From contig CAWDVE010000010.1 in NCBI GenBank assembly GCA_963805625.1, positions 2,132,582 to 2,196,581 on the forward strand: 64,000 bases of DNA, in the 5' to 3' direction. The notes under the pieces were generated by a model. It did no database searches. It had not been told where the DNA came from and worked only from the letters and a program-made list of their open reading frames with translations. A program made the position numbers and the translations under genes. The stretch comes from an uncultured Candidatus Rokubacteria bacterium (GTDB lineage Bacteria > Methylomirabilota > Methylomirabilia > Rokubacteriales > DASRDR01). The number at the start of each line of letters is the position of its first letter. Positions within the stretch are counted from its first letter, which is position 1. Shown here piece after piece: positions 1 through 64,000 of the stretch.

Positions 1-3
1 CTG

Positions 4-132
4 GTGTGGACTGAGGCCGTCCCCAAGCGGGTAAGCCGACAACCCGCGGGACCCCGGAAAGGGGGAGCCGTAGCCGAGAGCGGCGTTGACAGTGCCAGCG
101 ACGGCGGCATCCCCTGACCTGACGGTCCACAC
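4..132 (+). ncRNA. Candidate structured cis-regulatory RNA upstream of the PBP1A gene (family unassigned)
   Basis: Closing stem GTGTGGAC(4-11)/GTCCACAC(125-132) encloses GCCGT/ACGGC, GCGGGT/ACCCGC, CCCC-GGAAA-GGGG, GCCG/CGGC and CGTTG/CAGCG helices; no ORF here. Confidence 0.4.
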
Positions 133-328
133 GACTCAATGACGGAGGGACGAGGACTCTGCGTGTGGGGCAGGAACCCGACGGCCCGATGACTCTCCTC
201 GCCGAAGCCGCTGCTTCTCGGACGGCCCACGTCGAACCTGCGAGTCGAGCCGGCGTGGCTCGCGAGCGGCTCCGGGCCGTCACCCCTCGCCTGGGCGACG
301 GCCGCTCCCTGCGGCCGGGTGGCTCCGT

Positions 329-2571
329 GTGACGTGGGCCCGCGTGGCCGCGAGGCTGATGGCCGCGTGGTGGCGTAGTGCGGCCTGCGTCGCGGCGCCG
401 CTCCTAGCCCTGCTCCTCCTGCCCGTGATGGGTCTCGCCTACCACGTCTTCGTCGACCGCCGCGGACTGCCCGACATCGAGCCCTTCATCCGCTTCACGC
501 CCCCGGCGATCGGCGAGGTCTATGACGCCCAGGGCACGGTGCTCATCAGGCTGGCGCGGGAATATCGGCGCGTCGTGTCCTACGACGAGATCCCGCCCGT
601 CCTCCGACACGCCATCCTCTCGGCCGAGGACAAGAACTTTTTCACCCACGCCGGCGTCGACTACCGCGCCTTGCCCCGGGTGCTGCAGAAGGGCGCGCGC
701 GCTCCCTGGCCGGGTGGGGCACCGGCGACGCGGGGTTCCGGATGCTCCTCGGTCAAGGGGGATCGACGCTCACGCAGCAGCTCGTCCGCGGCTACTTCCT
801 CCAGAGCCTGACCAGCCGCGAGGGTGCCGACGTGCTGGTCCGCGACGGCCTGACGCCACGCCTCCTCTCCACGGCCCTCGGCATCTCCGCCACCAACAAG
901 CTCCTGCGGAAGCTGGAGGAGGTCCGCCTGGCCCTCTGGCTCGAGGCGGAGATGCGGCGGCACTACGGCTCGCAGGCGAGCGCCAAGCGCGAGATCTTCG
1001 CGCGCTACGCCAGCTTCATCTACCTGGGCAACGGCCGTTACGGCTTCGCCGCGGGCAGCGAATACTACTTCGGCAAGCCGCTCTCGAGCTACGAGCCTGA
1101 GGACGCAGGGAAGGCGGCGCTCCTGGCCGGGATCATGAAGTCGCCCCGAGACTACGCCCCCGTCCCTGGTGATCCGAGACCGCTGCGCCGCCGCAACCAG
1201 ATCCTGGCCCTGATGGCGCGCAACGGCTACATCTCCGAGGCTCTCGCGACGCGGGGCCAGGCAGAGCCGATCCGCATCACGGTCCGCAGCGCGGTGAAGA
1301 CCCACGCCCCCGCGGCGATCGAGCACGTCTTCGACGAGCTGAAGCGCCACGGCGGCGCGCGCTTCGGGGTCGGCGACTTGGTGCAGGGGCGGATCTCGGT
1401 CCGCTCCACGGTGGAAGAGCGCGTCCAGACCACGTCGTCAACGAGGCCCTGGAGACGGGCCTCGCGCGCTACGAGCGGCGCCACCCGAGCGCGAAGGGGC
1501 TGATCCAGGGCTCAGTGGTCGTACTGCGGAACGCGGATGGGGCGATCCTGGCCGAGGCGGGCGGCCGGACAAGTCTACCAGGACCGGTACATCCGTTATT
1601 CTGACTACAATCGCGTCACCGACTCGCGGCGCCAGGCGGGGTCGGCATTCAAGCCACTCCTCTACCTCGCCGCGTTCCGCCAGGGCCTCGACCTCGACAC
1701 CACGGTCCCCGACGAGCCCATCGGCGTGCCTTTGGGTGCCAACGACGGCGTGAAGTGGATCACGAACTACGACAAGCGGTTCAACGGTCTGATTCCCGTT
1801 CGCCAGGCGCTGGCCGAGTCGCGCAATGCGGTGGCCGTCTGGCTCGCCCGGGAGATCGGCGTGGGCGAGATCATCCAGACGGCCCGCGAGCTAGGGATCC
1901 ACACGCCGCTCCAGCCCTATCTCAGCACGGCGCTCGGGGCGTCCGAGGTCGCGCTCCTCGAGCTGGCGAGCGCCTACCGGGCCATCGCGTCAGAGGTCCT
2001 GGCCGAGCCCTACATCATCGCGCGCGTGCACGACGCCTCCGGTGGAGTCCTCTACGAGGCCCCTCGCCGCGTCCGGGAGATTGGGTCCCCGAACCTGCGT
2101 CTGATCCAGGAGGGGCTGCGGGGCGTGGTCCGCCTCCCGAGCGGCACCGCTCATGCCCTCGACGGGCGCGAGTTTCCGATCCCGGTGATGGGGAAGACCG
2201 GCACCACCAGCGACTTCCGAGACGCGCTCTTTGTGGGCTCGACCTACGGCCGGTCGGGGATCACCGTGGCGGTGCGGATCGGCTTCGACGACAACCGCGT
2301 GCTGGGTGACCAAGAAACCGGGGGGCGCGCCGCGCTCCCGATCTTTCGCGAGATCATGCTCCGGGTCCACCGCGACGAGCTGATGGGGCCGGTGCCGGAG
2401 TTCCCCCTGGCGATCGAGCAAGGGATCGACCAGTACCTCGCGCGGCGAGCCGCGCGGGAGACAGGCCGCCAGGAGCCGTCGCGGCCCGCTCGCGACGACG
2501 GGCGCATCGCCCCGCCTTCCGCTACCCCATCGGTGACGTTCGCCGACACGCTTCTGCACCACTCCCGGTAA
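329..2571 (+). CDS. Class A penicillin-binding protein (PBP1A-like transglycosylase/transpeptidase), split by frameshifts into 329-811, 742-1503 and 1537-2571
   Basis: TM anchor; GT51 motifs EDKNFFTHAG, GGSTLTQQL, RKLEE, YLGNG; transpeptidase motifs SAFK, SRN, KTGT. Confidence 0.88.
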
Positions 2572-2695
2572 CCGGCAGCTGCCCTCTCCCCGCCGTCGCC
2601 GGCCCTTCGCTCGTTCTGAAGTCGTGCCTTAAGCCTTGGGGGCCGGAGTCGTCACAATGGTCACGAGCGGCCGCGTCGTGAGGCACATCGCAATC

Positions 2696-2725
2696 TTGAC
2701 AAGGGGAATCGACCAGCGCTAGTCT
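2696..2725 (+). promoter_or_regulatory. Sigma70-type promoter upstream of the diguanylate cyclase
   Basis: TTGACA-18 nt-TAGTCT. Confidence 0.5.
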
Positions 2726-2946
2726 GGCCGCGATCCCCGCGATCGAATTGTCTCCGCAGAAGGGGGAGACGCCGATGTCAAAGGATCGCGCGAGCTACGG
2801 CGATTTCGCCAGCCTCGTTCCTCCCTCTGTGTGTTTCGTTTCGCGTCTGACTCACGTCGCGCGTTGGGGTTGCGCCGACGCATCCGGTGAGGCCAACTCA
2901 ATTTGCTCGCGGTCTCGTTCTGCCTGTAGGGAAAAGGGTCCCGCAA

Positions 2947-4434
2947 ATGCCCGATGAGAGCACCAAGCCCACCAAGCGCACGTCGGCGCAAGAGAGGTTG
3001 CGGGCATCCGAACTTCGTTACCGCCGGCTGTTTGAAGCCGCCCGAGACGGGATACTCATTCTCGATGCCGCCTCGAGAAGAATCACCGACACGAATCCCT
3101 ACATGGTGGAGTTGCTGGGTTTCTCGCGCGACGAACTCATTGGGAAGGAGCTCTGGGAAATCGGTTTGCTTACGGATGCTCAAGCCAGCCAGGACGCTTT
3201 TCGAGAATTGGAGCGGAAAGGTTATATCCGTTACGAACACTTACCGCTCCGAACCACTGAGGGGAAAACCCGGGAAGTAGAGTTTGTCAGCAACGTCTAT
3301 AGGGAAGACGGCCATCAAGTCATTCAATGCAACGTTCGCGACATCACCGATCGCAAACACGCGGAGGAACTCGTCCGCCAGACCAATGACGAGCTGATGG
3401 CGTTGGTGGCTGAACTGCAGCGGCGCGACAGAGAAATGCAGTTGCTCAATCACATGACTGATCTGCTTCAGGCCTGCAATACGCAGGAGGAGGCCTACCA
3501 TGTGATTGCGATGGAGGCGGGGGAACTCTTCGCCGGGCAGAGCGGCTGTGTCGCGATGTTGCAGGCGTCGGGTCAGCATCTTGAGACGGTCGCGCTCTGG
3601 GGCGATAAGGCGACAGTGGAGTCCAGTTTCGCATTGGAAGAGTGTTGGGCGCTCCGGCGCGGGAGTCCTCATGAAGTCATCGATCCCCGGGCTCGGTGGC
3701 TGTGCACGCATTTTGTCCATCCAATAGAGACGGACTACTTGTGTGTGCCGTTGATGGTGCAGGGGGAAATATTGGGGCTGCTGTGTCTCGTCGGTGCGGC
3801 CGCGAGGCGAGGACCCCGTCAGGTTAGCCACCAACAACTCGCCGTGATGGCCGGCGAATCGATCAAGCTGTGTTTGGCCAACTTGAAGCTGCGCACGAAG
3901 CTGCACGAACAAGCGACCCATGATTCCCTGACCGGGCTGTTCAACCGGCGCTACTTGGAAGACACGCTGTGGCGCGAGCTGCATCGGGCTCACCGCCGGA
4001 ATGCCCCCCTGGGAGTCGCGATGCTCGACCTCGATCACTTCAAGCGGTTCAACGATACGTTTGGGCACGATGCCGGCGACTCGCTGTTACGCGAACTGGG
4101 GCAGCTGCTGCGTGAGAAGCTGCGGAAGAGCGATATTGCATGCCGCTATGGTGGCGAGGAGTTTGTGCTCATCCTGGCGGATTCCTCGCTGGAGGACACT
4201 CGGCAACGTGTGGAACAGATCCGCGGACTGATCAAGGAACTGAAGATTCGCCACGGCGACCAACGACTCGCTCCGATCGCCGTGTCGGCCGGCGTGGCCG
4301 CGGCGCCTGAACACGGCGCCACCGCGCCTGACTTACTGCGCGCGGCTGACAATGCCCTGTATGCCGCCAAGCAGGGCGGACGCGACCGCGTCGTGGTCTA
4401 CCAAGCGACACAGTCATCGTTCGGTCAGCCTTGA
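2947..4434 (+). CDS. PAS-GAF-GGDEF diguanylate cyclase
   Basis: PAS (ELRYRRLFEAARDGILILD), GAF (CWALRRG..CVPL), DLDHFKRFND, RxxD I-site (RKSD) before GGEEF; visibly lower GC than flanks. Confidence 0.93.
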   Translation: MPDESTKPTKRTSAQERLRASELRYRRLFEAARDGILILDAASRRITDTNPYMVELLGFSRDELIGKELWEIGLLTDAQASQDAFRELERKGYIRYEHLPLRTTEGKTREVEFVSNVYREDGHQVIQCNVRDITDRKHAEELVRQTNDELMALVAELQRRDREMQLLNHMTDLLQACNTQEEAYHVIAMEAGELFAGQSGCVAMLQASGQHLETVALWGDKATVESSFALEECWALRRGSPHEVIDPRARWLCTHFVHPIETDYLCVPLMVQGEILGLLCLVGAAARRGPRQVSHQQLAVMAGESIKLCLANLKLRTKLHEQATHDSLTGLFNRRYLEDTLWRELHRAHRRNAPLGVAMLDLDHFKRFNDTFGHDAGDSLLRELGQLLREKLRKSDIACRYGGEEFVLILADSSLEDTRQRVEQIRGLIKELKIRHGDQRLAPIAVSAGVAAAPEHGATAPDLLRAADNALYAAKQGGRDRVVVYQATQSSFGQP

Positions 4435-4468
4435 CCGGTGCCGCGACGCGGTGCCGGCGGCGAGCCTC

Positions 4469-4552
4469 ATGGCCGCCCTCGTCGAGGAGGCGCGACGCCG
4501 GGGGCGGCCACGCGATCGAGCGATCTTTCTTCTCCTGCGCTTTACCGGCATT
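4469..4552 (+). pseudogene. Tyrosine recombinase/integrase fragment (box I region)
   Basis: MAALVEEARRRGRPRDRAIFLLLRFTG resembles the Xer/Int RDRAxxxLLxxTG(xR) segment and breaks off before the catalytic Arg. Confidence 0.5.
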
Positions 4553-4772
4553 GGACATAGGCGTCCCGCGGGCCCAGTTCGTGGTCCTCGGTGCGGATCG
4601 ACTGTGGAGCACCCTTACCCAGCGGGTCGCGAACCGGGCACCAGGGAGCATCGCGATCCTTCTGATCCCGGGCACGAGGACGCAGCCGAGTGCGGGGCGC
4701 AGCGCGCGAGCAGAGGGAGGGTTGTCCAGCGGGCCGAGGAAGGTGCATCTCACCTCCGGCGCCAGCCGGCGG

Positions 4773-5777
4773 TCAGCCTCCCCCGCCCCGGGGGCGGCCG
4801 ACGTCGCGGACGGTCCCGCTCCCCTCGAGGGGTGACGACGCCGGCCCGTCGAGGGCGATCTCCGCCAGCACCCCGTAGTGATCCGACGGCCACCGGACCT
4901 TGCCTGGTCCGCTCGGCTCGTGGAGGACCACGCGGCTCCCGACCACCCGGCCGGGCACCCGCTGTCCCGGCGCGAGGAACACGTAGTCGATCCGTCGACG
5001 AGCGGTTGACCGCGCGACCTCCACGTCCTGCCCGTCGGTGAAGCCGGGCGCCCCTGGGTTCACGAGCGCGAACGCATCCACGAAGCCGGCGTCGTGCGTG
5101 AGAAGCCTCACGGCCGGCGAGGTGTGGGGCGCGTTGAAGTCCCCCATCACCACGGTAGGGAGCGGCCCCGCGTTCGCCCGGACGAGGTCGGCAACCGCGC
5201 GCGCCTGGCAGACATCCCCGGACGTGTGGGCCGAGAAGGCGGCGAGCTGACCGCCGGGGGTCTCGAGCTCCGCGAAGACGACCACGCGCACGTCGAACGG
5301 CCGCCCGCAGCGCGGCAGCTCGTAGGCTCGCCAGCGCGTAATCGGGAACCGGCTCAGGAGCGCGGGGCCTTCGGTGAAGCCAAGCACCGACGCCACCGCC
5401 CCGCGCATGTGCTCGCTCCCGAACGGCTTGGTCGCGGCGGGCGCGTAGACGTAGTGGTATCCGAGGGCCACCGCCAGGCGGGCTGGCACGTTCCCACGGT
5501 GCCGGCCCGTCGACGCTTCCTGGAGTCCCACGACGTCGGCATGGAGGGCGCGAAGCCCCTCCACGGCCAGGCGGAGTCGCCCCTCGAGCGCCTCGTCGTC
5601 GCCGGTGAGCTCCGAGAAGATCCCGCCGTGCAGGAGATTGAACGTCACGAAGCGGAGCGTGAGCGGCGCCGGGCCCGCGGGTCGCTCCGGGACAATGATG
5701 CCGGAGCCGGCTCCGAGAATGCCCAGCGCCGCCCCCGCGACGATCAGCGTGCCGCCGACCCTCGCCATGGGCTCCAC
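4773..5777 (-). CDS. Endonuclease/exonuclease/phosphatase (EEP) family protein, exported or membrane-anchored
   Basis: TFNLLHG, VGLQE, AH, GDFN, IDY and SDHYGV motifs; hydrophobic N-terminus. Confidence 0.9.
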   Translation of the reverse strand: MEPMARVGGTLIVAGAALGILGAGSGIIVPERPAGPAPLTLRFVTFNLLHGGIFSELTGDDEALEGRLRLAVEGLRALHADVVGLQEASTGRHRGNVPARLAVALGYHYVYAPAATKPFGSEHMRGAVASVLGFTEGPALLSRFPITRWRAYELPRCGRPFDVRVVVFAELETPGGQLAAFSAHTSGDVCQARAVADLVRANAGPLPTVVMGDFNAPHTSPAVRLLTHDAGFVDAFALVNPGAPGFTDGQDVEVARSTARRRIDYVFLAPGQRVPGRVVGSRVVLHEPSGPGKVRWPSDHYGVLAEIALDGPASSPLEGSGTVRDVGRPRGGGG

Positions 5778-6240
5778 CCTCCGCGCGGTCGATCGGGCCG
5801 GCGCCTACTTCCTGGGCTTGTCGCCGCTGAAAAGGCCGATGACCCTGTGCCCAGCGTACTTGATCGCGCTCCGCGGGGCCTCGCCGAAATGCCTCACGCT
5901 TCAGCCCGGCAGGCCGTCGAGGGACAGCCCGCCTCCCTTGAGGAACTGGCGCAACCGGCGTCTCACGTCCGCAGGAGAGGGGAAGTTGGATCAGGTGGGG
6001 GAAAGGTGAAGGGAACAGCGGAGAGGGCGGTGGATACAGTCAAGGACGCTCTGACAGGCAACAGAACCGAGCGCCCGGCCAAGTGATGAGAGTGGACCGA
6101 CAGATAGCGGGGAGTGGAGGCCGAATAGCAATAGCCCGCCATCTCGGCGCTCTCGCCTTTGCGTTCTCTGCGCATGAAGTCGCGGCCCCCGGCTGGCGCC
6201 CCGGGCGGGCCTGGCGGTGGTCAGCCGGGGGTGAGCTGCG

Positions 6241-6513
6241 TCACGATCCGGCGGGCGCCCGGGTCCTCGGGGCCATCGCGTGCCGCTCGAGCTCCCAGAG
6301 ATGGAAACACTCGACGTGCAGTTGGAGCGGTTTCCGGCCCTCGGCCAGGCTGATGCCCTCGATCACCCACTCATCCTTGGTGATGATGATCTCGCACGCG
6401 TCGCAGCTCTCCCCGTTGCCGGGGCCGCCCCAGACCCGGGGGATGCTGTTCGTCGGGAGCGTGCCGTTCGCGAGCTTGTGACGGATGAGCAGCTGGAGAC
6501 TGTGTTGCTGCAT
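6241..6513 (-). CDS. Small putative zinc-binding protein (CxxC...HxxC...W)
   Basis: IRHKLANGTLP..WGGPGNGESCDAC..LHVECFHLW; ATG at 6513. Confidence 0.75.
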   Translation of the reverse strand: MQQHSLQLLIRHKLANGTLPTNSIPRVWGGPGNGESCDACEIIITKDEWVIEGISLAEGRKPLQLHVECFHLWELERHAMAPRTRAPAGS

Positions 6514-6747
6514 GAGATCCCCCGGTGTCCACGCGGCGCACGACGCCAGATTCACCGGGGTCTTGACGCCAGACGCGTCACCCAAGAGGCCGGGGTGCAG
6601 GCACCGCTGAGGGTAGCACGCGCGGCGGATTGGCGATACGGGCCCTGGGACCCCGCGTCGGCTCCGACCCACGCCGGATGGCCGTCTGGCGCCCGTCGCC
6701 GGGCCGCGGTAGGGTCGGGCGGGGTAATCACATGGAGGGGGTCCACG

Positions 6748-6927
6748 ATGCGTCGAATCTTGCTCGCCATCCTCGGGAACGCCGCGGTGGTGGTCCTGCT
6801 GCTCGCCGGGACGGAGCTCTTCCCCCGACCCCCCGCGTGGGTGCTGTGGGTGGGTGTTGCGGACGAGACTGACCCCTTCGTGCGGTGGACCAATGCCGTC
6901 GAGACCTTCGGCCAGAGTGCCTGGTAG
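6748..6927 (+). CDS. Small hypothetical membrane protein (59 aa)
   Basis: GGAGGGG RBS; MRRILLAILGNAAVVVLLLAG hydrophobic segment. Confidence 0.5.
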   Translation: MRRILLAILGNAAVVVLLLAGTELFPRPPAWVLWVGVADETDPFVRWTNAVETFGQSAW

Positions 6928-6961
6928 ACGGCGCTAGTGTAACCACCGAGGAGAGACGGCA

Positions 6962-7204
6962 ATGGCCCATCGGATCACGTTCAAAGAGATTCGAAGCGTT
7001 CTCTCTCTGATGGCGCCGCCTCGCATAAGGACGAGCGGACGACGGCTGCCACGCGGACCGTTCCGGGACGCAGCCGTAGCGTGGTACGCCGCCTATGAGG
7101 ACTTCACGGACCCGGGCAGCGGGATGGCGTCCTGGACCCAGCTCGTCGCTGCGACTCACAAGCTTCTCTCGGAACAGCAGAAGAGATATCGGCAGGAGTC
7201 GTGA
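6962..7204 (+). CDS. Hypothetical protein (80 aa)
   Basis: GAGGAG RBS, ATG start, globular-like composition. Confidence 0.5.
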   Translation: MAHRITFKEIRSVLSLMAPPRIRTSGRRLPRGPFRDAAVAWYAAYEDFTDPGSGMASWTQLVAATHKLLSEQQKRYRQES

Positions 7205-7294
7205 ACAGAAGACGCGGTCTGAGAGAGGGCAGCGATGCAACAGATTCGGTAGTGGACGAGGCGACGCCCATTCCGGGCACCGAGCACATGCGCC

Positions 7295-8824
7295 TCAGAT
7301 TCTCCGATCAACCGGACCAAACGGGCCACACGAAAAGCGAACGCGCTGGAGGATCTTCTTGCCGCCGCGCGTCTGGAGGCTGTGAGTCGGAAGGAGTGAA
7401 CTGTAGGGCGCCGCGGTCTTCCGTGTCCCCGGGCGCTTGGCGGTCGGCATGGCGATGGCGCCATGCTCCAGCAACGTTCCGACGAAGTGATGGACCTCGT
7501 CGATGGTCGTGTGCGCATTCGGCAGGTGGCCCAAGACGACGGCTCGTGCGGCGCTGGCGCCGACGAGCACAGACTCGACGGCGCGCACGACGACTCCCTT
7601 GAGGCGTCGATCGAGCTTCCCCAGGGAGATGTCGCGTCGATGGACGGCCTTGGCGACGGCTTGGCCGCCGACCTTGTGGGCGGTCACGGTCAGCCGGCCG
7701 CGCGAGGCGCCGATGCGCGTCAGGAGATCGCGACGGGCGGCGGCGGGAAGGCGTGCCGTCCCCGTCGCCGCGTCTACGGCGGGCGCGGGGCCGGCCAGCC
7801 CCGACGTCGGGGCCAGCATCACCGTGCTGCCGATCGCGATCTGGTGACCGGCGAAGGCGTCGCGAATGGCCGCATGATGAGCGCCGCCGCTCGCAGTTTC
7901 GTCGGCAAGCATCATGGCGCGGCCGACGGCCTGGAAGAAGCGCGGGACCTCGGGCGCGCCCTGGACGCCGGCGATCAGCAGCCGACCCGCCGTCTGCGCC
8001 GCCGCGAGGAGCCCCTGCTCATTCTGGGCCGGCTGGCCCGCGAAGATGTTGCAGAGGGTGTCGTAGAAGCAGCCGGTGAAGATGCGGCTGTAGCTGTGCG
8101 GCTCCGACGTGAGGGCCGCGGGAAGGCCAGCCGGCGGCAGGGTCACCGGGATCTCCCACTGGAGCGTGTTCAAGGCGCGGCGGGGCAGCGACTGGGGGTC
8201 ATTGGGATTCTCGAGTCGCACGCCTTCGGCCACGTCCTCTGCCAGGGTCTCGAGGAAGTTCGCGACTCGCAGTTGCCCGCTGCCTTGGAACAGAGCCTGA
8301 CGCGGCCCCGCGTCGAAGAGGCTCACGAGCAGGGCCATGCAATCCGCGAAGGCTTCGTGGAACGCGGCCGGCTCCGGGTACACGCTCGCCCACAGCTCGG
8401 GGCGGATCGCGTCGAGGAGTGCATGCCCGACCTCGTGCGCCACCGCGTCGGTGCTGGCCGCCGGATAGGTGTTCCGGGCGGCAGTCTCCCAGCCGAAGAA
8501 CGCGACGGCCGTGCGATCGTAGTGGGCGTTGAGCCCTCGTCCGGCGTCGTGCAGCAGCGGCAGCAGCCGCTGGCCGTTCTGCCAGACTTGGGGGAGCGGC
8601 GCGAGTGTCCCCCAGGCCTCGAGCGTCGCCAAGGCGGCTTCCCGACACTGCCAGAAGCGAAACTCGGCGCTGTCCACTGGATAGACCGCTTCCGGGATCG
8701 CGACGGCGGAGTCGGCGTACTTGAAGCCCACCTGCGGGCCGTTCGGATCCGGCCGCGGCGGCTGCTCTCGCGGCGGCAGGAGCGCTAGCGCGAGCGGGTC
8801 GTTCGGGAGGAAGCGGATCGGCAT
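7295..8824 (-). CDS. Gluzincin metallopeptidase (M4/M36-like), no signal peptide
   Basis: LNAHYD, AHEVGH (HExxH), FHEAFAD third-ligand Glu, EPH. Confidence 0.85.
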   Translation of the reverse strand: MPIRFLPNDPLALALLPPREQPPRPDPNGPQVGFKYADSAVAIPEAVYPVDSAEFRFWQCREAALATLEAWGTLAPLPQVWQNGQRLLPLLHDAGRGLNAHYDRTAVAFFGWETAARNTYPAASTDAVAHEVGHALLDAIRPELWASVYPEPAAFHEAFADCMALLVSLFDAGPRQALFQGSGQLRVANFLETLAEDVAEGVRLENPNDPQSLPRRALNTLQWEIPVTLPPAGLPAALTSEPHSYSRIFTGCFYDTLCNIFAGQPAQNEQGLLAAAQTAGRLLIAGVQGAPEVPRFFQAVGRAMMLADETASGGAHHAAIRDAFAGHQIAIGSTVMLAPTSGLAGPAPAVDAATGTARLPAAARRDLLTRIGASRGRLTVTAHKVGGQAVAKAVHRRDISLGKLDRRLKGVVVRAVESVLVGASAARAVVLGHLPNAHTTIDEVHHFVGTLLEHGAIAMPTAKRPGTRKTAAPYSSLLPTHSLQTRGGKKILQRVRFSCGPFGPVDRRI

Positions 8825-8874
8825 GCGAGTGTCACTCCCTCCCGAACGCCCGTTGGGTCACCGAGCCGACGCGC

Positions 8875-10218
8875 CTAGGGACCGGTGTAGGTGACGGTCA
8901 GATCGTAGGCGCCCGCTGTGTAGCCGTGCACCAGGACAAAGGCGGTCGTCTTCCCCGCCGGGACGTCGAGCGCGCAACTCTCCGATGGCCCGCTGACAAA
9001 GGGCCGGCACGCGTAGCCGTTCGAGCCGCGCGTCGGGGCCTGGCCGAACTGGACGTACAGATCGGGATCGCCCGGCGCGGTGCCGTCGCCGATCATCTTG
9101 ACCTCGAAGCGCGTTCCGGGCGAGACGGTGAAGGCCGGGTACGACTTCTCCTCGCCGTTCGCCACCCGCTGGTCGTTGAGTATCTTGACTTGCTGCTGCC
9201 CACACCCCGGCGGTGTGGTGGCCGCGACCTGACAGGCCCCCGGATTCACCACGAGGCTGGGATCCATCACGAACCCGGGCGCCGCCCCGTAGAGGCACGC
9301 GGCGCCATTCTTGTCGAAGTTGGTGAGGGTGAGCGACCAGTCCCCGGCGCCATTGCACTGCGGATAGTGCATGACGGAGAAGCTGTCGTATGACGTGAGG
9401 GGCCGCCAGTCGTTGTCCTCGAAGCAGGTGCCGGACTCCGGACGGGTGTGCTCGTGCCGCCACCCCAGGGTGTGTCCGAGCTCATGGCGAAGGATGCCGA
9501 CGAGCGACAGCTTGCCGCCCGGGTCGAGCTGGAATGCGGTCTCGTCGATCAGCACATTGCGATCGGCCCGAGGCTCGTTCGGGAAGAAGGCCCGGGCGAG
9601 GTATTCTCCGTTCACGTTGACGGGCCTGACGTCGAACACCACGTTCGCGTTGCTCGGGGTGCAGGTGGCGTCCTGAGAGGCGACGTACACGTAGGCGACA
9701 TCGGCCACCTGCGACCACGCGCCGGTCGCGGCCTGCATGGCGCTCACGACACTCGCCTGGCGGGTGCCAAAGGTCGTGCTCACGCAGTACATGATCTGCT
9801 TCTTCTGGGTGCTGTTCCAGACCGCGTCTTGTCCACCCGATCGGTGGACGATCAGCCGCCCCGGCTGGGTTTGCGGCGGCTCCCGCTGGATGCTGGTCTC
9901 GAAGAACTCTCGGAGCTGCTTGCGATCCGAGATGGCGATGTCGCCGTTCACGATGTACTTGCCCCCCGGGAACGGCTCCTTGTAGACGGACCGCTCGAAC
10001 TCTTCGAAGGTCTTGGTCGCCCACACGGCGCGCTGGGCTCGGTCCTTCCTCAAGACCTCGGCGCGCGCCTCCTCGATCGCCTCGGGCGTCGCCTGCACCA
10101 CGGTCCCCGTCGTCGGCTGGATCTTGGAGCCGCCGCCCCTCATGGTCTGGCAGCCGAACACGACCAGGCCGAGGACGCACGCGAGCAATACCCACGTGGA
10201 TCGAGCGCGGTTACGCAT
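8875..10218 (-). CDS. Lipoprotein metzincin protease (M57/astacin/matrixin-like) with C-terminal PPC domain
   Basis: Lipobox VFGC; HELGHTLGWRHEH; Met-turn SVMHY; GDPDLYV..CRPF..ESC PPC domain. Confidence 0.88.
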   Translation of the reverse strand: MRNRARSTWVLLACVLGLVVFGCQTMRGGGSKIQPTTGTVVQATPEAIEEARAEVLRKDRAQRAVWATKTFEEFERSVYKEPFPGGKYIVNGDIAISDRKQLREFFETSIQREPPQTQPGRLIVHRSGGQDAVWNSTQKKQIMYCVSTTFGTRQASVVSAMQAATGAWSQVADVAYVYVASQDATCTPSNANVVFDVRPVNVNGEYLARAFFPNEPRADRNVLIDETAFQLDPGGKLSLVGILRHELGHTLGWRHEHTRPESGTCFEDNDWRPLTSYDSFSVMHYPQCNGAGDWSLTLTNFDKNGAACLYGAAPGFVMDPSLVVNPGACQVAATTPPGCGQQQVKILNDQRVANGEEKSYPAFTVSPGTRFEVKMIGDGTAPGDPDLYVQFGQAPTRGSNGYACRPFVSGPSESCALDVPAGKTTAFVLVHGYTAGAYDLTVTYTGP

Positions 10219-10245
10219 GACCGTTCTCCTTTGTGCGACGGGATG

Positions 10246-10662
10246 TCACTGCTTGGAACATGGCTCCTCGACAACGTTGAGCAGATCGACACCTTTCCCG
10301 ATCTCGCGCGCGCGTTCCAGCATCTCCCGCGCGCGCGCCGCGTCCGAGAACTCGGCGCACAGGCGTATCTCGCCCTCGAGACCGATGCGGGTTTGCTGGA
10401 GCTGCGCGACCTTGCCCTCTCGCCGGGCATCCTCGAGCATCGTCCACACCGCTTGCCACGCCCGCGAGGTCGCCTCGGGAACGCCTCGGCCTCGCGAGAG
10501 CGCATAGACGGCGAAGGCGGCCGGGCCGGCTCGTTCCCCCCCGTCGGTTCGGACCGGTATGGCGCATCCGGCCGCAGCCGTCCATGCGCTGAGGAGCCAT
10601 ACGAGCCCAACACGCTGATATTCCACGGCTGTCACGTCGTCCATACGCTCAGATAGGTCCAT
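10246..10662 (-). CDS. Hypothetical lipoprotein, first gene of the protease operon
   Basis: Lipobox AAGC; ALSRGRGVP and IGLEGEIRLC segments; 27 bp from the next gene; start uncertain. Confidence 0.7.
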   Translation of the reverse strand: MDLSERMDDVTAVEYQRVGLVWLLSAWTAAAGCAIPVRTDGGERAGPAAFAVYALSRGRGVPEATSRAWQAVWTMLEDARREGKVAQLQQTRIGLEGEIRLCAEFSDAARAREMLERAREIGKGVDLLNVVEEPCSKQ

Positions 10663-10730
10663 TTGATGCGCCGCCGCGTCCCAGGCAGTGTCAAGGGTGG
10701 CGCCGTCTCCGCTGCTGAACCGCTCTGAGA

Positions 10731-10752
10731 AGCGAGATTCGCGCCAACGAGG
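10731..10752 (-). promoter_or_regulatory. Sigma54 (-24/-12) promoter, leftward, for the protease operon
   Basis: Minus strand reads TTGGCGCG-AATC-TCGCT (GG-N10-GC); exact inverted copy at 11120-11141. Confidence 0.7.
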
Positions 10753-10841
10753 GACGTCGAGCCGTGAGAACGGGATTGTCCCGCCGTGACGGCGCTTAGT
10801 CCCCTAACCTGGTTGGGACCGCAAGGGCCCACTCTACGACC

Positions 10842-11050
10842 GGTGCACAGAAAGCAGGGCAGTGCGGTCCGCGGCAACGACACGCTCCAGCCTAGACCGT
10901 CAGAGAGTTCGATGAGTTGGAGGACGCTGCACTGTAGACTGTGCACCCTGCACTGTAGACTGTGCACCCTGCCGAACCCAGCGATTCTCCGATCGTTCGG
11001 GTGCATGGAGGCGCCCGTCGGGGAGCACCCTGCCCTGTTTTCTGTGCACC
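10842..11050. repeat. Four copies of a 21-bp motif CTGC(A/C)CTG-N4-CTGTGCACC (candidate enhancer sites)
   Basis: Reverse copy 10842-10862; exact tandem copies 10927-10947 and 10948-10968; forward copy 11030-11050. Confidence 0.85.
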
Positions 11051-11119
11051 ATCCCGAGAGTGCGTGGTCCAGCATGATGCGGACACAGCAGGCAGACCGG
11101 CGCTCTCCGGGTGGCACAG

Positions 11120-11141
11120 CCTCGTTGGCGCGAATCTCGCT
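11120..11141 (+). promoter_or_regulatory. Sigma54 (-24/-12) promoter, rightward
   Basis: CCTCGTTGGCGCGAATCTCGCT contains GG-N10-GC. Confidence 0.7.
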
Positions 11142-11210
11142 CCCCCACGTGGGTCGTACGACTGGACCACACCTCGAGCGTCTCCCCGGGTCGATCAAGG
11201 GTCGCCACGC

Positions 11211-11297
11211 GAAGGGAACGGCGACCAGCACGGCCACGGCACTCACTGTGCGGGCAGGATCTTCGGCCGGGACGTCAAGAACACGAGGATCGGCGCC
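11211..11297 (+). pseudogene. Subtilisin-like (S8) protease remnant, catalytic His region
   Basis: EGNGDQHGHGTHCAGRIFGRDVKNTRIG matches the S8 HGTHxAG motif; Asp and Ser regions absent. Confidence 0.7.
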
Positions 11298-11434
11298 CCG
11301 CCGTCGACGCATTCCCATTCCGAATGGCACCAACCACGGGGGGCGCGATGATCACCATTCTTCCCACTTCGCAATCCGCAACGGCGGCTCATGTCGTTGG
11401 CACGACGCCGGCGCGGACCCACGACGCGCAGATC

Positions 11435-12442
11435 TCATGGCCGCACGTACCGCACGGCACGGCCCTGGCCCACCCGCTGGAGCTCGCCCCGCGCTACCAG
11501 CGCGCCGAGCTCTCGTCGCGCCAGCGCGAGCCCCACACTCGCCGCCCGGGCAAGCTCTCCGGTCGACACGCCCGACGACGCGCCGGCGAGCTCGAGAGCC
11601 AAGTCCCGGCGGGGTACGCTCCCTGGCTGACGCGTGGAGGCCGGCGGCGAAATTACACCCGACGCCGCCGGCATGGGCTCCGGAAGCGCGAGATCCTCCG
11701 GGTGCAGCCAGCCACGCCCGCGGAGGAGCATCGCCTCCTCCAACACGGCCTCGAGCTCGCGGACGTTCCCCGGCCAGGGGTAGCCCGCGAGGCGGCGGAG
11801 GGCGCCGTCCGTCACGCCGTCGATCCGGATCCCGTGGCGCGCATTGATCTGCCGGCGCATGTGCTCGACCAGCATCGGCAGGTCGTCGAGCCGCGCGCGG
11901 AGCGGAGGCACCGTGAGGACGACGCGCCGCAGTCGGTAGTAGAGATCCTCGCGGAAGCGCCCCTCGCCCACGACCGCGCGCAGGTCGCGATGCGTGGCCG
12001 CGATCAGGCGGACGTCGACGTGGCCGGCGCGGCTTGCGCCCACCGCGCGGATCTCCCCGTCTCCCAGGAACCGGAGGAGCATCGCCTGGGCGTCGGGGGC
12101 GAGCTCGCCGACCTCGTCCAGGAACACCGTCCCGCTGTCCGCCTCCCGGAGGAGGCCGGCCCGGCGCTCGGCGGCGCCGGTGAACGCCCCGCGCTCGTGG
12201 CCGAAGAGCTCGCTCCGGAGGAGCTCGCGCGTCAGCGCCCCGCAGTTCACGGCCTCGAACAGGCGGCTGCGACGGCGGCTCAGCCGGTGGAGCGCGGCCG
12301 CGACGAGCTCCTTGCCGGTCCCGGTCTCGCCGAGGATCAGCACGGCCACGTCGTACGGGGCCACGCGCCGGATCCGGTCGAAGAGCGCTTGCATCCCCGC
12401 GCTCTGGCCGACCAGCCCCTCGAACCCCGGCAGTGGCTCCAC
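11435..12442 (-). CDS. Sigma54-dependent activator (bEBP) with no N-terminal sensor and a C-terminal winged-HTH
   Basis: [45 protein letters not shown]; GTG start after GGGGAGG. Confidence 0.9.
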   Translation of the reverse strand: MEPLPGFEGLVGQSAGMQALFDRIRRVAPYDVAVLILGETGTGKELVAAALHRLSRRRSRLFEAVNCGALTRELLRSELFGHERGAFTGAAERRAGLLREADSGTVFLDEVGELAPDAQAMLLRFLGDGEIRAVGASRAGHVDVRLIAATHRDLRAVVGEGRFREDLYYRLRRVVLTVPPLRARLDDLPMLVEHMRRQINARHGIRIDGVTDGALRRLAGYPWPGNVRELEAVLEEAMLLRGRGWLHPEDLALPEPMPAASGVISPPASTRQPGSVPRRDLALELAGASSGVSTGELARAASVGLALARRELGALVARGELQRVGQGRAVRYVRP

Positions 12443-12488
12443 GCTCCGTCCTCCCCGTTGTCGCGATGGCGACGCTGGGGACTGGCAG

Positions 12489-12504
12489 AGCAGCCTGGAT
12501 GCCA
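12489..12504 (-). promoter_or_regulatory. Sigma54 promoter for the sensor-less activator gene
   Basis: Minus strand TGGCATC-CAGG-CTGCT about 47 bp upstream of the start codon. Confidence 0.6.
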
Positions 12505-12713
12505 GGGACAGACGCGTGGCGGAAAGGCCCGTCGAATCTAGCGATCTGGCCGGTCGGACGGTGGACCAAGGCTGCAGTTTCGAGGCAGCCAGCCCGCATC
12601 CGGTGCGGGTCGACCGACACGGCGTGCAGACATTCCTTGGGAAATCGGCGGGCCCGGCGCTACCCTCCTGCCCACTCGGGCGCCCCATCGGCGCCCGAGC
12701 CAGGAGGCCAGCG

Positions 12714-14293
12714 ATGCTCTTCACTGAGGCCGAGTCGACCCTCGCGCGGGCGGTCGGCCAGCTGAGCGCCGGCAACCCCTTCCTCCTGGAGCGCCTCGAG
12801 GCCGAGCGCGCAGCCCTCGGCGACACCTTCGACCCCACCGGCACGCTGTGGCACTCCCCGGCCGAGCCCGAGCCCGCGCCGAACATTCGTCCGGATTGCG
12901 GCGCGCGCGACGACCCTCGCCGACGCGGCCCGCGAGCGCCTCGTCGAAGGCGCCCGGCCACGGGCCGAGGAGGTCGGGCTCTACGAGGACCTCGTCGTCT
13001 ACACGCTCTACGAGCGCCACCAGGGCGCCCTCTTCGCGTGGTTCCGCGCCCAGCCCGTTCCGAGTGGTCGCGTGCCGCTCTTCGACCGGTTCAGACGCGA
13101 CCTCACCCACTACCTCGCCGTCCGCGGGTGCGCGAGCCCGCTCCGCGAGCAGGCCGCCCACGTCTTCGCGGGCTACTACCAGGTCCGCCGCGCCTTCCAC
13201 CACATCCACGCGAACATCCTCGGCGAGTCGGGGCCGGCGCGGCGCCTCCGCGCGGCGGTCTGGCAGTCGATTTTCACGCGCGACGGGCGCCGCTACCGGC
13301 GCGCCCTCTACGCGCGGATGGGAGACGTCGCGACGCTGGTCACCGGCCCCTCGGGGACGGGCAAGGAGCTCGTCGCGCGGGCGATCGGGCTCGCGCGCTA
13401 CATCCCGTTCGACGCGGAGACGGGCGCGTTCGCCGAGCCGGTGGCGGGCGCGTTCTTCCCGCTGAATCTCTCGGCGCTCTCCCCGACCCTCATCGAGTCC
13501 GAGCTCTTCGGCCACCGGCGGGGCGCCTTCACGGGAGCCCTCGAGGACCGGAAGGGCTGGTTCGAAGTCTGCCCCGCCCTCGGCACGGTGTTCCTCGACG
13601 AGATCGGCGAGGTGGAGACGGCGATCCAGGTGAAGCTCCTCCGCGTGCTCCAGACCCGGACATTCCAGCGCCTCGGCGACACGGCGGACCGGGCGTTCTC
13701 GGGGAAGCTGATCGCCGCCACGAACCGCGATCTCCGCCAGGCGCTCGCCGCCGGCCGCTTCCGGGAGGACTTCTACTACCGCCTGTGCGCCGACCTCCTC
13801 GTCACGCCGTCCCTCGCCGAGCGGCTCCGGGACACGCCGGGGGAGCTCCGGACGCTCCTCCACGCCATCGCCCGTCGCGTCGCGGGCGACGAGGAGGCGG
13901 ACGAGGTCGCCGCGGAGGCCGAGAGCCTGGATCGCCCGGCACCTCGGCCCGGACTACGCCTGGCCCGGCAACGTGCGGGAGCTCGAGCAGTGCGTCCGGA
14001 ACCTCGTGATCCGGGGGACGTACGAGCCCCACGGATCCGCGCCGGCGGGCGCGCGGGCGACGTTCCTGGAGGCGATTGAGACGGGGGCGCTCAGCGCCGA
14101 CGCGCTCCTGCGCCACTACTGCACGTGGGTCTACGCGCAGACGGGGAGCTACAGCGAGACCGCCCGGCGGCTCGGCCTGGATCCCCGCACCGCGCGCGAC
14201 CGGGTCAATACCGCCTGGCTCGCTGAGCTCCGGGCGGCGGACGCTACATCAACGCCCCGAAACGGGAACCGGGCGCCGCGGCCACCGGCGTGA
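12714..14293 (+). CDS. Sigma54-dependent activator (RtcR-like AAA+) with unrecognised N-terminal domain; frameshifts near 12886 and 13925
   Basis: AGGAGG RBS; GPSGTGKE, ELFGHRRGAFTGA, FREDFYYRL, WPGNVRELEQC, C-terminal Fis-type HTH (GSYSETARRLGLD). Confidence 0.85.
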
Positions 14294-14446
14294 TTGCGAG
14301 CCTCGATGGGGCTGGCTGGCAATCCTCGTCGAAGCGGTCTCGGACCTGCTCCTTCTCGGATCGATGCACACTCGCTGGGCCCATTGGGTGGTCGGCCTCG
14401 CCTGGCTGGGCGTCTTGACCCTCATCGGCTGGGGACTCTGGCGCTC

Positions 14447-15997
14447 TTGCGTGGCCGGGTAGGCACGACGCTCCTCTTGGGCCTCGGGCTCGCTGCCTGC
14501 GCCGGCGGGCCTACGCTCGCCCGACTCGACCCGCCCGCCCGCGAAGCCCGCCTCGCCGGCGACGCGGCCGCGGTGGAGGTCTACCGGGCCGGACTCCGCG
14601 ACGTCGTCGCCTACGTCGACACGCGTCCGGACCTGTTCGCCCGGGACCGCTCGCCCGCGCCGGCGCTCCCGTCGCGGGAGGCGCGCGAGGCGGTCTGGGC
14701 CGCGTGGCAGCGCTTCCTCGACTACGTGCTCGCGCTCGACACGATCGGACGCGCGCATCAGCGGTTCGCCGAGCTCGAGCCGCCCGCCCGCGCGCAGTCG
14801 TTCGCGATCGCCCACGCGGCCTTCGTCGCCCAGTACCGCTTCGCCCTCGACCTCCTCGACCGCCTCGATCGGAACCCCGACCTCCAGCCTCAGCTGAACG
14901 AGCCGGTGCCCGAGCTCGGGCTCCCGACGGGCACGTACGCCCGCGTGCGGCTCCGCTTCCTCAACGTGGCCCGGAGCACCGAGTTCACCGCCCTCGGGAT
15001 GGTGGACGCGGACACCAAGGGCGCGGCCTCAGCCGGGCTGGCGGCCGGCATCGCGGAGGACCGCGCGGCCATCTGGCGCTATGGCGCCGGGCGGGGCCAG
15101 GTCATGACGGCGATGAACGCCCTCCAGGTCGTCCAGCGCGCCGCCTTCGCGGGATGGTTCCCGGTGCAGCGGGGATCGCCGAATGGATGGGCGATACGCG
15201 GCTCGACGCCCCACGGACGCGCCCTGGTGACGCCGGCCCAGGTGGCCGTGCTCGCGCTGGCACTCGAGCCGGGCGACATCCTGCTCGTCCGGCGCGAGTG
15301 GTACCTCTCCAACATCGGGATCCCGGGATTCTGGCCCCATGCTGTTCTCTACGTCGGGACCCCGGAGGAGCGCCGCCGAGTCTTTGCCGGTCGCGAGGTC
15401 GCCGCCTGGGTCCAGGCCCGCGGCCAGGTGAACGGCGACTTCGAGGCTCTCCTCGCCCGGACCCATCCGGCCGCCCACGCGCGGGCCCTCGCGGCCGACG
15501 GCGCTGCGCCTCGGCGCGCGCTCGAGGCGCTCAGCGAGGGCGTCGTGTTCACGACGCTCGAGCACGCGGCCGGCGCCGACCACGTCGCGGCCCTGCGCCC
15601 GCGGCTGCCGGTCGTGGAGAAGGCCGCCGCGATCCTCCGGGCCTTCGGCTACGCGGGCCGCCCCTACGACTTCAACTTCGACTTCCGGACGGACGCCGCC
15701 CTGGTCTGCTCCGAGCTGATCTACAAGGCCTACGAGCCCGGCCCCGGCCGCCAGGGCCTGCGCTTGCCTCTGGTCGACGTCCTTGGCCGCCCGGTCCTTC
15801 CGCCGAGCGAAATCGCACGGCTCTTTGATGCCGAGTTCGGGACGCCGGCGGCGCAGCTTGAGCTCGTGCGGTTCCTCGATGGCCGGGAGGCGACCGGCGT
15901 GGCGGTAGACGGCGACGTCAAGGCATTCCGTCGGAGCTGGCAGCGGCCGAAGTGGCCGACGGTAGCGGCCGAACCGCCGCCTCGAGAGTCGATGTGA
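14447..15997 (+). CDS. Permuted papain-like NlpC/P60 (YiiX/YebB-like) lipoprotein
   Basis: Lipobox LAAC after TTG start; PGDILL..GFWPHAVLY, then YDFNFD..LVCSELIYKAY (His before Cys); probable compensating indels at ~15170-15210. Confidence 0.8.
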   Translation: MRGRVGTTLLLGLGLAACAGGPTLARLDPPAREARLAGDAAAVEVYRAGLRDVVAYVDTRPDLFARDRSPAPALPSREAREAVWAAWQRFLDYVLALDTIGRAHQRFAELEPPARAQSFAIAHAAFVAQYRFALDLLDRLDRNPDLQPQLNEPVPELGLPTGTYARVRLRFLNVARSTEFTALGMVDADTKGAASAGLAAGIAEDRAAIWRYGAGRGQVMTAMNALQVVQRAAFAGWFPVQRGSPNGWAIRGSTPHGRALVTPAQVAVLALALEPGDILLVRREWYLSNIGIPGFWPHAVLYVGTPEERRRVFAGREVAAWVQARGQVNGDFEALLARTHPAAHARALAADGAAPRRALEALSEGVVFTTLEHAAGADHVAALRPRLPVVEKAAAILRAFGYAGRPYDFNFDFRTDAALVCSELIYKAYEPGPGRQGLRLPLVDVLGRPVLPPSEIARLFDAEFGTPAAQLELVRFLDGREATGVAVDGDVKAFRRSWQRPKWPTVAAEPPPRESM

Positions 15998-16105
15998 GGG
16001 TCGCACGGATATGAGCCGCTCCCCGAGTCTGGTCCGGATCCGAGCCTCGGTGTTGGGCCATCGAGCCGCCCCCGAGCGTGCTAGCCTGGGCGGACCGGAG
16101 CCGCC

Positions 16106-19100
16106 GTGATGCAGTGTCCCCGGTGCCGAACCGAGAATCCCGCTGGCATGAAGTTCTGTGGCCAGTGCGCGACACCGCTCGCGTCCGTCTGCCCGTCCTG
16201 CGCCGCCACCAATCCTCCTGGCAACAGGTTTTGCGGACACTGTGCGGCGCCGCTCGCGAAGACGGCCGAGCCCCGGTTCGGGTCGCCCGAATCCTACACA
16301 CCCAGACACCTCGCCGAGAAGATCCTCACATCGAAAGGCGCACTCGAAGGTGAGCGCAAGCAGGTGACGGTGCTCTTCGCCGATCTGAAGGGCTCGATGG
16401 AGCTCCTCGCGGACCGCGACCCGGAAGAGGCGCGAAATCTCCTCGACCCGGTGCTCGAGCGCATGATGGAGTCGGTCCATCACTACGAGGGGACCGTCAA
16501 CCAGGTCATGGGTGACGGCATCATGGCGCTCTTCGGGGCACCGATTGGGCACGAGGATCACGCCGTTCGCGCCTGCCACGCGGCACTCCGGATGCTGCGA
16601 CGGATCGGCCTCTACGCGGACGAGATTCAGCGCGAGGGCGGCACCCCGGTGCAGATCCGTGTGGGGCTCAACTCCGGCGAGGTGGTCGTGCGCGCCATCG
16701 GCAGCGACCTCCGCATGGACTACAGCGCCGTGGGCCAGACGACCCATCTCGCCGCCCGGATGGAGCAGATGGCGAAGCCCGGTTCCGCGTTGATCACCGG
16801 CGACACCCTGAAGCTGGCCGAGGGCTACATCCAGGTCCGTCCGCTCGGAGCGGTTCCCGTGAAGGGGCTCGAGGCGCCGACGCCGGTCTACGAGCTGACG
16901 GCGCTCATCCCAACCCGCTCCCGGTTCCAGGCGAGCGCCGCCGCGCGCGGCCTGACCCGGTTCGTCGGGCGCGACAGCGAGCTCCAGCAGCTGGGGCAGG
17001 CCCTCGAGCGTGCCGCCGCAGGGCACGGCCAAGCGGTCGCCGTCGTGGGCGAGGCGGGCGTCGGGAAATCGCGGCTCACCTGGGAGCTCACGCGGTCCCA
17101 CCGCACCCACGGCTGGCTGGTGCTCGAGAGCGGCTCAGTCTCCTACGGGAAGGCGACGCCGTACCTGCCCGTCATCGACTTGCTGAAGACGTATTTCCGG
17201 ATCCAGGAGCGGGACGACCCGCGGGCGATCCGCGAGCGTGTGGCGGGAAAGCTCCTGATGCTGGACCGCGGGCTGGAACCGCTCCTCACACCGCCGCTCC
17301 TAGCGTTGCTGGACGTGCCGGTCGACGAGGCCGCGTGGGACACCCTCGACCGGGCCCAGCGCCGACGGAGGACCCTCGAGGCGGTCAAGCAGCTGCTTCT
17401 CCGGGAGAGTCAGGTCCAGCCGCTGCTCGTGGTCTTCGAGGATCTCCACTGGATCGACTCCGAGACCCAGGCGCTCCTCGACGGCCTTATCGAGAGCCTT
17501 CCGACCGCCCGGATGCTGCTCCTCGTCAACTACCGGCCCGAGTACGAGCACACCTGGGGCCGCAAGACCTACTATCTCCAGCTGCGGATCGATCCCTTGC
17601 CGCCCGAGAGCGCCGACGCGTTGCTTCATGCCCTCCTCGGTGACGATCGGACCCTCGCCCCACTCAGGAAGGTTCTGATCCACCGCACCGAGGGGAATCC
17701 CTTCTTCCTCGAGGAGAGCGTGAGAACGCTCGTGGAGACACAGGTGCTGATCGGCGAGCGCGGGACCTATCGGCTGGCGAAGGCGCCGGACGCGTGGCAG
17801 ATCCCGGCGACGGCGCAGGCGATCCTCGTCGCGCGCATCGACCGGCTCTCGCCCGACGACAAGCGCCTCCTCCAGGCCGCCGCCGTCATCGGGAAGGACA
17901 TGCCGTTCGCGCTCCTCCAGGCCATCGCGGACGTGCCCGAGGAGGATCTTCGCCGAGGCCTCGCGCACCTCCAGGCAGCCGAGTTCCTGTACGAGACGAG
18001 CCTCTTCCCGGATCTCGAGTACACCTTCAAGCACGCGCTCACCCACGAGGTCGCCTACGGGAGCGTGCTCCAGGACCGGCGCCGTGCGCTCCACGCCCGG
18101 ATCGTCGACGGCATCGAGGCGGTCCACGCCGAGCGGCTGGGCGAGCACGTCGAGCGGCTCGCCCATCATGCCGTGCGGGGCGAGATGTGGGACAAGGCTC
18201 TCGCCTATCTCCACCAAGCCGGCGCGAAGGCGATGGCTCGCTCGGTCCACCGACAGGCCGTGGCACACTTTGAGCAGGCGCTCGTGGTCCTGGAACGGCT
18301 GCCGGCGACTAGCGACACGGTAGAGCTGAGCATTGACCTGCGCCTCGATCTCCGCACGGCCCTCCTGCCCAGTGGCGAGTTCGCTCGCATCCGCGTGGTC
18401 CTGCGCGAGGCGGAAGCGCTCGCCGTCCGAGCCGGTGACCGACGTCGCCTCGTGCGGGCCGCACAGTTCCTCTGCGTGTCCGCCTACGTCGCCGGAGAGC
18501 ACGCTCAGGCGCTGGCCTCGGGCAATCGTGCCCTCGTAGCGGCGACCGAGCTCGGCGATGTGGGCCTCCAGGCGGTCTCGAACAATTACATCGGCTTCAG
18601 CCATCTCGGGCGCACGGACTATAGCCAGGCGGAGGCGTGCCTCCGTCGGTCGGCGGGCGCCCTTGTCGGCCCGCTCCTTCGCGAGCGCCTCGGCCAAGTC
18701 ATGCTCGTCTCCGCGGCGTCCCGTTCATTTCTCGCGTGGAGCCTGGTCGAACTCGGGAAGTTCACCGAGGCGACCGCTTTCGCGGAAGAAGCCGTCCAGA
18801 TCGCCGAAGCTGCCACTCACCCGGCCAGCGTGCTAGTGGCGCACCTCGGGCTCGGCCTGTCCGCCGTACGGCAGGGGCGGCTCGGTCGAGGGATGTCGAG
18901 CCTGGAACGGGCGCTCGCCATCTGCCGCGATCTCGACCTGCCGCTCTACGTGCACTACGTGGCGCCGCCTCTGGCGCTCGCCTATGCTCTGTCGGGACGC
19001 CCGCGTGAGGCGGTGAACTTGCTCGAGCAGGCAGTCCAACAGGACGTCACCATGGGTGTCATGTGCCATCACGCCCTTACCCTGGCGACCCTCGGCGAGG

Positions 19101-19486
19101 TCTACCTTGAGGCGGGCCGCCCTCTGGATGCTCGAGCGTCCGCCGATCGAGCCCTCCAGCTCTCCCGGGAACGAGGGGAAGCCGGACACGAAGCCCACGC
19201 GCTCCGCGTCCTCGGTGACGCGAACGTCGCAGTCGAGCCGCTTGAGGCCGGACATGCCGATGCCGCCTACCGTCAGGCCCTCGCCCTGGCCGAGAAACAC
19301 GGGATGCGTCCGCTCGTGGCCCACTGCCACCTCGGCCTCGGCAAGCTCTACCGCCGCATCGACGATCGGGCGAAGGGCGACGAGTCCTTGGCGGCCGCGG
19401 CGATGATGTACCGCGAGATGCAGATGGGCTTCTGGCTGGAAAAGGCGGAGGCGCACCTGGGCCGTCCCAACAGGAGCTCATCCTGA
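16106..19486 (+). CDS. Class III adenylate/guanylate cyclase with double zinc ribbon, STAND/AAA ATPase and TPRs
   Basis: Four CxxC pairs; VTVLFADLKGS, MGDG, HLAARME; Walker A GEAGVGKS; FEDLHWID; GNPFF; helical repeats. Confidence 0.93.
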   Translation: MMQCPRCRTENPAGMKFCGQCATPLASVCPSCAATNPPGNRFCGHCAAPLAKTAEPRFGSPESYTPRHLAEKILTSKGALEGERKQVTVLFADLKGSMELLADRDPEEARNLLDPVLERMMESVHHYEGTVNQVMGDGIMALFGAPIGHEDHAVRACHAALRMLRRIGLYADEIQREGGTPVQIRVGLNSGEVVVRAIGSDLRMDYSAVGQTTHLAARMEQMAKPGSALITGDTLKLAEGYIQVRPLGAVPVKGLEAPTPVYELTALIPTRSRFQASAAARGLTRFVGRDSELQQLGQALERAAAGHGQAVAVVGEAGVGKSRLTWELTRSHRTHGWLVLESGSVSYGKATPYLPVIDLLKTYFRIQERDDPRAIRERVAGKLLMLDRGLEPLLTPPLLALLDVPVDEAAWDTLDRAQRRRRTLEAVKQLLLRESQVQPLLVVFEDLHWIDSETQALLDGLIESLPTARMLLLVNYRPEYEHTWGRKTYYLQLRIDPLPPESADALLHALLGDDRTLAPLRKVLIHRTEGNPFFLEESVRTLVETQVLIGERGTYRLAKAPDAWQIPATAQAILVARIDRLSPDDKRLLQAAAVIGKDMPFALLQAIADVPEEDLRRGLAHLQAAEFLYETSLFPDLEYTFKHALTHEVAYGSVLQDRRRALHARIVDGIEAVHAERLGEHVERLAHHAVRGEMWDKALAYLHQAGAKAMARSVHRQAVAHFEQALVVLERLPATSDTVELSIDLRLDLRTALLPSGEFARIRVVLREAEALAVRAGDRRRLVRAAQFLCVSAYVAGEHAQALASGNRALVAATELGDVGLQAVSNNYIGFSHLGRTDYSQAEACLRRSAGALVGPLLRERLGQVMLVSAASRSFLAWSLVELGKFTEATAFAEEAVQIAEAATHPASVLVAHLGLGLSAVRQGRLGRGMSSLERALAICRDLDLPLYVHYVAPPLALAYALSGRPREAVNLLEQAVQQDVTMGVMCHHALTLATLGEVYLEAGRPLDARASADRALQLSRERGEAGHEAHALRVLGDANVAVEPLEAGHADAAYRQALALAEKHGMRPLVAHCHLGLGKLYRRIDDRAKGDESLAAAAMMYREMQMGFWLEKAEAHLGRPNRSSS

Positions 19487-19561
19487 ACCAGATCGAAGCA
19501 GCCGGGCTCTCAGCGAGGTTGGCCGAGATCAGAGGGCAGGTCACACTGGACTCGCTCCGGC

Positions 19562-20801
19562 GTGCGACGTGGATGCTGTTTCCGTCAGGCCAGGTTTCAG
19601 GCTACGCGTGAAACGAAGACGCGAGTCCGATCCCGACCGGTTGCGGGATCGGGCGCCAGGCTCGACCGCATCCTCGTCCTCTCCGCCTCCGCCGGGGCGG
19701 GTCACGTCCGCGCGGCCCAGGCGCTCGAGCACGCCCTGGTCGCCACCGGCCGGGTGCGCGAGGTCCGCCACGTCGACATCCTCCAGTACACGAGCAAGCT
19801 CTTCCGCCGGGTCTACACGGAGGCCTACCTCGACCTCGTCAACCGCGCCCCCGAGGTGCTCGGCTGGCTCTACGACTACTTCGACGTCCCCTGGAAGCAC
19901 GAGCGCCTGCGCCTGGCGCTCGACAAGCTGAACACGACGCGGTTCGTCCGCCTCCTCGAGCGCGAGCGGCCGGACTGGGTGGTCTCGACCCACTTCCTGC
20001 CCGCCGAGATCATTGGCTGGCTGCGATCGAAGGGGCGGCTCACCACCCGGCAGGCGATCGTGGTGACCGACTTCGACGTCCAGGGGATGTGGCTCACCCG
20101 CCACGTCGACCGCTACTTCGTCGCCCTCGACGAGACGCGCGCCCACCTGGAGCGCCTCGGCGTCCCAGCGGCCACGATCACGGTGTCGGGGATCCCGATC
20201 GATCCCGTGTTCGGGGTCCCCAAGGACGCTCGCGCCATGCGCGTGAAGCACGGCCTCGCGCCGGACCGGACCACGATCCTGGTGTCGGCCGGCGGCTTCG
20301 GGGTCGGCCCTGTCGAAGCCCTGATCCACATGCTCCTCGAGCTCCAGCATCCGAGCCAGCTCGTGGTGATCTGCGGCCGGAGCGAGGCGCTCAAGCGGCG
20401 GCTCGACGAGCTCGCCGGCGGCCCGGCCGCCGCACGTGAGCCCCGCGTTGCACGTGGTGGGCTATACGACCGAGATGGACGAGTACATGGCCGCGGCGGA
20501 CCTCCTGGTGGGCAAGCCCGGGGGGCTCACGAGCTCCGAAGCCCTGGCGCGCGGCCTCGCGCTCGTGATCGTCCATCCCATCCCCGGCCAGGAGGAGCGG
20601 AACGCCGACCATCTCCTCGAGGCCGGCGTGGCAATCCGCTGCAACAATCTGCCCGTGCTCGCCTACAAGATCGATCGGCTGCTCGCGGATCCCGCTCGCC
20701 TCGCGGCCATGCGGGCGAATGCCCGGCGCCTGGCCCGGCCGCACGCGGCGCGGGAGATCGCGGCGGTGTTGGTCGGCACCCAGGCCGGCGTCAATGGGTA
20801 G
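19562..20801 (+). CDS. MGDG synthase/UgtP-like glycosyltransferase (GT28-type); frameshift near 20435; start uncertain
   Basis: SAGAGHVRAA, STHF, VTDF, GIPI, KPGGLTSSE, PIPGQEERNA. Confidence 0.87.
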
Positions 20802-20933
20802 CCGCGATATCACTCTGGACTGAAGGTCCGGATCCCCGGAAGCCGGACGCGCACTTGATGCTGCGCGGCGACGCCCTTCCGATCGGGAGGGTGGGACTCA
20901 ACGATCCAAGGCGCCGCGCAGGAATGCCCTCCC

Positions 20934-21113
20934 CTACCTCGGTGAGGGACCGCGGCGGCCTCGTCCGAGCAGCCCGATCAGCCCCGCCGTCGCGACGGCG
21001 ACGACCGCGCTGACAGTGATCGTGCCAAGCCACCAGTAGCATAGAAAGAAGAGCAAGGCGCCGGCCAGTAGCCCGACGCCCGACCCGGCAAGAAAAGGGG
21101 ACCACGTCCGCAT
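20934..21113 (-). CDS. Small two-TM membrane protein (59 aa)
   Basis: MRTWSPFLAGSGVGLLAGALLFFLCYWWLGTITVSAVVAVATAGLIGLLG..; GGAG upstream. Confidence 0.5.
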   Translation of the reverse strand: MRTWSPFLAGSGVGLLAGALLFFLCYWWLGTITVSAVVAVATAGLIGLLGRGRRGPSPR

Positions 21114-21133
21114 CGCGACGCGAGCTCTCCGTC

Positions 21134-21600
21134 TCAGCGATCGGTCAGCCTCTTGATCTCGTCGGAGGCGAATAGGGCGTCGAGCAGCTTGTTCGCGCCG
21201 TCCTCAACCGCCTTCGAGGCGGACTTGGACGGGTTCTCGGCGAAGTCAAAGCCCGCACTGCCCTTCACGTCTCCGCTGCCCTCCACGGTCTTGACGAGGA
21301 TCACCTTTGCATCCCGCCACTCCCGTTCAAAGGCCGCGATCAAGCGCGTCCGCTCCAGCTCGAAGACGGAGGCCGGGATGACGATGACGTCCACGCCAGC
21401 CGTGCGGCTCAGGGGCGGCATGGGCCACGACCGGTGCGTGAAGACGTCGCCGGAGAGTTTCACCGATCCGAGGAACAGAAAGTACACGAGGAGCACGACC
21501 ACGGCGATGCCGTTCGACCAGAACGGCGCGGCCGTCCACAGCGCGCGAACATACTCGGTCGGCCTCGTCGCCCTCCGGGGCGGCGGCGCAACCCTCCCGA
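21134..21600 (-). CDS. Hypothetical membrane-anchored protein or fragment; start not resolved
   Basis: TM segment GIAVVVLLVYFLFLG followed by protein-like sequence at the 3' end of ORF 21134-22192. Confidence 0.35.
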
Positions 21601-21859
21601 GATTCCGTCCGTCCCTCACTCCTCCCCTCCGACCCAGCAACCGCACACAACAGGTGGGGCCCCGCGCGCGCCGCAGCCTCCCTCTCCCCGGCGCATAGCT
21701 TGTACCGCGGGGGTAGGCCAGCACAAGCTTCGCGGCCGACCTGGCCACGCACCAGAGCCGGGCAATGCACCCTCGATCCGCGGGGGACAAGGCCCCGCGC
21801 CTCGCGTCCTGCGTCTCAGGCTGATGGGCCAACAGGTTCGTGTGTCGCGCCTGGTGGAC

Positions 21860-22225
21860 ACAGCGGCTCGGGTCGGCGCAGTCGACCGCCGGCTCGGCGT
21901 GCACGACGACGTGCGCGCCCGGCATCGTCGCCGCGATCTCCTGCGCGATGTGGTCCACGAAGTCGTGGGCCTCTCCGAGTGGCAGATGCCGGCACGCCAC
22001 GTTCGTGGACTCCACGTGGGGCTGAGAGCCGGCCCGCCCGTTTGCAGGTCGTGGTGCTCGACGACAAACCGGTGACGGTGGATCACCCCTCGATCGCCCC
22101 GCTGCTCGACCTCGGGTAGGACCGCGTTCATCAGATCGTTGATCGAGCGCACGAGGAACCGGTATGCCGAGCACGACGATGACGCCGGCCACGACGATTC
22201 CGATGCACGCGTCGAGGCCTGATCA
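21860..22225 (-). pseudogene. Cation diffusion facilitator (FieF-like) C-terminal remnant
   Basis: LDACIGIVVAGVIV, RSINDLM, HDLQT and LPLGEAHDFVDHI..PGAHVVVHAEP spread over shifted frames. Confidence 0.65.
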
Positions 22226-22549
22226 GGGCGCCGGCAGGCGCTCCCCCGCGGGATCCCCGAGGGCCCGAGACCAGGCCCTCTGTGGACGGTCAGCCCTGCG
22301 GAAACGCGACCACAGGACGGGCCGGTCGAGGTGTCGCGCGCTCGATTGGGATCGCGCTCTGGTCATGGAGAGGCCTAACCGTGACAACACGGACTGCCAG
22401 CTTGTCCGGTCGCGAGACCAAGATGGCACTGTCGTTCTTGTTGCCGCACACTGCCAAACCGAGATCGCCTGTGTCGCTTTCGCCCGGAGAATCAAACGCT
22501 TGCGTGAGGTCCACCGCCTGGACCGAATGGGAACGGGGTTACTGGCTTC

Positions 22550-22565
22550 TGGCACAGAACCTGCT
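22550..22565 (+). promoter_or_regulatory. Sigma54 promoter upstream of the M11-like protease
   Basis: TGGCACA-GAAC-CTGCT, close to the TGGCAC-N5-TTGC consensus. Confidence 0.65.
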
Positions 22566-22736
22566 CAATGGCCAAGCGACCGACCGAGCGCAGGAAGATC
22601 GTCTCCGACCAACACGCTAGCTGAGGACGAACGGAACTTCGGACCAGGGCCAATCCTCACGTGAGGGCCATGCGACCGAAGGGAACGAGCTGGCAGGCTC
22701 GGAGTCGAAGGCGGTCTTCCGCGAGGGAGACTGCCC

Positions 22737-24632
22737 ATGAGTGCGGCGTGCGTATTCGCGCGACGGAGTTCCTCATCCCGCCGGCAGTTTCCGCGCTTCA
22801 TCCTCGGCCTTCTCATCTTTGAGCTGGCGCTCTCGGTCAATGGGGGCCTTGCCCTTGCTCATGGCCCCTCACCTTCTGGACCCAACCCGACCGCGGATAG
22901 TCTCACCAACACGCTGCTCGCCCTGAGTGCGCAGCATCGACAGGCAAGCCCCGCCCACAAGGCCCAGATCGAGAGCCAGCTCCTCGCCACCGCGACCGCC
23001 CGCTATCAGTTCCTGGCGTCGCTGATCGAGGACGACCCGGGCGAGGTGTTGCGGGTCGCCTTGCCCGCCGCTCTCCGGGCCGCGCTGCCACCCGCGGTCA
23101 GAGCTTATGTCGAGGAAGAGGTAGAGGCCGAGGGGACCCTGGAAGTTCTGCATGCGCACCAGGACGGCGGCAGCCGCTATCTCTACTTCCTCGACACCGC
23201 CGCCGAGCGGCTGTCGCTCCACTTCGCGGCCGATCCACCGGAGCTCCAGACCGGCTCTCGGGTGCGGGCCAGGGGTATGCACGTCAGGGGAGCGCTCGCG
23301 CTCGGCTCTGGCAAGGGCAACGTCACGACGGTCTCCCCGGCTGTCTCGAGCACCCGGGGGGAGCAGCGCACCCTTGTGATCCTCGTCAACTTCTCGGACG
23401 ACCCCACGGAGCCCTACACGCTCGACGAGGCGCGGAGCGTTGTGTTCGCCACAACGAGCCAGTTCTTCCTGGAAAACTCGTTCGAGCAGACGTGGCTCAC
23501 GGGCGACGTCGTGGGCTGGTACACCATCCCGCTCAGCGTGACCGTCTGCGACTCTTCCACACTCGCCTCCCAGGCCAAATCGGCCGCCTCCACGGCCGGT
23601 GTCGACCTAACCGCGTATACGCGGTATGTCTACGCCTACTCCAACGCCTGTGGAGGGTTGGGGCTCGGGACGGTGGGCGGCAATCCCTCCCAAGCCTGGA
23701 TCAACGGGAGCCTTGATCTTAGCGTGCTCGCCCACGAGCTCGGCCACAACCTGGGGCTCTACCACTCGCATGCGATGGACTGCGGAAACCAAGTGCTCGG
23801 TCCGAGCTGCACCATCTACGAGTACGGCGACAGGTTCGATGCCATGGGCAACATTGCCGCCGGCCACTTCAACGCCTTCCACAAGGAGCGTCTTGGCTGG
23901 CTGAACGCCGAAGCCTCACCCCAGATCACGACGGTCCTGGCCGGGGGCACGTACACGCTCGAGGCCTACGAGCGCGCTGGCTCGGGGCCGAACGCGCTCA
24001 AGATCCTGAGATCAACGGACCCGAGCACCGGGAAGCGGACCTGGTACTACGTCGAGTCCCGCCAGGCCATCGGCTTCGACGGATTCCTGGCCGAGAACGC
24101 GAACGTCGTGAACGGGGTTCTCATCCACACCGGGTCCGAGTCGAGCGCCGACAGCAGCTACCTCCTGGACATGACCCCCGCGAGCGGGAGCTTGGTTGTC
24201 TATGACTGGCGGGACCCCGCGCTCGGGGTGGGCCAGAGTTTTTACGACCCGGAGTCGGGCGTCACTCTAACGACGGACTGGGTAACGGGGACCGAAGCGG
24301 CGGTGACGGTGCGCTTCGACACACCGGTCGTGACTGCAGAGTCTATGACGATCTCAACGGATCAGGCGAGCTACACGGTGGGGCAGTCCGTCTCCATCAC
24401 GGCAACGGTGCGGTCCGGGGACTCACCTGTCCCGAATGCCAACGTGACGTTCACGGTCACCAAATCGTCGGGAACCGTAACCACGGGAAACGCGACCACC
24501 GGATCCAATGGCAAGGCTGTGTACAAAATGCGGCTGAAGAGGCAAGATCCGGTCGGAATCTATCAGGCAGGTGCCGCAGCCTCGAAGGACGGCCAGTCGG
24601 CAAGTGCCATCACCAGCTTCGCGGTGCAGTAG
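22737..24632 (+). CDS. Secreted metzincin metallopeptidase (M11 gametolysin/M6-like) with C-terminal Ig-like domain
   Basis: Signal peptide (..LALA), TLVILVNF, HELGHNLGLYH, YGDRFDAMG Met-turn, KERLGW. Confidence 0.87.
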   Translation: MSAACVFARRSSSSRRQFPRFILGLLIFELALSVNGGLALAHGPSPSGPNPTADSLTNTLLALSAQHRQASPAHKAQIESQLLATATARYQFLASLIEDDPGEVLRVALPAALRAALPPAVRAYVEEEVEAEGTLEVLHAHQDGGSRYLYFLDTAAERLSLHFAADPPELQTGSRVRARGMHVRGALALGSGKGNVTTVSPAVSSTRGEQRTLVILVNFSDDPTEPYTLDEARSVVFATTSQFFLENSFEQTWLTGDVVGWYTIPLSVTVCDSSTLASQAKSAASTAGVDLTAYTRYVYAYSNACGGLGLGTVGGNPSQAWINGSLDLSVLAHELGHNLGLYHSHAMDCGNQVLGPSCTIYEYGDRFDAMGNIAAGHFNAFHKERLGWLNAEASPQITTVLAGGTYTLEAYERAGSGPNALKILRSTDPSTGKRTWYYVESRQAIGFDGFLAENANVVNGVLIHTGSESSADSSYLLDMTPASGSLVVYDWRDPALGVGQSFYDPESGVTLTTDWVTGTEAAVTVRFDTPVVTAESMTISTDQASYTVGQSVSITATVRSGDSPVPNANVTFTVTKSSGTVTTGNATTGSNGKAVYKMRLKRQDPVGIYQAGAAASKDGQSASAITSFAVQ

Positions 24633-24769
24633 CGGTAACCTCGCTCAGGCGCACGAAGCTCCTGAACGGGCAGCGCTCTCCCGCTAAGGCAGGGCTCGAA
24701 GGCCCTCGGCCTCGGCTCCCGCAGCGTGTCAGAACAAGCCTTCGCCTGGGAGCCCGGCTCAAGTTTGTC

Positions 24770-26104
24770 CTAATCCCCCGCCTTCGCACGCTCGAGCTGT
24801 CGCTGCAACACGCTGGCGAACTGCTCGGTGGGACGTGCGCCAACCAGGATGAAGGGCGTCTCGCCGCGAAACAGGACGAATGTGGGGACCGTCCTGACGC
24901 CGATGCCCTGCCCGTCGTACAGATCGCGAAGCACGCGCTCCAGGGCCTGCCGGCTTGCCAAGCAGGCGGCGAACCGGGCCTTGTCGAGGCCGAGACTCGC
25001 GGCGATTTCTGTCAGCGCCGTATCCGGATCCTCGCCATTTGACCACTGCTCCATCCGCTCGAACAGCAGGTGATGCATGGGCCAGAACTTGCCTTGATCG
25101 CCAGCACATTTTGCGGCGCTGGCCGCCGCCGGGGCACGGTTGTGGATCCCCCCCAGGGGGAACTGCTTGACGACCCATCGAATCTGTCCCGTCTCGATAA
25201 AGCGCTTGGCCAGTTCGGGTTGGGTCGTCAACTCGTGGCGTTGGCACGGGGGGCACTGAAAATCCACGAACTCCACCATCACCATCTTGGCGTCCGGACT
25301 ACCCTTGTATGGATCCCCGGCGACCGTGAAGCCCGGGCGCTTCGGATCGGGCGCCAGGCCCTCCGGCTTGGCCCAGAATGGCAACTCGACCTTCTGGGCC
25401 GGCTGGGCCTCTTCCGTCTTGGGCGGCTCCTTGCCGGCCAGCAGGTCGTCGATCCATCGCGTGAAGACGTCGACGGGCTGGGCCCCGACCAGCGTGTAGG
25501 TCTTACCGCTCGGTCGGTGAACGAACTGGAAGGTGGGCGTCCCGTTGAAGCCCAGGGCCTGCCCCGCCGCCACACTCTGTTGCACGAGGGCCTCATGGCG
25601 GCCCGAGGCCACACACTGCTCGTACGCGGTCATGTCGGCACCGGCCTTCTGGGCGACCTTGGCTAGGAAGGGCCGGGGATCGGGCAGCCGGTTCCACTCC
25701 TGCTGGGTTTGAAACAGCACATCGTGCATCTGCCAGTACCGACTCGCCCCCTGCTCGCCCACACACCGAGCGGCCACGTGGCCTCTCGGCGCCATGGGAT
25801 GCAGGCCAACGAGCGGAAGATCGCGAAGCACGAACTGCACCTGCCCCGGCCGGACATACTTTTCCAGGAGAGCCGGCAAGGTCTCGCGGGCGTACCGCTC
25901 GCAGAACGGACAAAGATAGTCGGTGTACTCCACCAGGGTCAGTGGGGCGTCCGGATTCCCCCGAAAAGGATACCCGTCGGAAGTGAAACCAACAGGCATC
26001 CCCTGATAGGTCTCCAGGACCGCGGCGTGCGCGGCACTGCTCCCAATGAACCAGACAGCCGCGAGCGAGAGCCAGAGCCAGCGTCTCCAATGTCTCGAAT
26101 TCAT
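24770..26104 (-). CDS. Exported DsbA-family protein with two thioredoxin domains
   Basis: Signal peptide ..AAHA; DYLCPFC..GTPTF and DFQCPPC..TVPTF. Confidence 0.9.
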   Translation of the reverse strand: MNSRHWRRWLWLSLAAVWFIGSSAAHAAVLETYQGMPVGFTSDGYPFRGNPDAPLTLVEYTDYLCPFCERYARETLPALLEKYVRPGQVQFVLRDLPLVGLHPMAPRGHVAARCVGEQGASRYWQMHDVLFQTQQEWNRLPDPRPFLAKVAQKAGADMTAYEQCVASGRHEALVQQSVAAGQALGFNGTPTFQFVHRPSGKTYTLVGAQPVDVFTRWIDDLLAGKEPPKTEEAQPAQKVELPFWAKPEGLAPDPKRPGFTVAGDPYKGSPDAKMVMVEFVDFQCPPCQRHELTTQPELAKRFIETGQIRWVVKQFPLGGIHNRAPAAASAAKCAGDQGKFWPMHHLLFERMEQWSNGEDPDTALTEIAASLGLDKARFAACLASRQALERVLRDLYDGQGIGVRTVPTFVLFRGETPFILVGARPTEQFASVLQRQLERAKAGD

Positions 26105-26191
26105 GGTCTCCTCATAGGTTAGCCGTTACCACGGCCAACCTCATCGCCACTGCTCGTCCAGGTCATGTCCTGGACGTCGAACAGCCCTCCC

Positions 26192-26222
26192 GCTAGCCCG
26201 GCGTCTCGGACGCCGGGCTAGC
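26192..26222. terminator. Stable hairpin between the secreted-protein gene and the DsbA gene
   Basis: GCTAGCCCGGCGTC-TCG-GACGCCGGGCTAGC, 14-bp perfect stem; no U-tract. Confidence 0.55.
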
Positions 26223-26320
26223 CCGGGAGGCGTCATGGACTTGACGCACCAACGCGCGACCGGGTCGGCACGCCCGCGTTGCGGAGCGCGCCGCCCGGTC
26301 GCCGGATCGCGACGGCTCGA

Positions 26321-27880
26321 CTACGGGATCGTCGTGGTCACAGTTACCGAGGCGCTACCGGACGGTGAGGACTGCACACCGTCATCATCCGTCACGCCGC
26401 CCGTCACCCTGTCCGTGTGCGTGAAGCTGCACGACGTACTGACGATTTTTCCCACGAACTGACAGGTGTAGTTGCCACTCTGTGCGATGGTAGCCGGCAG
26501 CGTTCCCGGCCCCGGCGAGGCCTGGCCACAGCTCGTGCTCACCACCTGTTCGCACGTGGCCAACACTCCGCAGTCGGTATTGGCCGCGTGCGTCGCTGCG
26601 ATGTTGCCGAACTTGTTGTCAGTGAGCGTACTCAGCGTCAGTGTATCAATTGCCGACTGGTTGCTCACCACGACCTGATACGTCGCGTCCAGCTGGCAAT
26701 TGGCAGCAGACTGCGCTGTCTTGGCCAAGGTCGGTGTCGCAGACACGTTCTCGATCCCTACGTCCGCGTCGTCGTCATCGCACACTGCGGCGTTGTTGGG
26801 AGTCTGCGTTCCACAGACCTCGACCGTGTCGGTGACCGTCGTACCGAAATCCCCCGACACGAATGCCTGGAACTTACACGTAGCGCTGCCGCTCGGAGCG
26901 AGCACGACACCGATCAGGTCGGGGCAGCTGAAGTTTGAATCGAAGGTGCAGGCATCAGGCGTCGTAGCGTTCGGCTCACCTACCCCGCACGCCGAAATCG
27001 CGCCCAGGTCACCGTACAGATCGTCCTGGATGCTGCTGATGGTCACGGACTCGACCAACGAGTCGTTGGTCACCTGGACGGTGTAGGTCACCGCGCCGCC
27101 CGTCTCGGGCACGGTGGCCGGCGACGCACTCTTCACCACTGTGATTTCCGCCTCCTCGACGGTGACCGGGACCTGGAAGGTGTCATCACAAACGCACTTC
27201 GACTTCGTGTCCGGGGCGAAGGACGGGGTAGGGGCATTCGCGTTGATGGTAGCGTTTATGCTGCAAACCGTGCCCTGATTGCTGTGCCAACTGGTGCAGT
27301 TGGGCAGGTTCAGGAAGCCATCGCCGTCGGAGTCCTGGCATAGGACGTTGGGGATCGTGAAGGTCAGACCAGGCGGATTGCCGTCCACAGGATCGGGGTA
27401 CGTGCCGGCATTGAGGTCGCCGCAGGTATCACCATCCAGCTGCAGTACGGGCGAGTTAGTAGGGGGAGGAGCCGCAAGCCTGCTGAGCGAACATGTCCCC
27501 AGCCTGGCATTGGCACCGCCCGCGGTGTTGAAGAAAAAGGCGGCGTCATACCGGGCGTTGGCAGTCACGATCGTCTCGAACGTCGCCGTCAGGGTGAAGT
27601 GTGTGCCCGAGGTGCAGGTGTTAGGCGACACACTGAGCGCGCGGGAAAGCCTGATGTCGTTGGCCGTACAGTTGAGTTTATCCGAGTTCGGGACCGGCTC
27701 AGCGGTGTGCCCCGAGAAGACCGTCTGCATGCAGACCGTGTCGGGTGTCGTCTGACCGCTGACCGCCGACGCCGGCTGGGCCATCAGGAGAAGCCCGCTC
27801 ACCGCCAGGACCCCGAGCAGAATGGGGAGCAGTCTCGTGGGCAGGTGTGAGAGTTTAGTTCGACATGCGCCTGCTTTCAT
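26321..27880 (-). CDS. Secreted Cys/Thr-rich protein with two Ig-like (DUF11-like) repeats; surface protein or adhesin candidate
   Basis: Signal peptide ..QPASA; many Cys; repeated KxA..TYxVxVxN..(I/L)xD..(Y/F)G pattern. Confidence 0.8.
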   Translation of the reverse strand: MKAGACRTKLSHLPTRLLPILLGVLAVSGLLLMAQPASAVSGQTTPDTVCMQTVFSGHTAEPVPNSDKLNCTANDIRLSRALSVSPNTCTSGTHFTLTATFETIVTANARYDAAFFFNTAGGANARLGTCSLSRLAAPPPTNSPVLQLDGDTCGDLNAGTYPDPVDGNPPGLTFTIPNVLCQDSDGDGFLNLPNCTSWHSNQGTVCSINATINANAPTPSFAPDTKSKCVCDDTFQVPVTVEEAEITVVKSASPATVPETGGAVTYTVQVTNDSLVESVTISSIQDDLYGDLGAISACGVGEPNATTPDACTFDSNFSCPDLIGVVLAPSGSATCKFQAFVSGDFGTTVTDTVEVCGTQTPNNAAVCDDDDADVGIENVSATPTLAKTAQSAANCQLDATYQVVVSNQSAIDTLTLSTLTDNKFGNIAATHAANTDCGVLATCEQVVSTSCGQASPGPGTLPATIAQSGNYTCQFVGKIVSTSCSFTHTDRVTGGVTDDDGVQSSPSGSASVTVTTTIP

Positions 27881-28148
27881 CTCTAGCCCCTCACGCGGGT
27901 GTGAGCTTTCGCCATTCGACTCTCACACCGCTTCGGCGCTCGCTGGCGCTCGGGGTTGGGCCTCTCGGTGGGCCTCTGGGCGGCTCTCGGGGAGCTCTGG
28001 GATGCCCTCAGCGGGGCTTTCGTAGCTACGCGGGTGAGAGCCCGGTGAGCCTCCTTCCGGTGCGAGCTGTTCCGCAGTTGCGTCAAATGAACACGTCGGT
28101 CCGGCGGCCGGGTGCAACGGCTCATGGAAGCGCCGCGGCGGTCACGCT

Positions 28149-28901
28149 CTAACCCACATCACGGCATTCGACCGTCCTCGCCGGTTGGGCGCCGGGCCCT
28201 CCAGGGCGCTGCTCCGCGGCCGTGGCATCCCTGCGCGACGTCTGACCCATCATGCTCGCCAGGGCCTCTTGGAATGACACGGGGCCCAGCGAACCCCCGT
28301 TCTCCGTTATGGAGAGCCGTCGGCGCTCCGTCGACTTGCTGCCGATCTTCGCTCCCGGTCTCGACGCTCCGGACGCGGCGGAGGAGCGCGAAGCCCCCGC
28401 AGCGTACGCGAGCGGCGCTCGCCGCGCCCGCTGTTCGGGCGATGCCCTCAAGCTCGTGCGGGAACCTGACGCGAGGAGGGCCTGCCGAACGCGGTGCGCC
28501 AGGAACCGGGCGGTTTGCGGAGACACCCCCAGCCGCCGGTCGAGCGTGGCGCCGCTGAGGCCATTGTGAGACCGACAGAGATGCGCGATCGCCAGAAGCC
28601 ACTTGTTGAGCGAGACGTGACTGCTCTCGAACGCGGTCCCGACGGTCACGGTGAACTGGCGGCGACACGCCTTGCACTTCAGGACCCCGGCGCGCGCCGG
28701 CCGAACTGAAGCGTCCTTGGCCTGCAACCGATAGGCTCCAGCGGAGCCACAGTGCGGGCAGACGGGTCCCCCCGGCCATCGCACCTGCTCGAGGAACGCC
28801 CGGGCAACGTCTTCCGGAAGGAACGCCGCCGACGAAGCCGCAAGACCCCTGGGATCCAGCATCCTTGTACGCGCCAAACGTCTGGCTAACGCTCGGGCCA
28901 A
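28149..28901 (-). CDS. IS1595-family transposase N-terminal zinc ribbon plus HTH, without DDE domain
   Basis: VRWPGGPVCPHCGS..KCKACRRQFTVTVGTAFESSHVSLNKW..LGVSPQTARFLAHRVR; no catalytic domain follows. Confidence 0.75.
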   Translation of the reverse strand: MARALARRLARTRMLDPRGLAASSAAFLPEDVARAFLEQVRWPGGPVCPHCGSAGAYRLQAKDASVRPARAGVLKCKACRRQFTVTVGTAFESSHVSLNKWLLAIAHLCRSHNGLSGATLDRRLGVSPQTARFLAHRVRQALLASGSRTSLRASPEQRARRAPLAYAAGASRSSAASGASRPGAKIGSKSTERRRLSITENGGSLGPVSFQEALASMMGQTSRRDATAAEQRPGGPGAQPARTVECRDVG

Positions 28902-28974
28902 CCGCCTGCACCATCGCGGAGACCCGCGGTCGCCGGAGGGCGGGGAATCGACGGACAGACGCCTGCTTCGGTGC

Positions 28975-29253
28975 TCACGGCACTGCGCTCCGGAGCCCGC
29001 GACCCTTCTCCGCGCCGCTCAGGGCGCTCGGAAGAGCCGCGCGGGCTGGAACTGGCCGAGTGGCCTCGATCGAGCTCGGTCGGGGCATGCTCTCAGCTGC
29101 GGGCCGAATGATCTCGAGGTGCGGCCGTCCGCACTTCGGGCACTTCAACTCCAGGATGACCTGTCCCGCCTGGAGCTCGTTGACGAAATCGCCGAGCCGG
29201 CGGTTACACTCCCTGCAACGGACCTGCGTCTGGGTCGCCGCGCCCACGGTCAC
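28975..29253 (-). CDS. Mu Com-like zinc-finger protein
   Basis: VRCRECNRRLG..LELKCPKCG matches the Com family pattern; GGAG upstream. Confidence 0.72.
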   Translation of the reverse strand: MTVGAATQTQVRCRECNRRLGDFVNELQAGQVILELKCPKCGRPHLEIIRPAAESMPRPSSIEATRPVPARAALPSALSGAEKGRGLRSAVP

Positions 29254-29470
29254 CGCTCCACTCCGTCTACATGCGAGTGGCGCCCCTTACTCTGAGCACG
29301 GCGACCGCAAGCCCACAGCAACGCTGGTGTTTCGGTCTCACGGTCACCAGTGACGCGCCGACAGGGAGGCAGTTGGTAACTGGCCTGGGGCTGAGTGTCA
29401 ACACCCTTGACACAGCTCGCCACACTCGGTCTCACCGTTACGTTACTCCGTGAGACCAGGATGGTTCCGG

Positions 29471-29486
29471 TGCAAGCCGAAGGCCT
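29471..29486 (-). promoter_or_regulatory. Possible sigma54 promoter for the Com-like gene leader
   Basis: Minus strand AGGCCTT-CGGC-TTGCA (GG-N10-GC); the implied start lies at the edge of the hairpin-rich leader. Confidence 0.4.
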
Positions 29487-30146
29487 TTAGGCAGAATGCT
29501 TGTCGCATGTCTATGTGGCGCGGCAGAGGGGTGCAAGATTCGAACCGATACGGGATACGGGTTTTCACACTGTTCAAACGGTCGGCGACCAGGCCGTCTT
29601 CTTCCCATTGCTTCCCATTGCTTCTCTATACATGTACGCGTGCGACGCGTCTCGGGAAGCGCTGAGAGCCTGGCAAATGGACCATTGAATCTGTAACTCA
29701 CATTCCTCTCATCAGAAAGTCACTACTATGTCATCAGGAAAATCATTACCCATGTCTATCAATCGCTTCCTGCATCCAATTGGCCTTCGGGGAAAGATCC
29801 ATCCACTGGCGCTCGGGAAACTATCACGGCACATGAACACACTCCAGCAACAGCGATCTAGGCGCTAGAGCCTCGGCTTTTCCCGGGATCTTGTCAAGAG
29901 CAAGATCACAAACCCAGAGAAGCCCGGTTCCTCTGGCCCTGCGCTAGTTGCCAAACCCACCAGTCGATCATCGGGCGTCAGAGCCGCGTCTGTCGCCATG
30001 TCGCGGACCTCGGGCGATGACCGCAAGTTCCGCTACCGCTGCCAGCACGCGTATTACCGGGGCCGACCGTCTGCACGAACCGGCGTCCGCTCGGGATGCT
30101 CGCGACGAACGAGGCGGTCCAAAGCGCATCGTTTTCTTACTCTTTG

Positions 30147-30944
30147 TCAGGCCACCAGCCCGGCGGCGCGGAGGTAGGCGGCGTCCTGCTCCATCACCCC
30201 GGCCATCTCCTCCGGCAGCGTATGGGGCTCCAGGGACACCGCACCCCGGTAACCGTCTTGCTTGAGCCGAGCGATCAGCCCAGCCCAGTTGACGGCGCCG
30301 GTGCCGAGCGGCAGGCAGACGACGTTGCCCCCGGCGCGATGGAGCACCCGCCGGCCGTCGCCGTGGACCGCAGGCAGGTAGCGCGCCGAGTCCTTGGCGT
30401 GGAGCTGGACGATGTGGCCCTTCAGCAGCTCGTAGGCGTAGGGGAAGGGCTCGATGCCGGCGTTGTAGAAGTTGTCGGCGTCGAAGTTCGCGCCGACCCG
30501 CGGGTGGTCGACGTGCCGGATGATCGCCAGCAGGTCCTCCGGCTGGCGCGTGATCTTGATGAACGAGTTCTCGATCGCCAGGTGGATGCCCTCGTGCCCG
30601 GGCTGGTCGATGAGGCCTCGCACCGTCTCCCGGAAATCGTCGAGGCTCCGCCGCCGGCTGGCGTCCACCCGCTCGATCGCGTCGTCGAAGACCACGATGA
30701 CGGAGGCGCCGAGGGCGCGGGCGGCGCCGAAGGCCGCCGCCAACTCGGAGGCGCCGGCATTGACGTGCACCCGGAGGCGCCGTGCCGCGAGCTCGCGGCC
30801 GACCGCCGCGGTGCCCTCGCCGACGATGCGGCGGCTCGGCAGCTCGACGAACTGGGCGCGCACCTTGACGGCCAGGTCGCAGATGTTGGCCACCGGCCAG
30901 TGAGGGAACTCGCCGCCGTTGATCCCGAACGGACAGGGCGTCAT
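30147..30944 (-). CDS. Sugar phosphate isomerase/epimerase (xylose isomerase-like TIM barrel)
   Basis: LAIEN, FDADN, LHAKD, GTGAVNW, VSLEPH; AAGGAGG RBS. Confidence 0.87.
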   Translation of the reverse strand: MTPCPFGINGGEFPHWPVANICDLAVKVRAQFVELPSRRIVGEGTAAVGRELAARRLRVHVNAGASELAAAFGAARALGASVIVVFDDAIERVDASRRRSLDDFRETVRGLIDQPGHEGIHLAIENSFIKITRQPEDLLAIIRHVDHPRVGANFDADNFYNAGIEPFPYAYELLKGHIVQLHAKDSARYLPAVHGDGRRVLHRAGGNVVCLPLGTGAVNWAGLIARLKQDGYRGAVSLEPHTLPEEMAGVMEQDAAYLRAAGLVA

Positions 30945-30969
30945 CAGGGCCTCCTTGCCGGCCAGGCGG

Positions 30970-31755
30970 TCACACGAACCGGGTGAAGCCGACCACGCGC
31001 TCCACCAGGAGCACCACCCCCGTGGTGAACACGATCAGCAGTACGGAGATAGCGGCGATCGTGGGATCGCTGGCGAACTCGATGTAGTTGTATATCTGCA
31101 CGGGCAGCGTGGACAGCCGCGGGCCCGTCAGGAAGAGCGAGACGACCAGCTCGTCGAACGACGTGATGAAGGCGAACGTCGCGCCGGCGATTACTCCCGG
31201 CTTGATGAGCGGCAGCGTGACCGTCCGGAACAGGGTGACGGGCGGAGCGCCCAGACTGGCCGCCGCCTCCTCGACCCGCCGGTCGAGCCCCTCGAGGGTC
31301 GCGGAGACGGTACGGATCACGTACGGGAGCGCGACCACCAGATGCGCGGCGAAGAGGCCACCGAAGCTCTGCGCGAGCGGCGTGCGGTTCAGGAAGATCA
31401 GCAGCGCAATGCCCAGCACCACGCCCGGCAGCACGATAGGCGCCATCAGACCCGTCCGGATGAGCTCGCGGCCGGGCAGTCGATAGCGCACGAGGGCGAG
31501 CGCAGCCAGGGTGCCCGCGACCGTGGCGGCCAGCGTCACCGCCACCGCCAGCCGCAGGCTCAAGCCGAGCGCCTCGGTCAGCTCGCGGCTCTGGAGAAAG
31601 TTCACGTACCAGCGGAGCGACAGTCCCCGGGGCGGGAACACCACGAACGCGGCCGCGCTGAAGGACACGGGGATGACGATCAGGATCGGCGCCAGAAGAT
31701 ACAGGTAGATCAGCGCGTTCGTCGCACCGAGGAGCCGGCGTCCTCCGAGCCTCAT
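30970..31755 (-). CDS. ABC permease, PotC-like
   Basis: SLRWY, EEAAASLGA EAA loop, SFDE, TLPV. Confidence 0.92.
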   Translation of the reverse strand: MRLGGRRLLGATNALIYLYLLAPILIVIPVSFSAAAFVVFPPRGLSLRWYVNFLQSRELTEALGLSLRLAVAVTLAATVAGTLAALALVRYRLPGRELIRTGLMAPIVLPGVVLGIALLIFLNRTPLAQSFGGLFAAHLVVALPYVIRTVSATLEGLDRRVEEAAASLGAPPVTLFRTVTLPLIKPGVIAGATFAFITSFDELVVSLFLTGPRLSTLPVQIYNYIEFASDPTIAAISVLLIVFTTGVVLLVERVVGFTRFV

Positions 31756-31763
31756 CGCGGCGC

Positions 31764-32627
31764 TCAGGCGAGCCCCGTCGACTCGGGCCGGTGGCGTAGG
31801 AGGCGCCCTTGGGCCCAGATGAGCGTCAAGACCAGGAGGAGAAGCACCCAGGCGGCGGCGGCGCCAAAGGGCCAGTTCAGGAGGCTCAGCGTCTGCTCGT
31901 AGATGAAGACGGTGATGACGTCGGTGGTCGGCCCGCCCACCAGCCGGGGCGTGGCGAAGGCGCCCACCGACAGGACAAAGACGAGCACTGACCCCGAGAC
32001 CAGGCCGGGGAGGGACAGCGGCAGGATGACGTGCCGGAACGTCGCGAGCGCGCCGGCACCCAGGCTCTGCGAGGCCTCCTCCAGCGCGATGTCCAGGCCC
32101 TGGAGAACCGGGAGAAGGGACAGCACCATGAAGGGCAGGAGCACCTCGGCCAGCGCGATGACCACGCCCGCGGGCGTGAACAGGAGCTGGATCGGCCGGC
32201 TCACGAGCCCCGTCCCGACCAGGGCCGCGTTCACGACGCCGGTCGAGGCGAGCAGGATCATCCAGCCGTAGGAGCGGACCACGACGCTCGTCATCAACGG
32301 GATCAGGAGCACGGTTACGCCGAGCGCGCGCCGGCGCGGCGAGCGCGCCCGCGCAAGCCCGTAGGCGAGCGGGTAGCCGAGGACCGCCGTGACCAGGGTC
32401 ACCGCGAGCGCCAGCCCGAGGGTGGTGCCCAGGATGCGGAGGTGGTGGGCATCGAGCAGGAAGCGCGTGTACTGCTCCAGCGTCCACGCCCGCACCATCA
32501 CCCCGCCGGCCCCGGTGCGGTAGAAGCTGTAGCGGCCCAGGATCCCCAGCGGGATCGCGAAAACCCCGACGAGGACGGCCAGGCTCGGCGCCAGGAGGAG
32601 GACCGGACGCCACGCCGGTCGCGTCAC
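31764..32627 (-). CDS. ABC permease, PotB-like
   Basis: GYPLAY, VVRSYGW, EEASQSLGA, NWPFGAA. Confidence 0.92.
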   Translation of the reverse strand: MTRPAWRPVLLLAPSLAVLVGVFAIPLGILGRYSFYRTGAGGVMVRAWTLEQYTRFLLDAHHLRILGTTLGLALAVTLVTAVLGYPLAYGLARARSPRRRALGVTVLLIPLMTSVVVRSYGWMILLASTGVVNAALVGTGLVSRPIQLLFTPAGVVIALAEVLLPFMVLSLLPVLQGLDIALEEASQSLGAGALATFRHVILPLSLPGLVSGSVLVFVLSVGAFATPRLVGGPTTDVITVFIYEQTLSLLNWPFGAAAAWVLLLLVLTLIWAQGRLLRHRPESTGLA

Positions 32628-33751
32628 GCCGCGCTCCCCACCGGCCCGGGCAGCCCCACCGCTGGCTGGAAGGTGCAGCTGGCGGGCAGCCAGGCGATGC
32701 GGACCGCCGCCCCCTCCGTCATCGCCTGCGCGTGCGTGGCGAGCGGCCCGACCTGGCAGTCCACGTGGAGCTCGGGTCCAGCACCCGTCGCCACGCGGTA
32801 CTGCCGGAGGGCCCCGAGGTAGGTCACGCGTCGGACGACCGCCTCGACCACGATGGCGCCGGGCGCCGGCGTCTCGTCGAGGCCGAGGAGCGCAATCGCC
32901 TCCGGGCGGAGGGCGACCGTGCCCCGCTGGCCGTGCGACCCCGCGACACCCGGCGGGAGCGGGAGGGCCAGGCCCTCGTCCGCCCGGAAGACGGGGGCTG
33001 CCCCATCGGGCGCATGGATTCGGCCGGAGAGGAAGTTGCAGCGGCCGATGAACTCGGCGACGAACGGCGTCGCCGGGTGGGCATAGATCGCCTCCGGTGT
33101 CCCGACCTGCTCGACGCGCCCCGCATGCATGACCACGATGCGGTCCGCCAGGGTGAGAGCCTCCTCCTGATCGTGCGTCACCAGGATGGTGGCGATGCGC
33201 AGCGTCCGCTGCAGCTCGCGCAGCTCGTCCCGCATGGTCTGGCGAAGGCGGGCGTCAAGGTTCGACAGGGGCTCGTCGAAGAGCAAGGCGGACGGACGGA
33301 TGACGATGGCGCGGGCGACCGCCACCCGCTGCTGCTGCCCGCCCGAGAGCTGCCGTGGATAGCGGGCGTCCAGCCCGGAGAGGCGGACCAGGTCGAGGGC
33401 CGCCGCCACCCGCGCCGCGCGCTCGGCCGGGGGGACCTTCCGCATCCGGAGCCCGTAGGCGACGTTCTCGGCGACTGTCATGTGGGGGAAGAGGGCGTAG
33501 CTCTGGAAGACGATCCCCACGTCGCGGCGATGGGGCGGCTTGTCCGTCGCGGGGAGACCCTGGATCAGGACCTCTCCCCGGTCGGGGCGCTCGAAGCCGG
33601 CCACGATCCGGAGGGTGGTCGTCTTGCCACAGCCCGAGGGGCCGAGCAGGGCCACGAACTCGCCCGGCGCCACGCTCAGGTCCAGCCCGTCCACGGCGAC
33701 CGTGCGACCGAAGGTCTTGCGGAGGCCGCGGAGGACGAGATGCGGCTGCAT
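32624..33751 (-). CDS. ABC ATPase, PotA-like with TOBE domain
   Basis: [30 protein letters not shown]. Confidence 0.95.
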   Translation of the reverse strand: MQPHLVLRGLRKTFGRTVAVDGLDLSVAPGEFVALLGPSGCGKTTTLRIVAGFERPDRGEVLIQGLPATDKPPHRRDVGIVFQSYALFPHMTVAENVAYGLRMRKVPPAERAARVAAALDLVRLSGLDARYPRQLSGGQQQRVAVARAIVIRPSALLFDEPLSNLDARLRQTMRDELRELQRTLRIATILVTHDQEEALTLADRIVVMHAGRVEQVGTPEAIYAHPATPFVAEFIGRCNFLSGRIHAPDGAAPVFRADEGLALPLPPGVAGSHGQRGTVALRPEAIALLGLDETPAPGAIVVEAVVRRVTYLGALRQYRVATGAGPELHVDCQVGPLATHAQAMTEGAAVRIAWLPASCTFQPAVGLPGPVGSAA

Positions 33752-33784
33752 GGCGACCGGGCGGCGCGTGGCCCGCGGCCGCGT

Positions 33785-34849
33785 CTACTTGATCTCCCGG
33801 TTCCAGCGGTCGACCCACTGGTCGCGGCGCTTGCCGAACTCATCCCAGTCGGGCGCGACCAGGCGCTTGAGGTTCTCCCCGTAGGGAACCAGCTTCGCCA
33901 CGTCGTCGCCGAGCTGGACGCCGCGGTTCGTCGGGCCGATGAACATGGTCTCGGCGTTGAGTTTCTGCGGCGCGGCGGCGAGCGAGTAGTTGACGTACTG
34001 CTCGGCGAGCGCCCGCTGCTTCGAGCCCTTGGCGATGCCCATGGCGCCCATGCCGAAGATCGCGCCCTCCTTCGGAACGACCGAGGCGATCGGCGCGCCG
34101 CTCTTGACCTGGAAGGCGGCGCGGTCGCTGGCCCAGGGCGACAGCCACACCTCCCCCTGGACCAGGAGCTGCGCCAGCTGGTCGTGCGAGGTCCAGAAGG
34201 TGAGGATGCTCGGGCGGAGCGTCTTCACGCGCGCGAACGCGGCATCGTCGTCGAAGAGGTCCTTGCCGAACGCCTTGCCCATCATCGCCACGAAGTAGGC
34301 ACCGCTGATCGATCCGATCTCGGGCAGTACCACCTTGCCCTTGTACTCGGGCTTCCAGAGGTCCGCCCACGACGTGGGGGCGGTCTTCACGTGCTGCGTG
34401 TTGTAGGCAAGCACCTGGCTCGACGTGAAAAACGCCACGTAGGCGCGGTCCTTGGGTAGGGCGAAGTCGTGGAGCTGCCCGAGGTTCGGGATGCGCTGCG
34501 GGTCGAGCGTCTCGAGGAGACCCTCGCGCGCAGCCACGAGCGCGAACGGCGCGTCGAAGGTCACCACGTCGATCTGGGGGTTGTCCTTCTGCGCCCGGAG
34601 CTTCGCGAAGTTCTCGGCGCTGAGCCCCGTCACCACGCGCACCCGCGCGTTGTGCTCCCGCTCGAAGGCCTGGATCACGTTGGTCCGCCAGGCCTTCTCG
34701 AACGTGCCGCCGAAGACGGTCACCACCAGCTCGTTCCCCTGCGCGTCGGCGGGGCGCGAGCCGACGGCGGCGACGGCTCCCACGCCGAGCAGCAGGCCGA
34801 TCAGCGTTCCGACGAATGCGTGCACGCGCCATGCTCTCTGGGTGCTCAT
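33785..34849 (-). CDS. ABC substrate-binding protein (PotD/PotF-like)
   Basis: Signal peptide; PTSWADLWKPEYKGKV, PKEG, WVDRWN. Confidence 0.9.
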   Translation of the reverse strand: MSTQRAWRVHAFVGTLIGLLLGVGAVAAVGSRPADAQGNELVVTVFGGTFEKAWRTNVIQAFEREHNARVRVVTGLSAENFAKLRAQKDNPQIDVVTFDAPFALVAAREGLLETLDPQRIPNLGQLHDFALPKDRAYVAFFTSSQVLAYNTQHVKTAPTSWADLWKPEYKGKVVLPEIGSISGAYFVAMMGKAFGKDLFDDDAAFARVKTLRPSILTFWTSHDQLAQLLVQGEVWLSPWASDRAAFQVKSGAPIASVVPKEGAIFGMGAMGIAKGSKQRALAEQYVNYSLAAAPQKLNAETMFIGPTNRGVQLGDDVAKLVPYGENLKRLVAPDWDEFGKRRDQWVDRWNREIK

Positions 34850-35365
34850 GCTGTCCTCCGCGGGCGCGCTCGCGCGCCGGTTGCTGAAGCTCGCCGCTCA
34901 TCGACCGGCCGCTCTGCCCAAGCGCATCCGACACCGGTCGAGGTTGACCTGGAATGCCGACACCGGTGCCGACCGAACGTGGAAGGAGACACTAGGCACG
35001 CTTCTCGGTCCCCTTCCCCCGCTCGCCCGTCGGCCCCCGTGCCCCGAGGGTAGCGTGCGGCCGGCCGGCCTGGCAACGGCAGCGGGAGATCGGGGAGGAG
35101 GTGCCGGAACCCACCCGTACGATCGAGAGACTGGGATGGTCGCGCCGCGTGGTGTGCGCCATCGCCGACAGGCCAAATGGCGGGGCCGGGACGGCCCGGC
35201 GGCGAGCCCGGGCGCCGTGAAGAACCGCCGCACCGCATGCGGGCGCGGTCACCGCGGCCCGATTCCGCCCGCGGAGCATCGCCGGGACCGACGAAACCCT
35301 TAACCGCCGCAAGCAGCGGCTCCGCACAGGCCATTCTGCGCATGCCAAATGGCGCAATAGGTCCC

Positions 35366-36806
35366 CCTGTCAAGCCATCTAAGAAAGATACCGAGGGGTG
35401 AATCGTCGAGCCATCTAACATGTAACCCTCGGAGACCGAGCCTGGGGCCGGCGTAGGTGGTTGGCAAAGGTGAAGTCCGGGGTGCCGGGCGGGCGGCCCG
35501 GGTGCGGCTTCGGCGGTGCCGGGATGATGGGCGGGAAGTTCGCCGCCGTGGGGATGGGCACGCCCGCCACCCGCGCGGGCGTGGCCAAGGCGACGAGCCG
35601 CTCGATCTTCCGATCGATGGCCTCGGCCAGGACGAAGGGATCCAGCTGATCGCGTAGGCGGACGAGTTCGCGCACCGCCTGGGAATCCGCCTCGGGGCAG
35701 CTCTGGACCCGCTCGAGGGGCGTGCGCGGAGCATCGTAGTGACGGCGCAACCGCGCGCCGACCCGTTCCTTGCTGAGGAGTTTGACCGACGGCAGGAAGA
35801 GGTTGTGCAAGAGCCGGAGCTCGTGCCGATAGAGCGCATTCAGCGCGGTCACCGCCGCCGGCGTGTCGTAGCGCCAGTAGCCTACGAGCTTCCGGACGTG
35901 CGTCCAGTTCTTCTGCTCGATGTGGGCGTTGTCGTCCTTCTTGTACGGTCGGCCGCGTGTGAACTGGATCTCCTGCGCCTGGCAGTAGCGGTAGAGATGA
36001 TGGTTGATGAACTCGGACCCGTTGTCGGAGTCGATCCCCCGGAGGCGGAAGGGCAGGACCTGCCGGATCTCGTCCAAGGCCGTCTGGACGCCGCGTTCGC
36101 CGCGGCCGAGGACCGCCCGGGTCTCCACCCAGGTGGTGTGGATGTCCGTGACGTTCAGGGAATGGGCGAACTCGCCATCGGCCCGATGGCCCGCATGCGC
36201 GACCAAGTCCAGCTCGGTGAAGCCCGGCACGGTCACATCCCAGTGATCGGTCTTCAGCGGAATGTGGTGCTTGAGGAGAGTGCCCGGTCGGGTCCCGCCA
36301 TAGCGGCGCGTCGTGCGCTGCCGCTTGGTTGCGGCCAGGCGCCGGTCGATCTGGCGGGGGCTGATCGCGCGGAGCTGCTGGCACACGGTGGCGGACAGCC
36401 GGAGGCGCCGGCGTGCCCAGGGCAGCCACAGGGGGAGCAGCGCCTTCAACCGCACAGACCAGGGATACCCCGCGGCCTCCCAGATCGCGGTCAACGCCTG
36501 GATCACCGCCAGCCCGTACGTGGCGGGGCGCCGCCGACGACGGGGCCGCTCGGGGCCCGGGGGCGGCCCGTTGAGAAGCCGCAGCGCGTACTTGCGCTGG
36601 TAGCCCGTGGTCTCACAGAACTCATCGAGGATCCTCCCCCGCTCGACCCGGGCCGCGCCCCGGTAGCGCGGGTAGACAGCCGTGAGGACCTCCCACCGCG
36701 CACGGCGACTCATCATGTAACCCTCCTCCGGCCACGGGGCCCTCGAGGGTTACATTCCAGATGGCGCGTCTCTTTCCGCTCGGTAACATTTTAGATGGCG
36801 CGATAC
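35366..36806 (-). mobile_element. Apparently intact IS (rve/DDE, IS481/ISNCY-like) with multi-copy terminal motifs and candidate 6-bp target duplication GGTCCC
   Basis: GCCATCT..TACC/AACC motifs at 35374 and 35410, inverted at 36748-36765 and 36782-36799; GGTCCC at 35360-35365 and 36807-36812. Confidence 0.8.
35415..36716 (-). CDS. DDE integrase-core transposase
   Basis: ELDLVAH, DSDNGSEFIN, RPYKKDDNAHIEQKN. Confidence 0.92.
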   Translation of the reverse strand: MMSRRARWEVLTAVYPRYRGAARVERGRILDEFCETTGYQRKYALRLLNGPPPGPERPRRRRRPATYGLAVIQALTAIWEAAGYPWSVRLKALLPLWLPWARRRLRLSATVCQQLRAISPRQIDRRLAATKRQRTTRRYGGTRPGTLLKHHIPLKTDHWDVTVPGFTELDLVAHAGHRADGEFAHSLNVTDIHTTWVETRAVLGRGERGVQTALDEIRQVLPFRLRGIDSDNGSEFINHHLYRYCQAQEIQFTRGRPYKKDDNAHIEQKNWTHVRKLVGYWRYDTPAAVTALNALYRHELRLLHNLFLPSVKLLSKERVGARLRRHYDAPRTPLERVQSCPEADSQAVRELVRLRDQLDPFVLAEAIDRKIERLVALATPARVAGVPIPTAANFPPIIPAPPKPHPGRPPGTPDFTFANHLRRPQARSPRVTC

Positions 36807-36829
36807 GGTCCCTTGACCCACGTTCGCGC

Positions 36830-36995
36830 CACTCCCTATACTCGCCGCGCATTCGAGACCAGCGGCGGCCCTCGTTCGCCCACGGCCGGCTCAGGAGGAT
36901 CCGCACATGTCCACCTGCAGCTCGATGTCCGGCGCGACGGCAAGGACTTCTTCCACCGGACCTGGGAGGAGACCATCGAGCGCTGGCCCCTCTAA
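36830..36995 (+). pseudogene. C-terminal gene remnant next to the IS (possibly CocE/NonD hydrolase tail)
   Basis: ..LQLDVRRDGKDFFHRTWEETIERWPL* ends 6 bp before the next start; no start of its own. Confidence 0.35.
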
Positions 36996-37001
36996 GGACG
37001 G

Positions 37002-38195
37002 GTGATGGCCCACACCCCATACGTCATGCCACCCAGTCCGACGGCGACCACCACGGCCCACGACGTCGTCATCATCGGGGGCGGTATCGTCGGCACCTCG
37101 ACGGCCTACTTGCTTGGCCGCGCCGGCGTGCGCAGCCTTCTCGTCGAGCGCGATGCCATCGGCAGCCATGCCTCGGGGTTTGCGTATGGGGGACTGAGCC
37201 CGCTGAGCGGCGAGGGAATCCCGGGACCTCTCGCGGCGGTCGCGCGGGAAGGCATGCGCCTGCACCAGGTATTCGCTCGTGACCTCGAGCTCGAGACGGG
37301 GATAAATGTCGAATACCGCCAGCGGCCCTCCATCTCGCTCGCATTCACAGAGGACGAGGTCCGCAGAGCCCAGGCGGCGATCCACTGGCAACAGCAGCAG
37401 CCCGGATATGCGGTCCGGTGGCTCGACGCCCGGGAGACACGCTCGCTTGAGCCTCGCATTGCCGAGACGATCCTCGGCTCGGTGCTCATCGAACAGGGGG
37501 CCGATGTCGAGCCCTACCGACTGGTACTGGCCCTCACCAGAGCCGCCGAGAACCGGGGGGCACAGATCCGCCACGGCCGTGTCATCGGTCTCACCCGTCG
37601 AGACCGGCGTGTGACAAGTGTTGTCCTCGAGCATGACGAGATTCCGTGCCACACTGTGGTGCTCGCCCTCGGCCCGTGGAGTGAGGCAACGTCCGCATGG
37701 CTGCAATGGCCAATTCCGGTGCGTCCACTCAAGGGGCAGATTCTCCGGCTCCGAGCCCCGGGGCCCCCGCTCGGGTATTCCGTTGGCTGGGCGAAACACT
37801 ATGCGACGACGAAGACCGACGAACTCCTATGGACCGGCACAACCGAGGAGGATGCGGGCTTCGACGAGACGCCGACCATTGATGCTCGAGACCGGATCAT
37901 CACGTCCCTGCTGAAGATGCTGCCGTCGATGAACGAAGCCACGCTGGCCCAGCACACCGCCTGCCTGCGGCCCGTCACCGCCGACGGAATGCTACTGCTC
38001 GGCCAGGTTCCTGGCTGGGACGGGGTGTACATGGCGACCGGCGCGGGGAGAAAGGGCATCCTCTTGGGTCCTGCCATGGCACGTCTGGTGACCGACCTCA
38101 TCACCCAGGGAAACACCGCGCTTCTGCCCCTGGACGCGTTTGACCCGGGCCGCTTCGCGGGGACATCGCCAGCCGGCGCCGAGGGAGATCGGTAG
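37002..38195 (+). CDS. FAD-dependent oxidoreductase, DAO/glycine oxidase (ThiO/DadA-like)
   Basis: IIGGGIVG, PLKGQI, GTTEE..GFD, CLRP, GILLGP. Confidence 0.9.
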   Translation: MMAHTPYVMPPSPTATTTAHDVVIIGGGIVGTSTAYLLGRAGVRSLLVERDAIGSHASGFAYGGLSPLSGEGIPGPLAAVAREGMRLHQVFARDLELETGINVEYRQRPSISLAFTEDEVRRAQAAIHWQQQQPGYAVRWLDARETRSLEPRIAETILGSVLIEQGADVEPYRLVLALTRAAENRGAQIRHGRVIGLTRRDRRVTSVVLEHDEIPCHTVVLALGPWSEATSAWLQWPIPVRPLKGQILRLRAPGPPLGYSVGWAKHYATTKTDELLWTGTTEEDAGFDETPTIDARDRIITSLLKMLPSMNEATLAQHTACLRPVTADGMLLLGQVPGWDGVYMATGAGRKGILLGPAMARLVTDLITQGNTALLPLDAFDPGRFAGTSPAGAEGDR

Positions 38196-38390
38196 GCCTC
38201 CGACACCAGGAGTTCGGAACAGCCTCGAGGCTCGCGCGCTGCTTCCCGTACCGGTCGTACAGGCCGACATCGTGCACGAGCACGAAGAGCGGGAGGAGCC
38301 ACGCGATGTCGGCGCCTCCTCCGTGCCTCCGGTGGCGGGGCGGACTCGCCCCTTGCCCGGCTTGCGCGCGTCTCGCTATGATCGCCTCGA

Positions 38391-39662
38391 GTGCGCTCTC
38401 CGGCGTCCGCCCGGCCCCGTCGCCAGCTCGCGCTGGTCGTCCTCCTGGGCGCCGTCGTGGTCGCTCTACTCACCCTGCCTGTCCGTCACCGCTGGTGGGG
38501 CGGCTGGCTTCTCGCGATCGCCGAGGCCGGGATCGTCGGAGGGCTGGCCGACTGGTTCGCGGTGACGGCGATCTTCCGCCGGCCGCTCGGCCTGCCCATC
38601 CCCCACACCGCGCTGATCCCCGCCAACTGGGAGCTCATGGCCTCTCGCGTGGGCTCCATGGTCGGCGACCGCGTACTAACCCGGGAGTACCTGACGCGCG
38701 AGATGGCCGGCCTCGACCTGGCGGGGCTGCTCCGGCGCGGCGCGGAGCGCCTCCGCCGGGAAGATCTCGAGGCGGCCGTCTGGCGGGCGGGCGCATGGGC
38801 GGCGGACGAGCTTCCGCGGGCGGCCTTCGACGACCTGCTCCACGGCCTGCGCGACCTGGCCGGGCGGCGGCCGGCCGCACCCGTCCTCGTATGGGTCCTC
38901 GAGGGCGCCACGCGCGAGGGCTGGGACCGGCGCGCGGTCGCGGCGCTCCTCCGGACGTTCGGGGAGGCGGTGGACCGCCCCGACGTCGCGCAGATGCTCG
39001 ACGAGCTGGTTGGGGACCTGCTCGCGCGCTACCGCGCGCGGACGCGCATGGCCTCGCGCGTCTGGCTCGGGCTCGCAGAGCTCTTCGGCGTGGTCGACCG
39101 CGCGACGATCGTCGCCGCGCTCCGTGCAGGACTGAGAGCCGTGGCGGAGGATCCCGACCATCCCCTGCGCCGGGAGCTCCTCGTCGCGATCGGCGAGCTG
39201 CCGGCCCGCCTCCGCACGGATCCGGCGCTCCAGGCGCGCGTGGAGGCGGCGAAGGCGGACCTCCTCGCGAGCGCCGCGGTGAATGACCTTCTGCGCGACG
39301 TGGCCGCCTCGCTCCACAGGGCGCTCGTGGCGGACCTCGGCACCACCGACTCGACGGTCGCCCGCTGGATCGTCGAGCAGCTGGACGCCTTCCGCCGGAC
39401 GCTCGCCGACGATCCCATGGTCGCCGCCGAGGTGGACGCCTGGCTCAAGCGCCGGGCGACCGAACTGATCGGCCGTCACCACGTCCGGCTGGCGGCATTC
39501 GTCGAGGGCGGGATCCGGGCGCTCGGCCCCGAGGGCGCCGTGCGCCTGATCGAGGAGCACGCGGGCGACGACCTCCAGTTCATCCGGGTCAACGGAACGC
39601 TGGTGGGCGGGCTCGTCGGGGGCGCGATCTACGCCCTGCACCTGCTCCTCGGCTGGCGCTGA
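38391..39662 (+). CDS. DUF445 family membrane protein
   Basis: EAGIVGGLADWFAVTAIFRRPLGLPIPHTALIP and DLQFIRVNGTLVGG. Confidence 0.9.
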   Translation: MRSPASARPRRQLALVVLLGAVVVALLTLPVRHRWWGGWLLAIAEAGIVGGLADWFAVTAIFRRPLGLPIPHTALIPANWELMASRVGSMVGDRVLTREYLTREMAGLDLAGLLRRGAERLRREDLEAAVWRAGAWAADELPRAAFDDLLHGLRDLAGRRPAAPVLVWVLEGATREGWDRRAVAALLRTFGEAVDRPDVAQMLDELVGDLLARYRARTRMASRVWLGLAELFGVVDRATIVAALRAGLRAVAEDPDHPLRRELLVAIGELPARLRTDPALQARVEAAKADLLASAAVNDLLRDVAASLHRALVADLGTTDSTVARWIVEQLDAFRRTLADDPMVAAEVDAWLKRRATELIGRHHVRLAAFVEGGIRALGPEGAVRLIEEHAGDDLQFIRVNGTLVGGLVGGAIYALHLLLGWR

Positions 39663-39770
39663 CCACGTATATCAGTAAGTTTCACGGACTCACCTGCCGA
39701 TCCTCGCCAGACCGAGAAGCGACGCGCTAAGCGCGAACGCACGCGGCGGGAGCAACGAGCGATGAGAGGG

Positions 39771-40037
39771 TCAACGCTTGCGCGGGCGACCCGCGCGGTA
39801 GGCGGCGACCCCCGCGCGAACACCCGCGCGCACACCGCGGGCGATCACCGTTGCCTCGGCGACCGCCTGACGAACTCTGGGCTCGAGCGCCCGAACGGTG
39901 CGCTCGACCTTCACGCGTGTCCGCCGTTCGAGCCGCCTGAGACGCCGGCGCGTCTGGCCGCGCGCCTTGTCGGCCCGAGCACTGAGGTTCCTAAGATGGT
40001 CCTGGAGGGCCTTCAGCTGCTTCTCGAGGCGTTTCAT
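39771..40037 (-). CDS. Small basic helical protein (88 aa)
   Basis: AGGAG RBS; Arg/Lys-rich amphipathic sequence. Confidence 0.65.
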   Translation of the reverse strand: MKRLEKQLKALQDHLRNLSARADKARGQTRRRLRRLERRTRVKVERTVRALEPRVRQAVAEATVIARGVRAGVRAGVAAYRAGRPRKR

Positions 40038-40368
40038 AGCGTCTCCTGCAGGTCACCGCCGAGACCGGCGGCGTTCTATCTACGTTAAGGTCCAGGTTGC
40101 TCCCTAAATCGGTCTGTTCCAGGGACACTGCTCCTTCATCCAACCGACGGATTCCCATCACCTGGATCCACCGCCCGCTCCGGGATTGCTCATGGTCTCC
40201 TCAGTCCATCCCAGCCGCTTGATACACGTGCTCCGTCAGTTCAATGACCCGAGCCTGCAGTCGATGGACCTCATCGAGGCAATCCGCGAGCTCGACGAGG
40301 TATGATCACACGCACTCACTGGCCCACCTCCCCTGCCTCACTGGCGAACGCCTGTCCATGACCCTCGT

Positions 40369-41502
40369 CTAGCCTCGTCGAACTGCCTCGATGCCGATCG
40401 CGCGCTGAGTCGCACCGCGCCCGTCCTCGCGCAACAGCTTCTCCACCCGAACGCCGACAAGGCGGATCTTCCTCCCCTTCGGGTTCTCCCGCGCGTCGAA
40501 AAATGGCTCCAGCAATCGTCGCACCTCGCCCTGCAGCTCCTCCTCGCGCCGAAACGGTCCCGTGCCCGTATGGGAGCGACTCCGTGTCACGAACCCCGAA
40601 AAGCGAACGGTGACCGTCACGGTCCGGAACGCCTGGAACCCCTCGGCGACGAACCGCCGATACACTTCGCCGGCGAGCAAGCACGCCCGCTCCAAGACAA
40701 AGCCGGCATCGAGCGTGTCCTCCTCGAACGTCTCCTGTTCGCCCACGGACTTCCGCTCCCACTCGTTGGAGACGGGATCTTCGGACATTCCCCGGGCCTT
40801 CTGCCACAGGCCCCCGCCCCACTTGCCGAACCACGTCGCGAGCAGGGGGATTTCAATATCGCGGAGATCGGCGATGGTCTTGATGCCCTTCCCGTGGAGG
40901 AAGGCCTCGGTCTTGGGCCCGATCCCGGGAATGACCCGGCTCCGGAGCGGGTCGAGAAACGCCTGCACCGCCTCCGGCCGGACGACGGTCAAGCCATCCG
41001 GCTTCCTGAAGTCGGAGGCGATCTTGGCGACGAGCTTGTTCGGCCCAATCCCGACCGAGCAGGTGAGGCCCTCATGCGCGAGGATCTCCGCCTTCAGCCT
41101 CCTGACATGCCCCTCGGCACCTTTCATGTCGCCGAGGGACGTGAGGTCGACGTAGGCCTCGTCGATGCTCGCCCTCTCGAAGGCATCGGCGCCTCGGGCG
41201 AGGATCGCCATGATCCGATCGGAGACCTCCCGATAGAGCGACTGGTTACCTCGGACGAAGACCGTCTCGGCCTCGCCCCGTTTGCGGGCGACGTCAGCCA
41301 GGCGCCAGGCCCGTGAGATCGGGAGAGCCGAGCGGATGCCGTACTTCCGGGCGGCATAGTTCGCGGTGGTGACGACGCCACGACCCTTCCCCGCCTTCGG
41401 ATCGGCCCCCACGACGACCGGCCGGCCGCGAAGCTCAGGGTGATGCCGCTCCTCCACCGCGGCGTAGAAGGCGTCCATGTCGATGTGGGCGATGATTCTC
41501 AT
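40369..41502 (-). CDS. dinB: DNA polymerase IV (Y family)
   Basis: HIDMDAFYAAVE, NYAARKYGI, SIDEAYVD, AKIASDFRKPDG, little finger IRLVGV. Confidence 0.95.
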   Translation of the reverse strand: MRIIAHIDMDAFYAAVEERHHPELRGRPVVVGADPKAGKGRGVVTTANYAARKYGIRSALPISRAWRLADVARKRGEAETVFVRGNQSLYREVSDRIMAILARGADAFERASIDEAYVDLTSLGDMKGAEGHVRRLKAEILAHEGLTCSVGIGPNKLVAKIASDFRKPDGLTVVRPEAVQAFLDPLRSRVIPGIGPKTEAFLHGKGIKTIADLRDIEIPLLATWFGKWGGGLWQKARGMSEDPVSNEWERKSVGEQETFEEDTLDAGFVLERACLLAGEVYRRFVAEGFQAFRTVTVTVRFSGFVTRSRSHTGTGPFRREEELQGEVRRLLEPFFDARENPKGRKIRLVGVRVEKLLREDGRGATQRAIGIEAVRRG

Positions 41503-41532
41503 GCCGCGCGGGGACTCCCGGCTGTCCGTGGA

Positions 41533-41763
41533 TCACCGTGATCGAGGGGTGCCTGCCACCAAGATTCTACCGCGGAAGGCCTCCTTCGGGCGCGGGCACT
41601 GCAACCCGGCGTACGTGAGGGCGTCGAGGCTGGCCCAGCGGAGGTGGATCACCACCTCGTCGGCGCCGTGGCTCAGGACGAGCCGCGCGCCGCCGGCCGC
41701 ATCCGGGCTGAGCGTTGCGATCATCCCGTAGTGGCGCCAGTCGAGAGCGCAGAGCATGGCCAT
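41533..41763 (-). CDS. Hypothetical protein (76 aa)
   Basis: Starts 1 nt after the upstream stop and ends 30 bp before dinB. Confidence 0.55.
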   Translation of the reverse strand: MAMLCALDWRHYGMIATLSPDAAGGARLVLSHGADEVVIHLRWASLDALTYAGLQCPRPKEAFRGRILVAGTPRSR

Positions 41764-41764
41764 G

Positions 41765-42409
41765 TCACACCTCGCGCGAGAGGGCTGGGCCGATGAAGTC
41801 CAGGCTCCCGGTCATCGGATCGTGAGCTGCGCGTTCGTGCGGACCATCCACCGCGCGCCGGCGGCGCCGGGACAGGGGCTCGACCGGCAGCGGTGCGCCG
41901 GCGTCTTCGTGGGCGCGAGCGAGCTCGGCGCGCTGGGCGCCATTGAGGCTCGCCTCGAGGGCGCGCGCCTCGCCGCGGAGCGTGTCGACGCGGCGGCGCA
42001 GCGTGAGGGCGCGCGCGGTCGCCCGCACCTCGCGCGTCGCCTGCCGGTCGGCGTGGCCTTCGAGCCGGAGGATCCGGCGCACCTTGCGGGAGCGGATCGT
42101 CATGGCCATGGGTTCGCCTCCTGGTGTGGGGATCGTGGGATGTCTTGGGATGGCGCTCTCGATGCGATCCGCGTTGCTCGCGGGGTCTGCGCGGCCATCG
42201 CCGGTCGGCGGACATCCCCGGGGCGCCGTTGCCGCCGAAGGCTCCAATCCGGCTTGGACGCCTCGCGGCACCAGCTCGAACGGCCAGTCGTGCCACGAGG
42301 GGCTGACCGGGTGTCTCGCCACGCCCCGAAGCGCGGCATTCGGCTCATCTCGTCGCACCGGGCGACCGGCCGCCCGGCCAGGGCTCGACGACATTGCCCC
42401 TGGGGTCAT
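41765..42409 (-). CDS. Hypothetical helical protein (alternative start 42109 with AGGAGG RBS)
   Basis: ATGA overlap with the upstream gene; coiled-coil-like C-terminal half. Confidence 0.55.
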   Translation of the reverse strand: MTPGAMSSSPGRAAGRPVRRDEPNAALRGVARHPVSPSWHDWPFELVPRGVQAGLEPSAATAPRGCPPTGDGRADPASNADRIESAIPRHPTIPTPGGEPMAMTIRSRKVRRILRLEGHADRQATREVRATARALTLRRRVDTLRGEARALEASLNGAQRAELARAHEDAGAPLPVEPLSRRRRRAVDGPHERAAHDPMTGSLDFIGPALSREV

Positions 42410-43128
42410 CGGGAGGCTCCTTCACGCGTCGGACTGTCGGCCTCCGGCGCGGTCGGACTCGGACGGCCATCCGGCGACGGTCGCCACCATGGCTGAGCGG
42501 CGAGCACGTCCCGGATGGTCACGGGCGAGATGGTCTCGTCGCCACGCGAGGGAGACGGCCCTGCGCGCGCGCCGAGCCCGAGGCGCGCGTGCAGGGCACG
42601 CGCGTCTTCGTCTTTGTCTTTCTCTGGTCTCTGTCTGAGTCTTCCGGGGGCTGAACCCCGCGAATTCTCAACCGTTTCACGCGCGAGGTCCGCCGGGACC
42701 TCCGCCAGAACGTCGGCACCGGCGCGGGCTCCGGTGCGGGCAGACGCGGTCACGTCCGCGGGGACCTCCGCCGGCAGCTCCCCCGCGAAGCGAGGGGAGA
42801 GATCCGTGTAGGTCCCCTGTGCGAGCGGGTACTTGTGGATGGCGACGTCGACCAGCCGGCCGCGGGCTCCGCGATGAATCGGGTACCAGATGTAGCGCTT
42901 CCGCTTGAGGGCTCGACGGAGCTTCTCGACGTGGTTCGCCGTCAGGCCCGTCTGCTCTCTGAGGATGGGCCAACTCGTCCGCACGGCGCCCGTCCGGGCG
43001 TCCGCCTTCGTGCAGAGCCACGTGAACATCCCGAACTCGTCCCACGTGATCCGACGAAGCTCCAGGTGCTCGTCGATCGAGCGACGCCACCGGAGAAAGT
43101 TGTCGGCCCCGGCCGGACGCGGTCTCAC
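42406..43128 (-). CDS. Putative phage/plasmid-type replication initiator (N-terminal winged-HTH)
   Basis: FLRWRRSI..EFGMFTWLCTKA..LREQTGLT..KLRRALKRKRYI; internal 19-bp repeats; EKDKDED linker; GTGA overlap. Confidence 0.55.
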   Translation of the reverse strand: MRPRPAGADNFLRWRRSIDEHLELRRITWDEFGMFTWLCTKADARTGAVRTSWPILREQTGLTANHVEKLRRALKRKRYIWYPIHRGARGRLVDVAIHKYPLAQGTYTDLSPRFAGELPAEVPADVTASARTGARAGADVLAEVPADLARETVENSRGSAPGRLRQRPEKDKDEDARALHARLGLGARAGPSPSRGDETISPVTIRDVLAAQPWWRPSPDGRPSPTAPEADSPTREGASR

Positions 43129-43532
43129 GTGAGTCTCAGGGCGTAGCCCGGCGTGAGCACGCCGGGCGGCAGGACCGGCTCGGCGGAGAACGTCAGGCAC
43201 TCGATCCCGTCGACGGCGAACGCATGGCGGTGCGGGAAGAGCCGCTCCGGCTGCTCGGTGCTCGTCACCGCCAGGCCCGTCCGCTGGACGGTCCGCCAGA
43301 ACGTCCCGGGGCTCAGTTGGACCTCGACGCCGCCGTCCGCGCGGGGCCAGACGCCGAGCACGGCGGCGTAGTCCCGCGGGATGTCGAGCTTCGCGAGGAC
43401 CCGCTGGAGCGTCTCGCGCGTGGCGGTGGCTACGGGCCCGATCCCTTGCCCCTCCGCCGGATCGAGGGGCTCTGGCGGGCGGTCCGCGCCGCTTCGCGTC
43501 TCGCCATCCATGGGCGCCATGTCAGCGGTCAC
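43125..43532 (-). CDS. Hypothetical protein (135 aa)
   Basis: GTGA overlaps with both the P450 stop and the next start. Confidence 0.6.
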   Translation of the reverse strand: MTADMAPMDGETRSGADRPPEPLDPAEGQGIGPVATATRETLQRVLAKLDIPRDYAAVLGVWPRADGGVEVQLSPGTFWRTVQRTGLAVTSTEQPERLFPHRHAFAVDGIECLTFSAEPVLPPGVLTPGYALRLT

Positions 43533-44854
43533 CACGTCACCGGTAGGGTCGCGAGGCCGCGGAGGGTCGCCGTGGGCCTCCACGCCGGCTGATCGGTAGC
43601 GAGGTGGAGGATGGGCAGACGGCGCAGCAGGGTGCCGACCGCGACCTGAGCCTCGAGGCGCGCCAGCGCGGCGCCGAGGCAGACGTGGACGCCGGCACCG
43701 AAGGCGACGTGGCCGGAGGCAGGCCGGTCGAGCTGGAAACGGTCCGGTGCGTGGAAGCGCGCCGGGTCTCGGTTCGCCGCGCCGAGCAGGAGCACGACGA
43801 GCGCCCCGCGCGGGATGGTGTGGTCCCCGAAGGCGATGTCCGTCGTGGCGATGCGCCACGTGCGCTGGACCGGGCTCTCCCAGCGCACCGCCTCCTCGGC
43901 CACCGCGGGGAGGAGCCAGGGCGCGTCGCGAAGGCGGGCGAGCGCGTCAGGGTGCTGGAGGAGCGCCCAGATCGTGGTGCCGATCAGGCTCACCGTGGTC
44001 TCCGTCCCGGCCACGAGCAGCAGGACAACCATCGCGACCAGCTCGGAGTCGCTCAGGAGGCCGTCGCCGTCCGCCGCCTCCACGAGCGTGCTCACGAGGT
44101 CAGATTCCAGCTGGGCCCGTCGCGCGGCGACCAGCTCACGGACATAGCCGCCGAGGACACGCCGGGCCGTCTGCCCCTCCGCGACGAGTGACCGGTCCTC
44201 CGGGATCGGGAGGGCATCGAGACTGCGCGCCACCGCGGCCGACCAGGCGGCGCACGCCGACCGGTGCGCCTCGGGAATCCCGAGAAGCTCGCCGATGACC
44301 GCACGCGGCAGGGGCTCGGCGAGATCGGTGACGACGTCCATCCGGCCGGCCGACGCGAGGCGATCGAGCAGGGCGTCGACGTGGGCCTGGATCCGTGGCC
44401 GGAGCGTCTCCACCGCGCGCGGCGTAAACGCCCGGCTCACCGCATCGCGGAGCCGCGTGTGGTGCGGCGGGTCGCGGAAGAGCATCGACTGCCGATGGCC
44501 GCCGGTCTCGAGGCGCGCGGCGTCAGCGAGTCTGCTGCACGCTCCGTTCGCGCTGGATCCCTCACCCGTCCCGAAGTGACGCTCGAACCCCTCGCGCCCG
44601 AACCTTGGGTCGCGGAGGACCGCCGCCACGTCGGCGTAGCGCGTGAGGACCCAGAACCCGTGGCGCGTGCGGTGGATCGGCTCCTCGGCCCGGAGGCGCG
44701 CGTACAGCGGATACGGATCGGAGAGGAATCCTGGGTCGGCCGCACTGAAGAGTGGCGGGCAGTCGATCTGCTTTCGGTCGCCACTTCGTTCGTCGACCCC
44801 CGTCCGGTTCGACCCGTGGCCTTCCTGACGCTGTTGGAACGGCATGCTCGTCAT
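43529..44854 (-). CDS. Cytochrome P450 (CYP107/BioI-like); start uncertain
   Basis: DPPHHTRLR, AGTETT, EEAVR (ExxR), AANRDP, FGAGVHVCLG. Confidence 0.93.
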   Translation of the reverse strand: MTSMPFQQRQEGHGSNRTGVDERSGDRKQIDCPPLFSAADPGFLSDPYPLYARLRAEEPIHRTRHGFWVLTRYADVAAVLRDPRFGREGFERHFGTGEGSSANGACSRLADAARLETGGHRQSMLFRDPPHHTRLRDAVSRAFTPRAVETLRPRIQAHVDALLDRLASAGRMDVVTDLAEPLPRAVIGELLGIPEAHRSACAAWSAAVARSLDALPIPEDRSLVAEGQTARRVLGGYVRELVAARRAQLESDLVSTLVEAADGDGLLSDSELVAMVVLLLVAGTETTVSLIGTTIWALLQHPDALARLRDAPWLLPAVAEEAVRWESPVQRTWRIATTDIAFGDHTIPRGALVVLLLGAANRDPARFHAPDRFQLDRPASGHVAFGAGVHVCLGAALARLEAQVAVGTLLRRLPILHLATDQPAWRPTATLRGLATLPVTW

Positions 44855-45491
44855 GCCCGGAGCAGAGGGCAACCCGGGTGCCAGCGCGGCGGGCCTTCCG
44901 GTCCATACGTCGAATGCACTGGCGTGACGCGAGATTACCGAAGCATGTCGCCAACCCGTCGCGCTCGACGATTCCGCTCGCAATCCGCTCCTCAGCGGCA
45001 AGCCGAGCGGAATCGGAGCGGCTTGGGAGCGGATTCCCGAAACAGACCTCGCCCTGAAGCCGCAACCAGGACCCTTCATCGTCCAGAGGGTCAGAAGGAT
45101 CGCGAGCTTCGCGAACGGGCGGGTCGCGGCCTGTAGCACCGAGGCGGCGCGACGGCTTGCAAGCCTTATCTTGGCGCCGTCGCGGCTCCGTGGTCTTCTT
45201 GCCGCTAGTGTCGCCGCCGCTCCGCTAGCCGATGGTCTTCGGCGGCGGCGGGGCCGTTGTGGCGCCGTGCGGCGGCGCGCTACACTTCACCCGCGTGATA
45301 CGGACCCCGGAGCGATACCGGCCGGCAGCAGCGGAACGCTGCTCGGGATGGCCTGGGCTCAGGAGAAAGGGGGACAGCCGCTTTTTCGCGGACGCAGAGG
45401 ACACACGAGGGCGACGATGCCCTCGCGTCTGCCAGTGTTGCTCAGTGTGAGTGGCGTATTCCAGGTCCGATGCACACAGGAGACATGAACG

Positions 45492-46421
45492 ATGAGCCGC
45501 GAACACGAGGTCGAAGACAACGGTCAGAAGAGGGTATCGCGCCGCGGGATGCTGACGGTCGGCGGCGGCGTGGCGATTGCGTCGACACTCGTCGGAAACC
45601 TGGGCAGGCACAGTGTCGCCGAGGCCCAAACTCAGGCATCGGGCAAGCCACTGCTCGACGACGTTCTGGATCGGAAGGAGCTGAGGGTTGGTACCTTCCT
45701 CCAATATCCCCCGATCATGTTCAAGGACAAGAGCGGAGAGCCACAGGGCTTCGAGGTCGACATGGCCCGCGACATGGGCACGGCCCTGGGCGTGAAGGTC
45801 ACGTTTGTCGACAGTGCCTGGGAGGGACTGCTTCCGGGCATTCAGTCGGGCAAGTTCGACGTCATCATCGCACAAATGGCAATCACGGCCGAACGAGCCA
45901 AGGTCATTCACTTCGCCAAGCCGTTCGAGGCCACAGGCCTGGTGGCCGTGGTGTCGCCCAAGGCGCCACTCACGGATGCCTCCGACGTGAAGAGCGTCGT
46001 CGGGTACCTCAACAAGGCGGACAAGAAGGTCGTGGTCCAGCTCGGCAGTGTCAACGAGAAGGGGAAGAAACTCTACTTTCCCACTGCGCAAACGGTCACC
46101 ATCCAGAATCTGCTGGACGGGTACCTGCAGGTCAGCACGGGCCGCGCCGACGCTTACATCACGGACGACGTGAGCGCCCTCAGCTACTTGAAGGAGCACC
46201 CGGGGTCCTGCAAGGTCGTGCTCAGCGGGCGAAAGCAGCCCTACCTGATCAACTTCCCGGCGGGAGGTGGCGTACCGCGTGGGCAGATCGAGTTCTGCCA
46301 CTGGGTCGATATCTTCGTGCAGAACTGGATCGACTCCGGTGACTACCGCCGGACCTACCTCAAGGATATCGGGTGGGAGCCACCCATCGATTCACTGCAG
46401 CTGCTGCGCGGGGGCTTCTGA
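45492..46421 (+). CDS. Polar amino-acid ABC substrate-binding protein, Tat-exported
   Basis: SRRGML Tat motif; YPP..GFEVD, SGKFD, ITAERAK, GRADA. Confidence 0.9.
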   Translation: MSREHEVEDNGQKRVSRRGMLTVGGGVAIASTLVGNLGRHSVAEAQTQASGKPLLDDVLDRKELRVGTFLQYPPIMFKDKSGEPQGFEVDMARDMGTALGVKVTFVDSAWEGLLPGIQSGKFDVIIAQMAITAERAKVIHFAKPFEATGLVAVVSPKAPLTDASDVKSVVGYLNKADKKVVVQLGSVNEKGKKLYFPTAQTVTIQNLLDGYLQVSTGRADAYITDDVSALSYLKEHPGSCKVVLSGRKQPYLINFPAGGGVPRGQIEFCHWVDIFVQNWIDSGDYRRTYLKDIGWEPPIDSLQLLRGGF

Positions 46422-46501
46422 TCTTGATGCGCACGGGCGGGTGGGTATCGCCCGCCCGTAGTGCGCTGAAGGCGAACTGAGCGAACGGCGACGGCTCGAT
46501 C

Positions 46502-47242
46502 GTGATGAGTCTCGAGAGGCCGACGGCGCCCACGATCCGTGTGAGCAACCTGGAGAAGCACTTTGGACCGGTCAAGGTCCTGCGTGGGGTCTCGTTCGAC
46601 CTCTCGCGTGGGCAAGTGCTCGTGCTCATTGGGCCAAGCGGATCGGGGAAGACGACCTTGTTGCGGTGTCTGGCCCGCCTCGAGGTACCGGACTCGGGGG
46701 AGATCTGGGTAGACGGTACCCGGTTGGACGGGCGTGCTTCACGGCATCAGGATGTGGGAATGGTGTTTCAGCAGTTCAACCTCTTCCCTCACCTGTGCGT
46801 GCTTGACAACATAACTCTGGCGCCGCGGCTCGTGAGGAGGGTGCGCCGAGACGCCGCCGCGAACGAGGCTCGAGAGCTCCTCCGGCGAGTGCACCTCCTG
46901 GAAAAGGCCGACGCTTTCCCAAGCCAACTCTCGGGCGGGCAACAGCAACGGGTTGCAATCGCTCGTTCCCTGGCGATGCAGCCCAAAGTCATGCTCTTCG
47001 ATGAAGTGACGTCTGCGCTCGATCGCGAGCTCGTCAAGGAAGTCCTCCAGGTCATGAAAGAGCTGGCGGAGGACGGCATGACCATGGTGGTCGTGACGCA
47101 CGAGCTTTGGTTCGCGCGAAATGTCGCCAACCGGATCTTCTTCCTTGATCACGGGTTGGTTGTCGAGGAGGGGCCGCCAGAAAAGATCTTCTCGGCCCCC
47201 GCGGAAGAACGGACACGACGCTTCCTGGGGGACTTGTTGTGA
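46502..47242 (+). CDS. Polar amino-acid ABC ATPase (GlnQ-like)
   Basis: [30 protein letters not shown]. Confidence 0.95.
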
Positions 47243-47928
47243 AGGCGGTGTTCCTCCAGGTCGCGCCCTACACATTTCGTTGGGACGTGGTCCTTCCATA
47301 CATGCCAGCCTTCGCTCGGGCCCTCCTCATCACATTCCAGGTATCCCTCGCCGCCGAAGTGGTTGGAATTGTCCTGGGGCTCATCGCCGCTCTGGCGCGT
47401 TTGTCCCGGTGGTCGTTCATGCGTGCCCTGGCCGTCGCCTACATCGACTTCTTTCGAGGTGTGCCCCTGCTGGCAACGCTGGTATGGCTCTACTACGGGG
47501 TGACCCTGCTCTTCGGGATCAGCTTCTCGGCGTTCTCGGCCGGCGTGGCAGGCCTGGGGATCACCTATGGGGCCTACCTGGCCGAGATCTTCCGCTCGGG
47601 GATCCAGGCGATTCCGAAAGGGCAGACCGAGGCCGCGCGCACCCTCGGATTGACCTCGCGACAGATCATGATGTATGTGGTCTTGCCACAGGCTATCCGC
47701 ATCACCCTACCGCCGATCGGGAACACCTTCGTGAGCATGCTCAAGGACTCGTCGTTGATTGCGGTTCTGGCGGTCACGGATCTCATGCGGCAAGGCATGA
47801 TCGTCGCTTCGGACACATTTCGAGCATTCGAGGCGTACACTTTCGTGGCGATCATCTACTACCTGGTCACGGTAGTGGTGGCCCGCGGCCTTGGCGTCCT
47901 GGAAAGACGCTATGCAGTCACACGCTGA
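47239..47928 (+). CDS. Polar amino-acid ABC permease
   Basis: [31 protein letters not shown]. Confidence 0.94.
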
Positions 47929-48051
47929 GCGGGACGCGGGGATGCTCCGAGCGACGCCCGGCCCTGCTGGGGTGAGGCGCGACGATGCCGGTGAGCGATC
48001 GGCGATCAATGAAATCGCTCCGCGTGCACCGCGGCTCGGGAGGGAGGTCAC

Positions 48052-48867
48052 GTGACAAACGAGCTTACTCGTGAACAGGGCGCACGCTACGCGGCCGATG
48101 GTTGTGCGTTTCCGATCGACGTCTTGTCAAGGGCGGAGGCCGCACAATATCGACGGTGCCTCGAGGATATGGAGGCGCGGTGCGGGAACCTGCACTATTC
48201 ACCGAAGCCACACCTGACGTTCACGTTCGTCGACGAGTTGATCCGCGACGCACGAGTTCTCGACCCGGTCGAGAGCATCCTCGGCCCGAATCTACTCGTC
48301 TGGGACTCCACGTTCATCATCAAAGAGGCGAAGGATACGCGCTTTGTCAGTTGGCACCAGGATCTGACGTACTGGGGTCTCGAACCGCCGGACGTGGTCT
48401 CGGTATGGCTGGCCCTGTCCTCGAGCACGCCGGAGAGCGGCTGCATGAGAGTCGTTCCGGGCTCGCATACGAGGCAACTCCCCCATCACGACACGTTCGC
48501 CGAGCAGAACATTCTGTCCCGTGGTCAGGAGGTCGCCGTCCATGTGGATGAGCGCGAGGCGGTGGACGTCGTCCTCGCGCCGGGCCAGATGTCCTTGCAC
48601 CACGGCAAGGTAATCCACGGTTCGGCACCCAACCGATCTGACGACCGGCGCATCGGGTTCAACATCCAGTATCTGCCGACCTACGTGCGGCAGGTGGTCG
48701 GGAGACGGGATAGCGCCACGCTGGTCCGCGGTGTCGACAGCTACCATCACTTCGAGCCGGAGCGCCGACCGAGCGCGGACTTCACGGCGGAGGCCCTAGT
48801 GGCGTTCCGAAAGGGCATCGCAGAGCAACGATCGGAGTACTTGTATCGAGGAGCGGACCGGCCGTAG
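48052..48867 (+). CDS. Phytanoyl-CoA dioxygenase-family Fe(II)/2OG oxygenase
   Basis: WHQD, GCMRVVPGSH, HGSAPNRS..RRIG. Confidence 0.92.
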   Translation: MTNELTREQGARYAADGCAFPIDVLSRAEAAQYRRCLEDMEARCGNLHYSPKPHLTFTFVDELIRDARVLDPVESILGPNLLVWDSTFIIKEAKDTRFVSWHQDLTYWGLEPPDVVSVWLALSSSTPESGCMRVVPGSHTRQLPHHDTFAEQNILSRGQEVAVHVDEREAVDVVLAPGQMSLHHGKVIHGSAPNRSDDRRIGFNIQYLPTYVRQVVGRRDSATLVRGVDSYHHFEPERRPSADFTAEALVAFRKGIAEQRSEYLYRGADRP

Positions 48868-49021
48868 AGGCAACTCGCCCACGACGAGTGGACGACGCCT
48901 GATGCTGCCCGGATAGTCGGCTCACGGTCTGACGCCGAAGGAATCGAGGCAGGAGGCCTGTCCCGAAGCGCACGTGTTGGATGCGCGCGAGACTGCCGAA
49001 GCGCGCTGAGAGAGAAGCGGG

Positions 49022-50146
49022 ATGGATGACCTGACGATTGAGCGGATCGGCGTGTATGCCGTCGGGCCCAAGACCGAACGGTACATGTGGGCGTCGGACA
49101 TGTCAGAGCAGTACATGACGAACAACATCGTCCGTGTCCACACACGGGGCGGCCTGGAGGGGATCGGGGGAGCCGCGTCGTACACGGAGCACGGGTTCGA
49201 CCGAGCGGTGGCTGAGACGATGCGCCCGATGCTGTGGCCATTGCTTGGCGCGTCGCCGCTCGACCGTGCGGCCCTCTGGGACCGCCTCCTGACCCGGAAT
49301 ATTCCGCTGGCACCCCAGGCGCAATCGGCGATCGACATCGCGCTATGGGATCTCGCCGCCAAGGCCGCCGGGTTGCCCCTCTATCGTCTGCTCGGAGCGG
49401 CCCGCGATCGGATGCCGTCCTACGCCAGCACACCTCTCCTGCCCGATGCGCAGGCGTATGTCGGCTTCGTCGGTGACCTGCAGCGGCAGGGGTTCACCGC
49501 CGTAAAGTTCCACGCGTGGTGTGAGGTCGACCGCGACCTCGAGATGTGTCGGCTCGTCCACTCGCGGTTTCGCGGTAGCGGGATGCAACTGATGCTCGAC
49601 GTGGAGCAGCGCTACTCGCGCGTCGATGCGCTGCGGGCGGCCCGCGAGCTCGAGGTGATGGGCTTCCGCTGGTTCGAGGCGCCCCTGCCCGATACCGACC
49701 TCGAGGGGTACCGGGACCTTCGTCGCCAGGTCGGAATCCCGATCCTTCCCGCGGGCAACTGGGTGCTTGATCCTCGGCTCATTGAGCTCGCCATCGCCTT
49801 GGGATGCTGGAGCGCTGTGCGGGTGGACGCGACCGTCGCGGGTGGCATCACGCCAGGCCGCAAGATCATGGCTCTCGCGGAAGCGCATGGGCTCGACGCC
49901 GAGCTCCAGTGTTGGGGCTACACGCTGACACAAGCGGCGAACCTCCACCTCATGCTCGCCCACCGGAACGCCACGTACTTTGAGCAGCCGGTGCCCTATC
50001 CGGCCTTCGAGCACGGCGTGCGCGACGTAATTCGCACCGTTTCGGAAGGTGTGGTGCACGCGCCTCCAGGGCCGGGCCTCGGGATTCGCGTTGACTGGGA
50101 GGCCATCGAGGCAGCCACGGTCTTGCACTACGAAGTGGCGGGGTGA
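49022..50146 (+). CDS. Mandelate racemase/muconate lactonizing enzyme family protein
   Basis: SAIDIALWDLAAK, YAS, VKFH, LMLD, WFEAP, PGLG. Confidence 0.9.
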   Translation: MDDLTIERIGVYAVGPKTERYMWASDMSEQYMTNNIVRVHTRGGLEGIGGAASYTEHGFDRAVAETMRPMLWPLLGASPLDRAALWDRLLTRNIPLAPQAQSAIDIALWDLAAKAAGLPLYRLLGAARDRMPSYASTPLLPDAQAYVGFVGDLQRQGFTAVKFHAWCEVDRDLEMCRLVHSRFRGSGMQLMLDVEQRYSRVDALRAARELEVMGFRWFEAPLPDTDLEGYRDLRRQVGIPILPAGNWVLDPRLIELAIALGCWSAVRVDATVAGGITPGRKIMALAEAHGLDAELQCWGYTLTQAANLHLMLAHRNATYFEQPVPYPAFEHGVRDVIRTVSEGVVHAPPGPGLGIRVDWEAIEAATVLHYEVAG

Positions 50147-50233
50147 CGCGGCAACGGACGGGCGATCATAAGCCCGGTCAAGTCTACGGTGGCGGTGATC
50201 CGGCTTCCACCGGTGACCGGGACGGGCGGGACG

Positions 50234-50451
50234 TCACGACGTGAGCTCGCGGAACCACAGCACCAGCCAGTCGGCGACCATGCCCGGTCTGTCGAGGCCC
50301 TCGACCTCGAGGGTGTTCGTGGTCTTCTGCAGGTAACGGTCCGGGGCGCGCTCGTGGAAGTCCGCGAGAATCACATGATTGCGCACGCGGGCGCCCGTCC
50401 GTCAGGCGTCAGGAACCGCACCCTGTCCAGCCCATAGTTCAGCGCATAGGC
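50234..50451 (-). pseudogene. MaoC/NodN-like dehydratase C-terminal remnant
   Basis: ALNYGLDRVRFLTP, then frameshifted GARVRNHV..TLEVEG..RPGMVADW. Confidence 0.65.
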
Positions 50452-50554
50452 AGTGTCTCTCGGCTGTGTGCCACCGAGAAGACAAACCTACGACTGGGCA
50501 GCTACGACCGCGTGGCCGGAATCTGGCGTTAGCGGGTCCACCAGCCGGTAGCCG

Positions 50555-51478
50555 TCAGCGGACCCCCAAGACGGTCAGCCCGATCACGAGGATCTGTCCT
50601 CGCGGGCGCGATCTGACGTCGATGTCACGCTCGTAGCGCACCGTAAGCCGGCTGCGGAGCGGGGCGATTACGATGCCGATCTCCGGCCCCAGCCCGTAGG
50701 CGCGGTCGCGCGCGCCGCGCAGCGGCGGTGGGATGTCCGCCCCGCGGTCGTCGCGCACCTGCCACATCGCGTACCCGGCCAGCCCCACCTCGAGGATGCC
50801 GAATAGGGTCTTGCTCGCGCCGCCCTGGATCTGGACGGTGTCGCCGCGCGTGATGTCGATGTCCCGCTTGCGCGAGTTCAGGTCGTAGCTGGCCAGGGCC
50901 GAGAGCCGCCACGTCTTGCCGCGGTCGAAATAGGCCGTGCCCCCGAGGGAGAACTCGTGAGTCCACTGGCCACTGCCCACGCCCTCGCGCCCGCCGGGAT
51001 CGAAGTGGCCCGTCGGGGCGTAGAAGGCATAGCCGGTCACGACGTCGAACCGATCGAGCTTCCAGCCGAGCTTGAGGGGCTGCACGTAGAGATCGCCGAG
51101 GCCGAACTTGTCGATCCCCGCCTCGAGGCGATCGGTCTCGAGCGTCGCGCGCGCGACGGGCACGCCGATGGATGCGTTCACGTAGGTCGAGAGCCATGGC
51201 AACTGGAGCGTCCCGCCGATGCCGACCGCGTTCGCGACGGTGTCGAGGTCGATGTCCACGGGGATGCGCCGTCCGTTCCTGTCGACGAGCTCGTTCGCGC
51301 GGTAGGAGATGACGCGATCGGCGAAGTAAAGCCCGGTGTCCGGCTGCGAGCCGGCCCCGAGGCCCAGGGTCCCGACCAGTTTATGCCCGAGATCCTGCGC
51401 GCCGGACGGCGCCGCCCCCAACAGGATCGTCGCGCAGAGAGCCAGGCCGGCCAGCTGTGCGCCGCGTCGGTGTTCCAT
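50555..51478 (-). CDS. Outer-membrane channel, SphA/phenol-degradation MetA-pathway family
   Basis: Signal peptide; GLGDLYVQP..LGW, YAPTG.FD, GPEIG; alternating beta-strands. Confidence 0.82.
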   Translation of the reverse strand: MEHRRGAQLAGLALCATILLGAAPSGAQDLGHKLVGTLGLGAGSQPDTGLYFADRVISYRANELVDRNGRRIPVDIDLDTVANAVGIGGTLQLPWLSTYVNASIGVPVARATLETDRLEAGIDKFGLGDLYVQPLKLGWKLDRFDVVTGYAFYAPTGHFDPGGREGVGSGQWTHEFSLGGTAYFDRGKTWRLSALASYDLNSRKRDIDITRGDTVQIQGGASKTLFGILEVGLAGYAMWQVRDDRGADIPPPLRGARDRAYGLGPEIGIVIAPLRSRLTVRYERDIDVRSRPRGQILVIGLTVLGVR

Positions 51479-51631
51479 GCCCCTTCTTGCCGCAGCCAAC
51501 ATGGGCCGGAGCCGGAGACGAACATCGGCACCAGCGTGTCGCAAAGCAGGTAGCGGTCACGAGCACTTTCAGCCAACGGCTCACAAGGACGCGGCACCGA
51601 TCGGGGATCCGCTCCAAGTCGCCCCTGTCGA

Positions 51632-53023
51632 TCAGGGAACGATGTTCGCGTTGACGCGGAACAGGTTCGTCGGATCGTACACCGCCTTCAGCGCGCGCAG
51701 TCGGCCATAGTTCGTGCCGAACGATGCCCGCACCTTCTCCGGTCGATCATCGGCGGCGAGGTGATTCACGTAGGCGCTACCCTGGAGGTGCGGCTCCAGC
51801 TTCGACCACAGCGCCCGCACCCACGCGGTATGGATCGCGGATTCGCCGCCGTCCGCCCACTGGCCGATCGCGTCGAAATCCCATTGTGCCCGCCGGGGCG
51901 CGAAGGCGGTCTCGGTCGGGGGAACCCGGGTCGCCGCTCCGTGCATGTGGAAGAAGAGCAGCGCGCTGAGCGGCGAGGTGAAGGTTTTCGCCCCTTCCAC
52001 CAGGACGTCGATCAGCTCGTCCGAGAGCGTTTCGGTGAACGCCGAACGCCAGTACCGCTGGAGGCCATGCGTCGCGTTGGGCTCGTCGAGCAAGCGCTGC
52101 CGGGCGGCGTAGGGCATCGGTCCGACGACGTCGGCGACGGGCTGGCCGAACCGCCGCGCGGGCGCCAGCACCTGTTCGCCATCCGCGACGGGTCCATTAT
52201 ACCCGAGGATCAGCGCCGCGACGGGCATCCCCTGGGGCGCCGTCAACAGGGCCGCGTAGGCTTCCGCCTCGTCTGGCAGCTTGGTGCTGAAATCGCGGTA
52301 GAACCGCAGCACCTCACGGGCTTGATCGAGCGGATAGAGCACCATCCCACCGAGGACCTCGGTGACCGGATGCAGCCGATACTCGAGTGATGTGACGACG
52401 CCGAAGTTGCCGCCGCCGCCGCGCAGCGCCCAGAACAGATCGGCATGGTCCTGCGCGCTGGCCTTGCGCAGCTGACCGTCCGCGGTCACGACGTCGGCCG
52501 AGACGAGGTTGTCGATGCTCAATCCGTGCTTGCCCATCAGCCAGCCGAGACCGCCCCCCAGGGTCAACCCGGCGATGCCGGTATTGGAGACGGTGCCGCC
52601 GGTCGTCGCGAGACCGTACGCCTGTGTCTCCTGATCGAAATCGCGCCACAACACGCCGCCCTGGGCCCAGGCGGTGCGGGCGTCCGGATCGACCCGGATG
52701 CCCTTCATGCGCGACAGATCGATGACGAAGCCGCCGTCATTCGTGCCGTACCCGGGCGCGCTGTGGCCGCCCCCGCGGACGGACAGCAGGACGCCGAGCG
52801 ATCGCGCGATGTTGACGGCCTGCTGCACGTCCGCGGCATCCACGCACCGCACGATCACGGCCGGTCGGCGATCGACGTTGCCGTTCCAGACTCGACGGGC
52901 CTCGTCATATCCAGCCTGCCCCGCGACGATGACCTCGCCGCGCACCGCACGCCGCAAACTCTCGATGTCAGCGGTATTCAGAGTGGTACCCGCGCCGTCC
53001 AGCTTGGTTGCAGTGATGGTCAT
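51632..53023 (-). CDS. FAD-linked oxidase (VAO/BBE family, 6-hydroxy-D-nicotine oxidase-like)
   Basis: YDEARRVWN, RGGGH, GLTLGGG, DLFWALRGGGGNFGVVT, YVN, KAVYDPTNLF. Confidence 0.93.
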   Translation of the reverse strand: MTITATKLDGAGTTLNTADIESLRRAVRGEVIVAGQAGYDEARRVWNGNVDRRPAVIVRCVDAADVQQAVNIARSLGVLLSVRGGGHSAPGYGTNDGGFVIDLSRMKGIRVDPDARTAWAQGGVLWRDFDQETQAYGLATTGGTVSNTGIAGLTLGGGLGWLMGKHGLSIDNLVSADVVTADGQLRKASAQDHADLFWALRGGGGNFGVVTSLEYRLHPVTEVLGGMVLYPLDQAREVLRFYRDFSTKLPDEAEAYAALLTAPQGMPVAALILGYNGPVADGEQVLAPARRFGQPVADVVGPMPYAARQRLLDEPNATHGLQRYWRSAFTETLSDELIDVLVEGAKTFTSPLSALLFFHMHGAATRVPPTETAFAPRRAQWDFDAIGQWADGGESAIHTAWVRALWSKLEPHLQGSAYVNHLAADDRPEKVRASFGTNYGRLRALKAVYDPTNLFRVNANIVP

Positions 53024-53113
53024 GGCGTGTTTCTCCCCATGGCCCGTCGAACCGGCGGCCGGTCGCCAACGGTCGTGCGGGCTGATTCAAGGCGTCACCT
53101 CACCCGCGGCGCC

Positions 53114-53174
53114 ATCCTGCGTCAGCGGCAATGCATCGTCAACCAGTGGGCGGCAATGCCGGGGGCGGCAATGC
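53114..53174 (-). promoter_or_regulatory. Promoter with three GCATTGCCGC direct repeats
   Basis: GCGGCAATGC at 53125, 53150 and 53165; minus strand TTGACG-17-CAGGAT. Confidence 0.55.
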
Positions 53175-53228
53175 CGAGGACGGATGCGCCGTGCAGGGGC
53201 CTCACCCGCTCGCCTGGGTGCCGCCGGT

Positions 53229-53966
53229 TCATCGGGTCGCTCCAGCAGACCGCAGCGGGGTGGTCGCTTCCGAGCGCACGTAGCTGCGCAGGGCGAACAG
53301 GTGCAGCAGCAAGGCCATCGGAGCGGCCAGGGCGGGGATCAGCACCAGCGAGAACTGGAAGGCGGGCGCGCTGGAGGGCACCGTGTCGGAGTAGAGCGGG
53401 TAGTGGGCCAGCAGCAGGTACGCCACGTTCATCAGGTCGTACAGGCCGGCGGCGGAGAAGAGCCAGAACAGGGTGTGGCGGACGCGGCTGTTCCTGGCGA
53501 GGGCGAGCGCGGTGCTGAGGGCGAGCGCCCCGGTGGCCAGGTCGCCGTACCCGGCGCGGGCGAAGGAGGGCGGAAGGATGCCCAGGTGGACGATCAGCAG
53601 GAAGGCGACGCCGGCGAGGCGGAAGGTCTGCACGCCGACCAGCGTGCCGAGCGGCGCGTGATCGAGCACGGTGCGAAAGGCGCTGCTGCAGGTGGCCAGC
53701 GCCACGGTCGCAATGACCGGCACCGTGAGGGGGATGACGAAGCGGGGAAAGGAGTCGCCGGGGTGGTAGCGAATCAGGCCGCTCAAGGACGCGGCCCAGA
53801 CGAGCAGGGTCCATCCGCCCACGGTCGCGATGGCGATGGTCTTGAAGCGGGTCTTGGTGGCGGGGGGAAACGGGCTCCATTCGATTCCCCGGGTGAGGGC
53901 GTGGGTGAAGAGGACGGGGACGATGAGGCCCAGGGCCGCGCCCGCGACCAGCAGCAGGGTTTCCAT
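53229..53966 (-). CDS. Multi-pass membrane protein of unknown function
   Basis: AGGAG RBS; about 7 hydrophobic segments; QTFR..G..FL, LP..FA..AGYGD. Confidence 0.8.
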   Translation of the reverse strand: METLLLVAGAALGLIVPVLFTHALTRGIEWSPFPPATKTRFKTIAIATVGGWTLLVWAASLSGLIRYHPGDSFPRFVIPLTVPVIATVALATCSSAFRTVLDHAPLGTLVGVQTFRLAGVAFLLIVHLGILPPSFARAGYGDLATGALALSTALALARNSRVRHTLFWLFSAAGLYDLMNVAYLLLAHYPLYSDTVPSSAPAFQFSLVLIPALAAPMALLLHLFALRSYVRSEATTPLRSAGATR

Positions 53967-54095
53967 GATCGGACTCCTTTTGGGCCGAGTGCCCGGCCCG
54001 GCTCAATGCCGCGCTGTCGTGACCGTGAAATCGCCGCCGAAGAGCTGTGGACGCCTCGCCTCCCTCCTGTCGTGAGATTTGGACCCTTCCCGGTG

Positions 54096-54125
54096 AATCT
54101 AAACGCTCATTCTGAAATGGGTCAA
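54096..54125 (-). promoter_or_regulatory. Sigma70 promoter with degenerate TetR-type operator
   Basis: TTGACC-18-TAGATT; spacer AACGCTCATTCTGAA resembles AACGATCGTTCTGAA at 54741. Confidence 0.55.
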
Positions 54126-54131
54126 AAAAAC

Positions 54132-54719
54132 CTACCTCAGGGCGGCCATGGTGGCCCGGACCGACGCCCGCATGTCCCGTTCATTCAGCACCTTCGCCAG
54201 GCTGAGCAACCCGGTCGAATACGCCACCAAAATCTTCGCCTGTTCACGGACATTCACGTTCACCGATATTTCCCTCCGCGCTTTCGCCCGGACGAGCGCC
54301 GCATGGAAATCGTTCTCGACTCTCTTGAGGTACCGCGCAAGAATTACGGCCGTCCGCTTATCGGTCTTCGCTCCAAGCTCCGCCATCGTGTTACACAGGA
54401 GACAGCCATTGGGTGACTCACCCGTCTTGATTCGGGAGACCATCTCCATGAGCGTCGTTTCGAGGACGCGAAGACCTTGGTCTGAATCCCTGAGTCTCGC
54501 GAAGAATGGCATGGCCACATTCCGGTAGTACGCGTGGAGGGCCTGCACAAAGAGCTCGTGTTTACTCTTGAATGTCTGGTAGAGGGAGAATCGATTGATG
54601 CCCATGCGCCTCACGAGGTCCTGCATCGATGTGGCCGCATACCCCTTATCCCGAAAGACCATCATGGCCTTCAGCAGGACTTCTTCTCGGTCGAACTCCT
54701 TGCGTCTTGGCATTGGCAC
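54132..54719 (-). CDS. TetR/AcrR family regulator (NemR/ComR-like)
   Basis: PRRKEFD..F..KGYAATSM.DL..MGI..SLY..F.SK.ELF; GCLLCN. Confidence 0.92.
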   Translation of the reverse strand: MPMPRRKEFDREEVLLKAMMVFRDKGYAATSMQDLVRRMGINRFSLYQTFKSKHELFVQALHAYYRNVAMPFFARLRDSDQGLRVLETTLMEMVSRIKTGESPNGCLLCNTMAELGAKTDKRTAVILARYLKRVENDFHAALVRAKARREISVNVNVREQAKILVAYSTGLLSLAKVLNERDMRASVRATMAALR

Positions 54720-54733
54720 GCCACTCGGGCGAG

Positions 54734-54758
54734 AATTATGAACGATCGTTCTGAATTG

Positions 54759-54762
<4 letters not shown>
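54734..54762 (-). promoter_or_regulatory. TetR autoregulatory operator inside a sigma70 promoter
   Basis: Palindrome GAACGATCGTTC (54740-54751) flanked by AATT; TTGACA-16-CATAAT. Confidence 0.7.
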
Positions 54763-55439
<677 letters not shown>

Positions 55440-55514
55440 AGCGCAGCGAGAGTCGCCCGAGGGCCCGGGGGCTGTCAAGACATGACGTGTCGTCGAGCCC
55501 TTCGGCCCGGGCGG

Positions 55515-55723
55515 GGTCGATCCGGGCCTTGAGGCGGCGGAACTGCCGGCGGCTGATCTCCAGGGCGTTGGCGTCTTCCGCGGTGGTGATCTTCCCGGCC
55601 ACCGCCGCTTGAACCGGGCCCGGCCGGGCCTCCTTGCGACTCATCGTGATGGTCTCCCATGTCTCCATGGGGGGACACTTTCACGGAACAGTTAGGGGGA
55701 GGGCATTTTCATAGACCAACAGC
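55515..55723 (-). mobile_element. ISNCY/IS1202-like remnant (one end plus transposase N-terminal HTH)
   Basis: [30 protein letters not shown]; GGACACTTTC and GGGCATTTTC subterminal repeats. Confidence 0.6.
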
Positions 55724-55839
55724 AACCTGGCCGAAAGCCACTGAGTTCGTCCAGAAACATGGGTGACACCTAAGATGGGTCGCCATGAGCGCCCCCCAGA
55801 CTCGGGTCCTGGACCGGAATTGGTTGACCGAGCATCTCC

Positions 55840-55915
55840 TGGAGTTGTCGGGGAGGCCCAGCGCCGACTGAAGTGGATGGACTACTACGTCCAGCACGGC
55901 CAGAATGCCCGGCGG
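55840..55915 (+). mobile_element. IS481-like transposase N-terminal remnant
   Basis: EAQRRLKWMDYYVQHGQNA, then breaks off. Confidence 0.45.
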
Positions 55916-55990
55916 GCCGTACCCGCCGGAGCAGTCGCCGACAACGGGAATCCCGATTGCCTCAAGCCCGCGGTAGATCGACTGCCGACG

Positions 55991-57937
55991 TCACGTCGCC
56001 TCGGCGACCGCCGTGATCGCCTCCGGGTTCTCGAGCGATGACACGTCGCCAACCGGCTTCCCCAGGTGCGTCGCGCGTATCACGCGGCGCATGATCTTGG
56101 CGCTCCGGGTCTTCGGGAGGTCGCGCGTGAACAGCACCTTCTCGGGCTTGAGCGCCTTGCCCATCGCCTTGGCCACGCGGTCGGACAGCTCGCCACGGAG
56201 TGCCTCGGACGGCGCGTTGCCAGGGCGAAGCACGACAAAGCAGACCACCGCCTCCCCCTTGATCACGTGGGGAACGCCGATGACGCCAGCCTCGGCGACC
56301 GCGGGATGGCCGACCAGTACCGACTCGACCTCGGCCGGCCCGAGCCGCTTGCCGGCGATCTTGAGCGTGTCGTCCGAGCGACCTTGAATGAACCAAAACC
56401 CGTCGCCGTCCACATACGTCCAGTCACCATGGACCCAGACGCCGGGCCAGCGCGACCAGTACGTCTCCTCATAGCGCGCCGGGTCGCGCCAGAACCCCGC
56501 GGTCATGCCCGGCCACGGCTTGGTGATCACCAACTCGCCGACGTGCCCGCGCACCGGCTCGCCGTTCTCTCCGAGGCACTCGGCGGCCATGCCGGGGATC
56601 GGGCCCGCGAACGCGCAGGGCTTGATCGGCGCGATCGGAAAACATCCGAGGATCCCGCCGGAGATCTCGGTGCCGCCCGTGTAGTTGATGATCGGGATCC
56701 GCGCCTTGCCCACGTGCTCGAAGAGCCAGCGGTACGGCTCCGGATTCCACGGTTCACCCGTGGATCCGAGAATGCGGAGCGACGACAGGTCGTGGGCGTG
56801 CACCGGTTCGGGTCCGTGCTGCATGAGCGCGCGCACGGCCGTGGGCGAAATCCCCATCACGCTGATGCGGTGTCGCTCGACCAGGCTCCACAGGCGATCG
56901 GGCTTCGGATGGTCCGGCACCCCCTCGAACACGACCGCGGTGCCGCCGTGGAACAGCGCGGCGGTGAGCGCCATCGGACCCATGAGCCAGCCGAGGTCGG
57001 TCAGCCAGAACAGCCGATCCTCCTCACCGACGTCCATGCAGTAGGCGAAATCATGCGCGGCCTTGATGAGGAAGCCGCCATGCGTGAGCACGGCCCCCTT
57101 CGGCCGGCCCGTCGTCCCGGACGTATAGATGATGAGGCAGGGCCGATCGGCCTCGACCGGCCGCGCCGCCGCACGGTCACTGTGACCGGCGAGGGCCTCG
57201 TGCCACCAGTGGTCGCGCCCCCTCGTCCAGGCGACCTCGCGGCCGAGGCGACGATGGACGAGCAGCGTCTTGACCGTGGGGCACTGGGCCACGGCCTCGT
57301 CGGCCGTCTCCTTCAGCGTGACGACCTGGCCGCGACGGTAGAATCCGTCCGCCGTGATCACGAGCGTGGCTTCGCAGTCGGCCAGGCGGGACGCCACGGC
57401 CCCCGCGCCGAATCCGGAGAAGCACGGCGTGTAAATGGCGCCGATCTTCACCACCGCGAGCGTGGCGATCGCGGCCTCGGGCGACATCGGCAGGAAGATC
57501 CCGACGCGGTCGCCCTCCCCGACGCCGAGCCCCTGCAGGGCGTTCGCCAGACGGTTCACCTCGGCCGCCAGCTCCGCGTAGGTCAGCGTGCGTGTCTGGC
57601 CATCGTCCCCCTCCCAGACGACCGCCGGCTTGGCCCCACGGCCCGCATCCACGTGACGATCCAGGCAGTTGTCGGTGAAGTTCAGCCGGCCGCCGGGGAA
57701 CCAGATCGGCCATGGAACGCCGCGCGACTCATCCAGCACGCGCGTGTACGGCGTTGTCCACCGCACCTGCAGATCGCGCGCCACCGCATCCCAGTACCAC
57801 GCGAGGTCCGCGACAGAGCGGCGCTGGAGCTCGGCCAGCGTGGCGATCCCATGGGTGCGCATGAAGCGGCCGATCCGCGAGCGCTGGGCGACCTCAGGGG
57901 TGGGACGCCAGACGATGCCGTCAGTCTCTGTCGTCAT
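55991..57937 (-). CDS. Acetyl-CoA synthetase-like AMP-forming acyl-CoA ligase
   Basis: YTSGTTGRPKG, TDLGW, GEPWN, GRSDD, PKTRSAKIMRR. Confidence 0.92.
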   Translation of the reverse strand: MTTETDGIVWRPTPEVAQRSRIGRFMRTHGIATLAELQRRSVADLAWYWDAVARDLQVRWTTPYTRVLDESRGVPWPIWFPGGRLNFTDNCLDRHVDAGRGAKPAVVWEGDDGQTRTLTYAELAAEVNRLANALQGLGVGEGDRVGIFLPMSPEAAIATLAVVKIGAIYTPCFSGFGAGAVASRLADCEATLVITADGFYRRGQVVTLKETADEAVAQCPTVKTLLVHRRLGREVAWTRGRDHWWHEALAGHSDRAAARPVEADRPCLIIYTSGTTGRPKGAVLTHGGFLIKAAHDFAYCMDVGEEDRLFWLTDLGWLMGPMALTAALFHGGTAVVFEGVPDHPKPDRLWSLVERHRISVMGISPTAVRALMQHGPEPVHAHDLSSLRILGSTGEPWNPEPYRWLFEHVGKARIPIINYTGGTEISGGILGCFPIAPIKPCAFAGPIPGMAAECLGENGEPVRGHVGELVITKPWPGMTAGFWRDPARYEETYWSRWPGVWVHGDWTYVDGDGFWFIQGRSDDTLKIAGKRLGPAEVESVLVGHPAVAEAGVIGVPHVIKGEAVVCFVVLRPGNAPSEALRGELSDRVAKAMGKALKPEKVLFTRDLPKTRSAKIMRRVIRATHLGKPVGDVSSLENPEAITAVAEAT

Positions 57938-58076
57938 GACCTACCTCAATGATAAACGCTCCGCCAGGGATAACCACGTCCGACCCGGATGCGATGGCCT
58001 GATCGCGAGCGTCAGGTTGTCCCGTCCTGACGGCCGCAACCTACTGAGCAACGAAGTCCGACCTGGACATGCGCCC

Positions 58077-59099
<1,023 letters not shown>

Positions 59100-59145
59100 C
59101 GCTACGCCTCCCGGGGCGATGCGGAACCGGGGCCCGGCCGCGACC

Positions 59146-60109
59146 TACTGGCGCTGGAAGTCCAGGCCCAACCCGGTCGGCCGCCCGAGACTCGACGCCG
59201 AGCTGCGCGACCTGATCCGACGCATGGCGCGGGAAAATCCGACGTGGGGCCGCCGACGCATTCGAGCGGAGCTGGCACTGCTCGGCTACGAAGTCGCTGA
59301 GCTGACCGTCGCCAAGTACATGCACCGGACGTCTCCTCGGCCGTCGCCCACGTGGCGCGCCTTTCTCACCGCGCATGCCCGAGACATCGTCGCCATCGAC
59401 TTCTTCGTGGTCCCCACGATCACCTTCCACCTGCTGTTCGTCTTCATCGTCCTGCGGCATCACCGCCGCGAACTCCTCCACGTCAACGTGACGGATCACC
59501 CGTCCGCAGTCTGGACGGCCCGGCAGGTGATCGAGGCGTTCCCGGAGGAGACCGGCCCGAAATACGTACTTCGGGATCGAGACTCGATCTACGGCGAGGC
59601 CTTCACTCGGCGCGTCGACCACCTGGGATCCGCCAGGTGACCACGGCCCCCAGAACGCCCTGGCAGAACCCCTTCGTCGAGCGGCTCATCGGCTCCATCC
59701 GTCGGGAGTGCCTGGACCACGTCATCATTCTGAGCGGGGCCCATCTCTGCCGCGTCTTGCGCGCGTATCTCGCCTACTACAACACCGCGCGGCCACACCA
59801 ATCGCTTGAAAACAACAGTCCCCAGCCACGAGTCGTCGAACCCTCCCCACCTGGCCGGATCATCGCCATCCCTCAGGTCGGCGGACTTCATCACCGCTAC
59901 ACTCGCATCGCCTGATCGTGGTCAGCCGACGGGCCAGCCGTCGCCCGCTCGTACGATCTACGCTGACTGGAATGGGCAAACCGCACTCCAGTCCGCGGCT
60001 GCCATCCACGCGACAATCCTGATCACACTCAATACGACGTGGTTCCGGACGTTCGCGCCGAGTGTCAGGCGATCTCCACGGTTGGCCGATGAGGTTTCTG
60101 ACCGGCACA
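59146..60109 (+). mobile_element. 5'-truncated integrase-core (rve) IS; transposase 59146-59915 with frameshift near 59630
   Basis: YWRWKS..GRP..ENPTWG..RI, AIDFF, LRDRD, PWQNPFVERLIGSIRRECLD, GGLHHRY; likely end ..CCGGCACA at 60109. Confidence 0.8.
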
Positions 60110-60205
60110 GGCCACATTCAAGGGTTCCGCGACCCACAGGACTAACGAGGGCGAGATGGGTCAGAATGGCCTGCCGGCGTTTCGAGGGGATTCACCGACC
60201 CCTGC

Positions 60206-61030
60206 TCAGGGCTCCACCTTGATCCGCGGATCGAGCACGTCGCGGAGGCCGTCGCCGAGGAGGTTGAGTCCGAGCACGGTGATCCCGATGGCGATCCCAG
60301 GAAGCAGCGAGATCCAGGGCGCCTCCCGAATGTAGTTGCGGCCCTCGGCGATGACGTTGCCCCAGGTCGGGGTGGGCGGCGGCGGACCCACGCCAATGAA
60401 GCTCAGCACGGCCTCGGCTAGCACGGACACGGCGAAGATGAACGTGAGTTGCACGATCAGGGGCGACATGCTGTTCGCCAGGATGTGGCGGAACAGGATG
60501 CGTAAGGAGCCGGCTCCGGCCGCCAGCGCCGCTTGCACGTACTCCTGCTCGCGCACCACCAGCACCGAGGCCCGCACGATACGGGCGGTGCGGGGCGCGT
60601 AGGCGATGGTCAGGGCGAGGACCACGTTCAGTTCGGAGGCGCCCAGCGTGGCGGCCAGAGCGATGGCGAGCAGGATGGCCGGAAAGGCCATGAGACCGTC
60701 CATGACACGCATCACCACGTTGTCGAGCGAGCGGACCGAGCCGGCGCTGGCGCCGATCATGGTACCGAGGATCGCGTTCATCACCACGACCATCAGGCCG
60801 ATGCGGAGCGACACCCGAGCCCCGTAGATCACGCGGCTCAGAACATCACGCCCGTAGCCGTCAGTGCCGAGCAGGAACACCCGGGTCGGGGCACCGAGCC
60901 GGTAGCGGAAGTTGTTCTGGTTCGGAGGGTGAGGGGCAAAGACGCCGGCCGACGCCGCCATCGCGACGATCAGCGCGAACAGCACGAGGCCGGTCATGAA
61001 GAGCCGGTGGTGAACGAGCCGCCGGATCAC
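60206..61030 (-). CDS. Peptide ABC permease (DppC-like)
   Basis: LGTDGYGRDVLSR, EYVQAALAAGA, EAVLSFIG, NLLGDGLRD. Confidence 0.93.
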   Translation of the reverse strand: MIRRLVHHRLFMTGLVLFALIVAMAASAGVFAPHPPNQNNFRYRLGAPTRVFLLGTDGYGRDVLSRVIYGARVSLRIGLMVVVMNAILGTMIGASAGSVRSLDNVVMRVMDGLMAFPAILLAIALAATLGASELNVVLALTIAYAPRTARIVRASVLVVREQEYVQAALAAGAGSLRILFRHILANSMSPLIVQLTFIFAVSVLAEAVLSFIGVGPPPPTPTWGNVIAEGRNYIREAPWISLLPGIAIGITVLGLNLLGDGLRDVLDPRIKVEP

Positions 61031-61090
61031 CTGGACCGGCGGAACCGGTCGGCGGCGAGCCTGACCCTACCGGGCTCGGCGAGCGCGGCT

Positions 61091-62035
61091 TCAGTCATAG
61101 CGAACTCGTGGGTCGAGCGTCGCGTACAGGATGTCCACCGCGAGATTGACGAAGACGTAGATCACGGCGGTCAGCAGAAGGCCGCCCTGAATGACTGGAT
61201 AGTCGCGCCGCAGGATTGCTCCGATGATCAGGCGGCCGACGCCGGGCAACGAGAAGACCTGCTCGACCACCACGGCTCCCCCCCAGCAGGATGCCGACGA
61301 TCAGCCCGATTACGGTGACCACCGGGATCATGGCGTTGGCCAGGGCGTGCTTGTCAACCACCAGCCGCTCGGGCAGACCCTTGGCGCGCGCCGTGCGCAC
61401 GTAGTCCTGGTTGAGGACCTCGAGCATCGCCGCGCGGGTGATTCGGGCGAGGAGACCGAGCTGGGTGATGCCGAGCGCGAGAGCCGGCATCACCAGGCTG
61501 CGCAGCCAGGGTCCCACGCCCTGCCCGAGCTCGACGTAGCCGCCCGTCGGAAACCAGCCCAGCAGGACCGCGAAGATGTAGATCATCACGAGGCCGACCC
61601 AGAAGTCGGGTACCGACAGGCCGAGCAGGGCGACGGTCATGGCCGACTGATCGATCCAGGTGTTGCGCTTCACCGCCGCCGCCACGCCGAGGAGGACCGC
61701 CACCGTCAGCGAGATGCCGAGCGCCAAGGCGGTCAATGAGAGGGTGACCGGCGCCCGCTCGAGGATCGCGGTGGTGACGCTCCCGTTGAGCAGGATGGAG
61801 TGGCCGAGATCCCCCCGGACAAGCCGCCGGTACTAGTTCAGCATCTGGACGTGACCGGCGCGTCGAGGCCGAGCGGACTGCGGATCCGCGCCACCTCGTC
61901 GGCGGTCGCGCCGGGGCCGGCGATCTCCGCGGCCGGATCGCCCGGCACCAGGAAGATGATGAGGAACGACGCGAGCGAGACGACGGCCAGGATCGGGATG
62001 GCGCTGAGCAGCCGGTAGACGAGGTAGCGGCCCAT
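61091..62035 (-). pseudogene. Peptide ABC permease (DppB-like) with frameshifts and an in-frame TAG at 61833-61835
   Basis: PGDPA, GDLG.S, DYVRTARAKGL, E.VFSLPGVG, RDYPVIQG spread over three frames. Confidence 0.85.
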
Positions 62036-62052
62036 GTGGATCGAGCGGAAGC

Positions 62053-62082
62053 CCGAAGGGGGGCGGTCACGCCCCCCTTCGG
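62053..62082. terminator. Intergenic hairpin after the SBP gene
   Basis: CCGAAGGGGGGCG-GTCA-CGCCCCCCTTCGG, 13-bp stem. Confidence 0.6.
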
Positions 62083-62103
62083 CGGAGGGATTCTAGCGTG
62101 GCT

Positions 62104-63661
62104 CTATTCGAACCACACGTCCCACATGCGCGGGATCCGGCCGGTGGCGTACCCGACCACGTTGGCCCGGGTCGCCTGGTAGCGACCAAGGTCGCCGACC
62201 TTGAAGCCCGGGACGTACTCGAAGAACCGCTTCTGGAAGTCCGCAAAGGCCTTCTTCCGATCCTCGACCTTCAGCGACGTGTTGAGGGCGGCGTCGGCCC
62301 GCGTCAGCTCCGGATCCGGGGCCTGTGCGCCCTTGCCGCCGTACTCGCCGATGAAGAAGCCGGCCACGGTGTACGGGCCCTCGTACGGCTCGATGCCGAA
62401 CCCGAGGGCCCACAGGTTCCACCCCTCGGGCTTCCGCCGGATCTCGAAGGCGGTCGGCCAGTCGGTCACGTTCAGCCGGACGTTCATCCCGGCCTTCTTC
62501 ATCTGCTCGCTGGCCACCACCGCGGTCTCGTGATGGTTCTTGTACTTGCAGTCGGTCAGGAAGACGATCTCCTCGCCCTTGTAGCCCGCCTCCTGGAGGA
62601 GCTGCCTGGCCCGGGCCGCGTTCTTCTGATTGTAGAACTCCTTGCCGATGTCGCCCGCAAAGTAGGTGGTGCCGGGATGCTGCCAGCCGTGGGTCAGCCG
62701 GTAGAGGCCCTCGCTGGCGATGGCCATGATCTCCTCGCAGTCGAGGGTCGCTTGGATCGCCTGGCGGACCTTCATGTTGGCGGTCGGCCCCCAGCGAGGC
62801 GTTGATCATGATGGTCTGGAACGCCCACGGCATGACCGGGTAGATCTTGATGTTCTTGTTGCCCTTCAGTCGGTCGGCCGCGGCGGGCGGCAGCATGTCC
62901 ACGGCGTGGATCTCGCCGGTCTCGAGCGCGGCGGTGCGGGCGCCGCCTTCGGGGATATGCCGGAACGTCACGGTGTTGAAGTACGCGGTCTTGTGGCCGC
63001 CGAAGCCGTCGCGCTTGGTGTAGTTGGGATTCGGCGTGTAGCCGTCGAACCGCTTCAGCAGAACGTGGCTGTCCGGCTTGAACTCCACGAACTGGTAGGG
63101 CCCGGTGCCGATGTGGTTGATCTTGCCGCGGTCCTTGTCCCCCTCGCTGGCCGGCATGATGCCGACCGGCGCCCGCGGCGAGCTGAGCTGGTCGATGAAG
63201 CCCGGCACCGGCGTCTTCAGCGAGACGCGCACCACGTACTTGCTGACGGCCGGGATCGACTCGACGGGCTTCATCATGGCGAGGCTGCCGCCGACCTGGC
63301 CGTAGCGCTCGAGCGAGGCCTTGACGTCCGGTGCCGTCATCTCCTGGCCGTTGTGGAACATCACGCCCTGCCGCAGCGTGAAGGTGTAGACCTTGCCGTC
63401 GGGCGAGGTCTCGGTCTTCGCGGCCAGGTCGGGCACCGGGTTGCCGTTCTCGTCGCGCGCCCAGAGCGTCTCGATCCAGTGGAGGCTGATGTTGCGCGAG
63501 ACCTCGGCAGTAGAGGCCTGGGCGTCGGTCGGCGGCGGCGCGGAGACGGTGCCGACGATCACGTCGCCGCCCTTCTTCTGAGCGCGGGCCGGGGTGCCGA
63601 GAAGAATGGTGGCGCTGGCGGCGCCCCCGAGGGCCAGGATCTCTCTACGCGTGAGCTGCAT
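62104..63661 (-). CDS. Peptide ABC substrate-binding protein (family 5), Tat signal; frameshift near 62785
   Basis: TRREIL; PDLA, YTFTLRQGV.FHNG, GTGPY, KVRQAI, ARQLL.EAGY. Confidence 0.9.
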
Positions 63662-63804
63662 GGCTGTGTCCCCCCTTTTGTCAGGACAATGAGGTCGGCT
63701 ATCGGTAACGGAACCGTGACCGTTCACGACGCCAAATGATCGGGGCCGAGCTTCGGGTCCAAGTGTGATGCAACAGCATAGCTCAGATCGGAGTCGGCGT
63801 GCGT

Positions 63805-64000
63805 TCACCCCCACGCCCAGCAGCAGCGGCTCCGGACCGGGCAGTCCGGCGTGCCAGCCCACGCGCGGCGGGAACGCGCCCGCGTCGATGGCGGCGACAA
63901 TCTCGGCCACGAGGCGATAGAGACGCACGTTGGCCGCGGGGTCGCGGGTGGTCCAGTAGCGGTGAAGCTCGGGCTGCCGAGTCTACGCGGAGCGCGGCTG
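63805..64000 (-). pseudogene. PD-(D/E)XK (RecB/Cas4-like) nuclease C-terminal remnant, partial at window edge
   Basis: ELHRYWTTRD..LVAEIVAAIDAGAFPPRVGWH, then frameshifted DCPVRSRC(C)WAWG*. Confidence 0.55.

What the first reader, a model, noticed from the sequence alone, without database searches (positions are those of the whole stretch)
24770..29490. Com-like zinc finger and catalytic-less IS1595 domain heading a secreted-protein/double-DsbA cluster
Seen: four co-oriented genes, namely a Com-like CxxC..CPKC protein, an IS1595 zinc-ribbon/HTH domain without DDE, a Cys-rich Ig-like secreted protein and a two-domain DsbA. No phage genes or IS ends are evident. The 13-mer TTCCGGTGCRAGC sits at the 5' edge of both long leaders (28055-28067 and 29465-29477). 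Known: phage Mu Com is a zinc-finger translational activator that opens an RBS-occluding structure in mom mRNA. Inference: two mobile-element domains have been domesticated as regulators of a surface protein and its disulfide catalyst.
Basis: partly seen in the sequence, partly recalled or inferred. Interest (0 to 1): 0.75.

Follow-up and report, generated by a model that had tools for sequence, protein, structure and literature searches.

The report
Com zinc finger with hairpin-array switch
A small bacterial zinc-finger protein related to phage Mu's Com sits upstream of four tandem RNA hairpins that match Com's known binding motif, and it likely binds them to switch on a large secreted-protein gene, in most relatives probably by undoing a transcription stop signal, a job I did not find described for Com.

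Summary
The leader of the secreted-protein gene (28019-27935, minus strand) holds four hairpins GA-GNNC-loop-GA-GNNC-C, 21-25 nt apart. They match the published Com SELEX motif NGAGNNCC(N)2-3GAGNNCC. Arrays occur at 16 of 21 loci of this conserved Com-like family, on the sense strand only, with compensatory changes. In 11 of 16 complete arrays the penultimate hairpin competes with a U-tailed terminator, which predicts Com antitermination. The window lacks that terminator; Com there more likely frees the ribosome-binding site, but folding support is moderate. One relative has a c-di-GMP-II-like riboswitch ahead of com. The IS1595 piece belongs to a 35-member DDE-less clade under purifying selection (dN/dS 0.21-0.38), but it is optional (4 of 21 loci, deleted in one), so it is likely domesticated with an unknown role. 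The 13-mer is present but not conserved and is compatible with chance. The DsbA partner varies. Binding and regulation are untested. Verdict: a new variant of the Com/mom switch.

The parts
28975..29253 (-). Com-like Cys4 zinc-ribbon gene; conserved core is residues 7-51, tail is variable
   Evidence: dN/dS 0.05-0.28 in 6 of 7 pairs, one saturated
28149..28862 (-). DDE-less IS1595-derived protein: zinc ribbon, HTH, variable linker, short FxEALAxMM helix
28003..28019 (-). Com-type hairpin H1 (GCCC/GGGC stem, 6-nt loop ending GA); its 5' arm is complementary to the downstream SD region
27982..27997 (-). Com-type hairpin H2 (GCUC/GAGC)
27958..27976 (-). Com-type hairpin H3 (GGCC/GGCC); in most relatives its 3' arm is the 5' arm of a terminator
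27935..27951 (-). Com-type hairpin H4 (GCGC/GCGC)
27878..27934 (-). Expression platform in this genome: a spacer hairpin, then SD (GAGGGG) and ATG; no U-tailed terminator
26321..27880 (-). Secreted Cys-rich tandem beta-sandwich (DUF11/DUF7507-like) protein, the predicted regulated cargo
24770..26104 (-). Exported double-DsbA thioredoxin (CPFC, CPPC); NCBIfam Rcas_1661 family hit above cut-off
22737..24632 (+). Convergent M11-type metallopeptidase with an Ig-like C-terminal domain; recurrent neighbour (7 of 21 Com loci)
29254..29490 (-). Structured com leader; shares short pseudoknot-like words with the c-di-GMP-II-like leader of L023 but has no credible Rfam match
28055..28067 (+).
29465..29477 (+).

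Best explanation
A patchily distributed bacterial cassette pairs a Com-family zinc finger with an array of three to four hairpins matching the Com binding motif in the leader of a secreted-protein gene, and Com likely binds these hairpins to switch that gene on. Shown in sequence: the array, its 21-25 nt spacing, sense-strand bias, compensatory changes and linkage to com. Predicted by folding: in most relatives free RNA forms an intrinsic terminator that uses the 3' arm of the penultimate hairpin (H3) and encloses H4; Com bound to H3 would withhold that arm and let RNA polymerase read through. In the window, and perhaps L043 and L021, the terminator is absent and C-rich arms of the array pair with the Shine-Dalgarno region instead, so Com would act as in Mu, by freeing the ribosome-binding site. 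Inferred: several sites give a threshold response to Com level; in at least one relative com transcription is set by a c-di-GMP-II-like riboswitch plus terminator, placing the cassette under a surface-lifestyle signal; DsbA folds the Cys-rich cargo; the DDE-less IS1595 protein is an optional, domesticated DNA-binding accessory whose target is unknown.
For: Published SELEX motif NGAGNNCC(N)2-3GAGNNCCNN with a 3-4 bp stem closed by C-G (PMC6483171) matches the units, and the Mu mom site has the same loop type. Tandem GAGNNC-GAGNNCC units: 64 on the sense strand (19 relatives plus window, about 29 kb, about 5 expected from the genome rate of 0.16/kb) and 0 antisense in the 19 relatives; 40 complementary versus shuffled mean 14.1, maximum 25 in 10,000. 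93% of cells paired, 8 double-sided changes, 0 of 500 shuffles as high. Strong RNA-model hits in 4 of 151 order genomes: three carry com and the fourth (G065) has the array at a contig start; 5 of 5 com-bearing genomes have one array, in cis. Terminator-shaped hairpin plus U-rich tail in 11 of 16 complete arrays; P(H3) <=0.02 in 9 of 9 computed, yet H3 covaries (CG 7, UG 4, UA 2), so it must form in some state. Window SD-to-AUG opening energy, median 7.3 to 3.5 kcal/mol when the array is held in the bound form. c-di-GMP-II-like hit before com in L023 and c-di-GMP-I-GGC before the M11 peptidase in L023 and L027.
Against: No binding or expression data. The protein falls below the Pfam Com cut-off and has no significant PDB fold match. 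In the window the platform is not cleanly resolved: one folding window left the SD paired in every state, and bound-form opening did not improve for L042 and L022. With H3 forced, a shortened terminator stem persists in several relatives. The RNA model was built from 15 of the arrays; only L022, G029 and G065 are independent hits. Several loci are close kin (L027/L029, L035/L040, L037/G065), so counts overstate independence. In Pseudomonas syringae a com stop mutation did not change levansucrase output (PMC3899960, passage), so com adjacency need not mean regulation. L046 has a distant homolog and no array in 2.2 kb.
Confidence: 0.72

Rival explanations
1. The GAGNNCC repeats are DNA operators, spaced about one helical turn apart, bound by the IS1595-derived zinc-ribbon/HTH protein; the Com-like gene is incidental.
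For: Heptamers recur every 9-13 nt. The IS piece keeps four Cys and the HTH under purifying selection and lies next to com in 4 loci.
Against: Only alternate heptamer pairs are complementary and they covary. Units are strand-specific and match an RNA SELEX motif. com is followed directly by the array with no IS piece in the sequence held for L021, L022, L027, L031, L037, L042, L044 and L045, and G029 has an array with the IS gene deleted.
Confidence: 0.06
2. The family works as described, but the window's own copy is a decaying switch: it has lost the terminator, the internal promoter and the riboswitch, and the cargo is expressed regardless of Com.
For: No U-tract after H4. The -35-like TTGACG at 28086-28081 has no -10 match (direct reading; one search found no promoter). 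No Rfam match in the com leader. H1 has AA instead of GA and H3 an 8-nt loop. SD release is only moderate.
Against: All four stems are intact and com is under purifying selection. L043 has the same layout (array, spacer hairpin, SD) with the SD paired to the H3 flank.
Confidence: 0.15
3. The protein binds the array but represses, by stabilising the terminator-nested H4 or blocking the leader; or it is a zinc or redox sensor whose RNA binding is conditional.
For: H4 forms in both states (P about 1 in most terminator-type arrays). Many members also hit HypA-type zinc ribbons, and DsbA is a frequent neighbour.
Against: The terminator already dominates without protein, so repression would add little; conservation of H3 is only explained if it forms at the terminator's expense. 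Mu Com is an activator (PMC6483171).
Confidence: 0.07

Closest known systems
Phage Mu Com / mom translational activation (Pfam PF10122; PMC6483171)
   Same: Small Cys4 zinc ribbon upstream of its target gene; hairpin with bipartite GAGNNCC motif, C-G closing pair and GA at the 3' side of the loop; predicted relief of an SD-occluding structure (window).
   Different: No phage context; three to four full sites at about 22-nt spacing instead of one; most relatives use an intrinsic terminator; cargo is a secreted Ig-like protein; the protein is below the Pfam cut-off.
Pseudomonas com-like genes before llpA bacteriocins, tailocin cargo and levansucrase (PMC6240691, PMC3899960; passages read)
   Same: Chromosomal com-like gene placed in front of an exported or secreted protein gene.
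   Different: The passages read describe no RNA target or mechanism, and one knockout had no effect; here a conserved target array and two switch platforms are visible.
Protein-dependent attenuators: ANTAR dual hairpins, BglG/SacY RAT, HutP, TRAP (recalled, not tested by a call)
   Same: A protein binds leader RNA that overlaps the 5' arm of an intrinsic terminator; multiple sites (ANTAR, TRAP, HutP).
   Different: Different protein fold and RNA motif; no Rfam match to the array; no sensor domain on the protein.
IS1595-family transposase (PF12760 plus PF12762; NF033547)
   Same: Zinc ribbon and HTH, 37-51% identical to full-length relatives in the order.
   Different: No DDE domain; separate clade of 35 sequences; single copy in the genome; short C-terminal helix instead.

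Membership tests
Mu Com family (PF10122) | Four-Cys zinc ribbon (CxxC...CPxC) at the N-terminus with a variable tail | tested here: met
   Cys13, 16, 38, 41 invariant or >=90% conserved in 95 sequences; four-strand model, pLDDT 81
Mu Com family (PF10122) | Scores above the Pfam gathering cut-off | tested here: inconclusive
   Window 14.6 bits versus 22.9; member P0166 passes at 24.9; 52 of 95 at E<=0.01; HH 92.8% to Mu Com
Mu Com family (PF10122) | Cognate hairpin with bipartite GAG(N)2CC motif in the leader of the downstream gene | tested here: met
   against PMC6483171
Mu Com family (PF10122) | Binds zinc and binds that RNA | not testable with these tools
   needs binding assays
Com/mom system | Activation by opening an SD-occluding structure | tested here: inconclusive
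   Median opening energy falls in window, L021, L043, not in L042, L022; ambiguous; 11 of 16 arrays use a terminator instead
Com/mom system | Located in a Mu-like phage upstream of mom or a DNA-modification gene | tested here: not met
   Cargo is a secreted protein; only two weak family hits in viral contigs; 0 of 80 fetched viral pattern hits held a chained array
Protein-dependent antitermination leader | Protein-binding structure mutually exclusive with an intrinsic terminator | tested here: met
   Relatives only: P(H3)<=0.02 in 9 of 9 computed, U-tail in 11 of 16; not present in the window itself
IS1595 insertion sequence | DDE catalytic domain | tested here: not met
IS1595 insertion sequence | Terminal inverted repeats and target duplication | tested here: inconclusive
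   No convincing repeat in the region, but none recovered for two full-length relatives either
Domesticated transposase-derived regulator | Conserved, catalytic-less clade under purifying selection at a recurrent locus | tested here: met
   35-member clade, SH-aLRT 98, quick tree; dN/dS 0.21-0.38 in 6 of 6 pairs; beside com in 4 loci; deleted in G029
Domesticated transposase-derived regulator | Binds an operator and regulates a gene | not testable with these tools
   no conserved operator found
c-di-GMP-II riboswitch (RF01786) | Rfam match in the com leader | tested here: not met
   Window: none. L023: 48.8 bits, below the 53.5 cut-off, E 4e-10

The most novel reading that the evidence does not exclude
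Com-family zinc fingers are a general, portable class of bacterial RNA-switch regulators: one 45-residue domain reads arrays of identical hairpins and works either as a cooperative transcription antiterminator or as a translational activator depending on the platform attached, here wired below c-di-GMP riboswitches to control adhesin-like secreted proteins in soil bacteria, with a domesticated IS1595 DNA-binding domain as a second regulator.
Probability: 0.5. Interest if true: 0.8.

Novelty: new variant of a known kind. Interest (0 to 1): 0.66.

Why it matters
Com has been studied as a single-site translational activator in one phage, and the role of its chromosomal relatives is stated to be open (PMC6240691). 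This locus family gives a precise, testable target for a cellular Com: a natural array that matches the in vitro selected motif, attached to a terminator in some genomes and to a ribosome-binding site in others. If confirmed it adds a very small antiterminator class, shows how one RNA sensor can swap between transcriptional and translational outputs, and offers a compact protein-RNA switch for synthetic biology. The DDE-less IS1595 clade is a separate candidate for transposase domestication in bacteria.

Tried and rejected
13-mer as operator: rejected. Rfam for the array and both window leaders: nothing credible. Genome-wide regulon: none; one array in the genome, no paralogs of the five proteins. 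Frameshifted full transposase: no DDE remnant. IS ends: inconclusive. Leader-peptide reading of the GAG repeats: spacing of 21-25 nt does not keep one frame across loci. A two-hairpin pattern search was too loose: 90 viral stretches (80 fetched) and 34 of 251 genomes, of which only G027 and G065 among the 120 loci re-read held chained hairpins. The first RNA model had mis-set pair columns and was not used; it was rebuilt. Foldseek for the Com model: no match at E<=0.001; for the secreted protein only generic beta-sandwich matches, TM 0.14-0.28; Atlas gave unnamed or DUF11/DUF7507 clusters. Sequencing runs: no RNA holder listed; laid DNA contigs were short pieces, one identical across the array, and added nothing. 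The careful tree did not finish; the quick tree is quoted. The script stopped before L045 and L181. Loci dropped before counting: duplicates L026, L028, L034, L038, L039 and weak zinc-ribbon hits L024, L025, L047-L065, L079, L080. Literature searches that found no description of Com antitermination or of this array; of IS1595 domestication: (listings only). The library lacks most subscription papers, and supplements were not read.
Full report
OBSERVATION. The IS1595 piece has a strong zinc-ribbon hit and no DDE family hit, and six full-length IS1595 transposases align only to its first ~135 residues, with no remnant downstream in any frame. The 519-aa protein has 23 Cys, 454 homologs and models as tandem beta-sandwiches behind a signal-like helix. 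The 444-aa protein has two DsbA domains. The Com label is weak on sequence alone. The 13-mer is present but has a third genomic copy, no copy within one mismatch in relatives and a chance level near 6% for two such leaders. All five proteins tested are single-copy in the genome.

DISTRIBUTION. Relatives in the same order include a contig titled Ca. Rokubacteria, so the host is probably of that group. The Com-like family is tightly conserved (104 proteins; dN/dS 0.05-0.28) but rare: 4 of 251 phylum genomes, one betaproteobacterial genome, 21 confident metagenome contigs of 40 returned, and only two weak viral hits. No listed match covers window 22216-30145 in 14 same-genus genomes, while the flanks match (119 weaker rows unseen), and GC dips there. 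It behaves as a horizontally moved island. After removing duplicates and weak hits I counted 21 Com loci including the window. The intact IS piece is at 4, a DsbA gene at 7 (SurA-DsbA in relatives), a convergent or adjacent M11 peptidase at 7, and the cargo belongs to three unrelated secreted families. Many contigs are short, so these are lower bounds.

A non-coding stretch at 27934-28018 is 81% identical to the leader of a different secreted gene in G027. It is an array of hairpins GA-GNNC-loop(GA)-GNNC-C; the window has four, at 28019, 27997, 27976 and 27951. I saw the repeat unit in three loci before opening the paper. It equals the SELEX motif of Com, NGAGNNCC(N)2-3GAGNNCCNN, with a 3-4 bp stem closed by C-G and contacts at the loop GA (PMC6483171; I read parts 1-3 of 6). 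The Mu mom site has the same loop type. Without requiring pairing, tandem units number 64 on the sense strand of about 29 kb downstream of com (about 5 expected) and 0 on the antisense strand of the 19 relatives; 40 are complementary against 14.1 in shuffles, and the rest are mostly pairings between neighbouring hairpins. Fourteen of those 19 relatives have such hairpins; four of the five without end 111-533 nt after com. Pair counts give 93% paired cells and 8 double-sided changes, 0 of 500 shuffles (kinship not controlled). An RNA model built from 15 arrays scores strongly in 4 of 151 order genomes and once in each of 5 com-bearing genomes; independent hits are L022, G029 and G065. In total 16 of 21 Com loci have an array. 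Rfam has no match to it.

MECHANISM. In 11 of 16 complete arrays the 3' arm of the penultimate hairpin extends into a long stem that encloses the last hairpin and ends in a U-rich tail. The penultimate hairpin has probability <=0.02 in that state (9 of 9 computed), yet its inner pair covaries. The simplest reading is that it forms only when protein holds it, which removes the base of the terminator. A shortened stem persists in several cases, so binding at the last hairpin may also matter (inference). The window, L021, L022, L042 and L043 lack the U-tail. In the window the 5' arm of H1 can pair with the SD region, and holding the array in the bound form lowers the median opening energy of SD-to-AUG from 7.3 to 3.5 kcal/mol; L043 and L021 behave alike, L042 and L022 do not, and one folding window was ambiguous. 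So translational activation in the window is about an even bet; Com-dependent activation for the family is likelier. Upstream input: L023 has a c-di-GMP-II-like aptamer and terminator before com, and L023 and L027 have c-di-GMP-I-GGC riboswitches before the peptidase. The window shows neither, though its com leader shares short words with the L023 aptamer. That DsbA serves the Cys-rich cargo follows from known DsbA function and was not tested.

THE IS1595 PIECE. The 29 best homologs all lack the DDE family. On a quick tree of the N-terminal domain, 35 DDE-less sequences form one side of a 98% branch with no DDE-bearing member (the query profile was built from four of them, and some could be contig-end fragments). 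dN/dS is 0.21-0.38 in all six pairs. Many members keep a C-terminal FxEALAxMM-like helix behind a divergent linker. In 183 order genomes the two high-scoring members both lie beside com. Five Com and IS-clade database entries share identical longest-contig lengths, a weak hint of further linkage. Against an essential role: G029 has an internal deletion that removes it, and eight loci run com-array-cargo without it. I read it as domesticated but optional; no operator was found.

COMPARISON AND NOVELTY. It works like Com/mom and meets the protein-fold and RNA-motif tests, but fails the phage and cargo tests, and most relatives use a terminator. Chromosomal com-like genes before secreted products are known in Pseudomonas, with the role left open (PMC6240691, passages) and one negative knockout (PMC3899960, passages; PMC3973379, passages, added nothing on Com). 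Five searches found no report of Com antitermination or of this array. Earlier notes of this scan report Com-like proteins with terminator- or SD-type leaders in other genomes; they are unchecked, were read after my analysis, and suggest the class is wide. No note covers this family by sequence or place. Verdict: new variant of a known kind, interest 0.66.

Noticed in passing
L023, L027, L029, L031, L035, L037, L044, L181, about 12-30 nt upstream of the first hairpin: An SD-like G(A/G)G-GTG followed by four codons and a stop (VxxxX*, all three stop codons used) in 8 of 16 leaders. It resembles the EVIRP end of com and would park a terminating ribosome one footprint before the array. Not present in the window.
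   Followed up: partly
window 29471-29485 (minus): GG-N10-GC with TTGCA, a sigma-54-like signature overlapping the upstream 13-mer; read directly, consensus recalled, not tested.
   Followed up: no
window 29332-29458: The word GGTCTCAC occurs as an inverted pair (29428-29435 and 29450-29457) plus a third copy near 29334, with a long hairpin between; a better operator or RNA-switch candidate than the 13-mer, but not seen in relatives.
   Followed up: partly
window 28948-29050 (minus): Weak RNA-model hit (17 bits) in the com tail, with one GUGC/GCAC hairpin over the com stop codon; similar weak hits in G027 and G029. Possibly a Mu-like site for the next gene.
   Followed up: no
L035 1336-1437 and 2048-2155: One locus carries two arrays, each with its own terminator, after a single com gene.
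   Followed up: partly
L023 13743-13822; L027 5647-5728: c-di-GMP-I-GGC riboswitches above the cut-off upstream of the M11 peptidase; absent upstream of the window's peptidase.
   Followed up: partly
window 35415-36716 (minus): An integrase-core type transposase ORF (family label by inspection) whose DNA is 100% identical at two other places in the genome over the part queried: a recently active IS, unrelated to the finding.
   Followed up: no
protein P0357: A 438-aa protein named glycosyltransferase (Ca. Binataceae) clusters with Com member P0125; possible fusion or clustering artefact.
   Followed up: no
window 16106-19486 (+): Double zinc ribbon adenylate/guanylate cyclase with AAA and TPR regions, by inspection of the translation; label recalled, not scanned.
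   Followed up: no
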